Assembly: GCA_022729915.1 (NCBI GenBank)
Contig: DZBP01000001.1
Location: 1,831 to 65,830, forward strand
DNA from: Draconibacterium orientale
GTDB taxonomy: Bacteria > Bacteroidota > Bacteroidia > Bacteroidales > JAIFNL01
Direction: 5' to 3'
Length of the DNA stretch: 64,000 bases
The number at the start of each line of letters is the position of its first letter. Position 1 is the first letter of the stretch. Positions 1 to 64,000 of this stretch are shown one piece after another. The position numbers and the translations under genes are program-made. The notes beneath the pieces are model-generated. The model searched no databases. It was not told the DNA's origin and saw only the letters and a program-made list of their open reading frames with translations.

Positions 1-764
1 GTGTGAGGAAAAATTCCAAAAACTGCAGAACCACTTCCACTCATCGAAGCATATTCTGCACCAAGTTCGTACAAACGAGTTTTAATCTTCTCTATTTCAG
101 GAAATTGTGCAAAAATCGATTGTTCAAAATCATTCTTTGCAAATTCTTTCCATTGGTAGGGTAATTTTGTAATAAGTTCATTTAGATTTACTTGTGGTTT
201 TTTTGGTACTATTCCTGCAAATGCTGCTTTGGTTGGAACATGAATTTGTGGCTTAATAATAACCAAAAAACTTTTAGGTAAAAATAAATTGATTTTTTCG
301 AGAATTTCTCCTTTACCAGTGGCAAATTGAGGCGTATTTTCGATAAAAAAAGGACAATCGCTGCCCAATTTTTCTGCATAAACTTTTAAATTTTCATTGG
401 TTAAGTTCAGATTAAACATTTCATTTAGCATTTTGAGCATAAATGAGGCATCTGATGAACCGCCTCCCAAGCCTGCTCCGGTTGGTATAACTTTATGTAA
501 ATGAACGCTTAATGCAGGTAAATTGAAATCTGATTTCAACAATTGGTAAGCTTTTAATACCAAATTATCTGAGTCTTTTCCATCAATTACAATCCCAGAT
601 GAAGAAAATTGTAAATGAGTAGAATCTTTAATTTCCACTATTTCAAGCACATCGTGCAAACCTATTACAGGCAAAAAAATGCTCTCTAAATTATGAAAAC
701 CATCGCTTCGCTTTTCGGTGATGTTTAGTCCGATATTTATTTTTGCGTTTGGAAAACTTATCAA
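1..764 (-). CDS. ispE: 4-diphosphocytidyl-2-C-methyl-D-erythritol kinase (IspE); C-terminal end cut by the window edge
   Basis: Not in the ORF track because it runs off the edge. The minus-strand frame from TTG at 764 reads LISFPNAKINIGLNITEKRSDGFHN. The same frame near positions 59-1 reads AEYASMSGSGSAVFGIFPH (GHMP-kinase MSGSGS motif). Both are typical of IspE. Confidence 0.7.
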   Translation of the reverse strand, partial: MISFPNAKINIGLNITEKRSDGFHNLESIFLPVIGLHDVLEIVEIKDSTHLQFSSSGIVIDGKDSDNLVLKAYQLLKSDFNLPALSVHLHKVIPTGAGLGGGSSDASFMLKMLNEMFNLNLTNENLKVYAEKLGSDCPFFIENTPQFATGKGEILEKINLFLPKSFLVIIKPQIHVPTKAAFAGIVPKKPQVNLNELITKLPYQWKEFAKNDFEQSIFAQFPEIEKIKTRLYELGAEYASMSGSGSAVFGIFPH

Positions 765-865
765 TGGATTAAAATTTAAGAAATTGTACAAAAAAAAATT
801 TGTTCAAAAATATCAATTTAGAGTGATATTTTCAAACAAACTTTCTAATTTTTTTGTATATTTTG

Positions 866-1783
866 CTATTTTTGGTTGATAAAATCAACGGCTCTCAAGG
901 CAGCAATTGTGCCATCAGCAACGGCAGTTGTTATTTGTCGTGTGCGAGTTACGCGCGCATCACCTGCTGCAAAAACCCCTTTTTGGCTAGTTTGCAAATT
1001 TTCATCTACAATAATTTCGCCCCATTGATTGAGATTAATTAATCCTTTAAATCTTTCTGTTTGAGGAACATAACCAATAAAAATAAAAACTCCGGCTATT
1101 GGCATTTCAGTAATGCTACCATTTTTTAAATTTTCTATTTTTACTGATTCTACTTTTTCATTACCCAAAAACTCGATAATTTTACTTTCCAGTAAAAAAT
1201 TAATTTTTGGATTTGCTTTTGCTTCGTCAATAGCGTGTTGGTAGCCTTGAAAATGGTCAAATTGATGTATAATTGTAACTTTTGAGGCATATTTTGTAAG
1301 CGAAACTGCTTCTTCAAGAGCAGAATTACCACCTCCTACAACAATAATTTCCATATTTTGGTAAAAATCACCATCGCAAGTAGCGCAATACGATATTCCT
1401 TTGCCCTTAAATTCATCTTCACCTGTAACATTGAGCGAGCGAGAGCGTCCACCGCTAGCTATGATGATACTTTTGGCTGTGAAAGTCTCTTTTGAATCAA
1501 TCTCAATGCTTTTTATTTCTCCTTCGAGCGAAATATTTGTAAGTGTAACTCCGGTTTTAATGTCGCAACCAAAAGTTTTTGCTTGTTTGCGCATTATTTT
1601 GCTAAGTTGGTAACCACTAATGCTTTCCACACCCGGATAATTTTCTATCTGGTGAGTTAAAACCATCTGTCCGCCCACACTTCCTTCGTTTACAATTAAT
1701 ACTTTGGCTTTGGCTCTTGCTGCGTAAATTCCTGCTGTTAAGCCACTTGGACCAGCACCAATTATAATTATGTCGTAATTCAT
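866..1783 (-). CDS. trxB: thioredoxin-disulfide reductase
   Basis: 305 aa. N-terminal FAD-binding IIIIGAGPSGLTAG, redox-active CATCDG, and a second dinucleotide motif VVGGGNSALEEA. Length and layout match a low-Mr TrxR. Confidence 0.93.
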   Translation of the reverse strand: MNYDIIIIGAGPSGLTAGIYAARAKAKVLIVNEGSVGGQMVLTHQIENYPGVESISGYQLSKIMRKQAKTFGCDIKTGVTLTNISLEGEIKSIEIDSKETFTAKSIIIASGGRSRSLNVTGEDEFKGKGISYCATCDGDFYQNMEIIVVGGGNSALEEAVSLTKYASKVTIIHQFDHFQGYQHAIDEAKANPKINFLLESKIIEFLGNEKVESVKIENLKNGSITEMPIAGVFIFIGYVPQTERFKGLINLNQWGEIIVDENLQTSQKGVFAAGDARVTRTRQITTAVADGTIAALRAVDFINQK

Positions 1784-1848
1784 GTTTCGTTATTAAAAAT
1801 AAAAAGCTTCCCAAAAGAACAACTTTTGGAAAGCTTTAATTTAAAAAA

Positions 1849-2193
1849 TTATGCAAATTTTTCATTTAAAATGCTAGTAATCTGAGCTTTCGATTGAATG
1901 CTGCTAGTTGCTTTCACAAGTTTTCCATTTTTGTAATATACTGTAAATGGTAAACCCATGAATGAAGAGCACTCAGGAGCATTTCTAATTACGTGAGCCT
2001 CAGGGCTATCAAAAGTCATGTCGTAAAATGTCACATGTGGATATTCGTCTTCCAAATCTTCCATAATGTCATATACTGGAATACACATCGGTCCCATACG
2101 TCCACAGCAAATCATTACGTTTTCATTGTTATTTACTACTTCATTGTGCTGAGCAGCAGTTGCAATATGCTTTAAATTTGTTCCTAATACCAT
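1849..2193 (-). CDS. thioredoxin-fold protein with a non-canonical CGRMGPMC motif; likely co-transcribed with trxB
   Basis: 114 aa, 65 nt upstream of trxB on the same strand. Thioredoxin-like length and a C-terminal GLPFTVYYKNGKLV (cis-Pro region). It has CCGRMGPMC where WCGPC is expected. Confidence 0.6.
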   Translation of the reverse strand: MVLGTNLKHIATAAQHNEVVNNNENVMICCGRMGPMCIPVYDIMEDLEDEYPHVTFYDMTFDSPEAHVIRNAPECSSFMGLPFTVYYKNGKLVKATSSIQSKAQITSILNEKFA

Positions 2194-2235
2194 TTTTAAT
2201 ACGTTTTAATATTAATATATCTAAATATTTAGATG

Positions 2236-2266
2236 CAAAGATATATCTTACTTTTTTCTTTGCAAA
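2236..2266 (-). promoter_or_regulatory. Bacteroidota-type promoter of the thioredoxin-like/trxB unit
   Basis: The minus strand reads TTTG (2266-2263), a 19-nt spacer, then TATCTTTG (2243-2236). This matches TTTG-N19-21-TAnnTTTG and lies about 43 nt upstream of the ATG at 2193. Confidence 0.5.
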
Positions 2267-2296
2267 ATTTATTTTCTTAATAAAAGTTAAGTAAAT

Positions 2297-2401
2297 AAGC
2301 ACCAGTGCTATTTTAATTTTAGTAAACCTTTTTGTAATCAAATAAATTTTAAGCACATGGCTAAATAAAATATACAATTTAATTTGGCTTACTACTTATA
2401 A
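2297..2401 (+). repeat. Intergenic element family, copy A (hairpin plus promoter-like module)
   Basis: Ungapped alignment with 45201-45305 gives 90/105 identical positions (hand count). It starts with hairpin AGCA-CCAG-TGCT followed by a T-rich run. It ends with ACAATTTAATTTGGCTTACTACTTATAA. Confidence 0.85.
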
Positions 2402-2427
2402 TATTTTAGTTTTCAATAATTTACTAA

Positions 2428-2446
2428 AAAAAGATATATTCTTTTT
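2428..2446 (-). terminator. Weak AT-only hairpin after the porQ-like gene
   Basis: AAAAAGA / TCTTTTT 7-bp stem with a 5-nt loop, starting 3 nt after the stop at 2449. T-rich on the minus strand. All pairs are A-T, so this is weak. Confidence 0.3.
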
Positions 2447-2448
2447 AA

Positions 2449-3480
2449 TTATTTACCAATTTTTGTGCTTAACGAAAAATGATTAGAAGCACCTGCTACA
2501 TGATAAGTAGCGCGCCCATAAGCAAGCTTGAAACGAGATAAATTTAGCCCAAAACCCCAAGAAAAGCCTGTCATTCCTCCAATTTGTTGTAATGAAAGCT
2601 CCATTCTGCGTTGGTGATTGTAGCTAAAGTTAAAATAAAAGCTTTCAAAGGGGACAAATTCAATTCCATAAACCAAATGACGTAACAAATTATCTGAAAA
2701 TTTACTTATTTCCGTCTTTTCTTTCGGTTCTTCGTTAAAAATATTCGATGTAGTTGATTCAAGAGGCGATTCAAAGCGCAAATTCCAATTTTCGAGATGA
2801 TTGTAAGTTATATTGAAGCGAAAAGGTGCATGTTCGAGCTCTTTTGTAATACCCAATTGTATTTCAAATGGTAATTTTTCGCGATTATTTTCTGTATAAG
2901 TAGTTAATTGAGTTCCAACATTTTTGATAACAAAAGCAATATTTGTAAAATGCTTTTTGTTTACATACAAAACTCCCGCATCGATGGCAAAACCAACAGA
3001 AGAGTAGTTTTCTAAATTTGACACAACTGGCTTAAAATTAACCCCATACGAAATAGAGTTGGTTAGTTTATTAGCCCAAATAAAATTGAAAGCATATTCA
3101 GCAGCTTTAAAATTGCTGAGTTTCTCACCAAATTCGTTGGCTTCGATAAATTCACCATAGTTAATATATTGAATACCAATAGATAAATTCCCAATTCTTT
3201 TAAATTTTCGAGCATAAGCCAAATAGCCGTAATTTATATCAGCAAAATAGTTTACATAGTTCAAAACCAAATTGTTGCGCATGGTATCCGAAAGCAAAGC
3301 CGGATTATGATAAGTCAGTGCTAAATCAACTTCATTCATAGAAATAACGTTTCCACCCAGTGAAGCCATTCGTGCTGAATTAGTAAGAGTAAGAAATTTA
3401 TATGTATGATTTCCACCTATTTGCGAAAAAACAAAAATTGGAAAAAGCATAAAAATTAAACAGATTTTATATTTGGTCAT
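2449..3480 (-). CDS. porQ: PorQ-like type IX secretion system outer-membrane beta-barrel protein
   Basis: 343 aa. It has a signal peptide, then GGNHTYKFLTLTNSARMASLGG, which resembles the conserved PorQ N-terminus as I recall it. Alternating beta-strand pattern throughout. Confidence 0.55.
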   Translation of the reverse strand: MTKYKICLIFMLFPIFVFSQIGGNHTYKFLTLTNSARMASLGGNVISMNEVDLALTYHNPALLSDTMRNNLVLNYVNYFADINYGYLAYARKFKRIGNLSIGIQYINYGEFIEANEFGEKLSNFKAAEYAFNFIWANKLTNSISYGVNFKPVVSNLENYSSVGFAIDAGVLYVNKKHFTNIAFVIKNVGTQLTTYTENNREKLPFEIQLGITKELEHAPFRFNITYNHLENWNLRFESPLESTTSNIFNEEPKEKTEISKFSDNLLRHLVYGIEFVPFESFYFNFSYNHQRRMELSLQQIGGMTGFSWGFGLNLSRFKLAYGRATYHVAGASNHFSLSTKIGK

Positions 3481-3495
3481 TTGTATTTACAAAAT

Positions 3496-3545
3496 TAATA
3501 AGTAGTGAACCAAAATTGAATGGATATATAATTTTTCTAAGTACT
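3496..3545 (-). repeat. Intergenic element family, partial diverged copy D (inverted); doubles as the porQ-like promoter region
   Basis: Positions 3496-3515 (TAATAAGTAGTGAACCAAAA) match the reverse complement of the copy B end in 17/20 positions. The CTTAG-N24-GG spacing is the same as in copies A-C. The -7-like CAATTTTG (minus strand, 3518-3511) lies about 30 nt upstream of the ATG at 3480. Confidence 0.5.
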
Positions 3546-3918
3546 TGAAAGTTATTAGAAAGCAAAATTCATTGTTGCTAATAAAAAGAACACCGATAGT
3601 TAAATTACATTATGCAAATTAATTAAAATAAATGCTTTTTACCAAATTAATATTTCAATGAATTTAAAAATGCAGATAGTTTTAATTTTTGCAAAAATGT
3701 ATGTTTTTTGTTTTTTTTATGATTTTAATATAAATCCTTAGGAATAAGTATTTTATTAAACTCTATTAGTGTAAATTTAACCTTATTTGTTTAAATTTTA
3801 AAATATTAAATTTTAAAATAAGTAAAATTTGTGAAATTGCAAATAAGAGTTTTAATTTGTATTTCAAAAATTGAATTTTAAAGCTTTACAAAATATAAAC
3901 AATATTTCGAAAATTCGT

Positions 3919-4833
3919 ATGGATTTTAATAAAATTTTAGCAGAAATTGCAGAGGAAACAAAATATTTACAAGGCAAGGGAAAGGTAGCCAATTATATAC
4001 CAGCTTTGGCTCAAGTAGATGGAAATCAGTTTGGTATGGCATTGTTAACTGCCGATGGCGAACTGTTTGAATATGGCGATTCGGCAGTAAATTTTTCATT
4101 GCAAAGTGTTTCAAAGGTTTTAACTTTAACCATTGCTTTTCGTGAAATAGGAACCGTAGTTTGGGAACGCGTTGGACGAGAACCTTCCGGAAATCCATTT
4201 AACTCATTGATACAGTTGGAGAAAGAGAAAGGAATTCCACGAAATCCATTTATCAACGCAGGTGCTTTGGTAATAAGTGATATTTTGTGTTCTGCACTTG
4301 AAAATCCGAAAGAATATTTATTGGATTTTGTTCAAAAAAGAGCTCAAAATCCTTTAATTAAGTACGATGAAGTGGTAGCAATTTCAGAAAAAGAACACGG
4401 ATATTTGAATGTGGCTTTGGCTAATTATATGAAAAGTTTTGGAAATATACATAACACTCCAGAGCAAATACTTGATTTGTATTTCAATCAGTGTTCGTTA
4501 TCAATGAATTGCAACGATTTAGTTAGGGTATTTTCCTTTATAGCAAATAGAGGTTTTGATTCTAATAATAAGGAGCGCATTTTATCACGAAGTCATTCAA
4601 AACGGCTAAGTTCGCTTATGCTAACTTGCGGAATGTACGACGAAAGCGGCGATTTTGCTTTTCGTGTAGGAATGTCGGGAAAAAGTGGAGTAGGAGGTGG
4701 GATTGTTGCCACAATTCCCGGAAAATTGACAATGGCGGTTTGGAGTCCTGAATTGAATAGTTTTGGAAATTCGCTAAGAGGAGTTATGGCATTGGAGCTT
4801 TTTACAACTAAAACAGGAATGTCAATTTTTTAA
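3919..4833 (+). CDS. glsA: glutaminase A
   Basis: GKVANYIPALAQVD, QSVSKVLTL (catalytic Ser-x-x-Lys) and GREPSGNPFNS are glutaminase hallmarks. The ORF track starts at TTG 3871. I prefer ATG 3919 (MDFNKILAEI...), which matches the usual N-terminus. Confidence 0.88.
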   Translation: MDFNKILAEIAEETKYLQGKGKVANYIPALAQVDGNQFGMALLTADGELFEYGDSAVNFSLQSVSKVLTLTIAFREIGTVVWERVGREPSGNPFNSLIQLEKEKGIPRNPFINAGALVISDILCSALENPKEYLLDFVQKRAQNPLIKYDEVVAISEKEHGYLNVALANYMKSFGNIHNTPEQILDLYFNQCSLSMNCNDLVRVFSFIANRGFDSNNKERILSRSHSKRLSSLMLTCGMYDESGDFAFRVGMSGKSGVGGGIVATIPGKLTMAVWSPELNSFGNSLRGVMALELFTTKTGMSIF

Positions 4834-4956
4834 TTTTAAGGTATTTAAAATTCCGATGTATCGTATTTCAGTATATAATATTTGGATTATTTTTTTTGAT
4901 AAATTAATAATTTAATACGAATTATTTTTGCTTTTTTAATAAAATTTTCTTTATAA

Positions 4957-6219
4957 ATGAAAGTATATAAATTTGGAGGTGCTTCGATAAAAGATGCTGC
5001 TTCGGTGCGAAATTTACTACCAATTGTTCGAAATTTTGATGAAAATCTGATAATTGTAATCTCTGCAATGGGTAAAATAACAGATGCATTGGTCGATTTA
5101 TCCGAAAGTTGGTTTTATGACAATGAAAATATTGAATTGATTGAAGAAAAACTTCAAAAAATTAAGAATTTCCATTTAGAAATTACAAATGAATTGATAA
5201 TTGATAAAAATAATCCCATTTTTAAAACAAATGAGAACGTTTTTACCTTTATTTTCTCAAAAATGATGAGTATGCCTTCGCTCGATTTTGATTTTGAATA
5301 TGACCAGATTGTTCCTTATGGCGAAATTTTATCTTCAGGGATTGTAAGTGCTTTTTTCAATCAAGAAGGAATTTCCAACCGCTGGGTAGATGTCGGTTCT
5401 TGCTTAAAAACAGAAAGTTACTTTCGTGATGCGCATGTAGATTGGGAATTGACTGATAAACTTTGCCACAAAGTTTTGAATTTTGAACGAGAGCAAATTT
5501 ATGTAACACAAGGGTTTGTAGGTTCAACAGTGCGCAATTTGCGAACTACTTTAGGACGTGAAGGTTCTGATTTTACAGCTGCTGTTCTTGCGTATGTACT
5601 TGATGCTGAAAGTGTAACAGTTTGGAAAGATGTAGAAGGTATTTTTAATGCTGACCCAAAATATTTTTCTAATCCAAAAAAATTAGACGCTATTTCGTAC
5701 CACGAAGCGATTGAATTAGCATATTATGGCGCAAATGTAATTCACCCTAAAACCTTGAAACCTCTTCAAAATAAGAATATTCCATTATTTGTTAAAACTT
5801 TTTTGAATTCTAATGCAAAAGGTACAGTAATTAAAAATTTTGATACGGTTTTAAAGTTTGTTCCAATTTATATTTTTAAAAGAAATCAAATTTTGGTGTC
5901 CATTTCACCGAAAAACTTTTCGTTTATTGTAGAAGAAAATATGAGTAGAATATTTTCAAAACTTGCCGAACTTCGTATTTCTGCCAACTTGATGCAAAAT
6001 TCAGCCATTAGTTTTTCTATTTGTGCCGATTACGATAAAATCAAGTTTGATTCGTTTATAAATAGTTTGAAAGAGGATTTTGTTGTTAAATATAATACTG
6101 ATTTAGAACTAATTACAATTAGACATTATACTAAAGAAGCCATTGATTCTCAGATAAAAAATAAAACTGTTTACATACAGCAGAAAAGCAGAAATACAGC
6201 TCGTTTTGTAGTGAAATAA
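4957..6219 (+). CDS. lysC: aspartate kinase (monofunctional)
   Basis: 420 aa. N-terminal KFGGASI kinase motif, an amino-acid kinase fold, and a C-terminal ACT-like region. Confidence 0.85.
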   Translation: MKVYKFGGASIKDAASVRNLLPIVRNFDENLIIVISAMGKITDALVDLSESWFYDNENIELIEEKLQKIKNFHLEITNELIIDKNNPIFKTNENVFTFIFSKMMSMPSLDFDFEYDQIVPYGEILSSGIVSAFFNQEGISNRWVDVGSCLKTESYFRDAHVDWELTDKLCHKVLNFEREQIYVTQGFVGSTVRNLRTTLGREGSDFTAAVLAYVLDAESVTVWKDVEGIFNADPKYFSNPKKLDAISYHEAIELAYYGANVIHPKTLKPLQNKNIPLFVKTFLNSNAKGTVIKNFDTVLKFVPIYIFKRNQILVSISPKNFSFIVEENMSRIFSKLAELRISANLMQNSAISFSICADYDKIKFDSFINSLKEDFVVKYNTDLELITIRHYTKEAIDSQIKNKTVYIQQKSRNTARFVVK

Positions 6220-6284
6220 TTTATTATTTTAAAATACTGATTATTAGAATTATATAAATTAAAATATTTTTTTAACAAAAAAAA

Positions 6285-6317
6285 TTTGCATAACTTAATT
6301 AAATGGTTTTATATTTG
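6285..6317 (+). promoter_or_regulatory. trp operon promoter (Bacteroidota -33/-7 type)
   Basis: TTTG at 6285-6288, a 21-nt spacer, then TATATTTG at 6310-6317 (TAnnTTTG). It lies about 20 nt upstream of the leader ATG. Confidence 0.55.
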
Positions 6318-6338
6318 CGAAACATAAAATAAAGAAAA

Positions 6339-6407
6339 ATGACAAATTTAGGTTTAAATATGAATTGGTGGCGCTTTCACGAAAATAAATTCGGTGAAAG
6401 GTACTAG
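6339..6407 (+). CDS. trp leader peptide with tandem Trp codons
   Basis: Encodes MTNLGLNMNWWRFHENKFGERY*. Adjacent TGG TGG codons at 6366-6371. An internal ATG at 6360 would give a 15-aa version. It lies between the promoter and a terminator directly upstream of trpE. Confidence 0.7.
   Translation: MTNLGLNMNWWRFHENKFGERY
6374..6400 (+). promoter_or_regulatory. Attenuator 1:2 hairpin (segment 2 can alternatively pair with the terminator loop and right arm)
   Basis: CTTTCAC(GAA)...(TTC)G-GTGAAAG gives 7+3 bp. The string TTTCACGA recurs at 6457-6464 inside the terminator and is also complementary to 6391-6399. Confidence 0.55.
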
Positions 6408-6442
6408 GCGTATGTAAACTTGACTTAATAAAATATAGCAAG

Positions 6443-6484
6443 AACGGCTTATCGAATTTCACGATAAGCCGTTTTATTTTTTTT
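6443..6484 (+). terminator. trp attenuator intrinsic terminator
   Basis: 12-bp stem AACGGCTTATCG / CGATAAGCCGTT (6443-6454 / 6462-6473) with a 7-nt loop, followed by TTTTATTTTTTTT. It lies 25 nt upstream of the trpE ATG. Confidence 0.8.
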
Positions 6485-6508
6485 AGAAAATTTGAAAAAG
6501 ATAAAAAC

Positions 6509-7906
6509 ATGGAAAGATTTAAATTTAAAAGTAACAGTAAAAAACTTTTGGCGGATATATTAACGCCTGTAAGTTTGTATTTAAAAATAAGAGATGTATT
6601 TCCCAATTCAATTTTGTTGGAAAGTTCTGATTATCATAGCTCTGATAATAGTTTTTCGTACATTTGCTTTCAGCCTTTGGCTAGTTTTAAATTAGAAAAA
6701 AATAGAATAAGTGAGATTTACCCAACTGGCGAAAGCCAAGAGTACGATATAGAAAAATATACTGCAAGTAAAAAACTATATGATTTTATTAAAAAATTTA
6801 ACGTTGAAGATTCCGAAAACAAAGTAAACGGTTTTTTTGGATACACATCATACAATGCAATTCAACATTTCGACACGTTGAAAATTAATTCTAAAGCACT
6901 TGAAAACAATGAAATACCTGATATATTTTACTCGTTTTACAAATATATAATTGGTGTGAATCATTATAAAAACGAGCTTGAACTTACCGAAAACTTATTG
7001 CCTAATGAAGATTCGAGACTTTCTGAAATTATAGAACTTATTCAAAATAAGAAATTTACAAGTTATTACTTTAAAAAAATAGAAGACGAAAAAACTAGCA
7101 TTTCCCCTGAATTTTATTTAAAAATGGTAGCAAAAGCGAGAGAGCATTGCAAACGTGGCGATGTTTTTCAATTAGTACTTTCGAGGGGGTTTTATCAACA
7201 GTATAAAGGCGATGATTTCAATGTTTACAGGGCTTTGCGAAGTATAAATCCATCTCCTTATTTATTTTATTTTGATTTTGGCTCCTTTAAATTGTTTGGT
7301 TCATCACCTGAGGCACAAATCACAATTTTTAATCAAAAGGCTAGCATTCACCCTATTGCAGGTACATTTAAGCGAACAGGCAACGATAAAGCCGATAAAG
7401 AATTGGCAATTGAACTATCGAAAGATCCAAAAGAAAATGCAGAACACACAATGCTTGTTGATTTGGCTCGTAATGATTTAAGCCGCAATGCAAAAGGAAT
7501 TGAAGTGGAAGTTTACAAAGAAGTACAATTTTATAGTCACGTAATTCATTTAGTATCAAAGGTTAGCGGTTATTTACAAGAAGGTGCAAATCCAATTCAA
7601 ATACTCGCTGATACTTTTCCTGCCGGAACTTTAACGGGTGCTCCTAAATATAAAGCCATGCAATTGATAGATTCGATAGAAGCCAACAACAGAGGATTTT
7701 ATGGAGGTTGCATTGGTTATATTGGATTAAACGGAAGTATAAATCATGCAATTTTAATCCGTTCGTTTATGAGTAAAAATAATACACTTTTTTATAGAGC
7801 AGGTGCCGGAATTGTCGAAAAATCAATTGAAGAAAATGAATTGGCTGAGGTTGATAATAAAATTGGAGCCTTACGAGCTGCATTGGAATTAGCAGAAAAC
7901 ATATAA
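6509..7906 (+). CDS. trpE: anthranilate synthase component I
   Basis: 465 aa. LLESS near the N-terminus and a chorismate-binding C-terminal domain (GTLTGAPK, GGCIGY). First gene of a canonical trp operon. Confidence 0.93.
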   Translation: MERFKFKSNSKKLLADILTPVSLYLKIRDVFPNSILLESSDYHSSDNSFSYICFQPLASFKLEKNRISEIYPTGESQEYDIEKYTASKKLYDFIKKFNVEDSENKVNGFFGYTSYNAIQHFDTLKINSKALENNEIPDIFYSFYKYIIGVNHYKNELELTENLLPNEDSRLSEIIELIQNKKFTSYYFKKIEDEKTSISPEFYLKMVAKAREHCKRGDVFQLVLSRGFYQQYKGDDFNVYRALRSINPSPYLFYFDFGSFKLFGSSPEAQITIFNQKASIHPIAGTFKRTGNDKADKELAIELSKDPKENAEHTMLVDLARNDLSRNAKGIEVEVYKEVQFYSHVIHLVSKVSGYLQEGANPIQILADTFPAGTLTGAPKYKAMQLIDSIEANNRGFYGGCIGYIGLNGSINHAILIRSFMSKNNTLFYRAGAGIVEKSIEENELAEVDNKIGALRAALELAENI

Positions 7907-7946
7907 TTTGTTAGATTATTAATTTTATATTATAAAATTTTAAGAT

Positions 7947-8528
7947 ATGAAAGTTCTTATTTTTGATAATTACGATTCTTTTACATACAATTTAGTTCAT
8001 TATGTGGAAAAAATTCTAAATCAGAAAGTTGATGTGTTTAGAAACGATGAAATAACACTTGATGAGATTGAAAAATATGATAAAATAATATTATCGCCTG
8101 GTCCCGGAATTCCAGACGAAGCTGGATTATTAAAACCATTGATAAAGCGTTATGCTTCAAGCAAAAGCATTTTTGGTGTTTGTTTGGGAATGCAAGCTAT
8201 GGCAGAAGTTTTTGGTGGTAAATTGCTAAATATCAATCAAGTATATCACGGAGTTGCAACTCCTATTTTACAAAAAACTAAAGATAATGTTTTATTTAGA
8301 GGCTTACCAGATCGTTTTGAAGCTGGTAGATATCATTCTTGGATTGTTGATAATGAGCATCTTCCATCATGTTTTGAAGTGTCAAGCGTTGATGAAAACG
8401 GACTATTAATGTCAATTTTTCATAAAGAATACGATGTGCGTGCAGTACAATTTCACCCAGAATCGATTTTGACTCCTTTGGGCGAAAAAATTATTGAAAA
8501 TTGGCTGAAGAGTCATAAAAACAGTTAA
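7947..8528 (+). CDS. trpG: anthranilate synthase component II (glutamine amidotransferase; may double as PabA)
   Basis: 193 aa class-I GATase. NYDSFTYNL, catalytic GVCLGMQ, and HPES at the C-terminus. Confidence 0.92.
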   Translation: MKVLIFDNYDSFTYNLVHYVEKILNQKVDVFRNDEITLDEIEKYDKIILSPGPGIPDEAGLLKPLIKRYASSKSIFGVCLGMQAMAEVFGGKLLNINQVYHGVATPILQKTKDNVLFRGLPDRFEAGRYHSWIVDNEHLPSCFEVSSVDENGLLMSIFHKEYDVRAVQFHPESILTPLGEKIIENWLKSHKNS

Positions 8529-8564
8529 AATTGAGATAATAAATCATTTTGTTTTATAGAAATT

Positions 8565-9566
8565 ATGAAAAATATATTAAATAGACTTTTTGAACAAAAA
8601 TCGCTCGCATACGACGAAGCGAAAGAAATTTTGACTAATATTGGATTAAATAAATATAATTCGAGTGAAGTAGCCGCATTTATGACTGTTTATTTAATGC
8701 GAAATATTACTATTGATGAGCTTGCTGGCTTTAGAGATGCACTTTTAGATTTATGCATTAAAATAGATTTGTCGGATTTTGAAACAATTGATTTGTGTGG
8801 CACCGGAGGTGATGGCAAAGATACTTTTAATATATCTACTTTGTCGTCTTTTGTGGTGGCTGGCGCTGGGTATAAAGTTGCCAAGCACGGAAATTATGGT
8901 GTTTCGTCGGGTTGTGGTTCGTCAAACGTGTTGGAATATTTTGGCTATAAATTTACCAACAACGAAGAAATTATTCGCAAAAGTATTGATAATGCAGGCA
9001 TTTGCTTTCTTCATGCGCCTTTGTTTCATCCAGCTTTAAAAAATGTTGGACCAATTAGACGCGAACTTCGAGTTAAGACATTTTTTAATATTTTAGGACC
9101 TATGGTGAATCCAAGTTTCCCTAAAAATCAGATGGTTGGAGTGTTTAATTTAGAAGTTGCAAGGCTTTATGCTTATTTGTATCAGCAGTCAAAAAAGAAT
9201 TTCACTATCGTTCATAGTATTGATGGTTATGATGAAATTTCGCTTACAAGTAATTTTAAATTAATTGGAAACCAGACAGATGAAATATTAGGTCCTGAAT
9301 TTTTTGGATTTAATAAAATTGCTCAATCTGATATTGTTGGCGGTTATACTGTTGAAAGTTCAGCTAAAATATTCGAGTCAGTTTTAAATGGTGAAGCTAC
9401 TGAAAATCAAATGAATGTAGTGATTGCGAATTCCGCAATAGCAATTAAAACAATTGATAACCAAATTTCGATTGAAAAAAGTATGGAGTTAGCTCGAAAA
9501 TCAATTTTTGATAAACAAGCTCTTCACTCTTTTCAAAAATTAATTGAAATTTCTAAAACAAACTAG
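8565..9566 (+). CDS. trpD: anthranilate phosphoribosyltransferase
   Basis: 333 aa. CGTGGDG motif, KHGN, and glycosyltransferase family 3 layout. Position in the operon supports the call. Confidence 0.92.
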   Translation: MKNILNRLFEQKSLAYDEAKEILTNIGLNKYNSSEVAAFMTVYLMRNITIDELAGFRDALLDLCIKIDLSDFETIDLCGTGGDGKDTFNISTLSSFVVAGAGYKVAKHGNYGVSSGCGSSNVLEYFGYKFTNNEEIIRKSIDNAGICFLHAPLFHPALKNVGPIRRELRVKTFFNILGPMVNPSFPKNQMVGVFNLEVARLYAYLYQQSKKNFTIVHSIDGYDEISLTSNFKLIGNQTDEILGPEFFGFNKIAQSDIVGGYTVESSAKIFESVLNGEATENQMNVVIANSAIAIKTIDNQISIEKSMELARKSIFDKQALHSFQKLIEISKTN

Positions 9567-9589
9567 TTACTTATTAAGAAAAATTTAAA

Positions 9590-10375
9590 ATGAACATACT
9601 TGAACAAATAATTTCAGATAAACGTAAAGAAATAATAGAATTTAAAGCTCAAAAACCAATAAATGAGTTTGAAAATTCTATTTTATTTTCAAAAAATAGA
9701 TTTTCACTAAAAGAATTTATAAAAAACAGCAATTTATCAGGAATTATTGCTGAGTTTAAGCGTAAATCTCCTTCGAAAGGTGTTATAAACCAAGTTTCTG
9801 ATGTAATAGAAGTTACTCAAGCTTACGTAGCAGCTGGTGCTTCTGCACTTTCGATTTTAACAAACGAACATTATTTTGGCGGTAAAATTGAAGATATTTT
9901 ATTAGCTCGGAGTATGAATGCAGTTCCAATTTTGCGGAAAGAATTTATTGTTGATGAATTTCAAATTATTGAATCTAAAGCAATTGGAGCAGATGCAATT
10001 TTATTAATAGCAGCATCTTTAAGTTCTAAAGAAATTTTTAATTTTGCAAAATTGGCAAAAAGTATAGATTTAGAAGTTTTGCTTGAAATTCATGAAGAGT
10101 CAGAATTGAACTTATTGAACGAATATGTTGATATTGTGGGAGTTAATAATAGAAACTTGAAAACATTCCAAACTGATTTGCTCATTTCTAAACAGTTAGC
10201 TCCGAAGATTCCACCTGATTTTGTTAAAATTTCAGAAAGTGGATTGCATTTACCAGAGCATTTATTAGAGCTACAACAATTTGAATATCAGGGTTTTTTG
10301 ATTGGAGAACGATTTATGTCAAATTCTAACCCTGGAAAAGCTTTTTCAGATTTTGTAAAAATGTTAAAAGTATAA
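9590..10375 (+). CDS. trpC: indole-3-glycerol-phosphate synthase
   Basis: 261 aa. IAEFKRKSPSKG and LRKEFI motifs; TIM-barrel IGPS. Confidence 0.92.
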   Translation: MNILEQIISDKRKEIIEFKAQKPINEFENSILFSKNRFSLKEFIKNSNLSGIIAEFKRKSPSKGVINQVSDVIEVTQAYVAAGASALSILTNEHYFGGKIEDILLARSMNAVPILRKEFIVDEFQIIESKAIGADAILLIAASLSSKEIFNFAKLAKSIDLEVLLEIHEESELNLLNEYVDIVGVNNRNLKTFQTDLLISKQLAPKIPPDFVKISESGLHLPEHLLELQQFEYQGFLIGERFMSNSNPGKAFSDFVKMLKV

Positions 10376-10396
10376 ATTTTTATTAAAAAAAATGCT

Positions 10397-11023
10397 ATGC
10401 TAAAAATAAAAGTTTGTGGTATGAAATATCCGGACAATATTCTACAACTTGCTGAATTACAAATAGATTACATGGGATTTATCTTTTATGAAAAATCAAA
10501 ACGTTTTGTTGGTGATTCAATAGAATCATTTTTAGGGAATAATTTCCCAAAGCATATTAAAAAAGTAGGTGTTTTTGTGAATTGTTCCGTAGAAACAATT
10601 TTGAGTTTTAATGTAAAATATTCTTTCGATTATATTCAGCTACATGGGAATGAAAGCCCAGAATTTTGCCAAAAAATTGTAAATAATGGGTTAAAAGTTA
10701 TAAAAGCGTTTCAGGTTTCCGAAGAATTTGATTTTTCTGAATGTGAAAAGTACCAAAATGTCTCTGATTTTTTTCTTTTTGATACTAAGACCGTTGAATA
10801 TGGTGGAAGTGGTACAACTTTTAACTGGAAATTACTTGAAAATTATACTTTAGACAAAAGATTTCTATTGAGTGGTGGAATTAGTCTTGAAAATGTAGAA
10901 CAACTTAAGCTTTTTTCTCATTCTAAGCTTCATGCACTCGATTTGAATAGTAAATTTGAACTTTCAGCTGGTTTGAAGGACATTTCAAAATTAAAAATAT
11001 TTTTGAATCAACTGAAATTATAA
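10397..11023 (+). CDS. trpF: phosphoribosylanthranilate isomerase
   Basis: 208 aa. N-terminal KVCGM, QLHG, and GGSG..F.W. Operon context supports the call. Confidence 0.9.
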   Translation: MLKIKVCGMKYPDNILQLAELQIDYMGFIFYEKSKRFVGDSIESFLGNNFPKHIKKVGVFVNCSVETILSFNVKYSFDYIQLHGNESPEFCQKIVNNGLKVIKAFQVSEEFDFSECEKYQNVSDFFLFDTKTVEYGGSGTTFNWKLLENYTLDKRFLLSGGISLENVEQLKLFSHSKLHALDLNSKFELSAGLKDISKLKIFLNQLKL

Positions 11024-11104
11024 TTTTTTTCAATTTTTAATTGAAAATTTGAAAAAAGGAAATTTTTTAATTTGTTCTTATTTAGGGTTTTAAAACAAAT
11101 ATAT

Positions 11105-12289
11105 ATGAAAAAAAATAAATTTTTAGTTAATAAAAATGGTTTCTACGGTGAATTTGGTGGTGCATATATTCCCGAAATGCTTTATCCAAATACAGAGGAA
11201 TTACGTAAAAATTATTTGAAAATTATTGCTTCAAAGAAATTTAAAAAGCAATTTAAAATGTTGTTAAAGAGTTATGTAGGCAGACCAAGTCCTTTGTATT
11301 TTGCAAAAAGACTTTCCGAAAAATATAAAACTAACATTTATTTGAAACGAGAGGATTTGAATCATACCGGCTCCCATAAAATAAATAATACGATTGGTCA
11401 AATTTTATTAGCGCAAAAGCTTGGTAAAAAGCGAATTATAGCAGAAACTGGAGCAGGTCAGCATGGTGTAGCAACTGCAACTGTTTGTGCTTTAATGGGT
11501 TTAGAATGTAAAGTTTATATGGGAAGTATTGACATTCAACGACAAGCACCTAACGTAGCACGTATGAAAATGCTCGGTGCGGAAGTTATTCCAGCTACAA
11601 GTGGAAGTAAAACCTTGAAAGATGCTACTAATGAGGCTATTAGAGATTGGATTAATAATCCTGAAGATACTCATTATATTATTGGTTCAGTGGTAGGTCC
11701 GCACCCTTATCCAGATATGGTAGCTCGTTTTCAGTCAATTATAAGTGCAGAAATAAAAAAACAGCTAAAATCTGAAGTTGGTAAAAAAAATCCAACACAT
11801 GTTATAGCGTGTGTTGGTGGTGGAAGCAATGCTATTGGAGCTTTTTATCATTTTTTGGATAATCCTAACGTTCAACTTATTGCTACTGAAGCTGCTGGCT
11901 TAGGCATCGAAAGCGGAAAAACAGCTGCTTCGATTGCAAAAGGTAAGCCCGGAGTTATACATGGAAGCAATACATATTTAATGCAAACAGTTGATGGACA
12001 GATAGTTGAGCCTTATTCAATTTCTGCTGGATTGGATTACCCAGGTGTAGGTCCTATTCATTCTCATTTATATAAGGAAAAAAGAGCTACTTATTTGAGT
12101 ATTAACGATAAAGAAGCTGTTGAAGCCGGTTTTTTGCTTACAAGACTTGAAGGTATTATCCCAGCTCTTGAGTCAGCACATGCCGTAGCAGCGCTCGAAA
12201 AAATGAACTTTAAGCCAGACGATATTGTAGTAATAAATATCTCAGGTAGAGGCGATAAAGATTTAGATACTTATATGAAATATTGTTAA
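11105..12289 (+). CDS. trpB: tryptophan synthase beta chain
   Basis: GEFGGAYIPE and the PLP lysine motif HTGSHKINN. The ORF track starts at TTG 11072. ATG 11105 (MKKNKF...) fits the usual N-terminus better. Confidence 0.93.
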   Translation: MKKNKFLVNKNGFYGEFGGAYIPEMLYPNTEELRKNYLKIIASKKFKKQFKMLLKSYVGRPSPLYFAKRLSEKYKTNIYLKREDLNHTGSHKINNTIGQILLAQKLGKKRIIAETGAGQHGVATATVCALMGLECKVYMGSIDIQRQAPNVARMKMLGAEVIPATSGSKTLKDATNEAIRDWINNPEDTHYIIGSVVGPHPYPDMVARFQSIISAEIKKQLKSEVGKKNPTHVIACVGGGSNAIGAFYHFLDNPNVQLIATEAAGLGIESGKTAASIAKGKPGVIHGSNTYLMQTVDGQIVEPYSISAGLDYPGVGPIHSHLYKEKRATYLSINDKEAVEAGFLLTRLEGIIPALESAHAVAALEKMNFKPDDIVVINISGRGDKDLDTYMKYC

Positions 12290-12301
12290 ATTTGAAAAAT
12301 A

Positions 12302-13084
12302 ATGAAAAAAATGAATAGAATACATCACTTATTTGAAAGCAAAAGCGAAAATATTTTATCTGTTTATTTTACAGCAGGTTATCCAAATTTAAACGATACT
12401 GAAAACATTATTGTAGAGTTAGAAAATTCGGGCGTAGATTTGATAGAAATAGGCATTCCATTTTCCGACCCAGTTGCTGATGGTCCTGTTATTCAGTCAA
12501 GTAGCCAAACTGCTTTAGAAAATGGTATGACTTTGAATTTGATTTTAACTCAGTTAAAAGATATTCGTACGAAAGTAAAATTACCTCTTATTTTAATGGG
12601 ATATGTAAATCCAATTCTGCAATATGGAGTTGAAAAATTTTGCACTGAAGCATCTCAAATCGGCATCGATGCAGTAATAATTCCAGATTTGCCTTTTGAT
12701 TTGTATGAAAAAAAGTATAAAAAGTTATTTGAAAGCAATAATTTGCTAAATATAAATTTAATTACACCTAGAACTTCACCAAAGAGGTTGAAAAAGATTG
12801 ATAAAGCGAGCAAAGGTTTTATGTACATGGTTTCTTCTTCATCTACAACTGGCACTAAGCAAGTTGAAAACTTAGTTTTAAGTGATTTCGCATCGAAAAT
12901 TGCGATTCTCAAATTAAAAACTCCTCGTTTAATAGGATTTGGCATTTCCAATAAAACAACTTTTGAAAATGCCTGTAAATTTAGTAGCGGTGCAATAATT
13001 GGAACGGCTTTTATCAACGCAATTTCATCAAGTCAAGATTTATCTAAAAGTATTTATAATTTTATAAAATCAATTCGCGAATAA
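12302..13084 (+). CDS. trpA: tryptophan synthase alpha chain
   Basis: 260 aa. EIGIPFSDPVADGPVIQ motif. The start could also be ATG 12311. Confidence 0.92.
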   Translation: MKKMNRIHHLFESKSENILSVYFTAGYPNLNDTENIIVELENSGVDLIEIGIPFSDPVADGPVIQSSSQTALENGMTLNLILTQLKDIRTKVKLPLILMGYVNPILQYGVEKFCTEASQIGIDAVIIPDLPFDLYEKKYKKLFESNNLLNINLITPRTSPKRLKKIDKASKGFMYMVSSSSTTGTKQVENLVLSDFASKIAILKLKTPRLIGFGISNKTTFENACKFSSGAIIGTAFINAISSSQDLSKSIYNFIKSIRE

Positions 13085-13095
13085 TAAAATATAGT

Positions 13096-13425
13096 ATGAA
13101 GTTAGTATTAAAAGAAAATCCAACAATAGCTGATTATCAAGCACATGTTAAAGCGTTTTGTGAACAAAATGGTTGGAATAAAACCTCAGCAACAGAACTT
13201 TTTTTGCTGTTTGTAGAGGAAGTAGGTGAATTAGCGAAAGCCATTAGAAAGGAACAAAATTTATTTACAGAAGAAGCAAAAAGGGCGAAAAAATTTGATT
13301 TGGAAGAAGAATTTGCAGATGTGTTTAGTTATTTACTCGATTTATGTAATCTATTTAATGTAGATTTGGAAAACGCATACAGAAAAAAACATGAAATAAA
13401 CGAACAACGAAAGTGGAATAACTAA
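13096..13425 (+). CDS. MazG-like nucleotide pyrophosphohydrolase domain protein
   Basis: 109 aa. EEVGELAKAIRK ... EEFADVFSYLLDL is the EExxE...ExxD all-alpha NTP-PPase pattern. It lies 11 nt after trpA. Confidence 0.65.
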   Translation: MKLVLKENPTIADYQAHVKAFCEQNGWNKTSATELFLLFVEEVGELAKAIRKEQNLFTEEAKRAKKFDLEEEFADVFSYLLDLCNLFNVDLENAYRKKHEINEQRKWNN

Positions 13426-13426
13426 G

Positions 13427-14176
13427 TTAGTGTGATTTGAAAATTTCCCAAGCTTTTTCGGCTTGTAAGATTAACATTTCATAGCCATTTTTTGTTTTTG
13501 CTCCGTAATTTTTACCATGCTCAAGAAAGCGGGTTTGCTCCGGATTGTACACTAAATCGTATAGTATATGCGATTTAGTCAGTCCGGAATAAGGCAAATC
13601 AGCACATTCTTTTACATTTGGAAATGTTCCGAGTGGAGTTGTATTTATGATAAGTAAATATTCATTAAGGTCGTGTTTTTTTATATCTTTATAAGTTATA
13701 TTATTTTCATTCGTAGCATTTCTTGATACTATTTTATAGTTAATTTGTAATTTTTTTAAAACGAACGCTACAGCTTTAGACGCTCCACCAGTTCCTAGAA
13801 TAAGAGCATTTTTATGATGTGGTTCAAGTAGAGGCACTAATGAATTTTCAAAACCATAAACATCTGTATTGTAGCCTTTTATTATTAAGTTGGAACTAGT
13901 TCTATCAATCTTTAGAGTGTTTACAGCACCAATTTCTTGAGCTTCTTTGTCAATTTCGGTTAAATAATTTATAACCTTTTCTTTGTATGGGATTGTTATG
14001 TTTAGACCTTTTAGGTTTATGTTATTATTAATTAAACCTGGAAGTTGTTCTATTTCAGGTATTTCAAAGTTTGAATATTTCCAATTCTCAATTTTTTCCT
14101 TTTGAAATTTAGAACTGAAATATTTCTGTGAAAATGAATGAGATAATGGAAATCCTATTAGACCTAACTGGTTCAT
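13427..14176 (-). CDS. aroE: shikimate 5-dehydrogenase
   Basis: 249 aa. N-terminal GLIGFPLSHSFS, NITIPYK, and GTGGASKAV NADP-binding motifs. Confidence 0.9.
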   Translation of the reverse strand: MNQLGLIGFPLSHSFSQKYFSSKFQKEKIENWKYSNFEIPEIEQLPGLINNNINLKGLNITIPYKEKVINYLTEIDKEAQEIGAVNTLKIDRTSSNLIIKGYNTDVYGFENSLVPLLEPHHKNALILGTGGASKAVAFVLKKLQINYKIVSRNATNENNITYKDIKKHDLNEYLLIINTTPLGTFPNVKECADLPYSGLTKSHILYDLVYNPEQTRFLEHGKNYGAKTKNGYEMLILQAEKAWEIFKSH

Positions 14177-14196
14177 ATACTATAAATGTAAAAAAC

Positions 14197-15636
14197 TTAA
14201 GCTATTATTTTATGCCTTGAATCGAGTCTTTCATTAATAGCCTTTGTTATTTGCTTGAAAACTTTGTTTTTAGCAGCAATTGGATAATATTCAAAAAATA
14301 GTTTTTGGAAATTGAAATTTAAATTAGCTGCAATTTGAAAGTGATAAATTGCTGATTTATTGTTTTTTGAATCTAAATAAAATAGCGATAAAGCATAGTG
14401 CAAAAATGAATCCTTTTTATTATGCCTTATAGCCTCTTGAAGTATCTGAATGCCAGAGTCTATAAAGTTTTTTGTATAGCAATACTCGCTATAAGCAATC
14501 CAAGCATCTACATAGTTAGGATCAAGTTCAAGTGCCTTTTTGAAATATCTGCTTGTAGTTTGAAAAGTACCTATTTCACTGCTTATTTGTGCAGCTAAGA
14601 ACCAAAATTCGGCTTCGTAACTATCTAATTCTATGGCTTTTTCTACAAATTTAAGGGCAGTTGCATGTTTTTTAAGTTTATATAGAATATTTGCAATACT
14701 ATACCATGAATCTGCAAAATCTGAATCAATTTCGATGCTTTTTTTATAATATTTTATTGCTTCTATATATTCTTCTAAATTTTGATAACAGTCAGCAATT
14801 AAAAAATAGACACTATTATTTGTAATATCTTTTTCTAAAAGCTCCTTGTAAGTATTAATTGCCTTTTGAAATTCATTGTTGCTAAAAAGAATTTCAGCTT
14901 TAGCAAGATAAGGGTTTTGAAATTGCTTATTAATTGAAATAGAATAGTCAAAAGCTTCAATTGCTTGTTTTTTATTGCCCAAAGTAGCATAAACGTTACC
15001 TAAGTTGTTCCATGCTTGCTCAGAAAGAGGGTATCTTTTTAAGTAAAAATTATAGGAATCTATACTTTCTTCGTAGTTTTCAGTTAAAAAATTAATGTAT
15101 GCATAATCAAAAACCGCAGCATAATTAGTAGGCTTACTTTCAACAGCTTTTCTTAAATATTTGAGAGCTAAGCTATATTTTTCGTAATTCATATAAATAT
15201 ACCCAATATCATGATATGCTTCATCAAGGGAACTATTATAATTTTCTATAGCCTTATTGAATTCTTTTTCTGCATTTTCACTTTTTTCTAACTCTAAATA
15301 GCAATTCGCTTTAAGAATATAAATTTCGAATTCTGAAGGCTCAATTTTTTCAAGGTCGTTTGCTAACATTAAAGCTTTCTCAATATGTCCATTATCAAGT
15401 AAAAGTTGAGCATTTTTTAATTTCAAAACTGGTGAATGAGGATGTTGTGTACAGCCATATTTGGCTGCAATAGTAGCATTAATTATGTTACTGCTCTCAA
15501 TATAAAATTCTATTAAATTTTCAAACTCACTTATATCAAAATAATACTGAGTTCTGTTTTTAATCATATTTTCAAATCGATTTACCAGTTCTGGTATTAT
15601 TTCGTTTCTAAAATATTTTTCGTTTGCTTTTGCCAT
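14197..15636 (-). CDS. tetratricopeptide-repeat protein
   Basis: Repeated 34-aa TPR-like units with recurrent A..YF.KAlelDP-type patterns throughout. The ORF track starts at TTG 15735. I prefer ATG 15636 (MAKANEKYF...), but the start is uncertain. Confidence 0.6.
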   Translation of the reverse strand: MAKANEKYFRNEIIPELVNRFENMIKNRTQYYFDISEFENLIEFYIESSNIINATIAAKYGCTQHPHSPVLKLKNAQLLLDNGHIEKALMLANDLEKIEPSEFEIYILKANCYLELEKSENAEKEFNKAIENYNSSLDEAYHDIGYIYMNYEKYSLALKYLRKAVESKPTNYAAVFDYAYINFLTENYEESIDSYNFYLKRYPLSEQAWNNLGNVYATLGNKKQAIEAFDYSISINKQFQNPYLAKAEILFSNNEFQKAINTYKELLEKDITNNSVYFLIADCYQNLEEYIEAIKYYKKSIEIDSDFADSWYSIANILYKLKKHATALKFVEKAIELDSYEAEFWFLAAQISSEIGTFQTTSRYFKKALELDPNYVDAWIAYSEYCYTKNFIDSGIQILQEAIRHNKKDSFLHYALSLFYLDSKNNKSAIYHFQIAANLNFNFQKLFFEYYPIAAKNKVFKQITKAINERLDSRHKIIA

Positions 15637-16268
15637 TTGCTTTATACTGAAAATGCTTACAGAATCAAAAAAATTGTAAAATTGTTCAAAATTTTTACTT
15701 TTTGTATGTATAAAAAGTGAATTTATTCGCTGCAAATCTAATCATTTTTTTTTGAAAAACAACAATAAAATATGATTTTCTAAATTTTTTCGGTATTTTT
15801 GAATGATTTTCTTTATTTTCAATGTTTCATTGAGTGCAATATTTTCATTTTTACGAAATATATGCAAATTCTTGTAAATAAATTGTATTTAACGTATTAT
15901 CCTTTTTATTAATTTATTAAGCATATTACAGAGTATTAAATGGCACCTTGTTTTTTTTCATTCGTGATATTTTATTAAAAAAAAATCATTTTTTTACAAT
16001 TATTTTTTTTACTTGAAAATATGATAATTATTCTTTTTTATTGTATATTTGAAAATATTTTTTTTGCTAACCCACATAAATATATTTGTTTATTACTTTT
16101 TTATTTAATTGAAATATAGCTATTTATATTAAATTTTTGATTTAAACAGTAATTCAAAATCAATAAATTTAGAGTATTAAATTAACAAATAGCGCTATTA
16201 AAATATAAATTACAAATTGTACAAGTTAGCTTATTTTTATTTTGTCAATATATTTATAAAAGTATATT

Positions 16269-18938
16269 ATGGAAGGATTATTGTTTCTCTTATTTATCTC
16301 TGTTTTAATTGTTTATATAACAATTTTAAGGAGTAGAACTATTTTAAATCGGCAATTAGAACAATATAATAGTGAAATTGCTCGAAAACTTAAAATATTG
16401 GTAGATAATCAATTAGAGCTAAATGAAATGGTCATGGAGCTAAAGAGTGGCACTATTGAAGAGAGCGCAAATTTAGAAGATATTGATAAGATTATTACAG
16501 ACTTAGAGTTTGAAAAAATCAAATCAACGATTTTAAGTAAAGAAGAGCAAGAGGTTGAAAAAACTAAAAATGCGCATGATGAACAATTTAATTTTAGCAA
16601 AAAATCTGACCATGATAAAGAATCCATTTTGTCTGAACTAATTAATAACGAGTTAGATAATGAAGATGTTGATACTGAGGAAGAGAATTTAAAACTTGTA
16701 AAAGAATCAGTTATTAAATCGGAAAATGAGCAAATTGAAGATGATGAAGAAGACGAAATTATTGAAATAAACCAGATTATAGAGCCTAAAAAAGATTCGA
16801 AAATTAAGAGCGAAAATGATAATTTTCTTACTGAAAAAAGAAAGTCATTTAGCGAGCAATTTCCTGATTTAGAGAAATTTATAGGTGAAAATATAATAAA
16901 TAAAATTGGTATAATCATAACAGTTATTGGCATTATCTTCTCGGTTAAGTACGCAATTGATAATGAGTATATTAATGAATTTGGACGTGTTATGATAGGT
17001 ATTGCTGCTGGAGGTTTATTAATTGGAATTGCACACCGCTTACGAATAAAATATTCAGCATTTAGTTCAGTGCTTGTAGGAGGTGGTTTAGCTACACTTT
17101 ATTTTACAATTGGTTTGGCATTTCAAGAATATCATATTTTTAGTCAAACAATTGCATTTGTAATTATGCTTGTTATAACAATTTTTGCTGTTTTACTTTC
17201 TATTTTATACGACAGACAAGAGCTTGCTGTTCTGGCTATCATTGGCGGTTTTGCTACACCATTAGCCGTTAGTACTGGAGCTGGTAATTACAAAATTTTA
17301 TTTACTTATCTGGCATTACTTAATGTAGGAATGTTAGCGTTAGCATACTTTAAAAAGTGGCGTATTGTTAATATTGTTTCTTATTTTTTTACTGTATTTC
17401 TTTTTTCAGCATGGTTAGTGGATGCTGTAAATAAGGACAAATTACCATTAAAAGGCTCATTCTTTTTTGCCAGTATATTTTATTTTATCTTTTTCTTTCA
17501 AAATATTATTTACAATTTGAAAGAGAGCAAAAAATTCCAAGCTTGGGAATTTTTTATTTTATTGAGTAATTCTTTTGCTTATTTTGGCGCAGGATTGTAT
17601 ATTTTGCACAATGCTGCACCCGAATTTAAAGGTTTATTTACGGCACTTGTAGCCATTTTTAACTTTATTTTTGCTTTTAGTTTATACCTAAAATCCGATA
17701 TTGATAGAAATTTAGTTTATTTATTGATTGGTTTGGTACTTTCATTTGTGAGTTTAATTGCACCTATTCAGTTGGAAGGCAATTATATAACTCTATTTTG
17801 GTCGGCAGAAGCGGTTATTTTATTATGGATGTGGCAAAAAACTGAAATTCAATTAATTAAATTAGCTTCGGTTTTGGTGATAGCTGTAATGCTTTTTAGT
17901 CTTTTTATGGATTGGGAGAAAATCTACTATGGATTTGAAAATAAGCATATTATGCAAATAATTATAAACAAAGGATTTTTAACAGGTCTATCAGTTCTTA
18001 CATCTTTACTTTTATCTATTTATCTTTTATCAAAAGAAAATTCGGAGTTTTTGTTTCCAAATTTTCTTTTAAAATATTATTCATCAGGTTTGATAACTAT
18101 TTTTATATCTGTGCTTTATCTTGTTTTATTTTTTGAAATTTCTTATCATTTGAAATTAAATTTTGAAGATTTCAATCAGATGAATATTATTTTGAATTCA
18201 TATAATACGGCATTTCTTTTAGTTTTAGTTGCTTGGCTAACTACACGCAAAGCTCAAATATACAATACATTAGCTTTAATTTTCGGTTTTATTGCTATTT
18301 TAATTTATGCTTTGTATTCACTTCCTGTTTTTGCTAATTTACGTAATGCTCAGATTGAAAACAGATTAGTTGAGTTTAGCCCCCTTGTTTTTCACTATAT
18401 TTCGTTGGCTCTTGTTTTAGTTTTAATTGGATTTAATTCTATTAATTTTAAAAGAGCGAACTTATCAAATGAAAAATTATTTTTTGCAAATATTTGGTTT
18501 TCTGTATTTTATGTATTAACGATTTTGAGTGTAGAAATTGACAATATTATTCTTTTTACTTTTTACGACCACTCGAGTCTGCAAATTTTAGAAGGAAATA
18601 CGGAGATATTATACTGGCAAATAGATACTTATAGAACCGATATATTGAGCCAATCGCATAAGATTGCTTTTCCTGTGCTTTGGGGCGTAAGTTCATTTAT
18701 TTTGATGGTTGTTGGTTTGCGAAAAGACAATAGAGTTTTACGAATTATTTCACTTGTAGTTTTCTTCGTTACTATATTGAAACTCTTTATTATAGATGTT
18801 TGGGATATGGCAGAAGGCGGAAGAATTTTAGCTTTTGTTTTATTGGGTGTATTGCTTTTGATAATTTCTTTTATGTATCAAAAATTGAAATTCTTAATTC
18901 TTGATGATGAAAATAAAAATGAAAAGCAAAAATCATAG
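16269..18938 (+). CDS. large polytopic membrane protein, DUF2339-like, with an acidic coiled-coil N-terminal region
   Basis: 889 aa. One N-terminal TM segment, then about 180 aa of E/D/K-rich sequence, then about 20 hydrophobic segments. This architecture matches what I recall for DUF2339. Function unknown. Confidence 0.5.
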   Translation: MEGLLFLLFISVLIVYITILRSRTILNRQLEQYNSEIARKLKILVDNQLELNEMVMELKSGTIEESANLEDIDKIITDLEFEKIKSTILSKEEQEVEKTKNAHDEQFNFSKKSDHDKESILSELINNELDNEDVDTEEENLKLVKESVIKSENEQIEDDEEDEIIEINQIIEPKKDSKIKSENDNFLTEKRKSFSEQFPDLEKFIGENIINKIGIIITVIGIIFSVKYAIDNEYINEFGRVMIGIAAGGLLIGIAHRLRIKYSAFSSVLVGGGLATLYFTIGLAFQEYHIFSQTIAFVIMLVITIFAVLLSILYDRQELAVLAIIGGFATPLAVSTGAGNYKILFTYLALLNVGMLALAYFKKWRIVNIVSYFFTVFLFSAWLVDAVNKDKLPLKGSFFFASIFYFIFFFQNIIYNLKESKKFQAWEFFILLSNSFAYFGAGLYILHNAAPEFKGLFTALVAIFNFIFAFSLYLKSDIDRNLVYLLIGLVLSFVSLIAPIQLEGNYITLFWSAEAVILLWMWQKTEIQLIKLASVLVIAVMLFSLFMDWEKIYYGFENKHIMQIIINKGFLTGLSVLTSLLLSIYLLSKENSEFLFPNFLLKYYSSGLITIFISVLYLVLFFEISYHLKLNFEDFNQMNIILNSYNTAFLLVLVAWLTTRKAQIYNTLALIFGFIAILIYALYSLPVFANLRNAQIENRLVEFSPLVFHYISLALVLVLIGFNSINFKRANLSNEKLFFANIWFSVFYVLTILSVEIDNIILFTFYDHSSLQILEGNTEILYWQIDTYRTDILSQSHKIAFPVLWGVSSFILMVVGLRKDNRVLRIISLVVFFVTILKLFIIDVWDMAEGGRILAFVLLGVLLLIISFMYQKLKFLILDDENKNEKQKS

Positions 18939-18966
18939 AGAATTAAATTTGTCAAAATACTTTTAT

Positions 18967-19001
18967 AAAAAAAAACGAATTAAGCCAATTCGTTTTTTTT
19001 T
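18967..19001 (+). terminator. intrinsic terminator after the DUF2339-like gene
   Basis: AAAAAAAACGAATT-AAGCC-AATTCGTTTTTTTTT. The stem is extendable by A/T pairs and has a 9-T tail. It lies about 30 nt after the stop. Confidence 0.75.
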
Positions 19002-19319
19002 ATTTTAGGAATGAAAATTTCTTCTGTTTTTTTAATAAATGTATTACTTTTGTAGCAGATTTTTTATCAAAATTTAGTTTATTGAAAAGGAACTAAAATT
19101 ATTTATATTTTTGTTTTACCAAAGCTAAAATTATTTGAAATAAAAAAAGTTAGTACATAAAAGTAGCTAAAAAGGCATTTTATGATAAATATTCTATTTC
19201 AAATAACTATAAAATTGTTCTTTTGTAGAAATTCTAACATATAAAAATTATTCTCTTTATTTGAATTTTAAATTAAAAATATCACAAAAATTCAGTTTAA
19301 GAGCAAAAAAATAAACAAA

Positions 19320-20645
19320 ATGAAAATTTCAATAGTTGGAACCGGATATGTAGGTTTAGTAAGCGGTACATGCTTTGCCGAAACAGGCTTAAATGTAACT
19401 TGTGTGGACATCGACAAGATAAAAATTGACAAATTGAATCAAGGAATTATTCCTATTTATGAGCCCGGTTTAAAAGAAATGTTGGACAGAAACGTAAAAA
19501 AAGACCATTTGCATTTTACTACCGACATAAAAGAAAGTTTGGTAGATGCTGAAAGTGTTTTTATTGCAGTAGGAACTCCGCCTGATGAAGATGGAAGTGC
19601 CGATTTAAAATACGTTTTGGGAGTTGCTCGCGAAATAGGTATGTATATGACTGATTATTTGGTAGTTGTAACAAAAAGCACAGTGCCTATCGGAACAGCT
19701 AAAAAAGTAAAAGCAGCTGTACAACAAGAACTTGATAAACGTGGCGTTTCTATTTCGTTTGATGTTGCTTCTAATCCCGAATTTTTGAAAGAAGGCGATG
19801 CCATCAACGATTTTTTAAAGCCAGATAGAATTGTAATTGGAACAGAGTCAGAAAGAGCCGAAAAATTGATGGCTAAACTTTACCGTCCTTTTTTATTAAA
19901 TAATCACCCGATTATTTTTATGGATATTCCTTCGGCTGAGCTTACAAAATACGCTGCAAACTCTATGTTAGCTACTAAAATAAGCTTCATGAATGACATT
20001 GCAAACTTATGTGAAATAGTAGGTGCAGATGTAAATAAAGTACGCAAAGGCATTGGTAGTGATACTCGAATTGGCAAAAAATTCATCTATCCCGGAGCTG
20101 GTTACGGAGGTTCATGTTTTCCTAAAGACGTGAAAGCACTAATAAAAACTGCCGATGAAAACAATTATTCGCTTAGAATTTTAAAAGCAGTAGAAGAAGT
20201 AAATGAATTGCAAAAGTCAGTTGTTTTCAATAAAATTTACGAGCATTTTAATGGAAATTTAGCTGGCAAAACATTTGCTATGTGGGGACTTTCATTTAAA
20301 CCTCTAACAGACGATATGCGCGAAGCTCCTGCACTGATTATCATCGACAAATTATTAAAACATGGTGCAAAGGTAAAGGCTTATGACCCAGCAGCTATGG
20401 AAGAATGCGAACGAAAAATTGGTAGTATTATTGAATACGGAAACGACAAAGAAGATGTTCTAATAGATGCCGATGCTTTAATTGTGATAACTGAATGGAA
20501 TGAGTTTAGAATGCCAAATTTTAAAGTAATTTCTAGATTATTGAAAAATAATCTGATATTTGATGGTCGAAATATTTACGAGCCTACTGAAATGATAGAA
20601 AATGGATTTACTTATTACAGCATTGGACGAAATGTAATAAAATAA
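19320..20645 (+). CDS. ugd: UDP-glucose 6-dehydrogenase
   Basis: 441 aa. N-terminal GTGYVGLV Rossmann motif, catalytic GGSCFPKD, and a UDPG/MGDP dehydrogenase layout. Confidence 0.92.
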   Translation: MKISIVGTGYVGLVSGTCFAETGLNVTCVDIDKIKIDKLNQGIIPIYEPGLKEMLDRNVKKDHLHFTTDIKESLVDAESVFIAVGTPPDEDGSADLKYVLGVAREIGMYMTDYLVVVTKSTVPIGTAKKVKAAVQQELDKRGVSISFDVASNPEFLKEGDAINDFLKPDRIVIGTESERAEKLMAKLYRPFLLNNHPIIFMDIPSAELTKYAANSMLATKISFMNDIANLCEIVGADVNKVRKGIGSDTRIGKKFIYPGAGYGGSCFPKDVKALIKTADENNYSLRILKAVEEVNELQKSVVFNKIYEHFNGNLAGKTFAMWGLSFKPLTDDMREAPALIIIDKLLKHGAKVKAYDPAAMEECERKIGSIIEYGNDKEDVLIDADALIVITEWNEFRMPNFKVISRLLKNNLIFDGRNIYEPTEMIENGFTYYSIGRNVIK

Positions 20646-20659
20646 ATTTAAGTAATTTG

Positions 20660-20701
20660 GTAGTTCGATTGCAAAAAAAGTAATCGAACTACTTTTTTTT
20701 T
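20660..20701 (+). terminator. intrinsic terminator after ugd
   Basis: 11-bp stem GTAGTTCGATT / AATCGAACTAC followed by 9 T. Confidence 0.8.
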
Positions 20702-20744
20702 AGTAATGTTGTATATTCTTTAAAATAAATAGTAAAAAAACAAA

Positions 20745-21677
20745 ATGAAAAGAATTTTAGTTACCGGTGGTGCCGGATTTGTAGGTTCGCATCTTTGCGA
20801 AAGACTTCTAAATGAGGGAAATGAAGTAATTTGTTTGGATAATTATTTCACCGGTGAAAAACGCAATATTGCGCACTTATTGGATAATCCATATTTTGAA
20901 TTGGTGCGCCACGATGTAACTATGCCCTATTTTGCCGAAGTTGATGAGATATACAATTTAGCTTGCCCTGCTTCACCCATTCATTATCAATTTAATGCCA
21001 TAAAAACTATTAAAACCTCAGTAATGGGAGCTATAAATATGCTCGGTTTAGCCAAACGAACCAAAGCTAAAATATTGCAAGCTTCTACTAGTGAAGTATA
21101 TGGCGACCCAAAAGTACACCCACAAAAAGAAGATTATTGGGGACATGTAAATCCTATTGGCATTCGTTCATGCTACGATGAAGGCAAACGTTGTGCCGAA
21201 ACACTTTTTAATGATTATCACCGACAAAATGGAGTTGATATTAAAATAATCCGTATTTTTAATACTTACGGTCCTCGAATGCACCCAAACGATGGACGTG
21301 TAGTTTCTAATTTCATTATTCAAGCCTTAAATGGCGAAGATATAACGGTTTACGGCGATGGCTCGCAAACAAGAAGTTTTCAATACGTGGACGATTTAGT
21401 GGAAGCAATGGTACGAATGATGGCAACTGAAAATTTTACAGGTCCTGTAAATACTGGTAATCCAAATGAATTTACTATCTTGGAACTTGCTCAAAAAGTT
21501 ATTAAATTGACTGGTTCTACTTCAAAAATTATTTACAAACCATTGCCTTCCGACGACCCAACCCAACGCCAGCCTGATATTACACTAGCTAAAGAAAAAT
21601 TAGGAGGTTGGGAGCCCAAAATACAATTAGAAGAAGGTTTAATTAAAACAATTGAATATTTTAAAAATTTCAAATAA
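20745..21677 (+). CDS. UDP-glucuronate decarboxylase (UDP-xylose synthase)
   Basis: 310 aa extended [41 protein letters not shown] and NTYGPRM closely follow the UXS pattern rather than RfbB. It lies directly after ugd. Confidence 0.85.
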
Positions 21678-21826
21678 AAGTAAAGCCGTAAAATCAATAA
21701 AATTCAGTTTTTACCGGTTTACTTTTATTTTGCAAGATTAAAATTTGTAGAAAACAATATTCTACGTATTTTTACAGTACTTTTTGATATTAAATTAACT
21801 CAATTATTATTTAAAATTATATAAAT

Positions 21827-22714
21827 ATGAAAGGAATCATTCTGGCAGGTGGCTCAGGAACTCGCTTATATCCCGTTACAAAAAGCATTTCAAAACAAAT
21901 CATACCGGTTTATGATAAACCAATGATTTACTATCCCTTATCAGTTTTAATGCTTGCCGGAATAAGAGAAATTTTAATAATATCAACCCCAATTGATATT
22001 CATTTGTATGAAGATTTACTAGGAGATGGCAGCCAATTAGGGATAAAACTAGAATATGCTATTCAGCCTTCACCCGATGGATTGGCACAAGCCTTTATAA
22101 TTGGTGAGCAATTCATTGGAAATGATAATGTTTGCTTAGTTTTAGGCGATAATATTTTTCATGGTTATGGTTTCTCCGGATTACTCAATGAAGCTGCAAA
22201 GCTGCAATCGGGAGCATTGGTTTTTGGTTATTATGTAAGCGATGCATCACGTTATGGAGTGGTTGAATTTGACGAAAACCAACAAGCAATTAGTTTAGAA
22301 GAAAAACCCAAAGTTCCAAAATCAAATTATGCGGTTACAGGTTTGTATTTCTATGGAAATGACGTAGTTAGCAAAGCTAAAGGCTTAAAACCTTCAGCAA
22401 GAGGCGAACTTGAAATCACCGATTTGAATCGCTTGTATTTGAATGAAAATCGTCTGCAAGTTAAGCTTTTAGGCAGAGGAATGGCTTGGCTCGACACCGG
22501 AACGCACGATAGTTTGCTCGAAGCTTCAAATTATATTGCTACTATTGAAAACCGACAAGGATTAAAAGTTGCTTGTTTAGAGGAGATTGCATATTCACGG
22601 AAATATATTTCTAGGGAAAAGTTGCTAGTTTTATCCGAAGCACTAAAAAATAATCAATATGGCGAGTATTTAAAAAGTATTGCTGACGGTAAAATCAAAA
22701 CCATAGATTATTAA
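21827..22714 (+). CDS. rfbA: glucose-1-phosphate thymidylyltransferase
   Basis: 295 aa. N-terminal [28 protein letters not shown] and LGDNIF motifs. Confidence 0.93.
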
Positions 22715-22743
22715 TAAATTGAAGAATAGTTAAAATATTTAAA

Positions 22744-23292
22744 ATGAATATATTAAAGACAGAAATTGCAGATTTATTCATTCTCAAACCCCGAGTTTTT
22801 TCTGACGAAAGAGGTTATTTTTTCGAAAGCTTTAACGAAGCAAAATTTATTGAGAATGGACTGAAATATAATTTTATACAAGACAATCAAGCACTCTCGC
22901 AATATGGCGTAATACGTGGTTTGCACTTTCAAAAAGGCGAATTTGCACAAGCGAAATTGGTGCGGGTTTTGTCTGGGAAAATTATTGATGTTGCCCTCGA
23001 TTTAAGAAAAAATTCAAGTACTTTTGGGAAGTTTTTTTCTATTGAACTTTCTGATGAAAATAAATTGCAGTTACTCATTCCTAGAGGTTTTGCTCATGGA
23101 TATTCTGTTATTTCGTCACAAGCCGTGGTGCTTTATAAATGCGACAATATTTATATGCCTTCTGCCGACGGAGGAATTATTTTTGATGATAAAGAATTAA
23201 ATATTGATTGGAAAATAGCAGAAGTCGATAGAATTGTTTCGCAAAAGGACAAAATGAATCCAACTTTTAGCCAATATAAGTTAGAAAATTAA
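22744..23292 (+). CDS. rfbC: dTDP-4-dehydrorhamnose 3,5-epimerase
   Basis: 182 aa cupin. DERGYFFESF, RGLHFQ and GFAHGY motifs. Confidence 0.92.
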   Translation: MNILKTEIADLFILKPRVFSDERGYFFESFNEAKFIENGLKYNFIQDNQALSQYGVIRGLHFQKGEFAQAKLVRVLSGKIIDVALDLRKNSSTFGKFFSIELSDENKLQLLIPRGFAHGYSVISSQAVVLYKCDNIYMPSADGGIIFDDKELNIDWKIAEVDRIVSQKDKMNPTFSQYKLEN

Positions 23293-23411
23293 TAATTTCA
23301 TGTTCTTTATAAAAATACTATTTTTTAAAAGTTATTTAGTATTTTAACTAAGTTAATGTGATTTCTTTTTTTTAAATTTTGAATTATAAAAAATAATAAT
23401 AGAAATTGATA

Positions 23412-24281
23412 ATGAATATATTAGTAACAGGAGCTAATGGACAATTAGGAAGCGAAATAAAGTTAATTTCTAAAAAATATACCGAATTTAATTTTATATT
23501 TACAGACATTCATGAATTGGATTTAACATCAAGCTCAAAAATTGAAGCTTTTTTTTCTGAAAATTCTATTGATTTAATAATCAATTGTGCAGCATATACT
23601 TCAGTCGATTTGGCTGAAACAGAAAAAGAATTGGCTGAATTGATAAATGTTGAAGCCATTCGTTTTTTAGCTAATATTGCTACTACAAAGAAAATCAAAG
23701 TAATACATATTTCTACTGACTATGTATTTGATGGAACGCATTATCGACCTTACAAAGAAGACGAAATGACGAGCCCAAATTCCGTTTATGGGCGCACCAA
23801 ATTGCAGGGCGAACAAGCGTTAAAAAATAGCGGAGCTGATTACATTATCATTCGTACTTCTTGGCTTTATTCAGCTTTTGGGAACAATTTTGTAAAAACA
23901 ATCCTCCGTCTTTCGAGCGAAAGAAACGATTTAAATGTAGTTGCCGACCAAATTGGAACCCCTACTTATGCTGCCGATTTAGCGGAAGTGTTGTTAAAAA
24001 TAGCCAGCAATTACAACAAAACCGGCGTATTTAAAAAAGACATTTATCATTATTCAAATCAAGGAGTTTGCAGTTGGTACGATTTTGCTACCGAAATTGT
24101 AGAACTTTCTAATAATAATTGCAAAATTAATGCAATTGAAACACATCGCTATCCTACGCCAGCTAAACGCCCTTTTTTCAGCGTTTTATGTAAAGATAAG
24201 ATAAAGAAAACTTTTGATATTGAAATTCCTCACTGGAAAAGTAGTTTAAAAAAATGTATTTTGTTATTAAAAACAAACTAA
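23412..24281 (+). CDS. rfbD: dTDP-4-dehydrorhamnose reductase
   Basis: ILVTGANGQLG, STDYVFDG, YGRTK and DQIGTPTY motifs. The ORF track begins at TTG 23406; ATG 23412 is more likely. Confidence 0.9.
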   Translation: MNILVTGANGQLGSEIKLISKKYTEFNFIFTDIHELDLTSSSKIEAFFSENSIDLIINCAAYTSVDLAETEKELAELINVEAIRFLANIATTKKIKVIHISTDYVFDGTHYRPYKEDEMTSPNSVYGRTKLQGEQALKNSGADYIIIRTSWLYSAFGNNFVKTILRLSSERNDLNVVADQIGTPTYAADLAEVLLKIASNYNKTGVFKKDIYHYSNQGVCSWYDFATEIVELSNNNCKINAIETHRYPTPAKRPFFSVLCKDKIKKTFDIEIPHWKSSLKKCILLLKTN

Positions 24282-24294
24282 AAAAATAAGACAA

Positions 24295-24843
24295 ATGATT
24301 AAAACTTTTTTAGGAAAAGCATTTTTTTTGCTTACCGATTGGAAAATTACAGGGCATGTGCCGCAAGATAAAAAATACGTTGTTTTGCAAGCACCGCATA
24401 CAAGCAATTGGGATTTTTTTATTGGAAAAATGTTTAATTTTGTGGTAAAAATGAATCCAAAAATTTTTGTAAAAAAGGAACTTTTTGTGTTTCCTATTGG
24501 TATTTTTACACGTATGTTGGGTGGAATTCCCGTAGATAGAAGCAGAAAAACTTCATTAGTAGAAGATACTGTTGAAATATTTAAAAACGCCGAAACTTTT
24601 TCTTTGGCAATAACTCCCGAAGGTTCGCGCTCGCGCAGGGAAATTTGGAAAAAAGGCTTTCATCACATTGCTACTCAAGCAAATGTGCCTGTTTATTTGG
24701 GGTATATTGACTACAAACTCAAGGAAGTAGGCGTTGAAGAAGATCCTTTGAAAATGACTGGCGATGCTGATGTGGATATAATTGAGCTAAAGCGCAGATA
24801 TTCAAAGTATCATGCAAAACACCCAGAAGATTTTGGTTATTAA
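24295..24843 (+). CDS. small lysophospholipid/1-acylglycerol-3-phosphate acyltransferase-family protein
   Basis: 182 aa. HX4D motif (HTSNWD) and a downstream PEGSRS block. Confidence 0.65.
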   Translation: MIKTFLGKAFFLLTDWKITGHVPQDKKYVVLQAPHTSNWDFFIGKMFNFVVKMNPKIFVKKELFVFPIGIFTRMLGGIPVDRSRKTSLVEDTVEIFKNAETFSLAITPEGSRSRREIWKKGFHHIATQANVPVYLGYIDYKLKEVGVEEDPLKMTGDADVDIIELKRRYSKYHAKHPEDFGY

Positions 24844-24856
24844 ATAAAAGCTGAAA

Positions 24857-25621
24857 ATGAAAGTTACAAGCATTCAAACGGATTTAATTTGGGAAGATAT
24901 TTCGGCAAATTTGAAACATTTTGACCAGAAAATTGAAGAAATAGGTGAGCCTACGGATTTACTCATTTTACCCGAAATGTTTTCTACCGGATTTACGCCC
25001 AATGCAGCTAAAGTTGCTGAAGATTTTTCCGGCTTAGCTTTCAGTTGGCTGAAATCAAAGGCTAAAGAAAAAAAAATAGGCATTATAGCAAGCTTTATTT
25101 TTAACGATAACGGAATTTTCAAAAACCGCTTATTTTTTGTAATGCCCAATGGAGAGTTTTCATTTTACGATAAAAGACATTTGTTTGGAACTACTGAAAA
25201 AGAATCACTTACAGCCGGAAATGAGCGAATAATTGTTCAATATAAAGGTTGGCGCATTTTGCCGCTTATCTGTTACGATTTGCGGTTTCCGGTATGGGCA
25301 CGCAATAAAAACGATTACGACCTTTTGATTTTTATTGCCAATTGGCCTGACAAGCGAATTGCGCATTGGCAAACTCTTTTAAAAGCCCGAGCGATTGAAA
25401 ATCAGTCTTTTACAATTGGATTAAACCGCATTGGAGTTGATGGAAATGGCTTTAGTTACAACGGAATGTCGATGTTTGTATCGCCAAAAGGTGAAGAAAT
25501 TGGACAAATAAAACAAGCACAGCATTTTATTCAAACTCTTTCGCTCGATAAAAATGAGCAGGATAATTATAGGAAATTTTTCAATGTACTTTCCGATGCC
25601 GACCAATTTACAATTTTGTAA
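24857..25621 (+). CDS. carbon-nitrogen hydrolase (nitrilase superfamily; omega-amidase/YafV-like)
   Basis: 254 aa. LPEMF (Glu), a conserved Lys region, and the catalytic Cys in LICYDLRFP. Confidence 0.8.
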   Translation: MKVTSIQTDLIWEDISANLKHFDQKIEEIGEPTDLLILPEMFSTGFTPNAAKVAEDFSGLAFSWLKSKAKEKKIGIIASFIFNDNGIFKNRLFFVMPNGEFSFYDKRHLFGTTEKESLTAGNERIIVQYKGWRILPLICYDLRFPVWARNKNDYDLLIFIANWPDKRIAHWQTLLKARAIENQSFTIGLNRIGVDGNGFSYNGMSMFVSPKGEEIGQIKQAQHFIQTLSLDKNEQDNYRKFFNVLSDADQFTIL

Positions 25622-25645
25622 CAAATTCAAAATATTTACAACAGA

Positions 25646-25680
25646 AATAAGCGACTTTTTTCACAAAAAAGTCGCTTATT
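25646..25680. terminator. bidirectional terminator between convergent genes
   Basis: Perfect 16-bp stem AATAAGCGACTTTTTT-CAC-AAAAAAGTCGCTTATT. T-rich tail on the plus strand (TTTTAATTTTATT); the minus-strand tail (TCTGTTG) is not U-rich. Confidence 0.8.
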
Positions 25681-25717
25681 TTTAATTTTATTCACGATAA
25701 AACTTTATGTCTTTTAT

Positions 25718-25975
25718 TTAATTCAGATTTTTCTCGTCAATGATAGCTTTAGCCATTTTTAGAATCGTATCATCATCAAGCACAACTATACCGCCGTCAG
25801 GACCTTGTTCTATATGAACTCCAACCGCTGTTCCGTCTTTGTAATTACAGCCACCGAAATAATTTCTAACCGTTTCCGCCGTCAGATTTAGTTCGGCTGC
25901 AATTTTTTTTATGCTTCCTGATGGAAGACTGTCTTTGATTTTTCTAAGTTCATTAAAAGTTATTGTCATAGCCAT
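25718..25975 (-). CDS. small putative HTH DNA-binding protein
   Basis: 85 aa. IKKIAAELNLTAETVRNYF looks like a helix-turn-helix. I recognise no further family. Confidence 0.45.
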   Translation of the reverse strand: MAMTITFNELRKIKDSLPSGSIKKIAAELNLTAETVRNYFGGCNYKDGTAVGVHIEQGPDGGIVVLDDDTILKMAKAIIDEKNLN

Positions 25976-26505
25976 ATTTTTTAGTTTTTAGTTAAACTTG
26001 CCTTGCACGTTTAACTGGTTTTTTAATTAGTCCATAATTTTTTGAATCTTTGTTTAAGTTTGCTACAAATATAAATTTGTTTTTTTTAATAACCTAATAT
26101 TAATTCAACTTTTTTTTGATTTTTTGATTTTTTTTTTAAGTAACTTTTTAAAATAATCAACAAACAGCAAATTGCTGATAATTAAAACATTAACATTTGG
26201 CTCTTTTTATCTTAAAATTGACATTTTTAGACTTATTTTAAAGTTAGCCAAAAAAGTATAAAATTTTGAATACATTGTTGTTTTTTATGTCTTTAAATCT
26301 TTAATTTTATGTTAAACAATGGTTAAATCATTTTAATAGAAATCGATGGTAATAGAAAATAGTTTTATCTTTTTTAGTATTAAAAAAAAGTTATTTTCAA
26401 GCTAAGCTTGATAAAATGAAAATTTACGTTTTAACGTTGTCTCGAATAAAAAATACGTTGGTTACCTTTTCTTTTCAATTTCAAAATTATTTAATATTCA
26501 ATGTT

Positions 26506-29463
26506 TTAGTCAAAAAAATCCATTAATTTTTCTTTGTCAAAATCTTTAAAAGGATTGTTAGAATTGATAAAAACTTCAGCTAAACTTGCCTTTTCTTCTT
26601 GCAGCTTTCTAATTTTATGTTCTATTGTTTTATTGCTTATAAAACGGTAAACAAATACATTTTTATCTTGTCCAATGCGATGAGCACGGTTAATTGCTTG
26701 AAGTTCAACTGCTGGATTCCACCAAGGGTCGAGAATAAACACATAATCGGCAGAAGTAAGATTTAATCCAACACCACCGGCTTTTATCGAAATCAAAAAT
26801 AACTTGGTTTCTTTGTCGTTTTGAAAATTATCGATTGCAATCTGTCGCTTTTCTTTGCTCATTTTGCCAGTTAAAATTGAATATTTCCAGTTGTTTTCCT
26901 TAAAATACCCTTCAAAAAGGCTTAAATGCTTCACAAACGATGAAAATATAAGTACATTATGGTTTTCAGAGATTAACGTTTTTAATTTATTTTTAACAAC
27001 ATCAAATTTGCCTGAATCAAACAATTTTTCTTCGTCGGCTAAAATAGGGTGATTTGCAATTTGCCTCAAACGGGTAAGCCCTTGAATTGCTAAAAACGAG
27101 GCGTTACTAATACCTTCACGTTCAATGTTTTGTAAAATCTGATTTCGTACTTTCGATTTTTCTTCTTCGTAAAAACTTGCTTGCTCTTCAAACATATCGC
27201 AATACAAAATTTGTTCGGTTACCGGAGGTAAATCTTTGGCTACCAGCTCTTTTGTACGGCGCATAATGAAAGGCTTGATTAGTATTTGCAATTTTTGTTG
27301 TCGTTCTAAATCTTGTTCTTTTTCTATTGGTTTTACATATTCTTTCATAAAAAAATTGTAAGAACCTAATAATCCATTATTTACAAAATTCATTTGCGAC
27401 CAAAGGTCAGTTAATGAGTTTTCGATGGGAGTTCCTGTCAAAACCAATTTATAACTCGAATTTAATTCCAATAACGCTTTGTAAACTTTTGATTGTGAAT
27501 TTTTTACATATTGACTTTCATCAAGAATTATGTAATGAAATTGGTAATTTCTTAGCATTTCAAACTCGTTGCGAACGATGCCATAGCTCGCAAGTATAAT
27601 GTGGTAATTATCAAAAACTTCTACTGTTTTGCTACGCCCGTTACCTACAAATTTTAAAATTTTGAGTTTCGGATTGAATTTTTCAAATTCTTTTTCCCAG
27701 TTGATAATCAGCGAAACAGGCATTACAATTAAGCTTGCTTTTGTTTTTGAAGTTTTCGTATCAATAGGAGCATTTGTTTGAAATAGCGAAAGTTGTCCAT
27801 TTTTATTGGGTATTTCCAGATTTATCGAACTTTCATTGTAAATTTTTGAAAGTAACGTAATGGTTTGCAATGTTTTACCAAGTCCCATATCGTCGGCTAG
27901 GCAACCTCCAAAATTATTTTCTTGCAACAAGTTCATCCAAAAAAAGCCTTCTTTTTGATACGAACGCAATTCAGCATTTATAGCTGACGGAATATCTATT
28001 TTTTCGGGTAAATTGAAATTTGCTAATTCTTTGAGAGAAGTTAATATATTTTTATCAGTTTCTAAAATTCGTTCTCTAATTAAATTGAAGTGAAATGCTT
28101 TTAATTGAATGAGTTTTTCTCTGGAATTGACAAACAACATCATATCTGCATACTTTGCAAACCATTCGAGCGGCAAAATGAAAACTTTTCCGTTGGGTAG
28201 CTTAAATTCTCTATTTCCATGCAAAATATGCTTTTTAAATTTATAAAAAGGAATTTCAAATTCGTCGAATTCAATCACTGCATACAAATCAAACCAGTCT
28301 TTTTCTATATTTTGTAGTTTAATGTTTAGATTAAATTTACCTAAGTAAAATTGCTCTAAATCAAGGTTTTGTTCAATAATAAAACCTGCTTTCAAAATTG
28401 CCTCAGTATTTGCATTTAACCAGTTGATAAGTTCGTAATTATGAAAGTCAATATCGGTTGAAAAAATGCTAGGACAGTAGTTTCCAAACGAGTCAATTTC
28501 TAAGCCTAATTGACTTATTGCTAATAATTTATCATTTTCCCAATCGATATCGTGCGAAAGCTTTTCAAAATAAAAACTGGTTTCTCTTTCAATAAAATAC
28601 ACTAAATCTTTCGCTTTGTAATTAGGAAAAAAAGACCTATCACCATAATGAAATTGAAGCACCAAAACCAGCTTATTATTCATATTTTTTTGTAAGGTCA
28701 AACTAGCTTTTTTTGCCGGATTTAATTGTTTAATTTCAAAGCCAGAAGTATTCACTCTATATTTTTTGATTGCCGGTTGAGCAAAAACTTCGAACCACTT
28801 TTTTTCAGCTCGTTGCTCAATTGGAATAAATTGTTTTATAAAAAAAGGCTGAAGTTTTTTTCCGTCAATATCGTCAAAATAAAATAATTGCTTATCTAAA
28901 ATTAGGCGACAAGGTTCATTGGATATAATAATTCCAAATTTTCCATACAAAGAAATATCATTTCCTTGGTGAAAAATTGATAAATGATACCTTGTTTTAT
29001 CTTTTCCTCTATTGATGTTGAACACTGTTTCGGCAGCTTGATTTTCAATTTTTATTTCGTCAGAAAGATATACATTGGCTAAATTATCTACTTTATGAAA
29101 GAGTCTTATTTCCGAATTTCGCAGAATATCAATTATTTGCACTATTCTACGCTCTACATACGGGCGTATGTGCGAATCAAACATTTCTTTGTCGCTGCTT
29201 TTGTAAAATTCATTTGGACTTGAGACGTTTTTTTTATTTTTCGAAAATTTGCGCATCAAATTCACATCGCTGTATTCTTCAATTAATCGAACCAATTTAA
29301 TTTCTTCTGGCGAAAAATTGGAAGCGTAAGCTTTTGTATGAGCAATAGTTACACTTTCTTGAATTACATAATAATCACGTTGGGGTTGCGATTTTATTTT
29401 ATAAGCTACTGGCACATAACCTATATTAAAGTGCTCTCTAATTGCTATGATAAACTCTTCCAT
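26506..29463 (-). CDS. SNF2-family helicase with a large uncharacterised N-terminal domain
   Basis: 985 aa. The C-terminal half carries SNF2_N/helicase motifs: LADDMGLGKT (I), ILDESQYVKN (II, DExx), LTGTPIEN (III), and WWNPAVELQAINRAHRIGQ (VI). The first ~480 aa have no motif I can name. Confidence 0.85.
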   Translation of the reverse strand: MEEFIIAIREHFNIGYVPVAYKIKSQPQRDYYVIQESVTIAHTKAYASNFSPEEIKLVRLIEEYSDVNLMRKFSKNKKNVSSPNEFYKSSDKEMFDSHIRPYVERRIVQIIDILRNSEIRLFHKVDNLANVYLSDEIKIENQAAETVFNINRGKDKTRYHLSIFHQGNDISLYGKFGIIISNEPCRLILDKQLFYFDDIDGKKLQPFFIKQFIPIEQRAEKKWFEVFAQPAIKKYRVNTSGFEIKQLNPAKKASLTLQKNMNNKLVLVLQFHYGDRSFFPNYKAKDLVYFIERETSFYFEKLSHDIDWENDKLLAISQLGLEIDSFGNYCPSIFSTDIDFHNYELINWLNANTEAILKAGFIIEQNLDLEQFYLGKFNLNIKLQNIEKDWFDLYAVIEFDEFEIPFYKFKKHILHGNREFKLPNGKVFILPLEWFAKYADMMLFVNSREKLIQLKAFHFNLIRERILETDKNILTSLKELANFNLPEKIDIPSAINAELRSYQKEGFFWMNLLQENNFGGCLADDMGLGKTLQTITLLSKIYNESSINLEIPNKNGQLSLFQTNAPIDTKTSKTKASLIVMPVSLIINWEKEFEKFNPKLKILKFVGNGRSKTVEVFDNYHIILASYGIVRNEFEMLRNYQFHYIILDESQYVKNSQSKVYKALLELNSSYKLVLTGTPIENSLTDLWSQMNFVNNGLLGSYNFFMKEYVKPIEKEQDLERQQKLQILIKPFIMRRTKELVAKDLPPVTEQILYCDMFEEQASFYEEEKSKVRNQILQNIEREGISNASFLAIQGLTRLRQIANHPILADEEKLFDSGKFDVVKNKLKTLISENHNVLIFSSFVKHLSLFEGYFKENNWKYSILTGKMSKEKRQIAIDNFQNDKETKLFLISIKAGGVGLNLTSADYVFILDPWWNPAVELQAINRAHRIGQDKNVFVYRFISNKTIEHKIRKLQEEKASLAEVFINSNNPFKDFDKEKLMDFFD

Positions 29464-29499
29464 TTGAGTAGTTTTAAAATTAAATAAAGTCGTATTTTT

Positions 29500-30264
29500 T
29501 TATCGAATAAATACAAATTCATTTTCGTTTGACATGGCTTGGTTAAAAGTGTACGATTCTACATCAAACGCTTTCAAATCATTTGGATTTGTGAGCTCGT
29601 TTTGAATAATAAATCGGGTCATTAAACCACGTGCTTTTTTTGCTAAAACAGCTATGGTTTGATAGTTTCCGTTTTTTTCTTCTTTAAAAATAGGTGTTAT
29701 TATTTTAGTTTTAATACCACTGGTTTTAACGGATTTAAAATATTCATTAGATGCTAAATTGATGAGTGTTTTTTTGTTTAATTCGAGCAAAGTACTATTA
29801 AGTTTTTCGGTAATTTTATTTCCCCAAAATTGGTACAAATTATCGCCCATTTTTGTTTGTAATTTTGTACCCATTTCCAAACGGTAAGCTTGAATTAAAT
29901 CCAAAGGTCGCAACAATCCGTACAAACCCGAAAGTATCCGCAAATAATTTTGCGAACGTTCTAATTCATTGGTTGTTAGCGAGTCTACATCAATTCCTCT
30001 AAAAACTTCACCTCTAAAAGCAACTAGAGCTTGCTTTGCATTTTCGGGGGTGAAATTTTTTTGCCAAGCTCTATTGCGCATAAAATTAAGTTCAGCTAAA
30101 TTGTTGCTTATTCCCATCAATTCAGATAAATTTTCAGGTGTTTTTCTTCGCAATTCTTTTATCAAGATTTCAGAATCTTTCAAAAAATCAGGAATTGTGA
30201 ATTGCGATGTTGCACTTTGTGCATTCAAATCTAATGTTTTAGCCGGAGAAATTACGATTAGCAT
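29500..30264 (-). CDS. yaaA: peroxide stress protein YaaA (UPF0246)
   Basis: 254 aa. The N-terminal MLIVISPAKTLD is the YaaA signature. Confidence 0.85.
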   Translation of the reverse strand: MLIVISPAKTLDLNAQSATSQFTIPDFLKDSEILIKELRRKTPENLSELMGISNNLAELNFMRNRAWQKNFTPENAKQALVAFRGEVFRGIDVDSLTTNELERSQNYLRILSGLYGLLRPLDLIQAYRLEMGTKLQTKMGDNLYQFWGNKITEKLNSTLLELNKKTLINLASNEYFKSVKTSGIKTKIITPIFKEEKNGNYQTIAVLAKKARGLMTRFIIQNELTNPNDLKAFDVESYTFNQAMSNENEFVFIR

Positions 30265-30591
30265 TTTTTATATTTTTTGTATTAAAAAAAATTACATGTT
30301 CTGTTATTTGTTCAAAATACTTCTCAAAGCATAAAAACAAATTAAAACCTCTTAAATTAAAAAAAGTTTTTCATTTTTTATTTTGAAAATAACAAACCAC
30401 AAAACTAGTTATTTCTTACTAAAATTTAGTTTTTTTTTATTTTTTTTAATAAAATACTTTTTATCCTATCGAAAATTATTATTTTTACACTCTTTAAAAT
30501 ATTTTATATTAGAACGAAATAAGTACATTTGAAATAGCACAATAGCTATATATCTAAGTTTGTATAAACAAAATTTGAATACCATAAAGCA

Positions 30592-33018
30592 ATGTTTTAT
30601 AGATTTTTTTTTCGAAATTTACTTTTTTTATTGGTACAATTATTCATTTTAGTTGGTTTTTCAACAACTTCTTTTGCACAGGGCGTAGAAGAGGAAAAAA
30701 AATTTAGACAAATTGATAGTCTTTCTATGCTTTTTGCAAAAGCACCAACCGATAAAAAGAAAATTACTTATTTATTGCAACTAGCTGAATTACATAGCGA
30801 AACTGATACAATAAAGGCAAAAAATTACTTGAAAAAAGCAAAAACATTAGCAGATTCGATACAGCAAAATTCTTATTATGCATTGTATTACAACCAAATA
30901 GGAATTTATTATCGCCTTCAAAAGCAATATTTAAAATCAAAAAAATTCTACGACAAAGCGATGGATTTGGCACTTAAAGCCAAAAATGACACTATTTTGG
31001 CAGGCGTATATTTTGAAATGGGGCGTTATTTTATTTTGCAAAAAGAAATTGATGCCTCTATCGAAATGCATAAGAAGGCATTAGAAATTAGAATAAAATA
31101 TAAAAATCGAAAAAAAATTGGCGAAAGTTACAATGCGGTAGGATTAATGTATCTGAAGAAAAATGACTACGTTTCTGCCCAACCTTATCATATAGAATCA
31201 TTGAAGATTAAGCAAGAATTGGTAGATAAGGAAGGAATTGGAATGGAATACAATAATCTTGGAACGATATACATGAAGTTGAATAATTTTCCTATTGCAC
31301 TGGATTATTTTAGAAAGAGTATAGAAGTTTCTAAGGAATTGAAAAAAATTGATCAACAAGTGAGAGTTGTCGGAAATATTGCTGGAATTTATAGATACAA
31401 TGGCGAAAATGAGAAAGCCTTAGAGTACTATCAAGAAGCGTTGGAGCTAGCTAAAGAGGAAGGTGATGATAAACTTATAAGAGATGCTTATTTGAATTTA
31501 GGTATTTCCCATAAAGATTTAGGAAATTACAAAAAGGCATCGGAGTATTTTGAAAAAACATTGAAAATGACCGATATAAAGGTTAAAAACAATAGCCTTT
31601 CTTTGGTTTATCGCAACATTGGCGATATTTATTATTTGCAAAAAAATTACACACAGGCTTCGCCTTATTATAAAAAAGCGTTGGAAATAGTAGAAATTGG
31701 TGGTACTTCCGATTTTATAGCTTTTACGCATTACTGTATTGCAAAGCTTTATTTTGATGCAAATAAATTGCAAAGTGCAAAAAAAGAAGCAAATATAAGT
31801 ATTGAGTTGTCGCGTAAATTTGGATTTCACGTTTTTGAAAAAAATGGAATTGCTATTTTAGCACAAATTGAGTTTGCCAATAAAAATTATAAAGAAGCTT
31901 TTAAGCTATTGTCGAGAGCTGAAGAAATGAAAGATTCGATAAATAGAGAGCAGAAACACAAGGAATTAGCAGATTCGAGAGCTATATTTGAATCGGACAA
32001 GAATAAGGAAAAAGCTGAAATATTAGCTGCCAAAGATAGAGAAAATACTATAAAGTTAGAGGTTGCAGCAACTAAAAGTAAATTACAAAATTGGATTATG
32101 GGTTTTATTCTTGTAACCATTGTAGGCTTGGGAATTTTTATTATTGTAATTACAAAGAAAAATAAAGTAGTAAAAAAATCACAAATAGAGCTGGCTGCAA
32201 AAAATATTGAAATTCAAAGCAAAAAAGAAGCATTAGAAAAAACACTTTCTGAGCTTAAAATAGCTCAAAACCAATTGATTGAATCAGAAAAAATGGCATC
32301 TTTGGGTAACCTGGTAGCTGGAGTTGCGCACGAAATGAACACACCTATTGGAATTGGTGTGCAAGCAAATTCTGGAATTTTGAATCGTACTATCCAGATT
32401 ATCAGCGATATAAAAACTCAAAATATTAGCAAATTGAATATGCTCAAATACATAGAACATACCTACGAATCGAGCAAATTAGCTCTTTCAAATCTGCAAA
32501 GAACTGCCGAATTAATTAAAAGTTTCAAACTAGTTTCGGTCGATCAATCGGTTGAAAATGTTAGGAAATTTAAAATATTGGAGTATTTTAATGAAGTACT
32601 AATCAGCTTTAGTTCAACACTCAAAAAGCAAAATATTGAAGTTGAAATTGACTGCAACAAAGATTTAGAAATTAAAAGTTACCCGGGCGCATTTGCACAA
32701 ATACTTACAAATTTAGTAATCAATGCATTAAACCACGGATTTAAAGACAAAACTGACGGAAAAATACATATAACTGTTAAAAAAGAAGGCGAAACTTTTT
32801 TTATGACTTTTAGTGATACCGGAAAAGGAATGACTCCCGAGGTTTGTACTAAAATTTTTGACCCATTTTTTACCACCAACAAACAAACTGGAACCGGCTT
32901 AGGCTTGCACATTACGTACAATCTTATAACTCAAAAACTTAAAGGAAATATTTCATGCGAATCTGAAGTTAATATTGGCTCTACATTTCATATTACATTT
33001 CATGAATTTGCTGCTTAA
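30592..33018 (+). CDS. TPR-repeat sensor histidine kinase (orphan)
   Basis: 808 aa. Signal/TM segment, about 10 TPR-like repeats, a TM segment near residue 510, a coiled coil, an H-box AGVAHEMNTPIG, and an HATPase_c domain (N-box INALNHG, G-boxes DTGKGM and GTGLGL). Confidence 0.85.
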   Translation: MFYRFFFRNLLFLLVQLFILVGFSTTSFAQGVEEEKKFRQIDSLSMLFAKAPTDKKKITYLLQLAELHSETDTIKAKNYLKKAKTLADSIQQNSYYALYYNQIGIYYRLQKQYLKSKKFYDKAMDLALKAKNDTILAGVYFEMGRYFILQKEIDASIEMHKKALEIRIKYKNRKKIGESYNAVGLMYLKKNDYVSAQPYHIESLKIKQELVDKEGIGMEYNNLGTIYMKLNNFPIALDYFRKSIEVSKELKKIDQQVRVVGNIAGIYRYNGENEKALEYYQEALELAKEEGDDKLIRDAYLNLGISHKDLGNYKKASEYFEKTLKMTDIKVKNNSLSLVYRNIGDIYYLQKNYTQASPYYKKALEIVEIGGTSDFIAFTHYCIAKLYFDANKLQSAKKEANISIELSRKFGFHVFEKNGIAILAQIEFANKNYKEAFKLLSRAEEMKDSINREQKHKELADSRAIFESDKNKEKAEILAAKDRENTIKLEVAATKSKLQNWIMGFILVTIVGLGIFIIVITKKNKVVKKSQIELAAKNIEIQSKKEALEKTLSELKIAQNQLIESEKMASLGNLVAGVAHEMNTPIGIGVQANSGILNRTIQIISDIKTQNISKLNMLKYIEHTYESSKLALSNLQRTAELIKSFKLVSVDQSVENVRKFKILEYFNEVLISFSSTLKKQNIEVEIDCNKDLEIKSYPGAFAQILTNLVINALNHGFKDKTDGKIHITVKKEGETFFMTFSDTGKGMTPEVCTKIFDPFFTTNKQTGTGLGLHITYNLITQKLKGNISCESEVNIGSTFHITFHEFAA

Positions 33019-33166
33019 AAAGTTGCGAATCAAGCTTATATATTAATTTTACTAAGTACTTAATATTTATTTGATTACAGAAATATTTTCTTTGAGTAAA
33101 ATAGTAGTAATGAATATTTATTAAGGCAAAAAATTATAATTAAAAAAACTAACATTATCCAAAAAC

Positions 33167-35071
33167 TTGAGCAAATACGTAGAAATATTACAAAAATATT
33201 GGGGATATTCTGCTTTTCGTCCTCTACAAGAAGACATTATACGTTCGGTAGATGAGCAAAAAAAAGATACGCTCGGACTTTTGCCCACTGGAGGTGGAAA
33301 ATCCATCATTTTTCAAGTGCCAGCATTAGCGCGCGAAGGCATTTGTTTGGTAGTTACTCCGCTTATTGCTTTGATGAAAGATCAGGTAGAAAACCTTAAA
33401 AAACAAGGAATTAAAGCAGTTGCTATTTACTCCGGATTGAGCAAAAACGAAATAGATACGGCTTTGGATAATTGCATCTACGGAAAAATTAAATTTTTGT
33501 ATCTTTCTCCTGAAAGAATTGCTACCGAAATATTTATAACTAGAGTAAAAAAAATGAAGGTAAATTTAATTGCCATTGACGAATCGCATTGCATTTCGCA
33601 ATGGGGTTACGATTTTCGACCTTCATACTTGAAAATTAACCAATTAAGAGAACTTTTACCGAACGTACCATTTTTGGCGCTCACTGCAACTGCAACACCC
33701 GAAGTCGTGGACGATATTCAAAACAAATTGGGTTTTAAACAAAAAAATGTTTTTAAGAAAAGTTTTGAACGCAAGAACTTAATTTATATCGTTAGAAAAG
33801 TTGAAGACAAAATGAAATATTTACTTCAAATTGTTACAAAAGAAAATTCGAGTGGAGTAATTTATGTTCGAAGCAGAAAAAAAACGTTTGAGATAGCACA
33901 ATTTTTGAGAAAAAATCAAATTTCAGCAGATTATTTTCATGCCGGACTCACAAATGACCAAAAAGATGCAAAACAAGAAGCTTGGAAGAAGGGATATACC
34001 AAAGTAATAGTCTCAACCAATGCATTTGGTATGGGAATTGACAAATCCGATGTCCGTTTTGTGGTTCATATTGACCTTCCAGACTCTCTCGAAGCCTATT
34101 TTCAAGAAGCTGGGCGTGCAGGACGCGACGAAAAAATTGCTTACGCTGTTTTGCTTTACAACGAAACCGACAAGCAAAACTTGCTGCGCAATTTTACAAC
34201 TTCTTTTCCTTCGAGAGAAACTATAAAAGCTGTATATCAGGCTATTTGCAATTTTTATCAACTGCCGATTGGAACAGGAAAAGGCATGAGCAACGATTTC
34301 AAGCTCGAAGAATTTGCTGGAAATTACCATTTTAATTACATCACAATTCTTACAAGTCTTAAATTTTTACAACATGAAGGATATCTCGAACTTACAGAAG
34401 AAATTAACAATCCATCAAAGATAAAATTTATCGTAGATAGAAATGATTTGTACAATTTTCAAGTTTCGAGTCCCAAATTCGATGCTTTTATCAAATTGAT
34501 TTTGAGAACTTATGAGGGTGTTTTTTCTGAGTATGTTAAAATTGACGAGCAAACACTTGCCAAAAATGCGCAAGCCACAAGAGATTTGGTTTACAGCTAT
34601 TTAGTTAAACTTGGCAATTTAAATATCATCAACTACATTCCTCAGAAAAAAGTACCGCAACTTATTTTTATCGAAGAGCGTTTAGACGAAAAAGCCCTTA
34701 TTATTTCGCACGAATACTATGAGGAGCGAAAACTTCGTTATCAGAAAAAAATTGAAGCCGTTTTAAATTATGCCAACAGCGATGTGTGCAGGAGTAAAAT
34801 ACTTTTGGAGTATTTTGGTCAAAAAAATGCTCCCGAATGTGGAAATTGCGATGTGTGCAGAAAAAAAAATGAAACAGGCTTAGGACGTTTCGAGTTTAAT
34901 AGAATCAAAACTGAAATACTTGAATTTATAGGCGATTCTGCTTTTATAATAGATGAAATCGTTAGAAAGCTCAGTTTTGAAGAAGAAAAGATAATAAAAG
35001 TAGTGCAATTTCTTCTCGATAACGAGATTATTGCCTACAATAAACATGGAAAATTAGAAAAAATACAATAA
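33167..35071 (+). CDS. recQ: RecQ-family ATP-dependent DNA helicase
   Basis: 634 aa. FRPLQ, PTGGGKS (motif I), DESHCISQWGYDFRP (DExH), AFGMGIDK, QEAGRAGRD, and a Zn-binding Cys cluster (CRSK...CGNCDVC). TTG start. Confidence 0.88.
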   Translation: MSKYVEILQKYWGYSAFRPLQEDIIRSVDEQKKDTLGLLPTGGGKSIIFQVPALAREGICLVVTPLIALMKDQVENLKKQGIKAVAIYSGLSKNEIDTALDNCIYGKIKFLYLSPERIATEIFITRVKKMKVNLIAIDESHCISQWGYDFRPSYLKINQLRELLPNVPFLALTATATPEVVDDIQNKLGFKQKNVFKKSFERKNLIYIVRKVEDKMKYLLQIVTKENSSGVIYVRSRKKTFEIAQFLRKNQISADYFHAGLTNDQKDAKQEAWKKGYTKVIVSTNAFGMGIDKSDVRFVVHIDLPDSLEAYFQEAGRAGRDEKIAYAVLLYNETDKQNLLRNFTTSFPSRETIKAVYQAICNFYQLPIGTGKGMSNDFKLEEFAGNYHFNYITILTSLKFLQHEGYLELTEEINNPSKIKFIVDRNDLYNFQVSSPKFDAFIKLILRTYEGVFSEYVKIDEQTLAKNAQATRDLVYSYLVKLGNLNIINYIPQKKVPQLIFIEERLDEKALIISHEYYEERKLRYQKKIEAVLNYANSDVCRSKILLEYFGQKNAPECGNCDVCRKKNETGLGRFEFNRIKTEILEFIGDSAFIIDEIVRKLSFEEEKIIKVVQFLLDNEIIAYNKHGKLEKIQ

Positions 35072-35135
35072 ATTGATTTTAAAATCAATTTTATATTCGA
35101 TTTATTATAGGTTTTAAAAGGAAATACAGTCTAAA

Positions 35136-35810
35136 ATGATTAAAATCGAAAATTTAATTAAAAAATTTTCTTCAAAAGAATTTGAAACTTTAGCTCTTAA
35201 CAGCGTAAGTCTTGAGGTCAAATCTGGCGAATTTGTGGCAATAATGGGACCATCGGGTTGTGGAAAATCTACGCTTTTAAATATTATCGGAATGCTCGAC
35301 AGTGCAACGGAAGGTCGTTATTTTTTTCAAAATCAAGCAGTTAATAAATTATCAGAGAGCAAATTAAGTAAATTAAGACGAGGAACAATCGGATTCATTT
35401 TTCAAAGTTTCAATTTAATAGACGAACTTACTATTTATGAAAATGTAGAATTACCTTTGCTTTACTTGAATTTATCTACCGAAGAGCGAGCCAATAGAGT
35501 AAATGAAGCTTTAATAGCTACAAAAATGCCACATCGTGCCAACTATTTTCCGCAGCAACTATCTGGTGGTCAGCAACAAAGAGTTGCAATAGCGCGAGCA
35601 GTAGTAAGCAAACCAAAGCTTATTTTAGCCGACGAGCCTACCGGAAATTTGGATTCAGCCAATGGCGAAGAAATAATGAATTTGCTTACTTCACTTAACG
35701 AAAGCGGAACCACTATTATTATGGTAACTCATTCAGCATCAGATGCTGACAAAGCAAATCGAATTGTTCACTTGCTCGACGGACATGTGATAAGTGAAAA
35801 TTTTAAATAA
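35136..35810 (+). CDS. ABC transporter ATP-binding protein (MacB/LolD-like ATPase); no adjacent permease
   Basis: 224 aa. Walker A GPSGCGKST, signature LSGGQQQRV, and Walker B ILADEPTGNLD. Confidence 0.88.
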   Translation: MIKIENLIKKFSSKEFETLALNSVSLEVKSGEFVAIMGPSGCGKSTLLNIIGMLDSATEGRYFFQNQAVNKLSESKLSKLRRGTIGFIFQSFNLIDELTIYENVELPLLYLNLSTEERANRVNEALIATKMPHRANYFPQQLSGGQQQRVAIARAVVSKPKLILADEPTGNLDSANGEEIMNLLTSLNESGTTIIMVTHSASDADKANRIVHLLDGHVISENFK

Positions 35811-35997
35811 ATTGCTTCAGTTCAATCGTTTTAGGAACATATTTTGCATAGTTGTTTGTGTAGAGAACAAAGAAATTAAGTAACTGACTAAAATAAATTG
35901 ATAGTTGTAAGTATTAATTACTTTAATATCAATTAGTTATTGGAATATTGTTTGAAGATAAATACATAAGTACTTATTGATTTAATAAAAATAAATT

Positions 35998-37440
35998 ATG
36001 ATAAAAAAATATGCCATTCTAGCTCTTTTTTTTAGCTTATCATTAAAAAATAATTTAGCACAAAATGTAATTATTAGAGGAAATGAGCCCAGTTATGCAG
36101 GCGATGTTTTTTCTTTTAAATATAATGTAGATTTGATTACCAACCTAGAAAAAGAATTAGCCCAGTGCAAAGTTTCTGAAAATGGCGATTTTAAAGTAAA
36201 TTTTCAGGTAAACGAAATAGTTCAAGCATCTGTAATTGTGGGTGCATTCAAAGGACTTATTTTTTTAGAGCCAAACAAAGACTATGAAATAGTTTTACCT
36301 CCCAAAAGAGTAAAAACGGAAGCAGACAAAATAAATCCTTTTTTTAGAGAAGATGAATTTTTTATTGGAGTAAAAAACCAAACAAAAAAGGAACTAAATT
36401 ATTTGATAGCCGATTATAATTTGCGGTACAATATTTACATGGATCAAAACTATATCCGTATTTTAAAATTAGGTTACAATTCAAATGTAGAAAAACAAAT
36501 TGGTATTTTTGACAGTATTTATGCAGATATTAAGAATCCGTATTTTATTAAATACAAAGAATATAAACATGCTGCTCTTAGAAATTTGGCTTATGTAAGA
36601 AGCAATGAAGGAATGCAAACAAAGTTTTTTGGTAACAAATCAGTTGAATATCAAAACATTGCGTACATGAATTTATTTAACAATATTTTCTCAAACTTTC
36701 TTGCCTTGTATTCTAAAACTGAAAAAGGCAAAGAAATTCCGGTTGATATTTTAGACAAAAAAAGCCTTGCTACACTAAAAATGACAGTTAAAGATTGGGA
36801 AATTCTTCATTCCGATAGTCTTGTAGAGTTAGTTATATTAAAAGGACTTTACGATGGATTACTTGCTCGCACTTACCCGCAAGAAGTGGTTAAAGTACTG
36901 TTAGATAGTATGTTAGTGCATTCAAATGTAGAAGAAAGCAAGCTTATAGCTAAAAATATTTTAAATAGTTCTAACTTTTTGCTGCCAGAATTTCCCGCCC
37001 CTGATTTTCGATTGCTTGATGTAAATAAACGGGAAGTTAATTTAGAGAGTTTAGGTAAGCGATTTATTTATTTAACTTTCTGTAATTTAAAGTCTTACAC
37101 ATGCCAACAAGAATTAGAAATGCTTAAAATTTTTCACGAAAAATACGCCGAATATTTCGATATTATAACAGTTTCAGTTGATGAAAATTTCGAGGAAACA
37201 ATAGAATATTTTAAGTCGCATAAATACGATTGGAAACTCTTATCCAATAGAGCTTATTCAAAAATTTTAAGCGATTATCAGATAAAAGCATATCCAACTT
37301 ACTATCTAATAAGCCCTAACAAAATATTGAAATTATCTCCGGCACCCTCGCCAGGTAATGATTTTGAACAAAAATTTGGGGTCATTTGGCAAGCCTACAA
37401 AAATGAACAGCAACGAGAAGAATATCGAACCAACGATTAA
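35998..37440 (+). CDS. secreted protein with a C-terminal TlpA/AhpC-like thioredoxin fold (SxxC in place of CxxC)
   Basis: 480 aa with a signal peptide. The last ~150 aa (APDFRLLD...GKRFIYLTFCNLKSYTCQQE...VSVDE...YPTYYLI) follow the TlpA-like redoxin pattern. The N-terminal ~330 aa are unassigned. Confidence 0.5.
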   Translation: MIKKYAILALFFSLSLKNNLAQNVIIRGNEPSYAGDVFSFKYNVDLITNLEKELAQCKVSENGDFKVNFQVNEIVQASVIVGAFKGLIFLEPNKDYEIVLPPKRVKTEADKINPFFREDEFFIGVKNQTKKELNYLIADYNLRYNIYMDQNYIRILKLGYNSNVEKQIGIFDSIYADIKNPYFIKYKEYKHAALRNLAYVRSNEGMQTKFFGNKSVEYQNIAYMNLFNNIFSNFLALYSKTEKGKEIPVDILDKKSLATLKMTVKDWEILHSDSLVELVILKGLYDGLLARTYPQEVVKVLLDSMLVHSNVEESKLIAKNILNSSNFLLPEFPAPDFRLLDVNKREVNLESLGKRFIYLTFCNLKSYTCQQELEMLKIFHEKYAEYFDIITVSVDENFEETIEYFKSHKYDWKLLSNRAYSKILSDYQIKAYPTYYLISPNKILKLSPAPSPGNDFEQKFGVIWQAYKNEQQREEYRTND

Positions 37441-37571
37441 TATCCAATTTATTAGGATTTTTTAGAAAATATTAATCAAATATCTTAAAATTATTTTTTT
37501 TGAAAAAAATAAAACCGTAGCTTTGAAAAAAAACTTCTAAATATCTTTACTTTTTTCAAAAAAAAATAATT

Positions 37572-38540
37572 ATGTCGCAGAAGAGCAATAAATCAACTAA
37601 AAAAAATACAATTTCGAAAAGAAATTCTCAAAAAAAGCATCATTTTAGCTCAAAACATTCAATATTAGTAATTTACATTGTACTTGTAGCTATTTTTATC
37701 TTTTTTTCATATTCATTTTTTTCAAGTTCAAGCGAATCATTTTCGGGAAAATTTAGCGAGGCATTTACTAAAACTACAAATCTGCTATTTTTTAATTCTG
37801 GAAGTAGTGGGTCAGCGCAAGGAATAAGCTCAAATACTTTGGTGTTAGACAAAATAGAACAAGGGTATCCGAAATTAGAAAACGAGTCGGAAGAAATTGA
37901 AACATATTCGGGCTTTCATCTATCTTATAATGAGCAACATGAACAAGCTAACTGGGTTGCATACATTCTTACTAAGCAAATGGTAAAAAACGATAAAGCT
38001 GAGCGAAATGATAATTTTAGACCCGATGAAAACATTCAAACCGGCTCAGCAACTTTGGACGATTACCGTGGAACTAATTATGACAGAGGACATTTAGCTC
38101 CGGCAGCCGATATGCATTGGTCAGAAAAAAGCATGGACGAATCGTTTTTGATGAGCAACATGAGCCCTCAAAATCAAGAATTTAATCGTGGAATTTGGAA
38201 AACTTTAGAAGAGAAAGTTCGCGATTTTGCTGTTGAAAATGAGCGCATTTTTGTAGTAACAGGTCCAGTTTTGAAGGATATTTCAAAAAAAATTGGCAAA
38301 AATAACGTTTCTGTGCCAAAATATTATTATAAAGTAATACTTGATATTTCTCAACCAAATTTTAAAGGAATTGCTTTTCTGATGGAAAACCAAGAAAGCT
38401 CCAAAAGCTTGACTTCTTTTGCAATGTCTATTGATAACTTAGAGAAATTTACAGGTATCGATTTTTTTCAAAATGTAAAAGATTCTACCATAGCAAAAAT
38501 AGAAGCCGATTTTAATATAAACGCTTGGAATTTAAATTAA
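37572..38540 (+). CDS. DNA/RNA non-specific endonuclease (NucA/EndoG family), membrane-anchored or secreted
   Basis: 322 aa. A basic N-terminus plus a TM segment, a catalytic DRGHLAPAAD motif, and SNMSPQ..FNRG.W. Confidence 0.88.
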   Translation: MSQKSNKSTKKNTISKRNSQKKHHFSSKHSILVIYIVLVAIFIFFSYSFFSSSSESFSGKFSEAFTKTTNLLFFNSGSSGSAQGISSNTLVLDKIEQGYPKLENESEEIETYSGFHLSYNEQHEQANWVAYILTKQMVKNDKAERNDNFRPDENIQTGSATLDDYRGTNYDRGHLAPAADMHWSEKSMDESFLMSNMSPQNQEFNRGIWKTLEEKVRDFAVENERIFVVTGPVLKDISKKIGKNNVSVPKYYYKVILDISQPNFKGIAFLMENQESSKSLTSFAMSIDNLEKFTGIDFFQNVKDSTIAKIEADFNINAWNLN

Positions 38541-38559
38541 TACAAAATTACTTTTTTAT

Positions 38560-38601
38560 AAAATCTTAGAATCTGATGACTATTACAGATTCTAAGATTT
38601 T
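38560..38601. terminator. long hairpin between the convergent nuclease gene and priA
   Basis: 16-bp perfect stem AAAATCTTAGAATCTG / CAGATTCTAAGATTTT with a 10-nt loop. The right arm overlaps the priA stop codon region. Confidence 0.6.
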
Positions 38602-41059
38602 ACATAGGATCAACATTTACAACTATTTGTAAGCCTCTAAAATGTAATTCGCTTTTCAAGCTTTGAACCAATTGTTTTATATAATCTTTAGCTTTATTTT
38701 GTGCTTTTTCTCGTTCTATTTTTACCAGAATATTTTTTATATAAAAATTCTGAATTCTGTTAATTGGAGGCGATTCGGGTCCTAAAATTCTGTCCGCAAA
38801 AATGTTTCTCAAGTGCTTTGCTAAAGCATCAGAAGCTTTATTGAGTGTTTCTAAATGCTTGTGTTTTAGGCTAATCAGAATAATTCGATAAAATGGTGGA
38901 TATTTAAATTTTAGCCTTTCAGTTATTTGAGTTTGGTAAAAAGCTTCAAAGTCATTATTTACAACATGTTTTATTACATAATGCTCTGGCTCAGCGGTTT
39001 GTATTACTACCAAACCTTGTTCTGAGCGCCTTCCGGCTCTTCCGCTAACTTGAAGCATTAATTGAAAACTTCTTTCGTGTGCTCTAAAATCCGGAAAATT
39101 AAGCATGTTATCTGCATTCAAAATTCCGACAATATTCACATTATCAAAATCTAATCCTTTAGAAATCATTTGAGTACCTATCAAAATGTCGATGTTTTTG
39201 TTTTCAAATCGTTGAATTATGCTTTGATAGGCAGTGCGCGAACGTGTTGTATCCAAGTCCATTCGAGCTATTTTATGATTTGGAAAAAGTATTTCCATAT
39301 CACTTTCTATTTTTTCAGTCCCAAACCCTTTAGTTTGAAGTGCGGAATCATTGCAAGCTAGGCAATTATTAGGCATCGACATGGTAAATCCGCAATAATG
39401 GCAAACAAGTTTATTGGTAAATTTGTAGTAAGTTAAACTCACATCGCAAAAATCGCATTTGGGAACCCAACCACAAGTGTTACATTCCAAAAATGGCGAA
39501 AAACCACGTCTATTTTGAAAAAGTATGCTTTGTTTTCCAGCTGTGAGCGATTTTTCCATATTTTCGATTAAAATTGGAGAAAAATGCCCTTTCATTTGCT
39601 TTTTTTTGCGCAAACGAATCAAATCAGCTACTACAATCTTGGGCATGGTTACATTGCCAAAGCGTTCAGTCAGTTTTACTAGTCCAAAACGGTTGGTCAA
39701 AGCATTGTAATAGCTTTCTATTGAAGGAGTTGCAGTTCCAAGCAATACTTTTGCGCCGTACATTTGAGCCAAAACAATGGCAGCATCGCGTGCATTGTAA
39801 CGTGGTGCTGGTGCCGTTTGTTTGTAATTATTTTCGTGCTCTTCATCTACTATTACTAAACCTAAATTGCTGAATGGTAGAAAAATAGATGAACGAACAC
39901 CTAAAATAATTCCATATTTTTTTTTATTTTCGCTGTTTAAATTTTTCCAAACTTCTACACGTTCAGAATCACTATATTTTGAGTGATAAATACCTGTTTT
40001 ATTTCCAAAAACTATACGTAACCTATTTACAATTTGAGCTGTAAGAGCTATTTCTGGGAGCAAATAAAGTACTTGCTTGCCTTCGAGTAGTGTTTTTTCA
40101 ATTAATTTGACATAAATTTCTGTTTTTCCACTTGAAGTAACTCCATGTAGTAAGCAAACATTTTTCTCTAAGAATACCTGATTAATTTTTTGATAGGCTT
40201 GTTCCTGTGCGTCGGAAAGGTCTTTTATATTGGAGACTTCTTTATCACTCAAATCGAGTCTATCCACTTCGAGCTTGTCAATTTTTAGTATGTTTTTGTC
40301 TTCAAGAGCTTTCAAAACAGCCGAACTAACATTATTTTCTTTTAAAAGTTTATCTTTTTTGTAATATTTTTGAGGTTTTGGCGAAAAATATTCTATTTTT
40401 TGGATAAATTTCATAAACAGCTCAAGCTGTTTTGGAATTTTTTCTAATTGGGTAAAAACTGATTCAATTTCAATGTTTGATTTTATGTTTTCATGCAGGC
40501 ATACAAAGCTTTCTGTTTTGGCTTTGTACTTTTTTTGTACCGATTCTTCTACCGAAATAATTCCTTTTTCGAGTAACGAATTGACATAACGAATAGACGA
40601 TTTTAGACCGGTTATTTTGCTTAAATCGCTGACTAACAATGATTTTTTCTCTTTCAGTTCGCTCAATATTTGAGTTTCTTTTGCAGAAAAATCGCTATTT
40701 AGCTCAATATCATCGTTTAAACACAGTTTAGTTTCACTTTCCAATTTTAAACCCGCAGGCAAAGCAGCCTGGTAAACCTCACCTAGAGTGCAAAGATAAT
40801 ACTCGGAAAGCCATTGCCAAAACTTTAATTGATAGGTATTTACAATAGGTTTTGAATCTAAAATACTGATAATTTCTTTTACTTCGTATTCTTTAGGTTC
40901 TTTAGAATCGAGCGAAAAAACGATGCCGGAATATATTTTTGATTTTCCGAAAGGAACTGTAACTCTTTTTCCTACAGCACATTCTGACTCCATCAAAACT
41001 GGAATTTTATAGGTAAAAAGTCGTGGCAAAGGAATGGGCAAAATTATATCGGCAAACAA
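38600..41059 (-). CDS. priA: primosomal replication-restart protein N' (PriA)
   Basis: 819 aa. N-terminal FADIILPIPL..FTY, Walker A GVTSSGKTE, DEEH, a Cys-rich zinc-binding insert (CNTCGW...CDFC...CHYCG...CLAC), and GTQMISKG. Confidence 0.92.
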   Translation of the reverse strand: MFADIILPIPLPRLFTYKIPVLMESECAVGKRVTVPFGKSKIYSGIVFSLDSKEPKEYEVKEIISILDSKPIVNTYQLKFWQWLSEYYLCTLGEVYQAALPAGLKLESETKLCLNDDIELNSDFSAKETQILSELKEKKSLLVSDLSKITGLKSSIRYVNSLLEKGIISVEESVQKKYKAKTESFVCLHENIKSNIEIESVFTQLEKIPKQLELFMKFIQKIEYFSPKPQKYYKKDKLLKENNVSSAVLKALEDKNILKIDKLEVDRLDLSDKEVSNIKDLSDAQEQAYQKINQVFLEKNVCLLHGVTSSGKTEIYVKLIEKTLLEGKQVLYLLPEIALTAQIVNRLRIVFGNKTGIYHSKYSDSERVEVWKNLNSENKKKYGIILGVRSSIFLPFSNLGLVIVDEEHENNYKQTAPAPRYNARDAAIVLAQMYGAKVLLGTATPSIESYYNALTNRFGLVKLTERFGNVTMPKIVVADLIRLRKKKQMKGHFSPILIENMEKSLTAGKQSILFQNRRGFSPFLECNTCGWVPKCDFCDVSLTYYKFTNKLVCHYCGFTMSMPNNCLACNDSALQTKGFGTEKIESDMEILFPNHKIARMDLDTTRSRTAYQSIIQRFENKNIDILIGTQMISKGLDFDNVNIVGILNADNMLNFPDFRAHERSFQLMLQVSGRAGRRSEQGLVVIQTAEPEHYVIKHVVNNDFEAFYQTQITERLKFKYPPFYRIILISLKHKHLETLNKASDALAKHLRNIFADRILGPESPPINRIQNFYIKNILVKIEREKAQNKAKDYIKQLVQSLKSELHFRGLQIVVNVDPM

Positions 41060-41274
41060 AGTTTTCTGGTTTTTTTTAATAAATTAGAATTTTTCAGATT
41101 AAATTAAATAAAATCTGAAAATTAAATTTCTAAATTTGATGTTTTTGACTACCAAATTTAAAAACTTCACCTAACAAAATTATAAAAAAAAAATCATTTT
41201 ATAAAATATGATTGAAAATTAAATAAACTTTGTATTTTTACATTTTAAAACTAATCTAAAAAAATAGCAACGTT

Positions 41275-41676
41275 ATGACAACTTTTGAAAGTGCCGTTAA
41301 AACGGTAAATTATTCAGATAAGACTATATTTCAGTTTCTTACAAACTTTAAAAACTACGAAAACTTGTTACCAGCTGATAAAATAACCCATTTTTCGGCA
41401 ACAGAAAATAGTTTTGGTTTTTCAATTAAACCTTTGGGCAGATTTTTATTGCAAATTGTTGGCAAAGAAGAATTTAAAAAAATTAAAATGCAGGGTGAAG
41501 CCAAAGTTAACTTTGACTTAATGGTTGATTTAATTCCTTTCACTGAAGAAGTTACAAAATTAAAGGTAACTATAAATGCAGATTTGAATCCTTTTGAAAA
41601 AATGATTGCCGCAAAACCTATTCAATCATTAGTGGATAGTATAGCTGAGCAAGCTACTCAAATAAAAATGGCATAG
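41275..41676 (+). CDS. small SRPBCC-like (START/Bet v1 fold) protein; tentative
   Basis: 133 aa. The size and the pattern FESAVKTVNYSDKTIFQFLTNFKNYENLLP resemble SRPBCC/CoxG-like proteins. Weak, by eye only. Confidence 0.35.
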   Translation: MTTFESAVKTVNYSDKTIFQFLTNFKNYENLLPADKITHFSATENSFGFSIKPLGRFLLQIVGKEEFKKIKMQGEAKVNFDLMVDLIPFTEEVTKLKVTINADLNPFEKMIAAKPIQSLVDSIAEQATQIKMA

Positions 41677-41704
41677 TTTAAATTAGCTGAAAATTGCAAA
41701 TAAA

Positions 41705-42433
41705 GTGGAAATAATTCATAAGGAAAGTTTACAATCTACCAACCTGTTTGCCAGTGAGTTACTAGATTTAGGCAAAATTTCAACGCCTACAATTGTTGTA
41801 ACTAATTGGCAAACAGCAGGGAAAGGCTATGGGAAAAATTCGTGGGAAAGTGCACCCAATGCGAATTTACTTTTTTCGATGGTGCTTTTTCCCCGATTTT
41901 TGAACGTCGAAAATATTTTTGGCATTTCAATTGGAGTTTCGTTGGCAATTTGTGAATTTTTAGAGCAATACATTGACAATGTGTCGATTAAATGGCCTAA
42001 CGATATTTATTGGAACAATAAAAAAATAGCTGGAATATTAATTGAAAATGCTTTTAGTAACGAAAGCTTGGAGCATACTATAATTGGTGTTGGGTTGAAT
42101 GTAAATCAGGAAATATTCCTTTCAAATCCGCCAAATGCTATTTCTATGTTTCAAATTACTGCTCAAAAGTATAATTTAAATGAGCTTTTGAGCGTTTTAT
42201 CTGAAAAAATTGTTATCAAGATTAACCATTTAGCTACTGAAAATTTTGAAAAAATATTGAACAACTATTATAAAAAAATGTATCGTTTCAATCAAAATCA
42301 TTTTTTTAAAATGCAGAGTGAAATATTTGAAGCTAAGATTGTTGGAGTGAACAATTGGGGCAACTTAATTTTGGAAAAACAAAATCAAGAGGTTCAAGTA
42401 TTTGGATTTAAGGAAGTTGAATACATTATTTAA
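41705..42433 (+). CDS. birA: biotin--[acetyl-CoA-carboxylase] ligase (group I, no HTH domain)
   Basis: 242 aa. QTAGKGYGKNSWES (the GRGRxGRxW equivalent), KWPNDIY and KIAGILIE. GTG start. Confidence 0.85.
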   Translation: MEIIHKESLQSTNLFASELLDLGKISTPTIVVTNWQTAGKGYGKNSWESAPNANLLFSMVLFPRFLNVENIFGISIGVSLAICEFLEQYIDNVSIKWPNDIYWNNKKIAGILIENAFSNESLEHTIIGVGLNVNQEIFLSNPPNAISMFQITAQKYNLNELLSVLSEKIVIKINHLATENFEKILNNYYKKMYRFNQNHFFKMQSEIFEAKIVGVNNWGNLILEKQNQEVQVFGFKEVEYII

Positions 42434-42449
42434 TTTATTATAAAAAATT

Positions 42450-43004
42450 ATGATTAAAAAAATTATAATTCTACTTGTTTTCTTTTATTTTCCCATTTTT
42501 ATTTTTGCGCAAGATGCTGAACCGGAATTTGAAGAAAATGAAACTGAAAAAGTAATAAACCCACCGCGTTTGATTGATAAACTAGCTTTTGGTGGTGGTT
42601 TTAGTCTTTCTTTTGGAACGTACACGCGCATAGCAGTTTCGCCTATTATAGGCTATCGACCTATCGAGCCATTTTTGTTAGGTATCGAAGGGCGATTTGC
42701 TTATATCAAAGATATTTACAATGGCTTTCAGACTTATTATTACGGTGCAGGTCCATTTGCACGCTTTACTTTTTTCAAAGGTATTTATGCGCAAGTTCAA
42801 GCCGAATATGTAAATTACGACGAAATTATTTTTTTGAGTTACAATTCACGAAGAATCTGGAACTCAGCTTATTTAGTAGGTTTTGGGTATAGCCAGCAAA
42901 TCGGCGAACGTTCTTATTCGTTCGTCTCTGTTTTGTGGGATATTAACGAAACAGCGGCTACGCTTTACGAAAGTCCAATTATTCGATTTGGTATTATTTT
43001 TTAA
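42450..43004 (+). CDS. small predicted outer-membrane beta-barrel protein
   Basis: 184 aa. Signal peptide, alternating aromatic/glycine beta-strand pattern, and a C-terminal F. Confidence 0.45.
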   Translation: MIKKIIILLVFFYFPIFIFAQDAEPEFEENETEKVINPPRLIDKLAFGGGFSLSFGTYTRIAVSPIIGYRPIEPFLLGIEGRFAYIKDIYNGFQTYYYGAGPFARFTFFKGIYAQVQAEYVNYDEIIFLSYNSRRIWNSAYLVGFGYSQQIGERSYSFVSVLWDINETAATLYESPIIRFGIIF

Positions 43005-43020
43005 TTTTAAATTACTGACT

Positions 43021-45090
43021 GTGAGTTTTTTATATCCTTCATTTTTATGGGCATTATTAGCCGTTAGTATTCCGATAATTATCCATTTATTTAATTTTAG
43101 GCGATACAAAACTGTTTATTTTAGCAATCTTATTTATTTGCGAAACATTAAAAAAGAGACCAAATCTAAGTCGCAATTAAAACATTTGATGATTTTATTG
43201 GCTCGAATTTTTACCATTATTTTTCTAGTTATAGCCTTTGCACAACCATACAAACCTGCAAAAAACAATAAAAATGATGTAAATAATGCGGCAGTTGCTA
43301 TTTATATCGACAATTCCTTTAGCATGGAAGCACAAGCTGAAGAAGGGGCTTTATTCAATATTGCTCAAAACTCTGCTATTCAAATACTTAATTCGTTTCC
43401 GCAAAATACACAGTTTTATATTATCACAAACGATTTTGAAAACAGCCATCAACATTCGTTTTCGCGCGAAAAAATGTTTGACTTACTTACAAAATTAGAA
43501 ATCAGCCCCAAAGTAAAAACGCTGTCGGATATTTTGGTTCGTGCAGATGACATAATGGCAGAAAATTTAGAAAATTCTAAAAAATCGAATCGTTTTTTGT
43601 TTGTCCTTTCCGATTTTCAAAAATCGAGTGCTAATTTCACACAACTTTCAACAGATTTGAACATCGAAACTTATTTTTTGCCTCTTAAATCGGCTCAGGT
43701 GAATAACTTATATATCGACTCTGTATATTTTGAATCACCTGGCAGAAAAATTAATCAGGCAGAAAGTATAAACATTAAACTTGTAAATAAATCAAATGAA
43801 AACTATCAAAATATTCCGGTAAAACTTTCTATAAATGGAATGCAAAAAGCAATTACAACTTTTTCAATTTCAGCAAATTCTGAACAAACGGTAAAACTTT
43901 CGTTTACGAATCCGACCACAGAAATAGTTAACGGAAGAATAGAAATAACCGATTACCCAATAGTTTTTGATAATACATTCTATTTCAGTTATGTAATTTC
44001 ACAAAAAATTGAAATACTCGAAATCTTTGAGCAAAATCCAAACAAATACATTACTGCTTTATACGCCGAAAATGAGAATTTAAATTTGAAAAATATTGGA
44101 ATACAACAAGTTTCGATTTCCGATTTTCAGAATTATCATTTAATAATTTTGAGCGAAGTAAAACAATTGTCGTCAGGAATTGCAAATGCGCTTAAAGATT
44201 TTGTTTCGTTGGGTGGTACATTGCTTATTTTGCCTGATTTTACTAGCAATTTAGAATCTATAAATTCTTTTTTGACAGAAATAAATCAGGCAAAATTATT
44301 AAAACTCGATACACTAAATACCGAATTAAAAAATGTAAATTTGGAAAGTGAGTTGTATAAAACTTCTCTGAAATCGTTCAAAAACGATGTAAAGTTACCA
44401 GTTATTGATAAATATTTTAAGATTTCGGAAAACAATAAAAATTTAGCTCTGCTGACTGCAAAAAATAATTCGGTTATTTTGTCAGAAAGTTACTTAGGAA
44501 AAGGAAAATCCTTTCTTTTTGCAATTCCATTTTCTAAGGAATCCGGTAATTTTATTAATCACAAATTATTTGTACCAACCTTGTACAATATTGCACTTTA
44601 TAGTCAAAATACTTCAGAAATATATTACACATTAGGAGAAAATAATCTGGTAGAAATTTCTATTTCTCAAAATGAAGATTTTCAGGTTATGCACGTGCAA
44701 AATTTAGATAAAACTTATGATTTTATTCCTGAAGCTATTAAAAAACCAGAAACAAATCTGCTTCGAATAAATTTTTACGACAATATTAAAACAGCAGATA
44801 ATTATTTATTGGTTGAAAACGACAAATTACTTGGGACTGCAAGTTTCAACTACAATAGAGCAGAGTCGATAATGGATTTTTATACTGAAGATGAGCTATT
44901 TGCTTCGGTTCAAAAATTAGGAACTGACCGAATGAAAGTATTTAAATCGAATGACAAATTTATCGAAGAAACGCTTTCCGAATTTTCAAAAGGTAGTAAA
45001 TATTGGAAATATTTTTTACTTTTAGCTCTATTAACTTTGGCGGCAGAAATTTTGCTAATTCGTATTAAAAAACCACAAAATAATTTATAG
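43021..45090 (+). CDS. BatA-N-terminal-domain (aerotolerance regulator N-terminal) membrane protein
   Basis: From GTG 43021 the protein starts VSFLYPSFLWALLAVSIPIIIHLFNFRR, the canonical BatA_N opening. It has a second TM segment and a C-terminal TM. The ORF-track start at 42883 would overlap the upstream gene by 122 nt. Confidence 0.65.
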   Translation: MSFLYPSFLWALLAVSIPIIIHLFNFRRYKTVYFSNLIYLRNIKKETKSKSQLKHLMILLARIFTIIFLVIAFAQPYKPAKNNKNDVNNAAVAIYIDNSFSMEAQAEEGALFNIAQNSAIQILNSFPQNTQFYIITNDFENSHQHSFSREKMFDLLTKLEISPKVKTLSDILVRADDIMAENLENSKKSNRFLFVLSDFQKSSANFTQLSTDLNIETYFLPLKSAQVNNLYIDSVYFESPGRKINQAESINIKLVNKSNENYQNIPVKLSINGMQKAITTFSISANSEQTVKLSFTNPTTEIVNGRIEITDYPIVFDNTFYFSYVISQKIEILEIFEQNPNKYITALYAENENLNLKNIGIQQVSISDFQNYHLIILSEVKQLSSGIANALKDFVSLGGTLLILPDFTSNLESINSFLTEINQAKLLKLDTLNTELKNVNLESELYKTSLKSFKNDVKLPVIDKYFKISENNKNLALLTAKNNSVILSESYLGKGKSFLFAIPFSKESGNFINHKLFVPTLYNIALYSQNTSEIYYTLGENNLVEISISQNEDFQVMHVQNLDKTYDFIPEAIKKPETNLLRINFYDNIKTADNYLLVENDKLLGTASFNYNRAESIMDFYTEDELFASVQKLGTDRMKVFKSNDKFIEETLSEFSKGSKYWKYFLLLALLTLAAEILLIRIKKPQNNL

Positions 45091-45126
45091 AGATTTAATT
45101 TTTGCAATCTAAAAACAAAAAAAATT

Positions 45127-45163
45127 ACATTGCCAAAGATTTTTGCTTTGGCAATGTTTTTTT
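45127..45163 (+). terminator. intrinsic terminator after the BatA-N gene
   Basis: 12-bp stem ACATTGCCAAAG / CTTTGGCAATGT with a 7-nt loop, followed by TTTTTTT. Confidence 0.8.
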
Positions 45164-45200
45164 AGAATCACCTTTTTACTTATTTGAAAATTAAAGTTTT

Positions 45201-45305
45201 AAGCACTAATGTTATTCTATTTTGAGCAAGTCTTTTTGTAAACAAATAAATTTTAAGCACTTAGCAAAATGAAATATACAATTTAATTTGGCTCACTACT
45301 TATAA
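45201..45305 (+). repeat. Intergenic element family, copy B
   Basis: 90/105 identical to copy A (2297-2401) with no gaps. The 3' 74 nt are 68/74 identical. Same hairpin position, with the G-C pair changed to G-T. Confidence 0.85.
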
Positions 45306-45398
45306 ATCAAATTTGAAATGATTCTAATTTGCATAAATCTTTCATTTTCAAATCTTCAAATTTACATATTTTCAAATCCTATAAATTTAAAATTTTAC

Positions 45399-45827
45399 CT
45401 ATTTTTTTACTTTAAGTACTTCTGTAATCGCTTTTACCAGTGTTTCTTTAGGCAAAGCACCTTGTGCCATTTGCGGTTGCCCCGTTGCAGGAATAAATAA
45501 AATGCTTGGAATGCTAGTAATTCCAAAGGCTGCCGACACTTTTCGTGCGTTTTCGGTATTGACTTTGTAAATTATTAATTTGTTTCCATATTCCTTTGCC
45601 AACTGGTCTAAAATAGGAGCAACTTTTTTGCAAGGTCCACACCAATCGGCATAAAAATCAACTATTGCCGGAGTTTTTCCTAAGTATTTCCACTCAGTGT
45701 CTTTGTCATAATCAAATACTAATTTTTTAAATGTTTCGTCAGTTAAATGAATTGTTTTTTGTGCAAACAGGATATTTGTAAAGCTCAAAAAAGCGATTAT
45801 TATTGCAATTTTTTTCATACCTATCAA
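45399..45827 (-). CDS. exported thioredoxin (signal peptide, WCGPC)
   Basis: 142 aa. N-terminal signal-like MKKIAIIIAFLSFTNILFAQ, then a thioredoxin domain with DFYADWCGPCK. Confidence 0.88.
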   Translation of the reverse strand: MIGMKKIAIIIAFLSFTNILFAQKTIHLTDETFKKLVFDYDKDTEWKYLGKTPAIVDFYADWCGPCKKVAPILDQLAKEYGNKLIIYKVNTENARKVSAAFGITSIPSILFIPATGQPQMAQGALPKETLVKAITEVLKVKK

Positions 45828-45862
45828 ATTTATATATGTAAATAAATTAATAAATTAATTGT

Positions 45863-45894
45863 AAAAAAAGCACCTTAAAAAAAATTAAGGTGCT
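45863..45894 (-). terminator. intrinsic terminator after the 120-aa thioredoxin gene
   Basis: 10-bp stem AGCACCTTAA / TTAAGGTGCT, flanked by an A-run (T-run on the minus strand). It separates the two thioredoxin genes. Confidence 0.75.
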
Positions 45895-45940
45895 TTTTTG
45901 TAAAACTTATAAAATGTCGTTTTTATTGTATTTGAAAAGA

Positions 45941-46303
45941 TTATTCTACATTAAAAACGTCTTTAATTGCTCTTTTGAAAGTATCTTTAGGAAGTGCACC
46001 TTGAGCCATTTGTGGTTGTCCTTCTTTTGGCACAAATAATAATGAAGGAATGCTTTGAATGCCAAACATTCCGGCAAGATTGCGCTCTACTTCAGTATCG
46101 ATTTTGTAAATATTTACTTTTCCGGCATATTCTACTGAAAGCTCATCTAAAATAGGAGCTACCATTTTGCAAGGCTGACACCAATCAGCGTAAAAGTCAA
46201 TAATACAAGGCATTTCACCTTCAAATTTCCACTCTTTATTTTCTTCGTAATTGAATACTTTTGATTTAAATGTTTCTTCGTTTAAGAACTCAACTTTTGC
46301 CAT
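45941..46303 (-). CDS. thioredoxin (cytoplasmic, variant WCQPC active site)
   Basis: 120 aa. DFYADWCQPCK. The C-terminal half is nearly collinear with the neighbouring exported paralog (GQPQMAQGALPK in both). Confidence 0.88.
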   Translation of the reverse strand: MAKVEFLNEETFKSKVFNYEENKEWKFEGEMPCIIDFYADWCQPCKMVAPILDELSVEYAGKVNIYKIDTEVERNLAGMFGIQSIPSLLFVPKEGQPQMAQGALPKDTFKRAIKDVFNVE

Positions 46304-46532
46304 TTTTTTATTTATTTTAGTTATTTAGAAATAATTATTTGAAATTTTGGCTCGCTGAGCCTTAAATTGCATTTGCTAAACGTAAACAAAGTATATACCA
46401 AAATAAAATTCTTTTAAAAACTTTATTTTTTTCAGTAATTTTTGTAATTTTGGCACGTGATTTAGACAAATTAACATATTTAGATATTTAAAACTGACAA
46501 AATAGCATTTTTTATATTGAATTGCAAATAAA

Positions 46533-47930
46533 ATGAGGGTTGATTTAAAGGACGAAATATTTAAAATTATAGGTCAAATAGTAACTGACAACAAGCTTGA
46601 AGCTTATGTTATAGGTGGTTATGTTAGAGATTTGTTGCTTGGCAGAGCTTCAAAAGATATTGACATAGTAGTAATTGGTAGTGGAATTGAATTGGCAGAA
46701 AAGGTGGCTACCAAACTTGGACACAACATTGGCGTGAATGTTTTTAGAAATTTTGGCACAGCTATGTTAAATTTCGATGGCATTGATATTGAGTTTGTTG
46801 GTGCTAGAAAAGAATCCTACAATCGGAATTCGCGCAAGCCTATGGTCGAAAATGGCAGCTTACACGATGACCAAAATCGACGCGATTTTACTATTAATGC
46901 CTTGGCTATCAGTTTGCATTTCAATAATTTTGGCGAATTGCTCGACCCTTTTGGTGGACTTAAAGCATTGGAAGAGAAAAGAATAGAAACTCCTTTAAAC
47001 CCCGACATTACATATTCTGACGACCCTTTGAGAATGTTTCGTGCCATTCGTTTTGCTACAAAATTGAATTTTACAATCGAAGAAAAGTCATTTGAAGCCA
47101 TTAGACGCAACAAAGAGCGTGTCGAAATTCTCTCAAAAGAGCGAATTGCCGACGAATTGTTCAAAATTATTGCTGTTGAAAAGCCTTCGCGTGGTTTTTA
47201 TTTGCTCGACGAAGCCGGATTGCTCGAAATTATTTTGCCCGAACTTACAAATTTGAAAGGTTTTGAAGTAATTAATGGCATTGCATACAAAGATAATTTT
47301 ATTCATACCTTGCAAGTTTTAGACAATATTAGCTTGAATACCAATGATATATGGCTTCGCTGGGCTGCCGTTTTTCACGATATAGGAAAACCTTCAAGTA
47401 AGCGTTTTGTGGGCAATGCGTGGACTTTTCATTCGCACGATTTTATTGGCGAAAAAATGTTGCCCATAATTTTTGAAAGGCTCAAATTTCCGCTTCACGA
47501 TAAATTGCGACTTGTTAAAAAGCTGGTTCGCTTGCATTTACGACCGATTGTACTTGCCGAAAAGCAAGTAACCGATTCAGCAGTAAGGCGTTTGCTTTTC
47601 GATGCCGGAAACGACATCGATGATTTGATGATGCTTGCCGAAGCCGATATAACTTCAAAGAATTACGAAAAAATTTCGAGGTATTTGTCTAATTTTAAAA
47701 TTGTTCGGCAAAAGTTAAAAGAGATTGAAGAAAAAGACGCAATCCGAAATTTTCAACCTCCTATTGATGGGCAAGAAATAATCGAAGCTTTTAATTTAAA
47801 GCCTTCTAAGCAAGTAGGAATTATAAAAGATGCCATAAAAGAAGCCATTCTCGATGGAATTATACCCAACGATAAAATAGCTGCTCGCCAATATATGGTA
47901 TTGAAAGCCAAAGAATTAGGGATTATTTGA
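46533..47930 (+). CDS. cca: CCA-adding tRNA nucleotidyltransferase / poly(A) polymerase-family protein with an HD domain
   Basis: 465 aa. GGYVRDLLLG..KDIDIVV (nucleotidyltransferase motif), RRDFTINALA, and an HD region (HDIGK...H). Confidence 0.82.
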   Translation: MRVDLKDEIFKIIGQIVTDNKLEAYVIGGYVRDLLLGRASKDIDIVVIGSGIELAEKVATKLGHNIGVNVFRNFGTAMLNFDGIDIEFVGARKESYNRNSRKPMVENGSLHDDQNRRDFTINALAISLHFNNFGELLDPFGGLKALEEKRIETPLNPDITYSDDPLRMFRAIRFATKLNFTIEEKSFEAIRRNKERVEILSKERIADELFKIIAVEKPSRGFYLLDEAGLLEIILPELTNLKGFEVINGIAYKDNFIHTLQVLDNISLNTNDIWLRWAAVFHDIGKPSSKRFVGNAWTFHSHDFIGEKMLPIIFERLKFPLHDKLRLVKKLVRLHLRPIVLAEKQVTDSAVRRLLFDAGNDIDDLMMLAEADITSKNYEKISRYLSNFKIVRQKLKEIEEKDAIRNFQPPIDGQEIIEAFNLKPSKQVGIIKDAIKEAILDGIIPNDKIAARQYMVLKAKELGII

Positions 47931-48275
47931 TTCGTTTGAATTGCCTGTTTGATTTGTACTTTGGTTTTGTATTTTTTCTATTTCAGCGAGCCAATTTTTT
48001 TTGTCGTCTAAGAAAAAAAGCTCCATACTTACGCCGTTGTAAATGGTCATGGCATTTTTTATTAAACCCAAAACACTGAATGATTTGCACTTAAAACTAC
48101 TGTTAAAAGGAAAATCCAACTGATAAGTCTTAAATTCGGAATCGTTCGATTTGAAAAAAACTCTTTTTTCGGTAAGATATAAAATTCCACCTGCTAAACC
48201 GTTCGATTTCAAGTTACTAACGTAGGCTTGTTTTACTATTTTCTCTTCTATTTTGGCTGTATCTACACGAAACAT
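47916..48275 (-). CDS. hypothetical protein, possibly GRAM/bacterial PH-like
   Basis: 119 aa. GGILYLTEKRVFFKS resembles GRAM/PH-like openers. The 3' end overlaps the cca stop by 15 nt. Weak call. Confidence 0.35.
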   Translation of the reverse strand: MFRVDTAKIEEKIVKQAYVSNLKSNGLAGGILYLTEKRVFFKSNDSEFKTYQLDFPFNSSFKCKSFSVLGLIKNAMTIYNGVSMELFFLDDKKNWLAEIEKIQNQSTNQTGNSNESNNP

Positions 48276-48526
48276 TTTCTACTTTTTTATTTGTAATTGA
48301 ATTTACAAAAATAAAAAAAATGCGTTTGTTTGCAATTTTTTATGAAATTTTTAAGTAAAATGAATAATTATAATTAAATTAAAGAAAAATTTTATATTTT
48401 TGTTTCTAAAATAAGTGAACTTAAAATCAGTTCAAGTGTGGCATTTTAATATCAAAATAAATATCAAAACTAAAATATTTAGTCGTAATTTTCAAAAGAA
48501 ATACTATATTTTTTATTTTTAATTAA

Positions 48527-49327
48527 ATGAACAAAACTCACAATAAAACAGTTGTTTGGGTTACAGGAGCTTCTTCTGGAATAGGCAAAGGGCTTGTGAT
48601 AGAGTATTTTAGCAAAGGCTTTACAATTGTTGCTTCTGCACGCAACGAAAAAACGTTGCTCGATTTACGCACGGAATTGAACGGCAATGAACAAAATTTT
48701 ATCGTTGCACCCTTCGATTTAGCTCAAACTGAAAACATCAAGCAATTGGTTGAAAAAGTGATTAATCAAGTGCAACATGTTGATATTTTGATAAATGTGG
48801 GTGGACAAAGCCAGCGTTCGTTAGCATCGGAAACAAAAATGGACGTTTACAAACAAATAATGGAGGTTAACTTTTTTGGAACAGTTGCCTTAACCAATGC
48901 CATTTTGCCTTACATCATAAAACAAGGTGGAGGTAAAATTTCTGCTACAAGTAGTATTGTTGGTAAATTTGGATTTCCTTTACGCTCTGCATATTCGGCA
49001 GCAAAGCACGCTTTGCACGGATATTTAGAAACAGTACGTGCTGAAAATGTGAATAATAACATCAAGGTAAGCGTAATTATTCCTGGTAGAATAAATACCA
49101 ATATTTCAGTAAATGCTCTCACAAAAGAAGGGAATATTTACGGTAAAATGGACGAAGGGCAAGCCAATGGAATGAGTGTAGAAAAAGCTGCTTCGATTAT
49201 TTATAAAGGTATAGAAAAGAATAAAAACGAAATTTTAGTTGGCGGAAAAGAGCTACTAATGGTTCATTTTAGACGATTTTTGCCCTTTTTGGCATATCGC
49301 ATGGCAGCAAAAGTTAAAGCAACTTAA
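48527..49327 (+). CDS. short-chain dehydrogenase/reductase (SDR) family oxidoreductase
   Basis: 266 aa. VTGASSGIGKG cofactor motif and the catalytic YSAAK. Confidence 0.88.
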   Translation: MNKTHNKTVVWVTGASSGIGKGLVIEYFSKGFTIVASARNEKTLLDLRTELNGNEQNFIVAPFDLAQTENIKQLVEKVINQVQHVDILINVGGQSQRSLASETKMDVYKQIMEVNFFGTVALTNAILPYIIKQGGGKISATSSIVGKFGFPLRSAYSAAKHALHGYLETVRAENVNNNIKVSVIIPGRINTNISVNALTKEGNIYGKMDEGQANGMSVEKAASIIYKGIEKNKNEILVGGKELLMVHFRRFLPFLAYRMAAKVKAT

Positions 49328-49584
49328 CGAATTAAGAATTTTTAAATCTTTAAGCAATAAAAAATTCATTTTAAAAACAAAATTAGGTTTGCTTGCTAAG
49401 TTTTGAGAAGTTAAAAAATTTAATTTTGTAATTTTAAAAAAAAATAATAATTTTACAAAAAAATTACAACTGTTTGATTTTTGATATTCAGATATTTATA
49501 TAAAAAAATTGAACTTTGAGTAGATAATAAAAATGCTTTGCACTTAATTTTTGTACTAAATAATAAAAACTACATATTTGAAAA

Positions 49585-50646
49585 ATGGGAAAAATAATAA
49601 TAAGTGGCATTCAACAAATAGGTATTGGCGTACCCAATGTAAAAGAGGCTTTTACATGGTATAGAAGAAAATTTGGCATGGACGTACCAGTTTTTGACGA
49701 TCCCGGAACAGCCGCCGATATGCTTCCATACACTGGCGGAGTGCCGCAAAATCGTCATGCAATTTTGGCAATCAACATGCAAGGCGGAGGTGGTTTCGAA
49801 ATTTGGCAATACACAAGCCGCACTCCACAAGCACCAACATTTGACGTAAAAGCAGGTGATTTAGGCTTTTTTGCTGCCAAAATGAAAGCTCGTGATGTAT
49901 TTGCAGCTTACGATTTTTTCAAAGACAACGAAGTAGAAGTATTAGGAAATTTATCGGAAGCACCCGATGGTTCAATGCACTTTTATGTTAAAGATATTTA
50001 CGGAAATATTTTTGAAATAGTACAAGGTAGTGTTTTTTTCTCAAAAACTGATGCCGTAACTGCCGGACCTAGCGGTTTTGTAGTAGGCGTGAGCGATATC
50101 GACAAATCATTTGAATTTTACAGCCGAATTTTGGGCTACGACAAAGTAGTGTACGACAAAACTGAAGTGTTTGAGGATTTTGCTGTTTTGCCCGGTGGCG
50201 ACAAAAAGTTTCGTCGTGTTTTATTAAAACATTCAGAAGAACGAAAAGGTCCATTTAGCCACATGTTTGGTCCTACACAAGTAGAATTAGTTCAAGTTTT
50301 AGATAGAAAACCACAAAAAATTTACGAAAATAGATTTTGGGGCGATTTAGGATTTATCCATATTTGTTTTGATGTAATAGGCATGAAAGAGCTTAAAAAA
50401 CAATGCGCTTTGCTTGGACATCCTTTCACAACAGGCTCTGGAGATAGTTTTGACATGGGCGAAGCTGCCGGAGAATTTGCTTACATCGAAGACCCAGACG
50501 GCTCATTGATTGAATTTGTAGAAACACACAAAGTGCCGATTGCTAAAAAACTAAACTGGTATTTGAATCTCAAAAAAAGAGATGCCGAAAAACCACTTCC
50601 TAATTGGATGATTAAAGCATTGGCTTTGAATAGAGTAAAAGATTAG
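49585..50646 (+). CDS. two-domain VOC (glyoxalase/bleomycin-resistance/dioxygenase fold) family protein
   Basis: 353 aa. Two repeats of a VOC-like module (GIGVPNVKEAFTWY... and VGVSDIDKSFEFYSRILG...; DPDGSLIEF). By eye its GC content looks higher than its neighbours. Confidence 0.6.
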   Translation: MGKIIISGIQQIGIGVPNVKEAFTWYRRKFGMDVPVFDDPGTAADMLPYTGGVPQNRHAILAINMQGGGGFEIWQYTSRTPQAPTFDVKAGDLGFFAAKMKARDVFAAYDFFKDNEVEVLGNLSEAPDGSMHFYVKDIYGNIFEIVQGSVFFSKTDAVTAGPSGFVVGVSDIDKSFEFYSRILGYDKVVYDKTEVFEDFAVLPGGDKKFRRVLLKHSEERKGPFSHMFGPTQVELVQVLDRKPQKIYENRFWGDLGFIHICFDVIGMKELKKQCALLGHPFTTGSGDSFDMGEAAGEFAYIEDPDGSLIEFVETHKVPIAKKLNWYLNLKKRDAEKPLPNWMIKALALNRVKD

Positions 50647-50670
50647 AACTTTTAAAATAAATAAAAAGGA

Positions 50671-50707
50671 AATACCGTTTGGCAAGTATTTTTTGCCAAA
50701 TGGTATT
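50671..50707 (+). terminator. strong hairpin after the VOC gene (no clear U-tract)
   Basis: 15-bp stem AATACCGTTTGGCAA / TTGCCAAATGGTATT (one G-T pair) with a 7-nt loop, about 25 nt after the stop. Confidence 0.5.
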
Positions 50708-50790
50708 CAATTGAAATAAGTAATTATCTCAATGTTTGATACTTAACATTAAACATTGCCATTAAATAAATGTGTAAATTTTTTGAATAA

Positions 50791-51987
50791 ATGAACTATA
50801 AATTTTTTTTGAAAAGTATTTTTACTATTGCCTTATTTGCTGCCATTTTTTCTTGCAACGACCTAACGGGTTCCGACAAAAAAGAAAAAAATGAAGACAG
50901 TTTGAAAATTCAAGACGATACCATTAATTTGGCGAACTACGATAGGTATTTTAACGATGTAGCACGATTTTATGCAGGTGTTAAACAAATAGAAGGCAGT
51001 ACTTTACAAGCAACAGATACAAATGCAGCTTGGAAAAGACATCACAACGACTTTACAATTTTTTACGATAGCATAGAAAGAACTTGGTTTCCACCAATTG
51101 TAAAATTCAGAAATAAAGAACTTTACGACGTAAATAAAGAAATAAAAACGTTGTACTATCCTTTTAGCGGTCCAGACTTTGTTCATGCCGATTTATTTTT
51201 TCCAAATGCCGAGAATATTATTATGATTGGTTTGGAAAGAGTTGGCGATGTGCCAAAACTGAGCGATTTGTCCGATGCTCGCATGGATAAATTTTTTAAA
51301 GCGGTAAGAATTTCGCTCGATTCAATCTTCACTTTTGGCTATTTTATGACCAATGACATGAACAAAGATTTCTCAAGAAGTCTTGAATTGCGAGGAATTA
51401 CTCCTATTCTAATGCTTTTTATGAGCAAAGCCGGCTACACAGTGCTTGATGTGGACAAAATAACCCTTGACAAAAAAGGCGAAATTGTTCCAATAACTGA
51501 TAAAACTAAGTGGATTGACCAGCCTTTTGATACCTATATTGCAGGTGTACAGATAAAATATTATAAGCCGGGTAATAATAAAATACGAACTTTATCCTAT
51601 TTCTCACACGATGTTTCGAGCAAAAACATTGCCAAAACTCCTGAATTGATAACTTGGCTTAAAAAACAAGAAATTAATGTAACTTTCTTAAAAGCAGCAT
51701 CTTACTTAATGGGTTCTTTTACCGAAATGCGTGATGTAGCCCTTACAAAAACAAAATATTTGTTTCAGTCTGACTCTGGAATTCCAATTCGTTATCTTCC
51801 TGAAAACCAATGGGAATCTAAATATTATGGCAAATACAAACGCACAATTGGAGTATTTCGCTGGGCATTTCAACCCAAATTAAAAGAAATTTACGACAAG
51901 GGAGTAAATGTAACTCCTTTAGAATTTGGTATTTGCTACGGATTTCGCTACAACGAATCTAACTTGATGCTTGCAAAACGAAAATAA
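50791..51987 (+). CDS. conserved lipoprotein of unknown function (paralog 1)
   Basis: 398 aa. Lipobox AAIFSC. It shares long collinear blocks with the next gene: YDR.YND, YPFSGPDF, FFPNA, GLE.VG, FFKAV, GYFMT, VTFLKAASYLMG, DSGIP, LEFGI.YG and SNLMLAK. Confidence 0.7.
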   Translation: MNYKFFLKSIFTIALFAAIFSCNDLTGSDKKEKNEDSLKIQDDTINLANYDRYFNDVARFYAGVKQIEGSTLQATDTNAAWKRHHNDFTIFYDSIERTWFPPIVKFRNKELYDVNKEIKTLYYPFSGPDFVHADLFFPNAENIIMIGLERVGDVPKLSDLSDARMDKFFKAVRISLDSIFTFGYFMTNDMNKDFSRSLELRGITPILMLFMSKAGYTVLDVDKITLDKKGEIVPITDKTKWIDQPFDTYIAGVQIKYYKPGNNKIRTLSYFSHDVSSKNIAKTPELITWLKKQEINVTFLKAASYLMGSFTEMRDVALTKTKYLFQSDSGIPIRYLPENQWESKYYGKYKRTIGVFRWAFQPKLKEIYDKGVNVTPLEFGICYGFRYNESNLMLAKRK

Positions 51988-52090
51988 GCACAAATGCTTT
52001 TTAATAGAGTAAATATTTTTGCAAACATCTAATTTTAAAATGCTTAGCAAAATAAAAAACGAATTTAATTTTGGCATACAACTTAATTAA
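51986..52090 (+). repeat. Intergenic element family, diverged copy C (terminator hairpin plus promoter between the paralogs)
   Basis: Collinear with copies A and B, with indels. It has hairpin AAGCA-CAAA-TGCTT followed by TTT directly at the paralog-1 stop, then TTTTTGCAAAC, then GCTTAGCAAAAT, and a perfect TAATTTTG (-7) at 52066-52073, about 52 nt upstream of the paralog-2 ATG. Confidence 0.6.
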
Positions 52091-52124
52091 TAAAAAAAGA
52101 AAATAACTAAATTTACAAATCAAA

Positions 52125-53333
52125 ATGAACAAAGCTAATTTGCTGATAATCTTTTTGTTGTATTTTGTTGCTTTGTCTGTATCTTGCACAAATACACAAG
52201 AAAAAGAAAACAAAAACGAGGATTCAACTCTTGTAGAGAAAAAAGAAGGAATAGATTTAACAAAATACGACCGTTTTTACAACGATGCAGTTCGCTTGTT
52301 GGCTGGGTTACCTGCTGAAGAAGGAAGTCAGTTAATGAATTTGGATACCAATAAGTTATGGAAAGAGCATCAAGAAAAATTTGGCAGTTTTTTTGAAAAT
52401 ATTTTGGCTGAAAAATACCCTAAAGTATATGAATTTCAAAAAGAAAATTTAAAAGAAGCAAACGACAGTTTGAATACACTTTTTTATCCATTTAGTGGTC
52501 CTGATTTTATTTATTCAAATATTTTCTTCCCTAATGCTAAAAAGACAATTATGCTTGGCTTAGAACCCGTTGGTAATATTCCTAACCCACAAGAAATGAA
52601 AGATTCTGAGCAAGTTATCAAGTTTTTTAAAGCTGTTGATATTGCAATGGATTCTGTTTTTCGATTGGGATATTTTATGACTTTTGAAATGGGACGTGAT
52701 TTTAACCGAGTAGTTGAGTTAAATGGCACAATGCCAATTATTTGCATCTTCATGGCACAAACCGGACATAGAATATTGAATATTGAGCGTTTAGCAATAA
52801 ATGACAATGGAGAATTGGTAAGCGCTGTAAAAGAGAGAGATATAGACAGTCCAAAAGACGATTATGTTTCAGCCGGACGTGTAACCTACATGAAAGAGGG
52901 CGACCTTGAACCACGCGAATTGGTTTACATTTCGCACGATGTTTCAGCAGAGCATTTGAAAACGTCTCCTGGTTTTATGAAGTATTTGAATACACTTGAT
53001 GTTGATGTAACATTCTTAAAAGCAGCATCTTACCTTATGGGCTGGATGGATCACATGCGCAATTTTTCACTTGAAAAATCAGATTATGTTTTCCAAGACG
53101 ATTCCGGAATTCCTTATCATTATTTCGATTCTACAAAATGGGATTTCCAATTTTGGGGAAAATACCAACGTACTTTGAAGGTTTTTAAACCAAATTTTCA
53201 AGCTGATTTGCAAAAAATTTACGCTACACCCAATATGGCAAAACCTCTTGAATTTGGTATTGGTTACGGAATTCGAATCAATCAGTCGAATTTAATGTTG
53301 GCAAAAAAAAATAAGCTGGTAAAAATAATATAA
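52125..53333 (+). CDS. conserved lipoprotein of unknown function (paralog 2)
   Basis: 402 aa. Lipobox LSVSC. It is collinear with 50791-51987 over the full length; I estimate about half of the residues are identical. Confidence 0.7.
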   Translation: MNKANLLIIFLLYFVALSVSCTNTQEKENKNEDSTLVEKKEGIDLTKYDRFYNDAVRLLAGLPAEEGSQLMNLDTNKLWKEHQEKFGSFFENILAEKYPKVYEFQKENLKEANDSLNTLFYPFSGPDFIYSNIFFPNAKKTIMLGLEPVGNIPNPQEMKDSEQVIKFFKAVDIAMDSVFRLGYFMTFEMGRDFNRVVELNGTMPIICIFMAQTGHRILNIERLAINDNGELVSAVKERDIDSPKDDYVSAGRVTYMKEGDLEPRELVYISHDVSAEHLKTSPGFMKYLNTLDVDVTFLKAASYLMGWMDHMRNFSLEKSDYVFQDDSGIPYHYFDSTKWDFQFWGKYQRTLKVFKPNFQADLQKIYATPNMAKPLEFGIGYGIRINQSNLMLAKKNKLVKII

Positions 53334-53405
53334 AGAAATGAGGCTGTTTTTGAAGAGAAAATTCTTTTACGTTTTCAAACTTTTTTCGGATAAAACGCCT
53401 TTTTC

Positions 53406-55091
53406 TTAAAATCTATTGATGTAACCAAAGTGTATTTTTGCATTTCTAAGCTTAATTGGTTGGTCAAGTTGCTTGCCTAATGCATAAATTAAAGAAAAAA
53501 CTCCTGCTTTTGTTTGAAAATTAAATCCACCACCAAAGCCAAAAGGTTTATCAGAGATTGTTTGCGTAAGTTTTTGATTATAAAAAGCTTGATTATAAAA
53601 TACTAAAAAATTTGAGTTTTGTTCAAACAAATATTTTAGCTCCAAATTTATAGTATAAAAACTTGAAACAAAGATACTTTCTTCATCAAAACCTCTTAGC
53701 GTATTCAATCCTCCTAGCCGAAAAAGTTCGTTCAAAAAAAGTTGAGAATTTCTTAAAATACCCGAATAATTTTGAATATGAAAAGTCATTCGCTTAAAAA
53801 AAGGAATGTACGCAGATAGATTACTTTCAAATTTATATTGCAAACTGCTTGATTCTGAATCAATTATTTTTTTTCCACTACTAAAATTACTTTCCCAAAA
53901 TAACCCTTTTCGAGGATTAAAAGTATAATCTAAGTTATTGTAATAGAAGCCTACCCCAAAACTATTTGTCGAAGTTTGAGCATAATTATTTTGCTCAAAG
54001 TTTTTTAATAGACTTGTCGCAACTTTTTGGTAAAAAATTTTCACGTAATTATTTGATTTGTAGTAATATTGAAAACCAATTGTAGCCGATGAATTAAAAA
54101 AAGAAGAATCTTGTAAGCCCAAGTTTAAGCTAGAACTAATTCCGATTGGTATGTTAAAAAGATAAGGATATTGAAAATCGACTTTCATTTTTTGCGACTT
54201 TGCCTGATATTTTTGCCAATTTAGTGAAAAAATATCGGCATGTGAAAGTGTATTTTGCAGATAAATTTGCATATCTCCTGTAAGTGAAAATTGTTCATTC
54301 TCGTTTTCTGGAGGTAAAATTCCTATAATTCCGGAAAATGAATTTGTTGGCTTTTTTTTCAGATACAGATAAACTTTTGCGGCATTTTCTGTAAACTCAA
54401 TATCCGGTTTTTGAGTTAAAATTATAAAAGTAAGAGTATTTATTTTTTTTTCAATTTCGGTAAAGCTTTTTTCTGAAAATGTTTGCTTCTTTTGAATTGA
54501 TAAGTATTGTTGCATAAAACGATTAGAAATCTTAACATTTCCATTGATTATTAGGCTATCGAATTGTATGAAATTATTTTTTTGAATATTAATTATTGCA
54601 TCAATAGTATCTTGCACTTTTACCTCAAATCTTAATTCCGTTTTAGCAAATGGAAAACCATTATTCTCATAATAACTAATAATATTATTTTGTAAATGAG
54701 CTATATTTTGAGCAGAAAAAGGTGTTTTAGTGTATTCTTTTTTATGAAACTTAAAATCTTCAGTTACAGTAGTTGAATTTAATGTTAACTTATTTAAAAT
54801 CAGTTTATTTCCTCTGTAAAAAAAAGCCCTAATGCTAGATGTGTCAAAGTAAACTGAATCAAAATTAGCACTTACAAAACCTTTCGAACGCTCTATTTCA
54901 ACTATTTTATTCAATTCAGATATTGCTGAAATAGAATCAAAGAAAGTTGTTTGGTATTTTTTTTTGTTAAAATGAATTGCCTCTTTTGTTTTTTTATCAA
55001 GAAAAAGAAGCGTGTATTTTTCCTGAGAAAATGTGAATAAAGGAGTTAAACCTATGATTATGAATGCAATAATTAACGTTTTCAATTTCAT
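53406..55091 (-). CDS. Omp85-superfamily (BamA/TamA/TpsB-like) outer-membrane protein
   Basis: 561 aa. Signal peptide, an N-terminal POTRA-like region, and a C-terminal beta-barrel with RGF-like LRGFDE and a terminal aromatic (INRF). Confidence 0.5.
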   Translation of the reverse strand: MKLKTLIIAFIIIGLTPLFTFSQEKYTLLFLDKKTKEAIHFNKKKYQTTFFDSISAISELNKIVEIERSKGFVSANFDSVYFDTSSIRAFFYRGNKLILNKLTLNSTTVTEDFKFHKKEYTKTPFSAQNIAHLQNNIISYYENNGFPFAKTELRFEVKVQDTIDAIINIQKNNFIQFDSLIINGNVKISNRFMQQYLSIQKKQTFSEKSFTEIEKKINTLTFIILTQKPDIEFTENAAKVYLYLKKKPTNSFSGIIGILPPENENEQFSLTGDMQIYLQNTLSHADIFSLNWQKYQAKSQKMKVDFQYPYLFNIPIGISSSLNLGLQDSSFFNSSATIGFQYYYKSNNYVKIFYQKVATSLLKNFEQNNYAQTSTNSFGVGFYYNNLDYTFNPRKGLFWESNFSSGKKIIDSESSSLQYKFESNLSAYIPFFKRMTFHIQNYSGILRNSQLFLNELFRLGGLNTLRGFDEESIFVSSFYTINLELKYLFEQNSNFLVFYNQAFYNQKLTQTISDKPFGFGGGFNFQTKAGVFSLIYALGKQLDQPIKLRNAKIHFGYINRF

Positions 55092-55097
55092 TTCAAT

Positions 55098-55137
55098 AAA
55101 AAAAAAGATACGGTAATTTTTTAAAATTATCGTATCT
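55098..55137 (-). terminator. intrinsic terminator after the coiled-coil protein gene
   Basis: AGATACGGTAATTTT / AAAATTATCGTATCT long stem (one G-T pair), preceded on the plus strand by a 9-A run, which is the U-tract on the minus strand. Confidence 0.7.
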
Positions 55138-55172
55138 ATTTTAAATGACTTATTTAATTGTATTTTAAATAG

Positions 55173-55841
55173 TTACAGCTTATTTGAAATTTTGTCGATT
55201 TCATCTTTGTATGCAATTGCACTTTCAAAATTTGAATCGTCGCCATATTGCTGTTTTAGCTTATGCAACTCGTCAAAATAAGTTTCTTGGTCGGCAAATT
55301 CGCGATTAATATCTTCCAAACTGTACTCATCTTTGTAAATATCACCTAAACCACTGGTATTGTTGTTCATTTCTTGCAGTTTTTGGTTGTGTTTCTCCAT
55401 TTGTTCGTTCCTTTTGTTGCGAGCAAGCATTGCATCGTACTTTTGCTTGGTTTTAACATGCTCTTTGTAGAGTTTTTCAAACAAAACGACCTGCGATTTT
55501 TGCAGTTCAATCTGATTTTTATAACCTTGAACTACTTTTTCGCAATTCTCAAAAACATCGGCACTTAATTTTGCTCCATGCTCAGCTTTAATACTTTCGT
55601 AATCGGCAAAAGCAGTTAGTTTATATTTGTCGCGGTAAAAAGAAAGGTTCGCATTGGGAAAAAACTCTGCATAATTGTCAATAATAGCATCAGCTGCCCA
55701 CGTTTCTATGGTTTTTACCATTTTTTCAGCTTCTCGCTTATCTTGTTCTGATTTTTGTAATGCAATTTGAATTTTTCGTCCAAGCTCAAGAGTTTGGTCT
55801 TCACTTTCGTCTTTATCTTTTTTAAATAAATTCCAAATCAT
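55173..55841 (-). CDS. hypothetical coiled-coil protein
   Basis: 222 aa, rich in K/E/Q, heptad-like, with no TM segment and no signal peptide. No motif recognised. Confidence 0.5.
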   Translation of the reverse strand: MIWNLFKKDKDESEDQTLELGRKIQIALQKSEQDKREAEKMVKTIETWAADAIIDNYAEFFPNANLSFYRDKYKLTAFADYESIKAEHGAKLSADVFENCEKVVQGYKNQIELQKSQVVLFEKLYKEHVKTKQKYDAMLARNKRNEQMEKHNQKLQEMNNNTSGLGDIYKDEYSLEDINREFADQETYFDELHKLKQQYGDDSNFESAIAYKDEIDKISNKL

Positions 55842-56108
55842 TGTAAAATAAATTAAGTTTTATAACTATTAATTTTTCCCATAATTTAGTTTTTCTCAAT
55901 TCAAATTTTTTTGTAATTTGCTTCTGAAAAACTACCTATTTGCATTAAAATAATTTATGTATTTTCTTGTTTAATAATGTTTTACGGTTTTAAAAAAACT
56001 GAATAAAAAAATGTTAAAACAATAAATTGACATTTATTAGGATAATAAACATTATTTTAATTATCTTCGCAATTTAATAAAAATTCTTTAAATTAAAAAT
56101 TATTATTT

Positions 56109-56693
56109 ATGAATAAATGCATTTTTTTTAGACAAACTTTAATTTTGATTGTAATATTTTCATTTTCAGCAGTTAAACTTTCCGCTCAACAAGATTTAAC
56201 AGGCAAACCGACTGGCAATTTCATAAAACCGACAACTGTAAAATCGATTGGTCGTTTAGAAGGAGTTGATGGAGTTTTTGTGTATTACAACGATAGTTTA
56301 TTACGCGCAGGTGAAATAGAAAGTGAGCTAGCTATCAGTCAATTAAAAGAACGCGGTGTAAGCGTAATAATTAATAGTTCTCAAAATGCTAATGTTAAAG
56401 CACTTGCAAAGAAGCATGGTATAAAATATTATTATATTCCTTTTGATAAAACAGAAGGTGTTACTGCAAAAGTATATAAATCTTTTTTGAAAGCGACAGC
56501 AAAACAAGATGGCGTTTATTTTTTTACATCAAAAGAGGAAGGCAAACACGAAGCTGGCATTTTTTGTGCAATGTACCGCATGAAGTACGAAAAATGGACT
56601 TACGAAGAGGCTATGCGTGAATACATTAAGCTTGGAGGCGCCCCTTTAGACGACAAAGTTTGCATGGAATCAGTAAAATTATTCCTCAAGTAA
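56109..56693 (+). CDS. secreted dual-specificity-phosphatase-fold protein lacking the CX5R catalytic loop
   Basis: 194 aa with a signal peptide. The C-terminal IFCAMYRMKYEKWTYEEAMREYIKLGG parallels the helix after the P-loop of bacterial DSP/PTP-like proteins. The P-loop position reads FTSKEEGKHEAG, and there is no C-X5-R anywhere in the protein. Confidence 0.4.
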   Translation: MNKCIFFRQTLILIVIFSFSAVKLSAQQDLTGKPTGNFIKPTTVKSIGRLEGVDGVFVYYNDSLLRAGEIESELAISQLKERGVSVIINSSQNANVKALAKKHGIKYYYIPFDKTEGVTAKVYKSFLKATAKQDGVYFFTSKEEGKHEAGIFCAMYRMKYEKWTYEEAMREYIKLGGAPLDDKVCMESVKLFLK

Positions 56694-56844
56694 ACTGCAC
56701 TACAACAATAAAAAAAATTGTATTTTAATTTTAATTACGTTGCTTTTTTCTATTTTCATCTGTAAAATTCTATTTTACACAAATATTGTAATTTTTTAAT
56801 ATAAATTTTGAAATCATTTTATTGTATTAATTTATATTTTTTTC

Positions 56845-58080
56845 TTGGAAGAGTATTATAAAATATTAGGTTTACCTTCAGGTGCTGATAAAGTATCTAT
56901 AAAAACTGCATTTAGGCATTTGGCTAAGTTGTATCATCCTGATTTGAATAAAGATATAAATGCAAAAGAGCGATTTCAGAAAATTTTAGAAGCTTATGAA
57001 TGTTTGTATTACGGAAAAATAGTAAAAAAGCAACCTACCTACAATTACCAACCACCAACTCCACCAAAGCCTTATGAATCACCGCAAGAACGAAAAAAAC
57101 GACACGAACAAGCTCGAGCAAAGCTTGCGGCTGAAAAATTGCGCAAAGAACAAGAAGTTTTTGCAAAAACCTATTTACACGATTTTTTAATTGTTTTGTT
57201 ATTCATTTGGCGTATTTTTTTACTTTTTATTGCTTTTTTGATGTTTTTTTCAGCATTAATTTCCATTTACAAAGGCTTACTTGCAGAAAATAACTATTTT
57301 CCATTATTTCTTTTAATCGTAGGTTTTGCCTTACTATTTTATATTTATTCAAACAGAAAAGAATATTTTCTTATTGGACATTTCAACATTACTTATACAA
57401 AGTTCAAGCAATTGTTTGTGGTAACTCCCAACTTAAAGCAAGCTTGCTTTTTTTCTAGCAAAACGCCTGCCGATGGACCTTCATACAAACTTCGTTTTTA
57501 CAACGTAAAGGAAGTAAAAACTTACGTAAGTACGCCTTTAAATCACCAAGTTAGAGCTAAAACAGATGTAAAAATCGTTTACGTTTCTCGCACAAAATTT
57601 GCTTTTAAAATACACCTGATTGCAAAATCTATTCGTTCAATTTCTGTTTTGTCTGCTATTATTTTTTTACCTATTGAAAGTTTAATTTGGAAATTCTTTT
57701 TTGGCATTTTATTTAGTATTTTTATTAACCAATTTATTTATTTTTTCAGCAAAGTAAAATCCGATTTTTATTTTTTATTTAACCCTTATTTGCTTATTCG
57801 TTTATTGCTTGTACTAGTTACTTTGGCTTTCGCAACAGATTTCACTGATTTTCAATTCAAACACGGCAGCGGATTGGGAATATGGCTGTTTTTATTGTTT
57901 CTTTTTTCGGACATAATTATAACTCCTTTAGTGGTAGAAATTCCTAATAATCAGCTATTAAGGTCATTCGGAAAATCGAAATATTCAAAAATCAAAAACC
58001 TCTTAGATGAAAAATTTCAGATAGGTTACCTTGAAAGCATACCTTCGGCTTTTTATGTTGTTTTTAAATGGTTTTTTTAG
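56845..58080 (+). CDS. J-domain (DnaJ-like) polytopic membrane protein
   Basis: 411 aa. N-terminal J domain (YYKILGL...LAKLYHPDLNKD with HPD), a Pro-rich and basic linker, then at least 6 hydrophobic segments. TTG start. Confidence 0.7.
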   Translation: MEEYYKILGLPSGADKVSIKTAFRHLAKLYHPDLNKDINAKERFQKILEAYECLYYGKIVKKQPTYNYQPPTPPKPYESPQERKKRHEQARAKLAAEKLRKEQEVFAKTYLHDFLIVLLFIWRIFLLFIAFLMFFSALISIYKGLLAENNYFPLFLLIVGFALLFYIYSNRKEYFLIGHFNITYTKFKQLFVVTPNLKQACFFSSKTPADGPSYKLRFYNVKEVKTYVSTPLNHQVRAKTDVKIVYVSRTKFAFKIHLIAKSIRSISVLSAIIFLPIESLIWKFFFGILFSIFINQFIYFFSKVKSDFYFLFNPYLLIRLLLVLVTLAFATDFTDFQFKHGSGLGIWLFLLFLFSDIIITPLVVEIPNNQLLRSFGKSKYSKIKNLLDEKFQIGYLESIPSAFYVVFKWFF

Positions 58081-58146
58081 CTAAAAAATCAAAATAAGCT
58101 GTTTTTTTTATTTATTTGAAAATACCAAATCTTTAAATTTTCCTAT

Positions 58147-59307
58147 CTAAAATTGGCGACCAAAATGAAATTCAGCCAGCGGGAGTGTAATATTTGTTGC
58201 ATCTGAAATTGCTTTTTGGTTAAAAACGGCACCAATTGTAAGCCTTTGCACAAATTTTTGCTTACCCAAGCGTTCAACACCGATGTTTGTACCTATTGAT
58301 ATTCCGTGCCGCAAAATCATATTTAATTCTGAAATAAAAAATACATTTTTATTGCCAAATTTTAAATTGTAAGCAACGCCTGGAAATGTTTCAAAAAGCA
58401 GATAATTTGCTAAATATCCTCTTAATGAGTGCATTACTTGTCTTTTAGCAAGCAAATATTCGTAACTTATTCCAAATGGAAATCCAACTGAAAACAGAAC
58501 TGTATTTTTATGATTTTCAATCGGTTCAAAATTTTCTTTTGCAAAATTAAACGTTGCTTTTCCGATTAAGCTGAAGTACTGAAAATTAGAATTATAAAGC
58601 GGTGATGCTTTTTGAAAACCATATATGTAAGTAGGTGATAGTGAAACAGACAGTATTTTTGTAAGTTGCAAAGCTAACTTAAGATTTAGATTTAAGCCTA
58701 GTGCATTTTTGTCGATATTTTGTGAATAATAGGTAAATAATTCGGTATAATCTCCATATCTGTTGTAATCATAAATTTCTTGTTTTAAGTGCAAAATACA
58801 TATTCCTGGACCAAGGTTAACTTTTAATTTTGGGAAATCTAAAAATGAATAATTCAGATTAAATAAAATGTATTTATCATTGATTTTTAATGATTTGTCA
58901 GAAAAACTGTAACCATAATAAGCTTGAGTTGCTTCATTGTATAAAATAGTGCTATAAAGTAGAGTATTTTTATATAGTGCATACTCTTCTATATTGTTGG
59001 TTATTAGCGATATATCTACTGAAGATTTGCTGTTAAGGATATAAGAAAACACAAATTCGAAGTTTGGAGTTTTTTCTTTTTCATAATTACTTTGGTTTGG
59101 AATATCCAGCTTATAGCCAGCTATTTGGCTGTTATAAAAAACATTTCCTATGCTCAAATTAAAACCTACTCTATCTTTCGCTTCCAGTTCTTGCGCTAAA
59201 GATATATTCTGCAGAGAAATAAATATTAATAGGATTAAAAATAAATTTAAAATTTTATTTTTGGTAAAAATAAAATACGGGCTTATTTTTATTTTATAAT
59301 TTCTCAT
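58147..59307 (-). CDS. predicted outer-membrane beta-barrel protein, unknown function
   Basis: 386 aa. N-terminal signal-like segment ending in AQE, alternating strand pattern, and a C-terminal F. Confidence 0.45.
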   Translation of the reverse strand: MRNYKIKISPYFIFTKNKILNLFLILLIFISLQNISLAQELEAKDRVGFNLSIGNVFYNSQIAGYKLDIPNQSNYEKEKTPNFEFVFSYILNSKSSVDISLITNNIEEYALYKNTLLYSTILYNEATQAYYGYSFSDKSLKINDKYILFNLNYSFLDFPKLKVNLGPGICILHLKQEIYDYNRYGDYTELFTYYSQNIDKNALGLNLNLKLALQLTKILSVSLSPTYIYGFQKASPLYNSNFQYFSLIGKATFNFAKENFEPIENHKNTVLFSVGFPFGISYEYLLAKRQVMHSLRGYLANYLLFETFPGVAYNLKFGNKNVFFISELNMILRHGISIGTNIGVERLGKQKFVQRLTIGAVFNQKAISDATNITLPLAEFHFGRQF

Positions 59308-59465
59308 TTGCTTAGATTTATTTAATTAAAAAAAACGAAATAGTAAAAAGTTTGTTTGTAATTTATTAATCTTAAATACGTAGTAAAAAAAAATTTTAAA
59401 GTAGACTGCAATATTATCGTTAACGGGTAGTATTTTGGTATCAGTAGTTAAATAATAAAAAATAT

Positions 59466-60137
59466 TTATTCCGCTATTTTATTAAACTTATATAAATTTA
59501 TAATTTCATTACGAGTGTAATTTACAATTTCTTTATTTACTATCTCTTGTACTTTTTCGGGTTTAATTACATCTCCTAGTCTAATTATTACTTTTCGGGG
59601 TTTAATCCGCCAAGTTCCAACAGGCATAAGTTCTTGAAAACCAATAAGTGCAACAGGAACTATGGACGCTTTTGCTTCTTGTGCAAGCATAAAAGGTAAA
59701 CGTTTAAATGTTCCAATTTCACCGGTTTGGCTGCGTTTGCCTTCTGGAAAAATGACGTATGATTTCCCACTTTTCATTATTACAGCTGCTTTTTTAATGC
59801 TTAATAATGAATCCTTTAAGCTGTTTGGGTTGATAGGAATGTTACCCGCAATTTTTAAGAATTTACCATAAATAAACCAGTTAAAATGAAAATCGATTTC
59901 AATTCCTCTTAAATAAACTGGTAAAAAAGCATGCAATGTAAATCCATCAAAAAAACTTTGATGATTCGGAATAAATACATAGTTTTCATTTTTGTCGAGC
60001 TGTTCAATTCCATCAACTAGTACTTTTACAAACAGCATTTTTATTACTATTCGAAAAGCAATTTTAAGAAATTTATCCATTTTATTGTCAGTAATAAAGT
60101 ACGACAATAAAATGGTTAAAAGCATGATAATCAGCAT
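59466..60137 (-). CDS. plsC: 1-acyl-sn-glycerol-3-phosphate acyltransferase
   Basis: 223 aa. N-terminal TM segment, HX4D (NHQSFFD), FPEGKRS, and a proline-containing block (IVPVAL). Confidence 0.8.
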   Translation of the reverse strand: MLIIMLLTILLSYFITDNKMDKFLKIAFRIVIKMLFVKVLVDGIEQLDKNENYVFIPNHQSFFDGFTLHAFLPVYLRGIEIDFHFNWFIYGKFLKIAGNIPINPNSLKDSLLSIKKAAVIMKSGKSYVIFPEGKRSQTGEIGTFKRLPFMLAQEAKASIVPVALIGFQELMPVGTWRIKPRKVIIRLGDVIKPEKVQEIVNKEIVNYTRNEIINLYKFNKIAE

Positions 60138-60256
60138 TCCAATGCTTGCAACTATAGCGCAATAAATCGAAATAATGTACGAAAGTATTTTTTAGTTTGT
60201 CTTATTTCTTTTGATAAATATTTGATATTATGTTTCATTATTATTGTAAAAAAATA

Positions 60257-60634
60257 TCATATCTTTACAAGCCAGTCCAAGGCTTCTTCTTTGGTTTCAA
60301 ACGCTTTAACTTTTGATTGCATTCCTCCAGAGAAAAATAAAATGGACTGTAAAAGTATTTTTTTAGCTCCAAGTACCCCAAGCAAAGCCGACTTACGCCT
60401 ATAATTTTTTATTACTTTTGCAAATTTTTTTGCTTCCTCTAGCACTTCGCCATAAATAGTTGAACCACTTACATCGAAGATAATAAGTAAGTTAGATTTT
60501 GACGTAATGTATTTTTCTGATACATTCAGCATCGTAATAAAATCAACACCTGATAATTTTGTAAAATCGAAATAAACAATGAGTTCATTATTGTATTTCT
60601 CAATAGTGATTCTTTTTTTGAAATCTATATTCAT
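60257..60634 (-). CDS. STAS/SpoIIAA-like small protein; tentative
   Basis: 125 aa. The size and alternating beta/alpha pattern (LLIIFDVSGS ... ALLGVLGAKKILL) resemble STAS/SEC14-like domain proteins. By eye only. Confidence 0.35.
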   Translation of the reverse strand: MNIDFKKRITIEKYNNELIVYFDFTKLSGVDFITMLNVSEKYITSKSNLLIIFDVSGSTIYGEVLEEAKKFAKVIKNYRRKSALLGVLGAKKILLQSILFFSGGMQSKVKAFETKEEALDWLVKI

Positions 60635-60662
60635 TTTTGTACATTTGATAAATAGTTAAGTT

Positions 60663-61724
60663 TTATATTTTGTAAATAATACCGCCAAAATTATTATATT
60701 TAGCTCCAGTTACTGTTTTCAAACAATTTATTTCATTTCTAAATCGTAAAACTCCTAAAAAACCAAATAGCAAAGCTTCTTTAAAATCGATGACCAAATT
60801 GTTAGGCAAAACTAATTTTTTTTTCGAAATTTCTGAAATTCTTTGCATTAAAAATTGATTGTAAGCACCGCCACCTGTTGTTAATATTTTAATATCTTCT
60901 TTTTGTGTAATTGTGATAGATTTTGATATTTTTAGCGCGACGTGTTCGTAAAAGGTTCTAAGTTTGTCTCTAATTGGAATTGAATACCTATTAAAAATCG
61001 GAATGAATTGATTTTCAACCCATTCTCTCCCAAGTGATTTTGGTTTTATTTCGCTGTAAAATGCTAAATTGTTGAGTTCTTCGAGTAACGCTTCGTTAAT
61101 TTCTCCTGATTTTCCAATTTCACCACTTTTATCATATTCAAGCCTCAAAAAGCGTGCAAAATAATTTGCAACAATATTAACCGGACAAATATCGAAAGCA
61201 ATTCTTTTTTCGTTTTCTTTGTACGAAATATTGGCAAAACCACCCAAATTGATGCAAAAATCGTATTCTGCAAACAGTAATTCATCGCCAATTGGCACAA
61301 GTGGAGCACCTTGCCCTCCAAGAGCTATATCGAGTGTTCTGAAATCGCAAATTGTTGTTTTATTGCAAGTTGCAGCTATCGAAGCGCCATTTCCAAGTTG
61401 AAATGTTAATTTTTTTTCGGGTTGGTGAAAAACAGTATGCCCATGCGAAGCTATAAAATCAATATTTTCATTATAATTGCCAGTAAATAAATTTATTAGC
61501 TTTCCTAAGTATTCGCCATATTCATTGTGCAGATTTATAAATTCAAAAGCCGAGAGTTTGTGTGCTGTTTGTAATTTAATTTTCCAATCTTCTGAATATG
61601 AGTAAGTTTTAGCATTTTTTATTTCATATTTCCATTCGTTATTTTGTATTTCAAAAATAGCGTGTGCTAAATCTACACCGTCTAGTGAAGTTCCTGACAT
61701 TAAGCCAATTACTGAATATTTCAT
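60663..61724 (-). CDS. anmK: anhydro-N-acetylmuramic acid kinase
   Basis: 353 aa. The N-terminal GLMSGTSLDGVD is the AnmK signature. GGGAYN lies near the C-terminus. Confidence 0.9.
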   Translation of the reverse strand: MKYSVIGLMSGTSLDGVDLAHAIFEIQNNEWKYEIKNAKTYSYSEDWKIKLQTAHKLSAFEFINLHNEYGEYLGKLINLFTGNYNENIDFIASHGHTVFHQPEKKLTFQLGNGASIAATCNKTTICDFRTLDIALGGQGAPLVPIGDELLFAEYDFCINLGGFANISYKENEKRIAFDICPVNIVANYFARFLRLEYDKSGEIGKSGEINEALLEELNNLAFYSEIKPKSLGREWVENQFIPIFNRYSIPIRDKLRTFYEHVALKISKSITITQKEDIKILTTGGGAYNQFLMQRISEISKKKLVLPNNLVIDFKEALLFGFLGVLRFRNEINCLKTVTGAKYNNFGGIIYKI

Positions 61725-61744
61725 TTTAGTGAATATAAAAAAAA

Positions 61745-63136
61745 TTAAATTACAAGTGTAAAAGTTGTTTCAACATTAGGCTCTGATTTTACATTGATAG
61801 TTCCGTTGTGAAGTCTCAAAATTTGGCGCGACAAGCTTAATCCAATGCCAGAACCATTTTGCTTTGTTGTAAAAAATGGTATAAAAATTTTATCTTTTAC
61901 ATCTTTCAAAATGCCTTGTCCATTGTCCGTAATTTGTATAACTACCTTGTTTCTAGAGTTTTGAAATGCAGAAAGGCTTATATTACCATTTTTGTTGTTT
62001 CCAATTGCTTGTATCGAATTTCGGAGCAAATTTATTAAAACTTGTTCAAGAAGCTGCTCATCGGCTGTAATTTCAAGGTTTTTTGGCTCTACTGAAAATG
62101 AATAGTTAATTTTGCTCGTTTTGAGCGAATCTTTGTGGAGCGAAATAATTGTATTGAATAGTTTTTCGATTGGAAAAATTGAGAAATTTGGTTTTGGTAT
62201 TTTTGTTAAATTGCGGTAGGTTTCTACAAAATGAATTAAACCGTTGCTCCGTTTTTCGATGGTTTGAAGAGCCGTTTGCACGTCGTTTATATTTTCAATC
62301 AAGTTTGCCGAATTTGTTTCATCTATTTGATTCACAAGGTCTTTGATAAGCACATTTGCAGTAGAAGTAAGCGATGAAATGGGCGCAATCGAATTCATAA
62401 TTTCATGAGTCAGCACTCTAATCAGCTTTTGCCAAGCTTCCATTTCATGCTCGTCAAGCTCAGATTGAATGTCTTTTATTGTTACTAAAAATATGCTTAA
62501 GTTGTTAATAATAAATTCTTTAACAGAGACAGATAATTGCAAAATGTCTTCTTCCTGATTTACTTTAATGAGTGTTTTATTTCCACCTCGGAGTGTTTTT
62601 AATTCGTGTACAAGTTCTGGCGACCAAGTATTTAAATCGTTTATGTTTTTAATACGCGAAATACCAAACATTTTTTTTGCAGCATTATTAATCATTTCCA
62701 CATCGCCATTTTCGCAATATGCTATAATTGAAACGTTTACGTGTTCAATTATATTTTTTAAATAATAATAATGTTCTTCTTTTTCGGAACGTATTTTTTG
62801 AAAATCTTGCATTACATTGTTAAAAGTGTCCTTAAGTTCATTAAACGTATTTCCCATTCCTTGAATCTGAAAATTATGTGTAAAATCAGCATAACGTATT
62901 GATTCTAAGAAATTTGAAACATCAATATTCGTCTTATTAACTAATTGAACCAAAGCATAAATTTGATAAAAAACAACAAATACAAGTAAAAACGAACTTG
63001 CATATAAGTTTTTGAATTTCAAATTGATATATATAAATGCAAAAATTGTAGCTGATAATAATAAAACTCTGATAATGAGGTTTATTTGAAATTTCTTAAA
63101 TATCATATTTTTCCATTCTTCTGTAAAGCGAAGCAC
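61745..63136 (-). CDS. sensor histidine kinase (partner of the upstream sigma-54 activator)
   Basis: 463 aa. Two N-terminal TM segments, a PAS-like region, an H-box THEIMNSIAPI, and an HATPase_c domain (LLRNSIQA, DNGQGI, GSGIGL). The start may instead be ATG 63106. Either start overlaps the regulator stop. Confidence 0.85.
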   Translation of the reverse strand: MLRFTEEWKNMIFKKFQINLIIRVLLLSATIFAFIYINLKFKNLYASSFLLVFVVFYQIYALVQLVNKTNIDVSNFLESIRYADFTHNFQIQGMGNTFNELKDTFNNVMQDFQKIRSEKEEHYYYLKNIIEHVNVSIIAYCENGDVEMINNAAKKMFGISRIKNINDLNTWSPELVHELKTLRGGNKTLIKVNQEEDILQLSVSVKEFIINNLSIFLVTIKDIQSELDEHEMEAWQKLIRVLTHEIMNSIAPISSLTSTANVLIKDLVNQIDETNSANLIENINDVQTALQTIEKRSNGLIHFVETYRNLTKIPKPNFSIFPIEKLFNTIISLHKDSLKTSKINYSFSVEPKNLEITADEQLLEQVLINLLRNSIQAIGNNKNGNISLSAFQNSRNKVVIQITDNGQGILKDVKDKIFIPFFTTKQNGSGIGLSLSRQILRLHNGTINVKSEPNVETTFTLVI

Positions 63137-64000
63137 GAGTTAAACCCAGTTCTTTTGCGGCATAGCTCACATTTCCTTTGTATTTTTTCAATACTTTAAT
63201 AATCACATTTCGTTCTACTTTTTCGAGATTGTAGCTTTCGAGTTCTAAATCGTCCATTTTTGCACTTTGAATTTTGCGAAGATGAAAGTCAGTGGGTTGT
63301 AAAATTGAATTATCTGACATTATGACAGCTCTTTCAATAGCATGTTGCAATTCTCGCACATTGCCGGGCCAATGATATTGTTTTAGCTCTTTAAAGGTAA
63401 CCGGACTTATTTCTTTGATATTTTTTTTGTATCTTTTGGCGTAAATGGTTAAAAAATGCTTAGCCAAAAGAATTAAATCATCGCCTCTTTCGCGCAAAGG
63501 CGGAATGTGAATTTCGACTGTGTTTACTCTATAAAGCAAATCTTCTCTGAATTTATTTTCGGAAATCATGTCTTGCAAGCGCATATTTGTAGCACAAACT
63601 AACCGAATATCAATGGGTTTAGCTTTGTTTGAACCCACTCTTATCACTTCTCTACGTTCCAAAACCGTCAAAAGTTTTGCTTGCATTGGCAGCGATAAAT
63701 TGCCTATTTCATCAAGAAAAAGTGTGCCTCCGGTAGCAACTTCAAAGCGTCCGGCTCGGTCAGCTCTGGCATCGGTAAATGCGCCTTTTACGTGTCCAAA
63801 AAGTTCGCTTTCAAACAACGTTTCAGTTACAGCACCTAAATCTACACTTACAAATACGTCGTCTTTTCGTTTCGATGCTTGGTGCAAAGCTCTGGCTACT
63901 AATTCTTTACCTGTTCCATTTTCGCCTAAAATCAAGACGCTTGCATCGGTTTCGGCTACTTTTTGAATTGCATCAAAAACTTTTCGCATTTCGGACGAAG
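63096..64000 (-). CDS. sigma-54-dependent Fis-family response regulator (NtrC-like); N-terminus outside the window
   Basis: AAA+ sigma-54 interaction domain (GENGTGKE Walker A, GAFTDA, LFLDEIG Walker B) and a C-terminal HTH (AAKELGLTRASLYRRM). The frame stays open to position 64000, so the receiver domain lies beyond the window. Confidence 0.88.
   Translation of the reverse strand, partial: SSEMRKVFDAIQKVAETDASVLILGENGTGKELVARALHQASKRKDDVFVSVDLGAVTETLFESELFGHVKGAFTDARADRAGRFEVATGGTLFLDEIGNLSLPMQAKLLTVLERREVIRVGSNKAKPIDIRLVCATNMRLQDMISENKFREDLLYRVNTVEIHIPPLRERGDDLILLAKHFLTIYAKRYKKNIKEISPVTFKELKQYHWPGNVRELQHAIERAVIMSDNSILQPTDFHLRKIQSAKMDDLELESYNLEKVERNVIIKVLKKYKGNVSYAAKELGLTRASLYRRMEKYDI

Follow-up and report, generated by a model that had tools for sequence, protein, structure and literature searches.

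The window analysed here, a contiguous 64-kb stretch of Bacteroidota DNA with a GC content of 30.5%, contains five copies of a dispersed, non-coding repeat of 105-110 bp. The copies form a repeat family with sharp boundaries, are present or absent at orthologous sites in related genomes, and carry promoter-like sequence reading outwards from their 3′ third; folding and covariation analyses found no RNA structure in them. We consider it probable that these repeats are small, non-autonomous MITE-like mobile elements, which bear a putative promoter and decay independently of each other.

A family of dispersed repeats

Positions 2297-2401 and 45201-45305 of the window align without gaps at 90 of 105 positions, with 68 identities in the 74 nt of the 3′ part. 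Recounting the alignment returned exactly the values that had been obtained by hand in the original prediction. In 100 local shuffles of the window, the top-scoring ungapped alignments with copy A over 105 nt had 54 identities on average and at most 58 of 105, so the similarity of the two stretches is far above what AT-rich DNA would be expected to give. Repeat finding together with an nhmmer profile located five copies in the window (E-values from 1e-28 to 1e-15), and beyond these no window position scored with E < 0.01:

Copy A, 2296-2401, plus strand, full length, TAAGCAC...CTTATAA
Copy B, 45200-45305, plus strand, full length
Copy C, 51985-52090, plus strand, about 69% identical to copies A and B
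Copy D, 3495-3602, minus strand, full length, diverged
Copy E, 33013-33122, minus strand, decayed, with the -7/TTTGG part lost

All four copies described at the outset are real, and copy E had been overlooked. Copy C had been placed at 51986-52090; the relative exists, in a register starting at 51984/51985 (63 of 105 identities at 51984, 40 of 105 at 51986). Copy D, reported as an inverted and partial match at 3496-3545, is indeed inverted but extends over the full length of the element. The element has no coding capacity, and each of the five window copies is intergenic, the sole overlap being that of the last few bases of copy E with the end of a histidine-kinase ORF.

Copies A and D flank the same gene. 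ORF 2449-3480 (minus strand) encodes the T9SS protein PorQ (NCBIfam NF033711, E = 9e-112), whose best named homologues are proteins from Bacteroidales or Bacteroidota MAGs with ∼50% identity. Copy A occupies the spacer between the porQ stop codon (2449, minus strand) and the promoter upstream of a 114-aa thioredoxin-like gene, which is followed by trxB, and its promoter-like end is directed towards the 3′ end of porQ. Copy D lies directly upstream of the porQ ATG (3480), inserted after the conserved ancestral porQ promoter TTAATTAATTTGCA. Copy B is positioned between two convergent genes, a BatA-like gene ending at 45090 and a thioredoxin gene ending at 45399. Copy C starts on the TAA stop codon of a gene for a 398-aa lipoprotein and ends 35 nt before the ATG of a 402-aa paralogue, and copy E, on the opposite strand, separates a TPR histidine-kinase gene from RecQ. 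No transposase gene was found among the 38 window ORFs scanned; the other window ORFs, including those at 56-64 kb, were annotated only via synteny with the related contigs L013 and L016.

Two of the neighbouring loci can be described further. The 114-aa ORF upstream of trxB (1849-2193, minus strand) is weakly thioredoxin-like (TIGR01068, E = 0.002, far below cutoff), and its synteny is kept in all relatives examined. The tandem paralogous lipoproteins (50791-51987 and 52125-53333, ∼400 aa) have no Pfam family, and their homologues number in the thousands, including proteins from Microscilla and many cyanobacteria.

Copies outside the window

We scanned a 596-Gb genome collection as well as metagenome and viral collections with a 21-base degenerate core of the element. 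The genome scan and the metagenome scan returned four stretches each; by profile scoring, three of these eight are true loci (L005, L011 and L009) and the other five are weak or chance matches. Viral contigs contained no match to the 21-base degenerate core, and BLAST against plasmids and phages found no match to the element. The L005 copy is located upstream of an adenosine deaminase gene (add), and the neighbouring proteins identify L019 and L020 as the same add locus on longer contigs. A relative, L016, which shares ∼79% nucleotide identity with the window between 51.4 and 63.9 kb, has a copy of its own. The original prediction had allowed for the case that only the window copies exist, with none in relatives; instead, there are four further loci on other contigs, namely the add locus (L005/L019/L020), L011, L009 and L016. 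Contigs L001-L003, L005, L011 and L021-L023 terminate inside or at the element, a behaviour expected of a multi-copy repeat in short-read assembly. Exact-protein look-ups lead to the runs SRR404114, SRR1559353 and SRR1560849 and to JGI 3300000235/236, 3300033420 and 3300033516; for sites B and C, they returned no record of population variants. The record names SulCav_PC08, TB_PC08_3 and TB_FS08_3 suggest, from the names alone, that the samples come from sulfidic caves.

Several features of the non-window loci stand apart from the repeat family itself. Horizontal transfer from a host of higher GC content had been considered for the add locus, as add in L005 has a GC3 of 0.40, above that of any window gene; this idea was withdrawn, the 10-kb contig L019 having 31.9% GC overall and a gene GC3 of 0.14-0.38. 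The two add-locus alleles (L019, 2150-2500, and L020, 1050-1400) are the same sequence from 6 nt to the left of the element onwards to the right, but beyond that point on the left they are unrelated; there, L019 contains a low-GC GmrSD defence gene. Only four differences separate L019 and L020 in ∼290 aligned nt, and these cluster in the -7 box and the 3′ end of the element, which suggests that gene conversion, or selection on the promoter, may have acted there. In L009, a 102-nt insert (722-823) represents a second, classical MITE nested in the -7 region of the element. The subterminal inverted repeat of this insert is perfect over 16 bp (ATGTCGTTTAGTTAAG / CTTAACTAAACGACAT), and a 7-nt direct repeat, GGTTCAC, flanks it.

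Filled and empty orthologous sites

Comparison with relatives reveals the same intergenic regions with and without the element. The gene order glutaminase / porQ / 114-aa gene / trxB is conserved in L012 (PorQ 80% identical) and L013-L015 (64%), and in these relatives the element is absent from sites A and D. At site A, porQ and the 114-aa gene are 255 nt apart in the window, 155 nt apart in L012 and 125 nt apart in L013; the alignment with the relatives covers the thioredoxin-like promoter and leader and extends to the left end of copy A. At site D, the conserved block ATATTAATTTGGTAAAAAGCATTTATTTTAATTAATTTGCA and the porQ ATG have 31 nt between them in L012 but 131 nt in the window, and copy D makes up the difference. 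The window is thus longer by ∼100 nt at each of these two sites. The spacer between the lipoprotein paralogues (site C) is 137 nt long in the window compared with 27 nt in L016 and 42 nt in L017, both of which lack the element; the L016 protein neighbouring this site is 93% identical to that of the window. Site B likewise has a spacer of 308 nt in the window and of 119 nt in L017, the latter without the element. The reverse case is found in L016, where a copy lies upstream of a 383-aa gene and the syntenic spacer of the window (59307-59466) is devoid of the element. Thus A, C and D are each empty in two relatives, and one further site has a copy in L016 but not in the window. Because two outgroups lack the element at each of A, C and D, insertion in the window lineage is the parsimonious reading. 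The upstream region of add in an 89% relative (L024/L025) could not be aligned, and hence no empty site can be defined for that locus.

Family structure and ends of the element

Copies A, B, L005 and L011 are 83-93% identical among themselves, whereas the decayed copies (C, D, E, L016 and L009) share 58-71% identity with each other and 62-80% with the former group (65-80% with A, B and L005). This star-like pattern is expected of a common source followed by independent decay. The left and right ends (TAAGCAC...CTTATAA) are constant in at least seven copies despite differing flanks, which argues against ragged “solo ends” of a larger element. A comparison of the left 30 nt with the reverse complement of the right 30 nt did not reveal terminal inverted repeats above shuffles (p = 0.5). 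A 7-nt TAAGYAS motif is found at the left end, in the center (direct) and at the right end (inverted) of the element; in copy A, TAAGCAC occurs again at 2350-2356, 54 nt downstream, and inverted as TAAGTAG at the right end. This motif may or may not represent a binding site.

TA (or TAA) is invariant at both junctions in eight of nine copies and could equally be element sequence. The empty sites D (in L012) and C (in L016) are compatible with a TA, TTA or TAA target, again as a duplication or as element sequence alike, and a TA target duplication is thus possible. None of the fetched loci contains a parent IS with the same ends. We discarded an IS200/IS605-style model, assessed by eye: no specific target of 4-5 nt is common to the left flanks, and the left hairpin reaches right up to the boundary.

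MITEs are defined as AT-rich, non-coding sequences of ∼50-600 bp (PMC6382973). The element is small, AT-rich and non-coding, occurs in dispersed copies with the same ends, and has filled as well as empty sites; as it lacks significant terminal inverted repeats, we call it MITE-like in behaviour rather than a strict MITE. We infer that the element spreads by transposition in trans. In the mechanism that we propose, the AT-rich intergenic DNA of an uncultured Bacteroidota lineage with low GC content would receive the insertions, and the inserted copies would then decay independently.

The inverted-repeat result also bears on another origin of the family, which we regard as unlikely: the element could be a “putative mobile promoter” copied from one intergenic region to another through gene conversion or recombination, or it could be a solo end left from a larger IS or island, and no transposase-mobilised MITE would be involved. 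Ends without significant inverted repeats fit this account, as do the L019/L020 alleles, which place the element at a recombination or island boundary and whose four clustered SNPs in the -7 box suggest conversion; elements of this kind with unknown mobilisation have been described (PMC3575422). Solo IS ends, however, would be ragged on the inside, whereas both ends are constant in at least seven copies, and copies C and D are clean ∼100-nt additions between conserved flanks. Moreover, about half of the copies (A, B, E and L011) are upstream of no gene. A MITE-like element remains our preferred reading.

A promoter-like module in the 3′ third

The primary sigma factor of Bacteroidetes recognizes a consensus of TAnnTTTG at -7 and TTTG/TTG ∼19 nt upstream, near -33 (PMC7366714). 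The 3′ third of the element contains TTG or TAG, followed by a spacer of 18-19 nt (16-19 nt over all copies scored) and by TAnnTTTG, reading outwards, and hence looks like a promoter of this geometry:

Copy A promoter-like module, 2357-2386, plus strand, ATG at -33, 19-nt spacer and TTAATTTG at -7
Copy B -7 box, 45283-45290, plus strand, read from the sequence
Copy C -7 box, 52066-52073, plus strand, perfect TAATTTTG

The L016 copy has the same perfect TAATTTTG at -7 as copy C, and the L005 module consists of TTG, 19 nt and TAAATTTG. Six of the six specified bases of the -7 box are present in C, L016 and L005/L020, and five of six in A, B, D, L011 and L009. The -33 position is TTG in L005, L011 and L009, TAG in B, C, D and L016, and ATG in A. 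This geometry explains the order of parts noted originally, in which TTAGC or ATGGC is followed by 24 nt and then GG; the spacing, taken to be constant, holds for copies A-D when counted on the aligned sequences, but is 22-23 nt in L016 and L009. Among the window's own genes, a strict TTG-N18-20-TAnnTTTG pattern yields 13 matches compared with 5.2 expected, one of them at the thioredoxin-like gene. A sigma-70 promoter scan is uninformative here, since these organisms use a different promoter type. Judged by its sequence, the element promoter would be active.

In five of nine loci (C, D, add, L016 and probably L009), the module is directed at a gene on its own strand; in the remaining four (A, B, E and L011), it points at the end of a convergent gene or at nothing. 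Its orientation relative to genes therefore looks random. The promoter in the 3′ third would read out of the element, with its effect set by chance orientation: a sense insertion would add a promoter before porQ, the 402-aa lipoprotein gene, the adenosine deaminase gene or the 383-aa gene of L016, and in the opposite outcome copies A, B and L011 would fire towards the 3′ end of a convergent gene. At add and porQ, which both have their own promoters, the element promoter may be redundant.

The add gene is preceded by a perfect TTG-19-TATATTTG promoter, located ∼45 nt upstream of its ATG (L020, ∼1340-1375; same in L005). The add leader contains, immediately ahead of the start codon, a hairpin (AATGAGTAT...ATACTCATT) and a T run. 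This gene would thus have its own proximal promoter and, possibly, an attenuator-like leader.

Perfect -7 boxes occur in three of five sense-oriented copies (C, L016 and L005) versus none of the four copies not facing a gene, a difference that is not significant (p ∼0.17, Fisher estimate) and gives a weak hint of selection for better -7 boxes in sense copies. A bolder view builds on this hint. Lacking inverted ends, the element would be a mobile promoter cassette that moves by a new route, for example through an enzyme reading the three TAAGYAS motifs (left end, center and inverted right end). It would be active at present in uncultured Bacteroidota, which to judge by record names come from sulfidic caves, and its gene-upstream copies would be selected for better -7 boxes. 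We find this view quite unlikely, and continue with the MITE-like reading.

RNA, terminator and thioredoxin readings

The original prediction had offered four identities for the element, of which a MITE-like repeat and the promoter half of a terminator-promoter cassette agree with our analysis; the other half of the cassette (the terminator), a small RNA gene and a regulator-binding platform do not. The 5′ palindrome AGCAC-CA-GTGCT (2298-2309, plus strand) effectively forms a 4-bp hairpin. Described as AAGCA-N4-TGCTT and as common to all copies, this hairpin is found in A, B, C and L005 and is degraded in D, E, L016 and L009, and in no copy is a pair altered on both sides, as a compensatory change would require. 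A G-U pair in the same stem had been taken as a hint of plus-strand function; resting on 4 bp, it carries no weight.

An intrinsic terminator has a G+C-rich stem of 5 bp or more with a T run behind it. The terminator scan made no call at the 5′ hairpin of copies A, B, C and D and called 45127-45157 as genuine. The 5′ hairpin is therefore not terminator-grade, and it is not conserved in the decayed copies. The called sequence is a strong bidirectional terminator with a 12-bp stem, located between the BatA-like gene and copy B, and is the sole terminator-like call in the scanned regions.

Folding of both strands is not above shuffles (z-scores of -1.65 to +0.92). The RNAalifold prediction contains zero pairs for either strand, there is neither covariation nor a consensus structure, and Rfam returned nothing relevant for the whole window at the gathering threshold or for three element-bearing loci at E ≤ 1. 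These results weigh against a family of small RNA genes, be it the element itself or a short transcript from its 3′ promoter, as do the sequences downstream of the promoter-like end, which are unrelated between copies. Hairpins do occur within ∼50 nt after A, B and L011, so that short transcripts could form, and copy B lies between convergent genes, where there is no mRNA to serve; yet the downstream hairpins are plausibly terminators of the convergent genes. We consider a small RNA family very improbable.

A cis-regulatory platform, that is, the promoter or operator of a regulon (e.g. thioredoxin/redox) with a dimeric regulator bound at AGCACnnGTGCT/TAAGCAC, appears equally improbable. It would account for the 12-bp palindrome at the 5′ end, for the second TAAGCAC 54 nt downstream, and for the two copies adjoining thioredoxin-family genes, whose distances had been given correctly (∼31 nt separate copy A from the -33 TTG that precedes the 114-aa gene, and copy B and the thioredoxin stop codon are 94 nt apart). 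However, the palindrome is lost in D, E, L016 and L009, and orientation relative to genes is random-looking. Copies A and B are directed away from, or lie downstream of, the thioredoxin genes. Relatives without the element keep the porQ / thioredoxin-like / trxB synteny along with the thioredoxin-like/trxB promoter and a 22-nt invariant leader, and the genes adjoining the other copies are functionally unrelated (porQ, lipoprotein, adenosine deaminase, and histidine kinase with RecQ). The thioredoxin association suggested originally is thus not supported, and we read it as coincidental.

The 22-nt sequence AAATATTTAGATATATTAATAT (window 2209-2230, minus strand) lies just downstream of the -7 box of the 114-aa gene/trxB operon. 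It is identical in the window, in L012 (∼1542-1563; 80% relative) and in L013 (∼11122-11143; 64%), while the adjoining bases vary. It contributes to a perfect 16-bp palindrome, ATCTAAATATTTAGAT, in both the window and L012. AAATATTTAGATATATTAATAT is probably an operator or leader signal of the redox operon, separate from the repeat.

Comparison with known repeat families

The closest analogues of the element are Correia elements and MITEAba12, which are likewise small, multi-copy and intergenic, with outward promoters. Correia elements have ∼26-bp terminal inverted repeats and an IHF site, and they duplicate TA; TA junctions are also possible in the element. Like the element, Correia elements (CREE/NEMIS, Neisseria) are ∼100-150 bp long, non-coding, multi-copy and intergenic, and their presence varies between related genomes. 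Their outward promoters are functional and rewire neighbouring genes, as cited in PMC3575422, whereas the element has promoter-like sequence only. The inverted ends of the element are not significant, it occurs in another phylum and has a Bacteroidetes -33/-7 promoter; the two are compared here by description.

MITEAba12 from Acinetobacter (111-114 bp) resembles the element in being AT-rich and non-coding, in its AT-rich intergenic targets and in its predicted outward promoters (PMC6382973). It has clear terminal inverted repeats matching those of the resident ISAba12 and 9-bp target duplications, recognisable duplications being kept in some copies only (PMC6382973); in the element, the inverted ends are not significant, the fetched loci yielded no parent IS, and any duplication would span at most 2-3 bp.

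Putative mobile promoters (Nijveen, Matus-Garcia, van Passel; PMC3575422) share with the element the occurrence of highly similar non-coding stretches in unrelated intergenic regions. They are, however, defined upstream of genes, whereas about half of the element copies are located elsewhere, and the gene-proximal copies C and D are just 58-71% identical to others. Within the same phylum, a non-autonomous Porphyromonas gingivalis MITE with the BrickBuilt minisatellite has reported promoter activity (PMC4596501); compared by description, the element lacks a minisatellite.

REP/BIME/REPIN and ERIC sequences are also dispersed intergenic repeats, but they are defined by stable palindromes, and GTAG and CGTC heads define two large REP superfamilies (PMC3733652). 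Unlike REP/REPIN sequences, the element does not fold more stably than shuffled sequence and yields no consensus structure. Small mobile repeats that bear promoters are an established kind (PMC6382973, PMC3575422). The sequence family described here is undescribed, and its kind, a promoter-bearing MITE-like dispersed repeat, would make it an ordinary genomic parasite.

Significance

Promoter-bearing MITE-like repeats are well known from other phyla, and the family opens no new biological question. On the practical side, short-read assemblies of these organisms break at the repeat, which could also be taken wrongly for a conserved regulatory RNA or for the signal of a thioredoxin regulon. If the MITE-like reading is correct, insertion would have placed an extra promoter-like module in the leader of the T9SS gene porQ and split a two-gene lipoprotein operon, and small mobile DNA would be rewiring transcription in a little-studied, uncultured Bacteroidota lineage.
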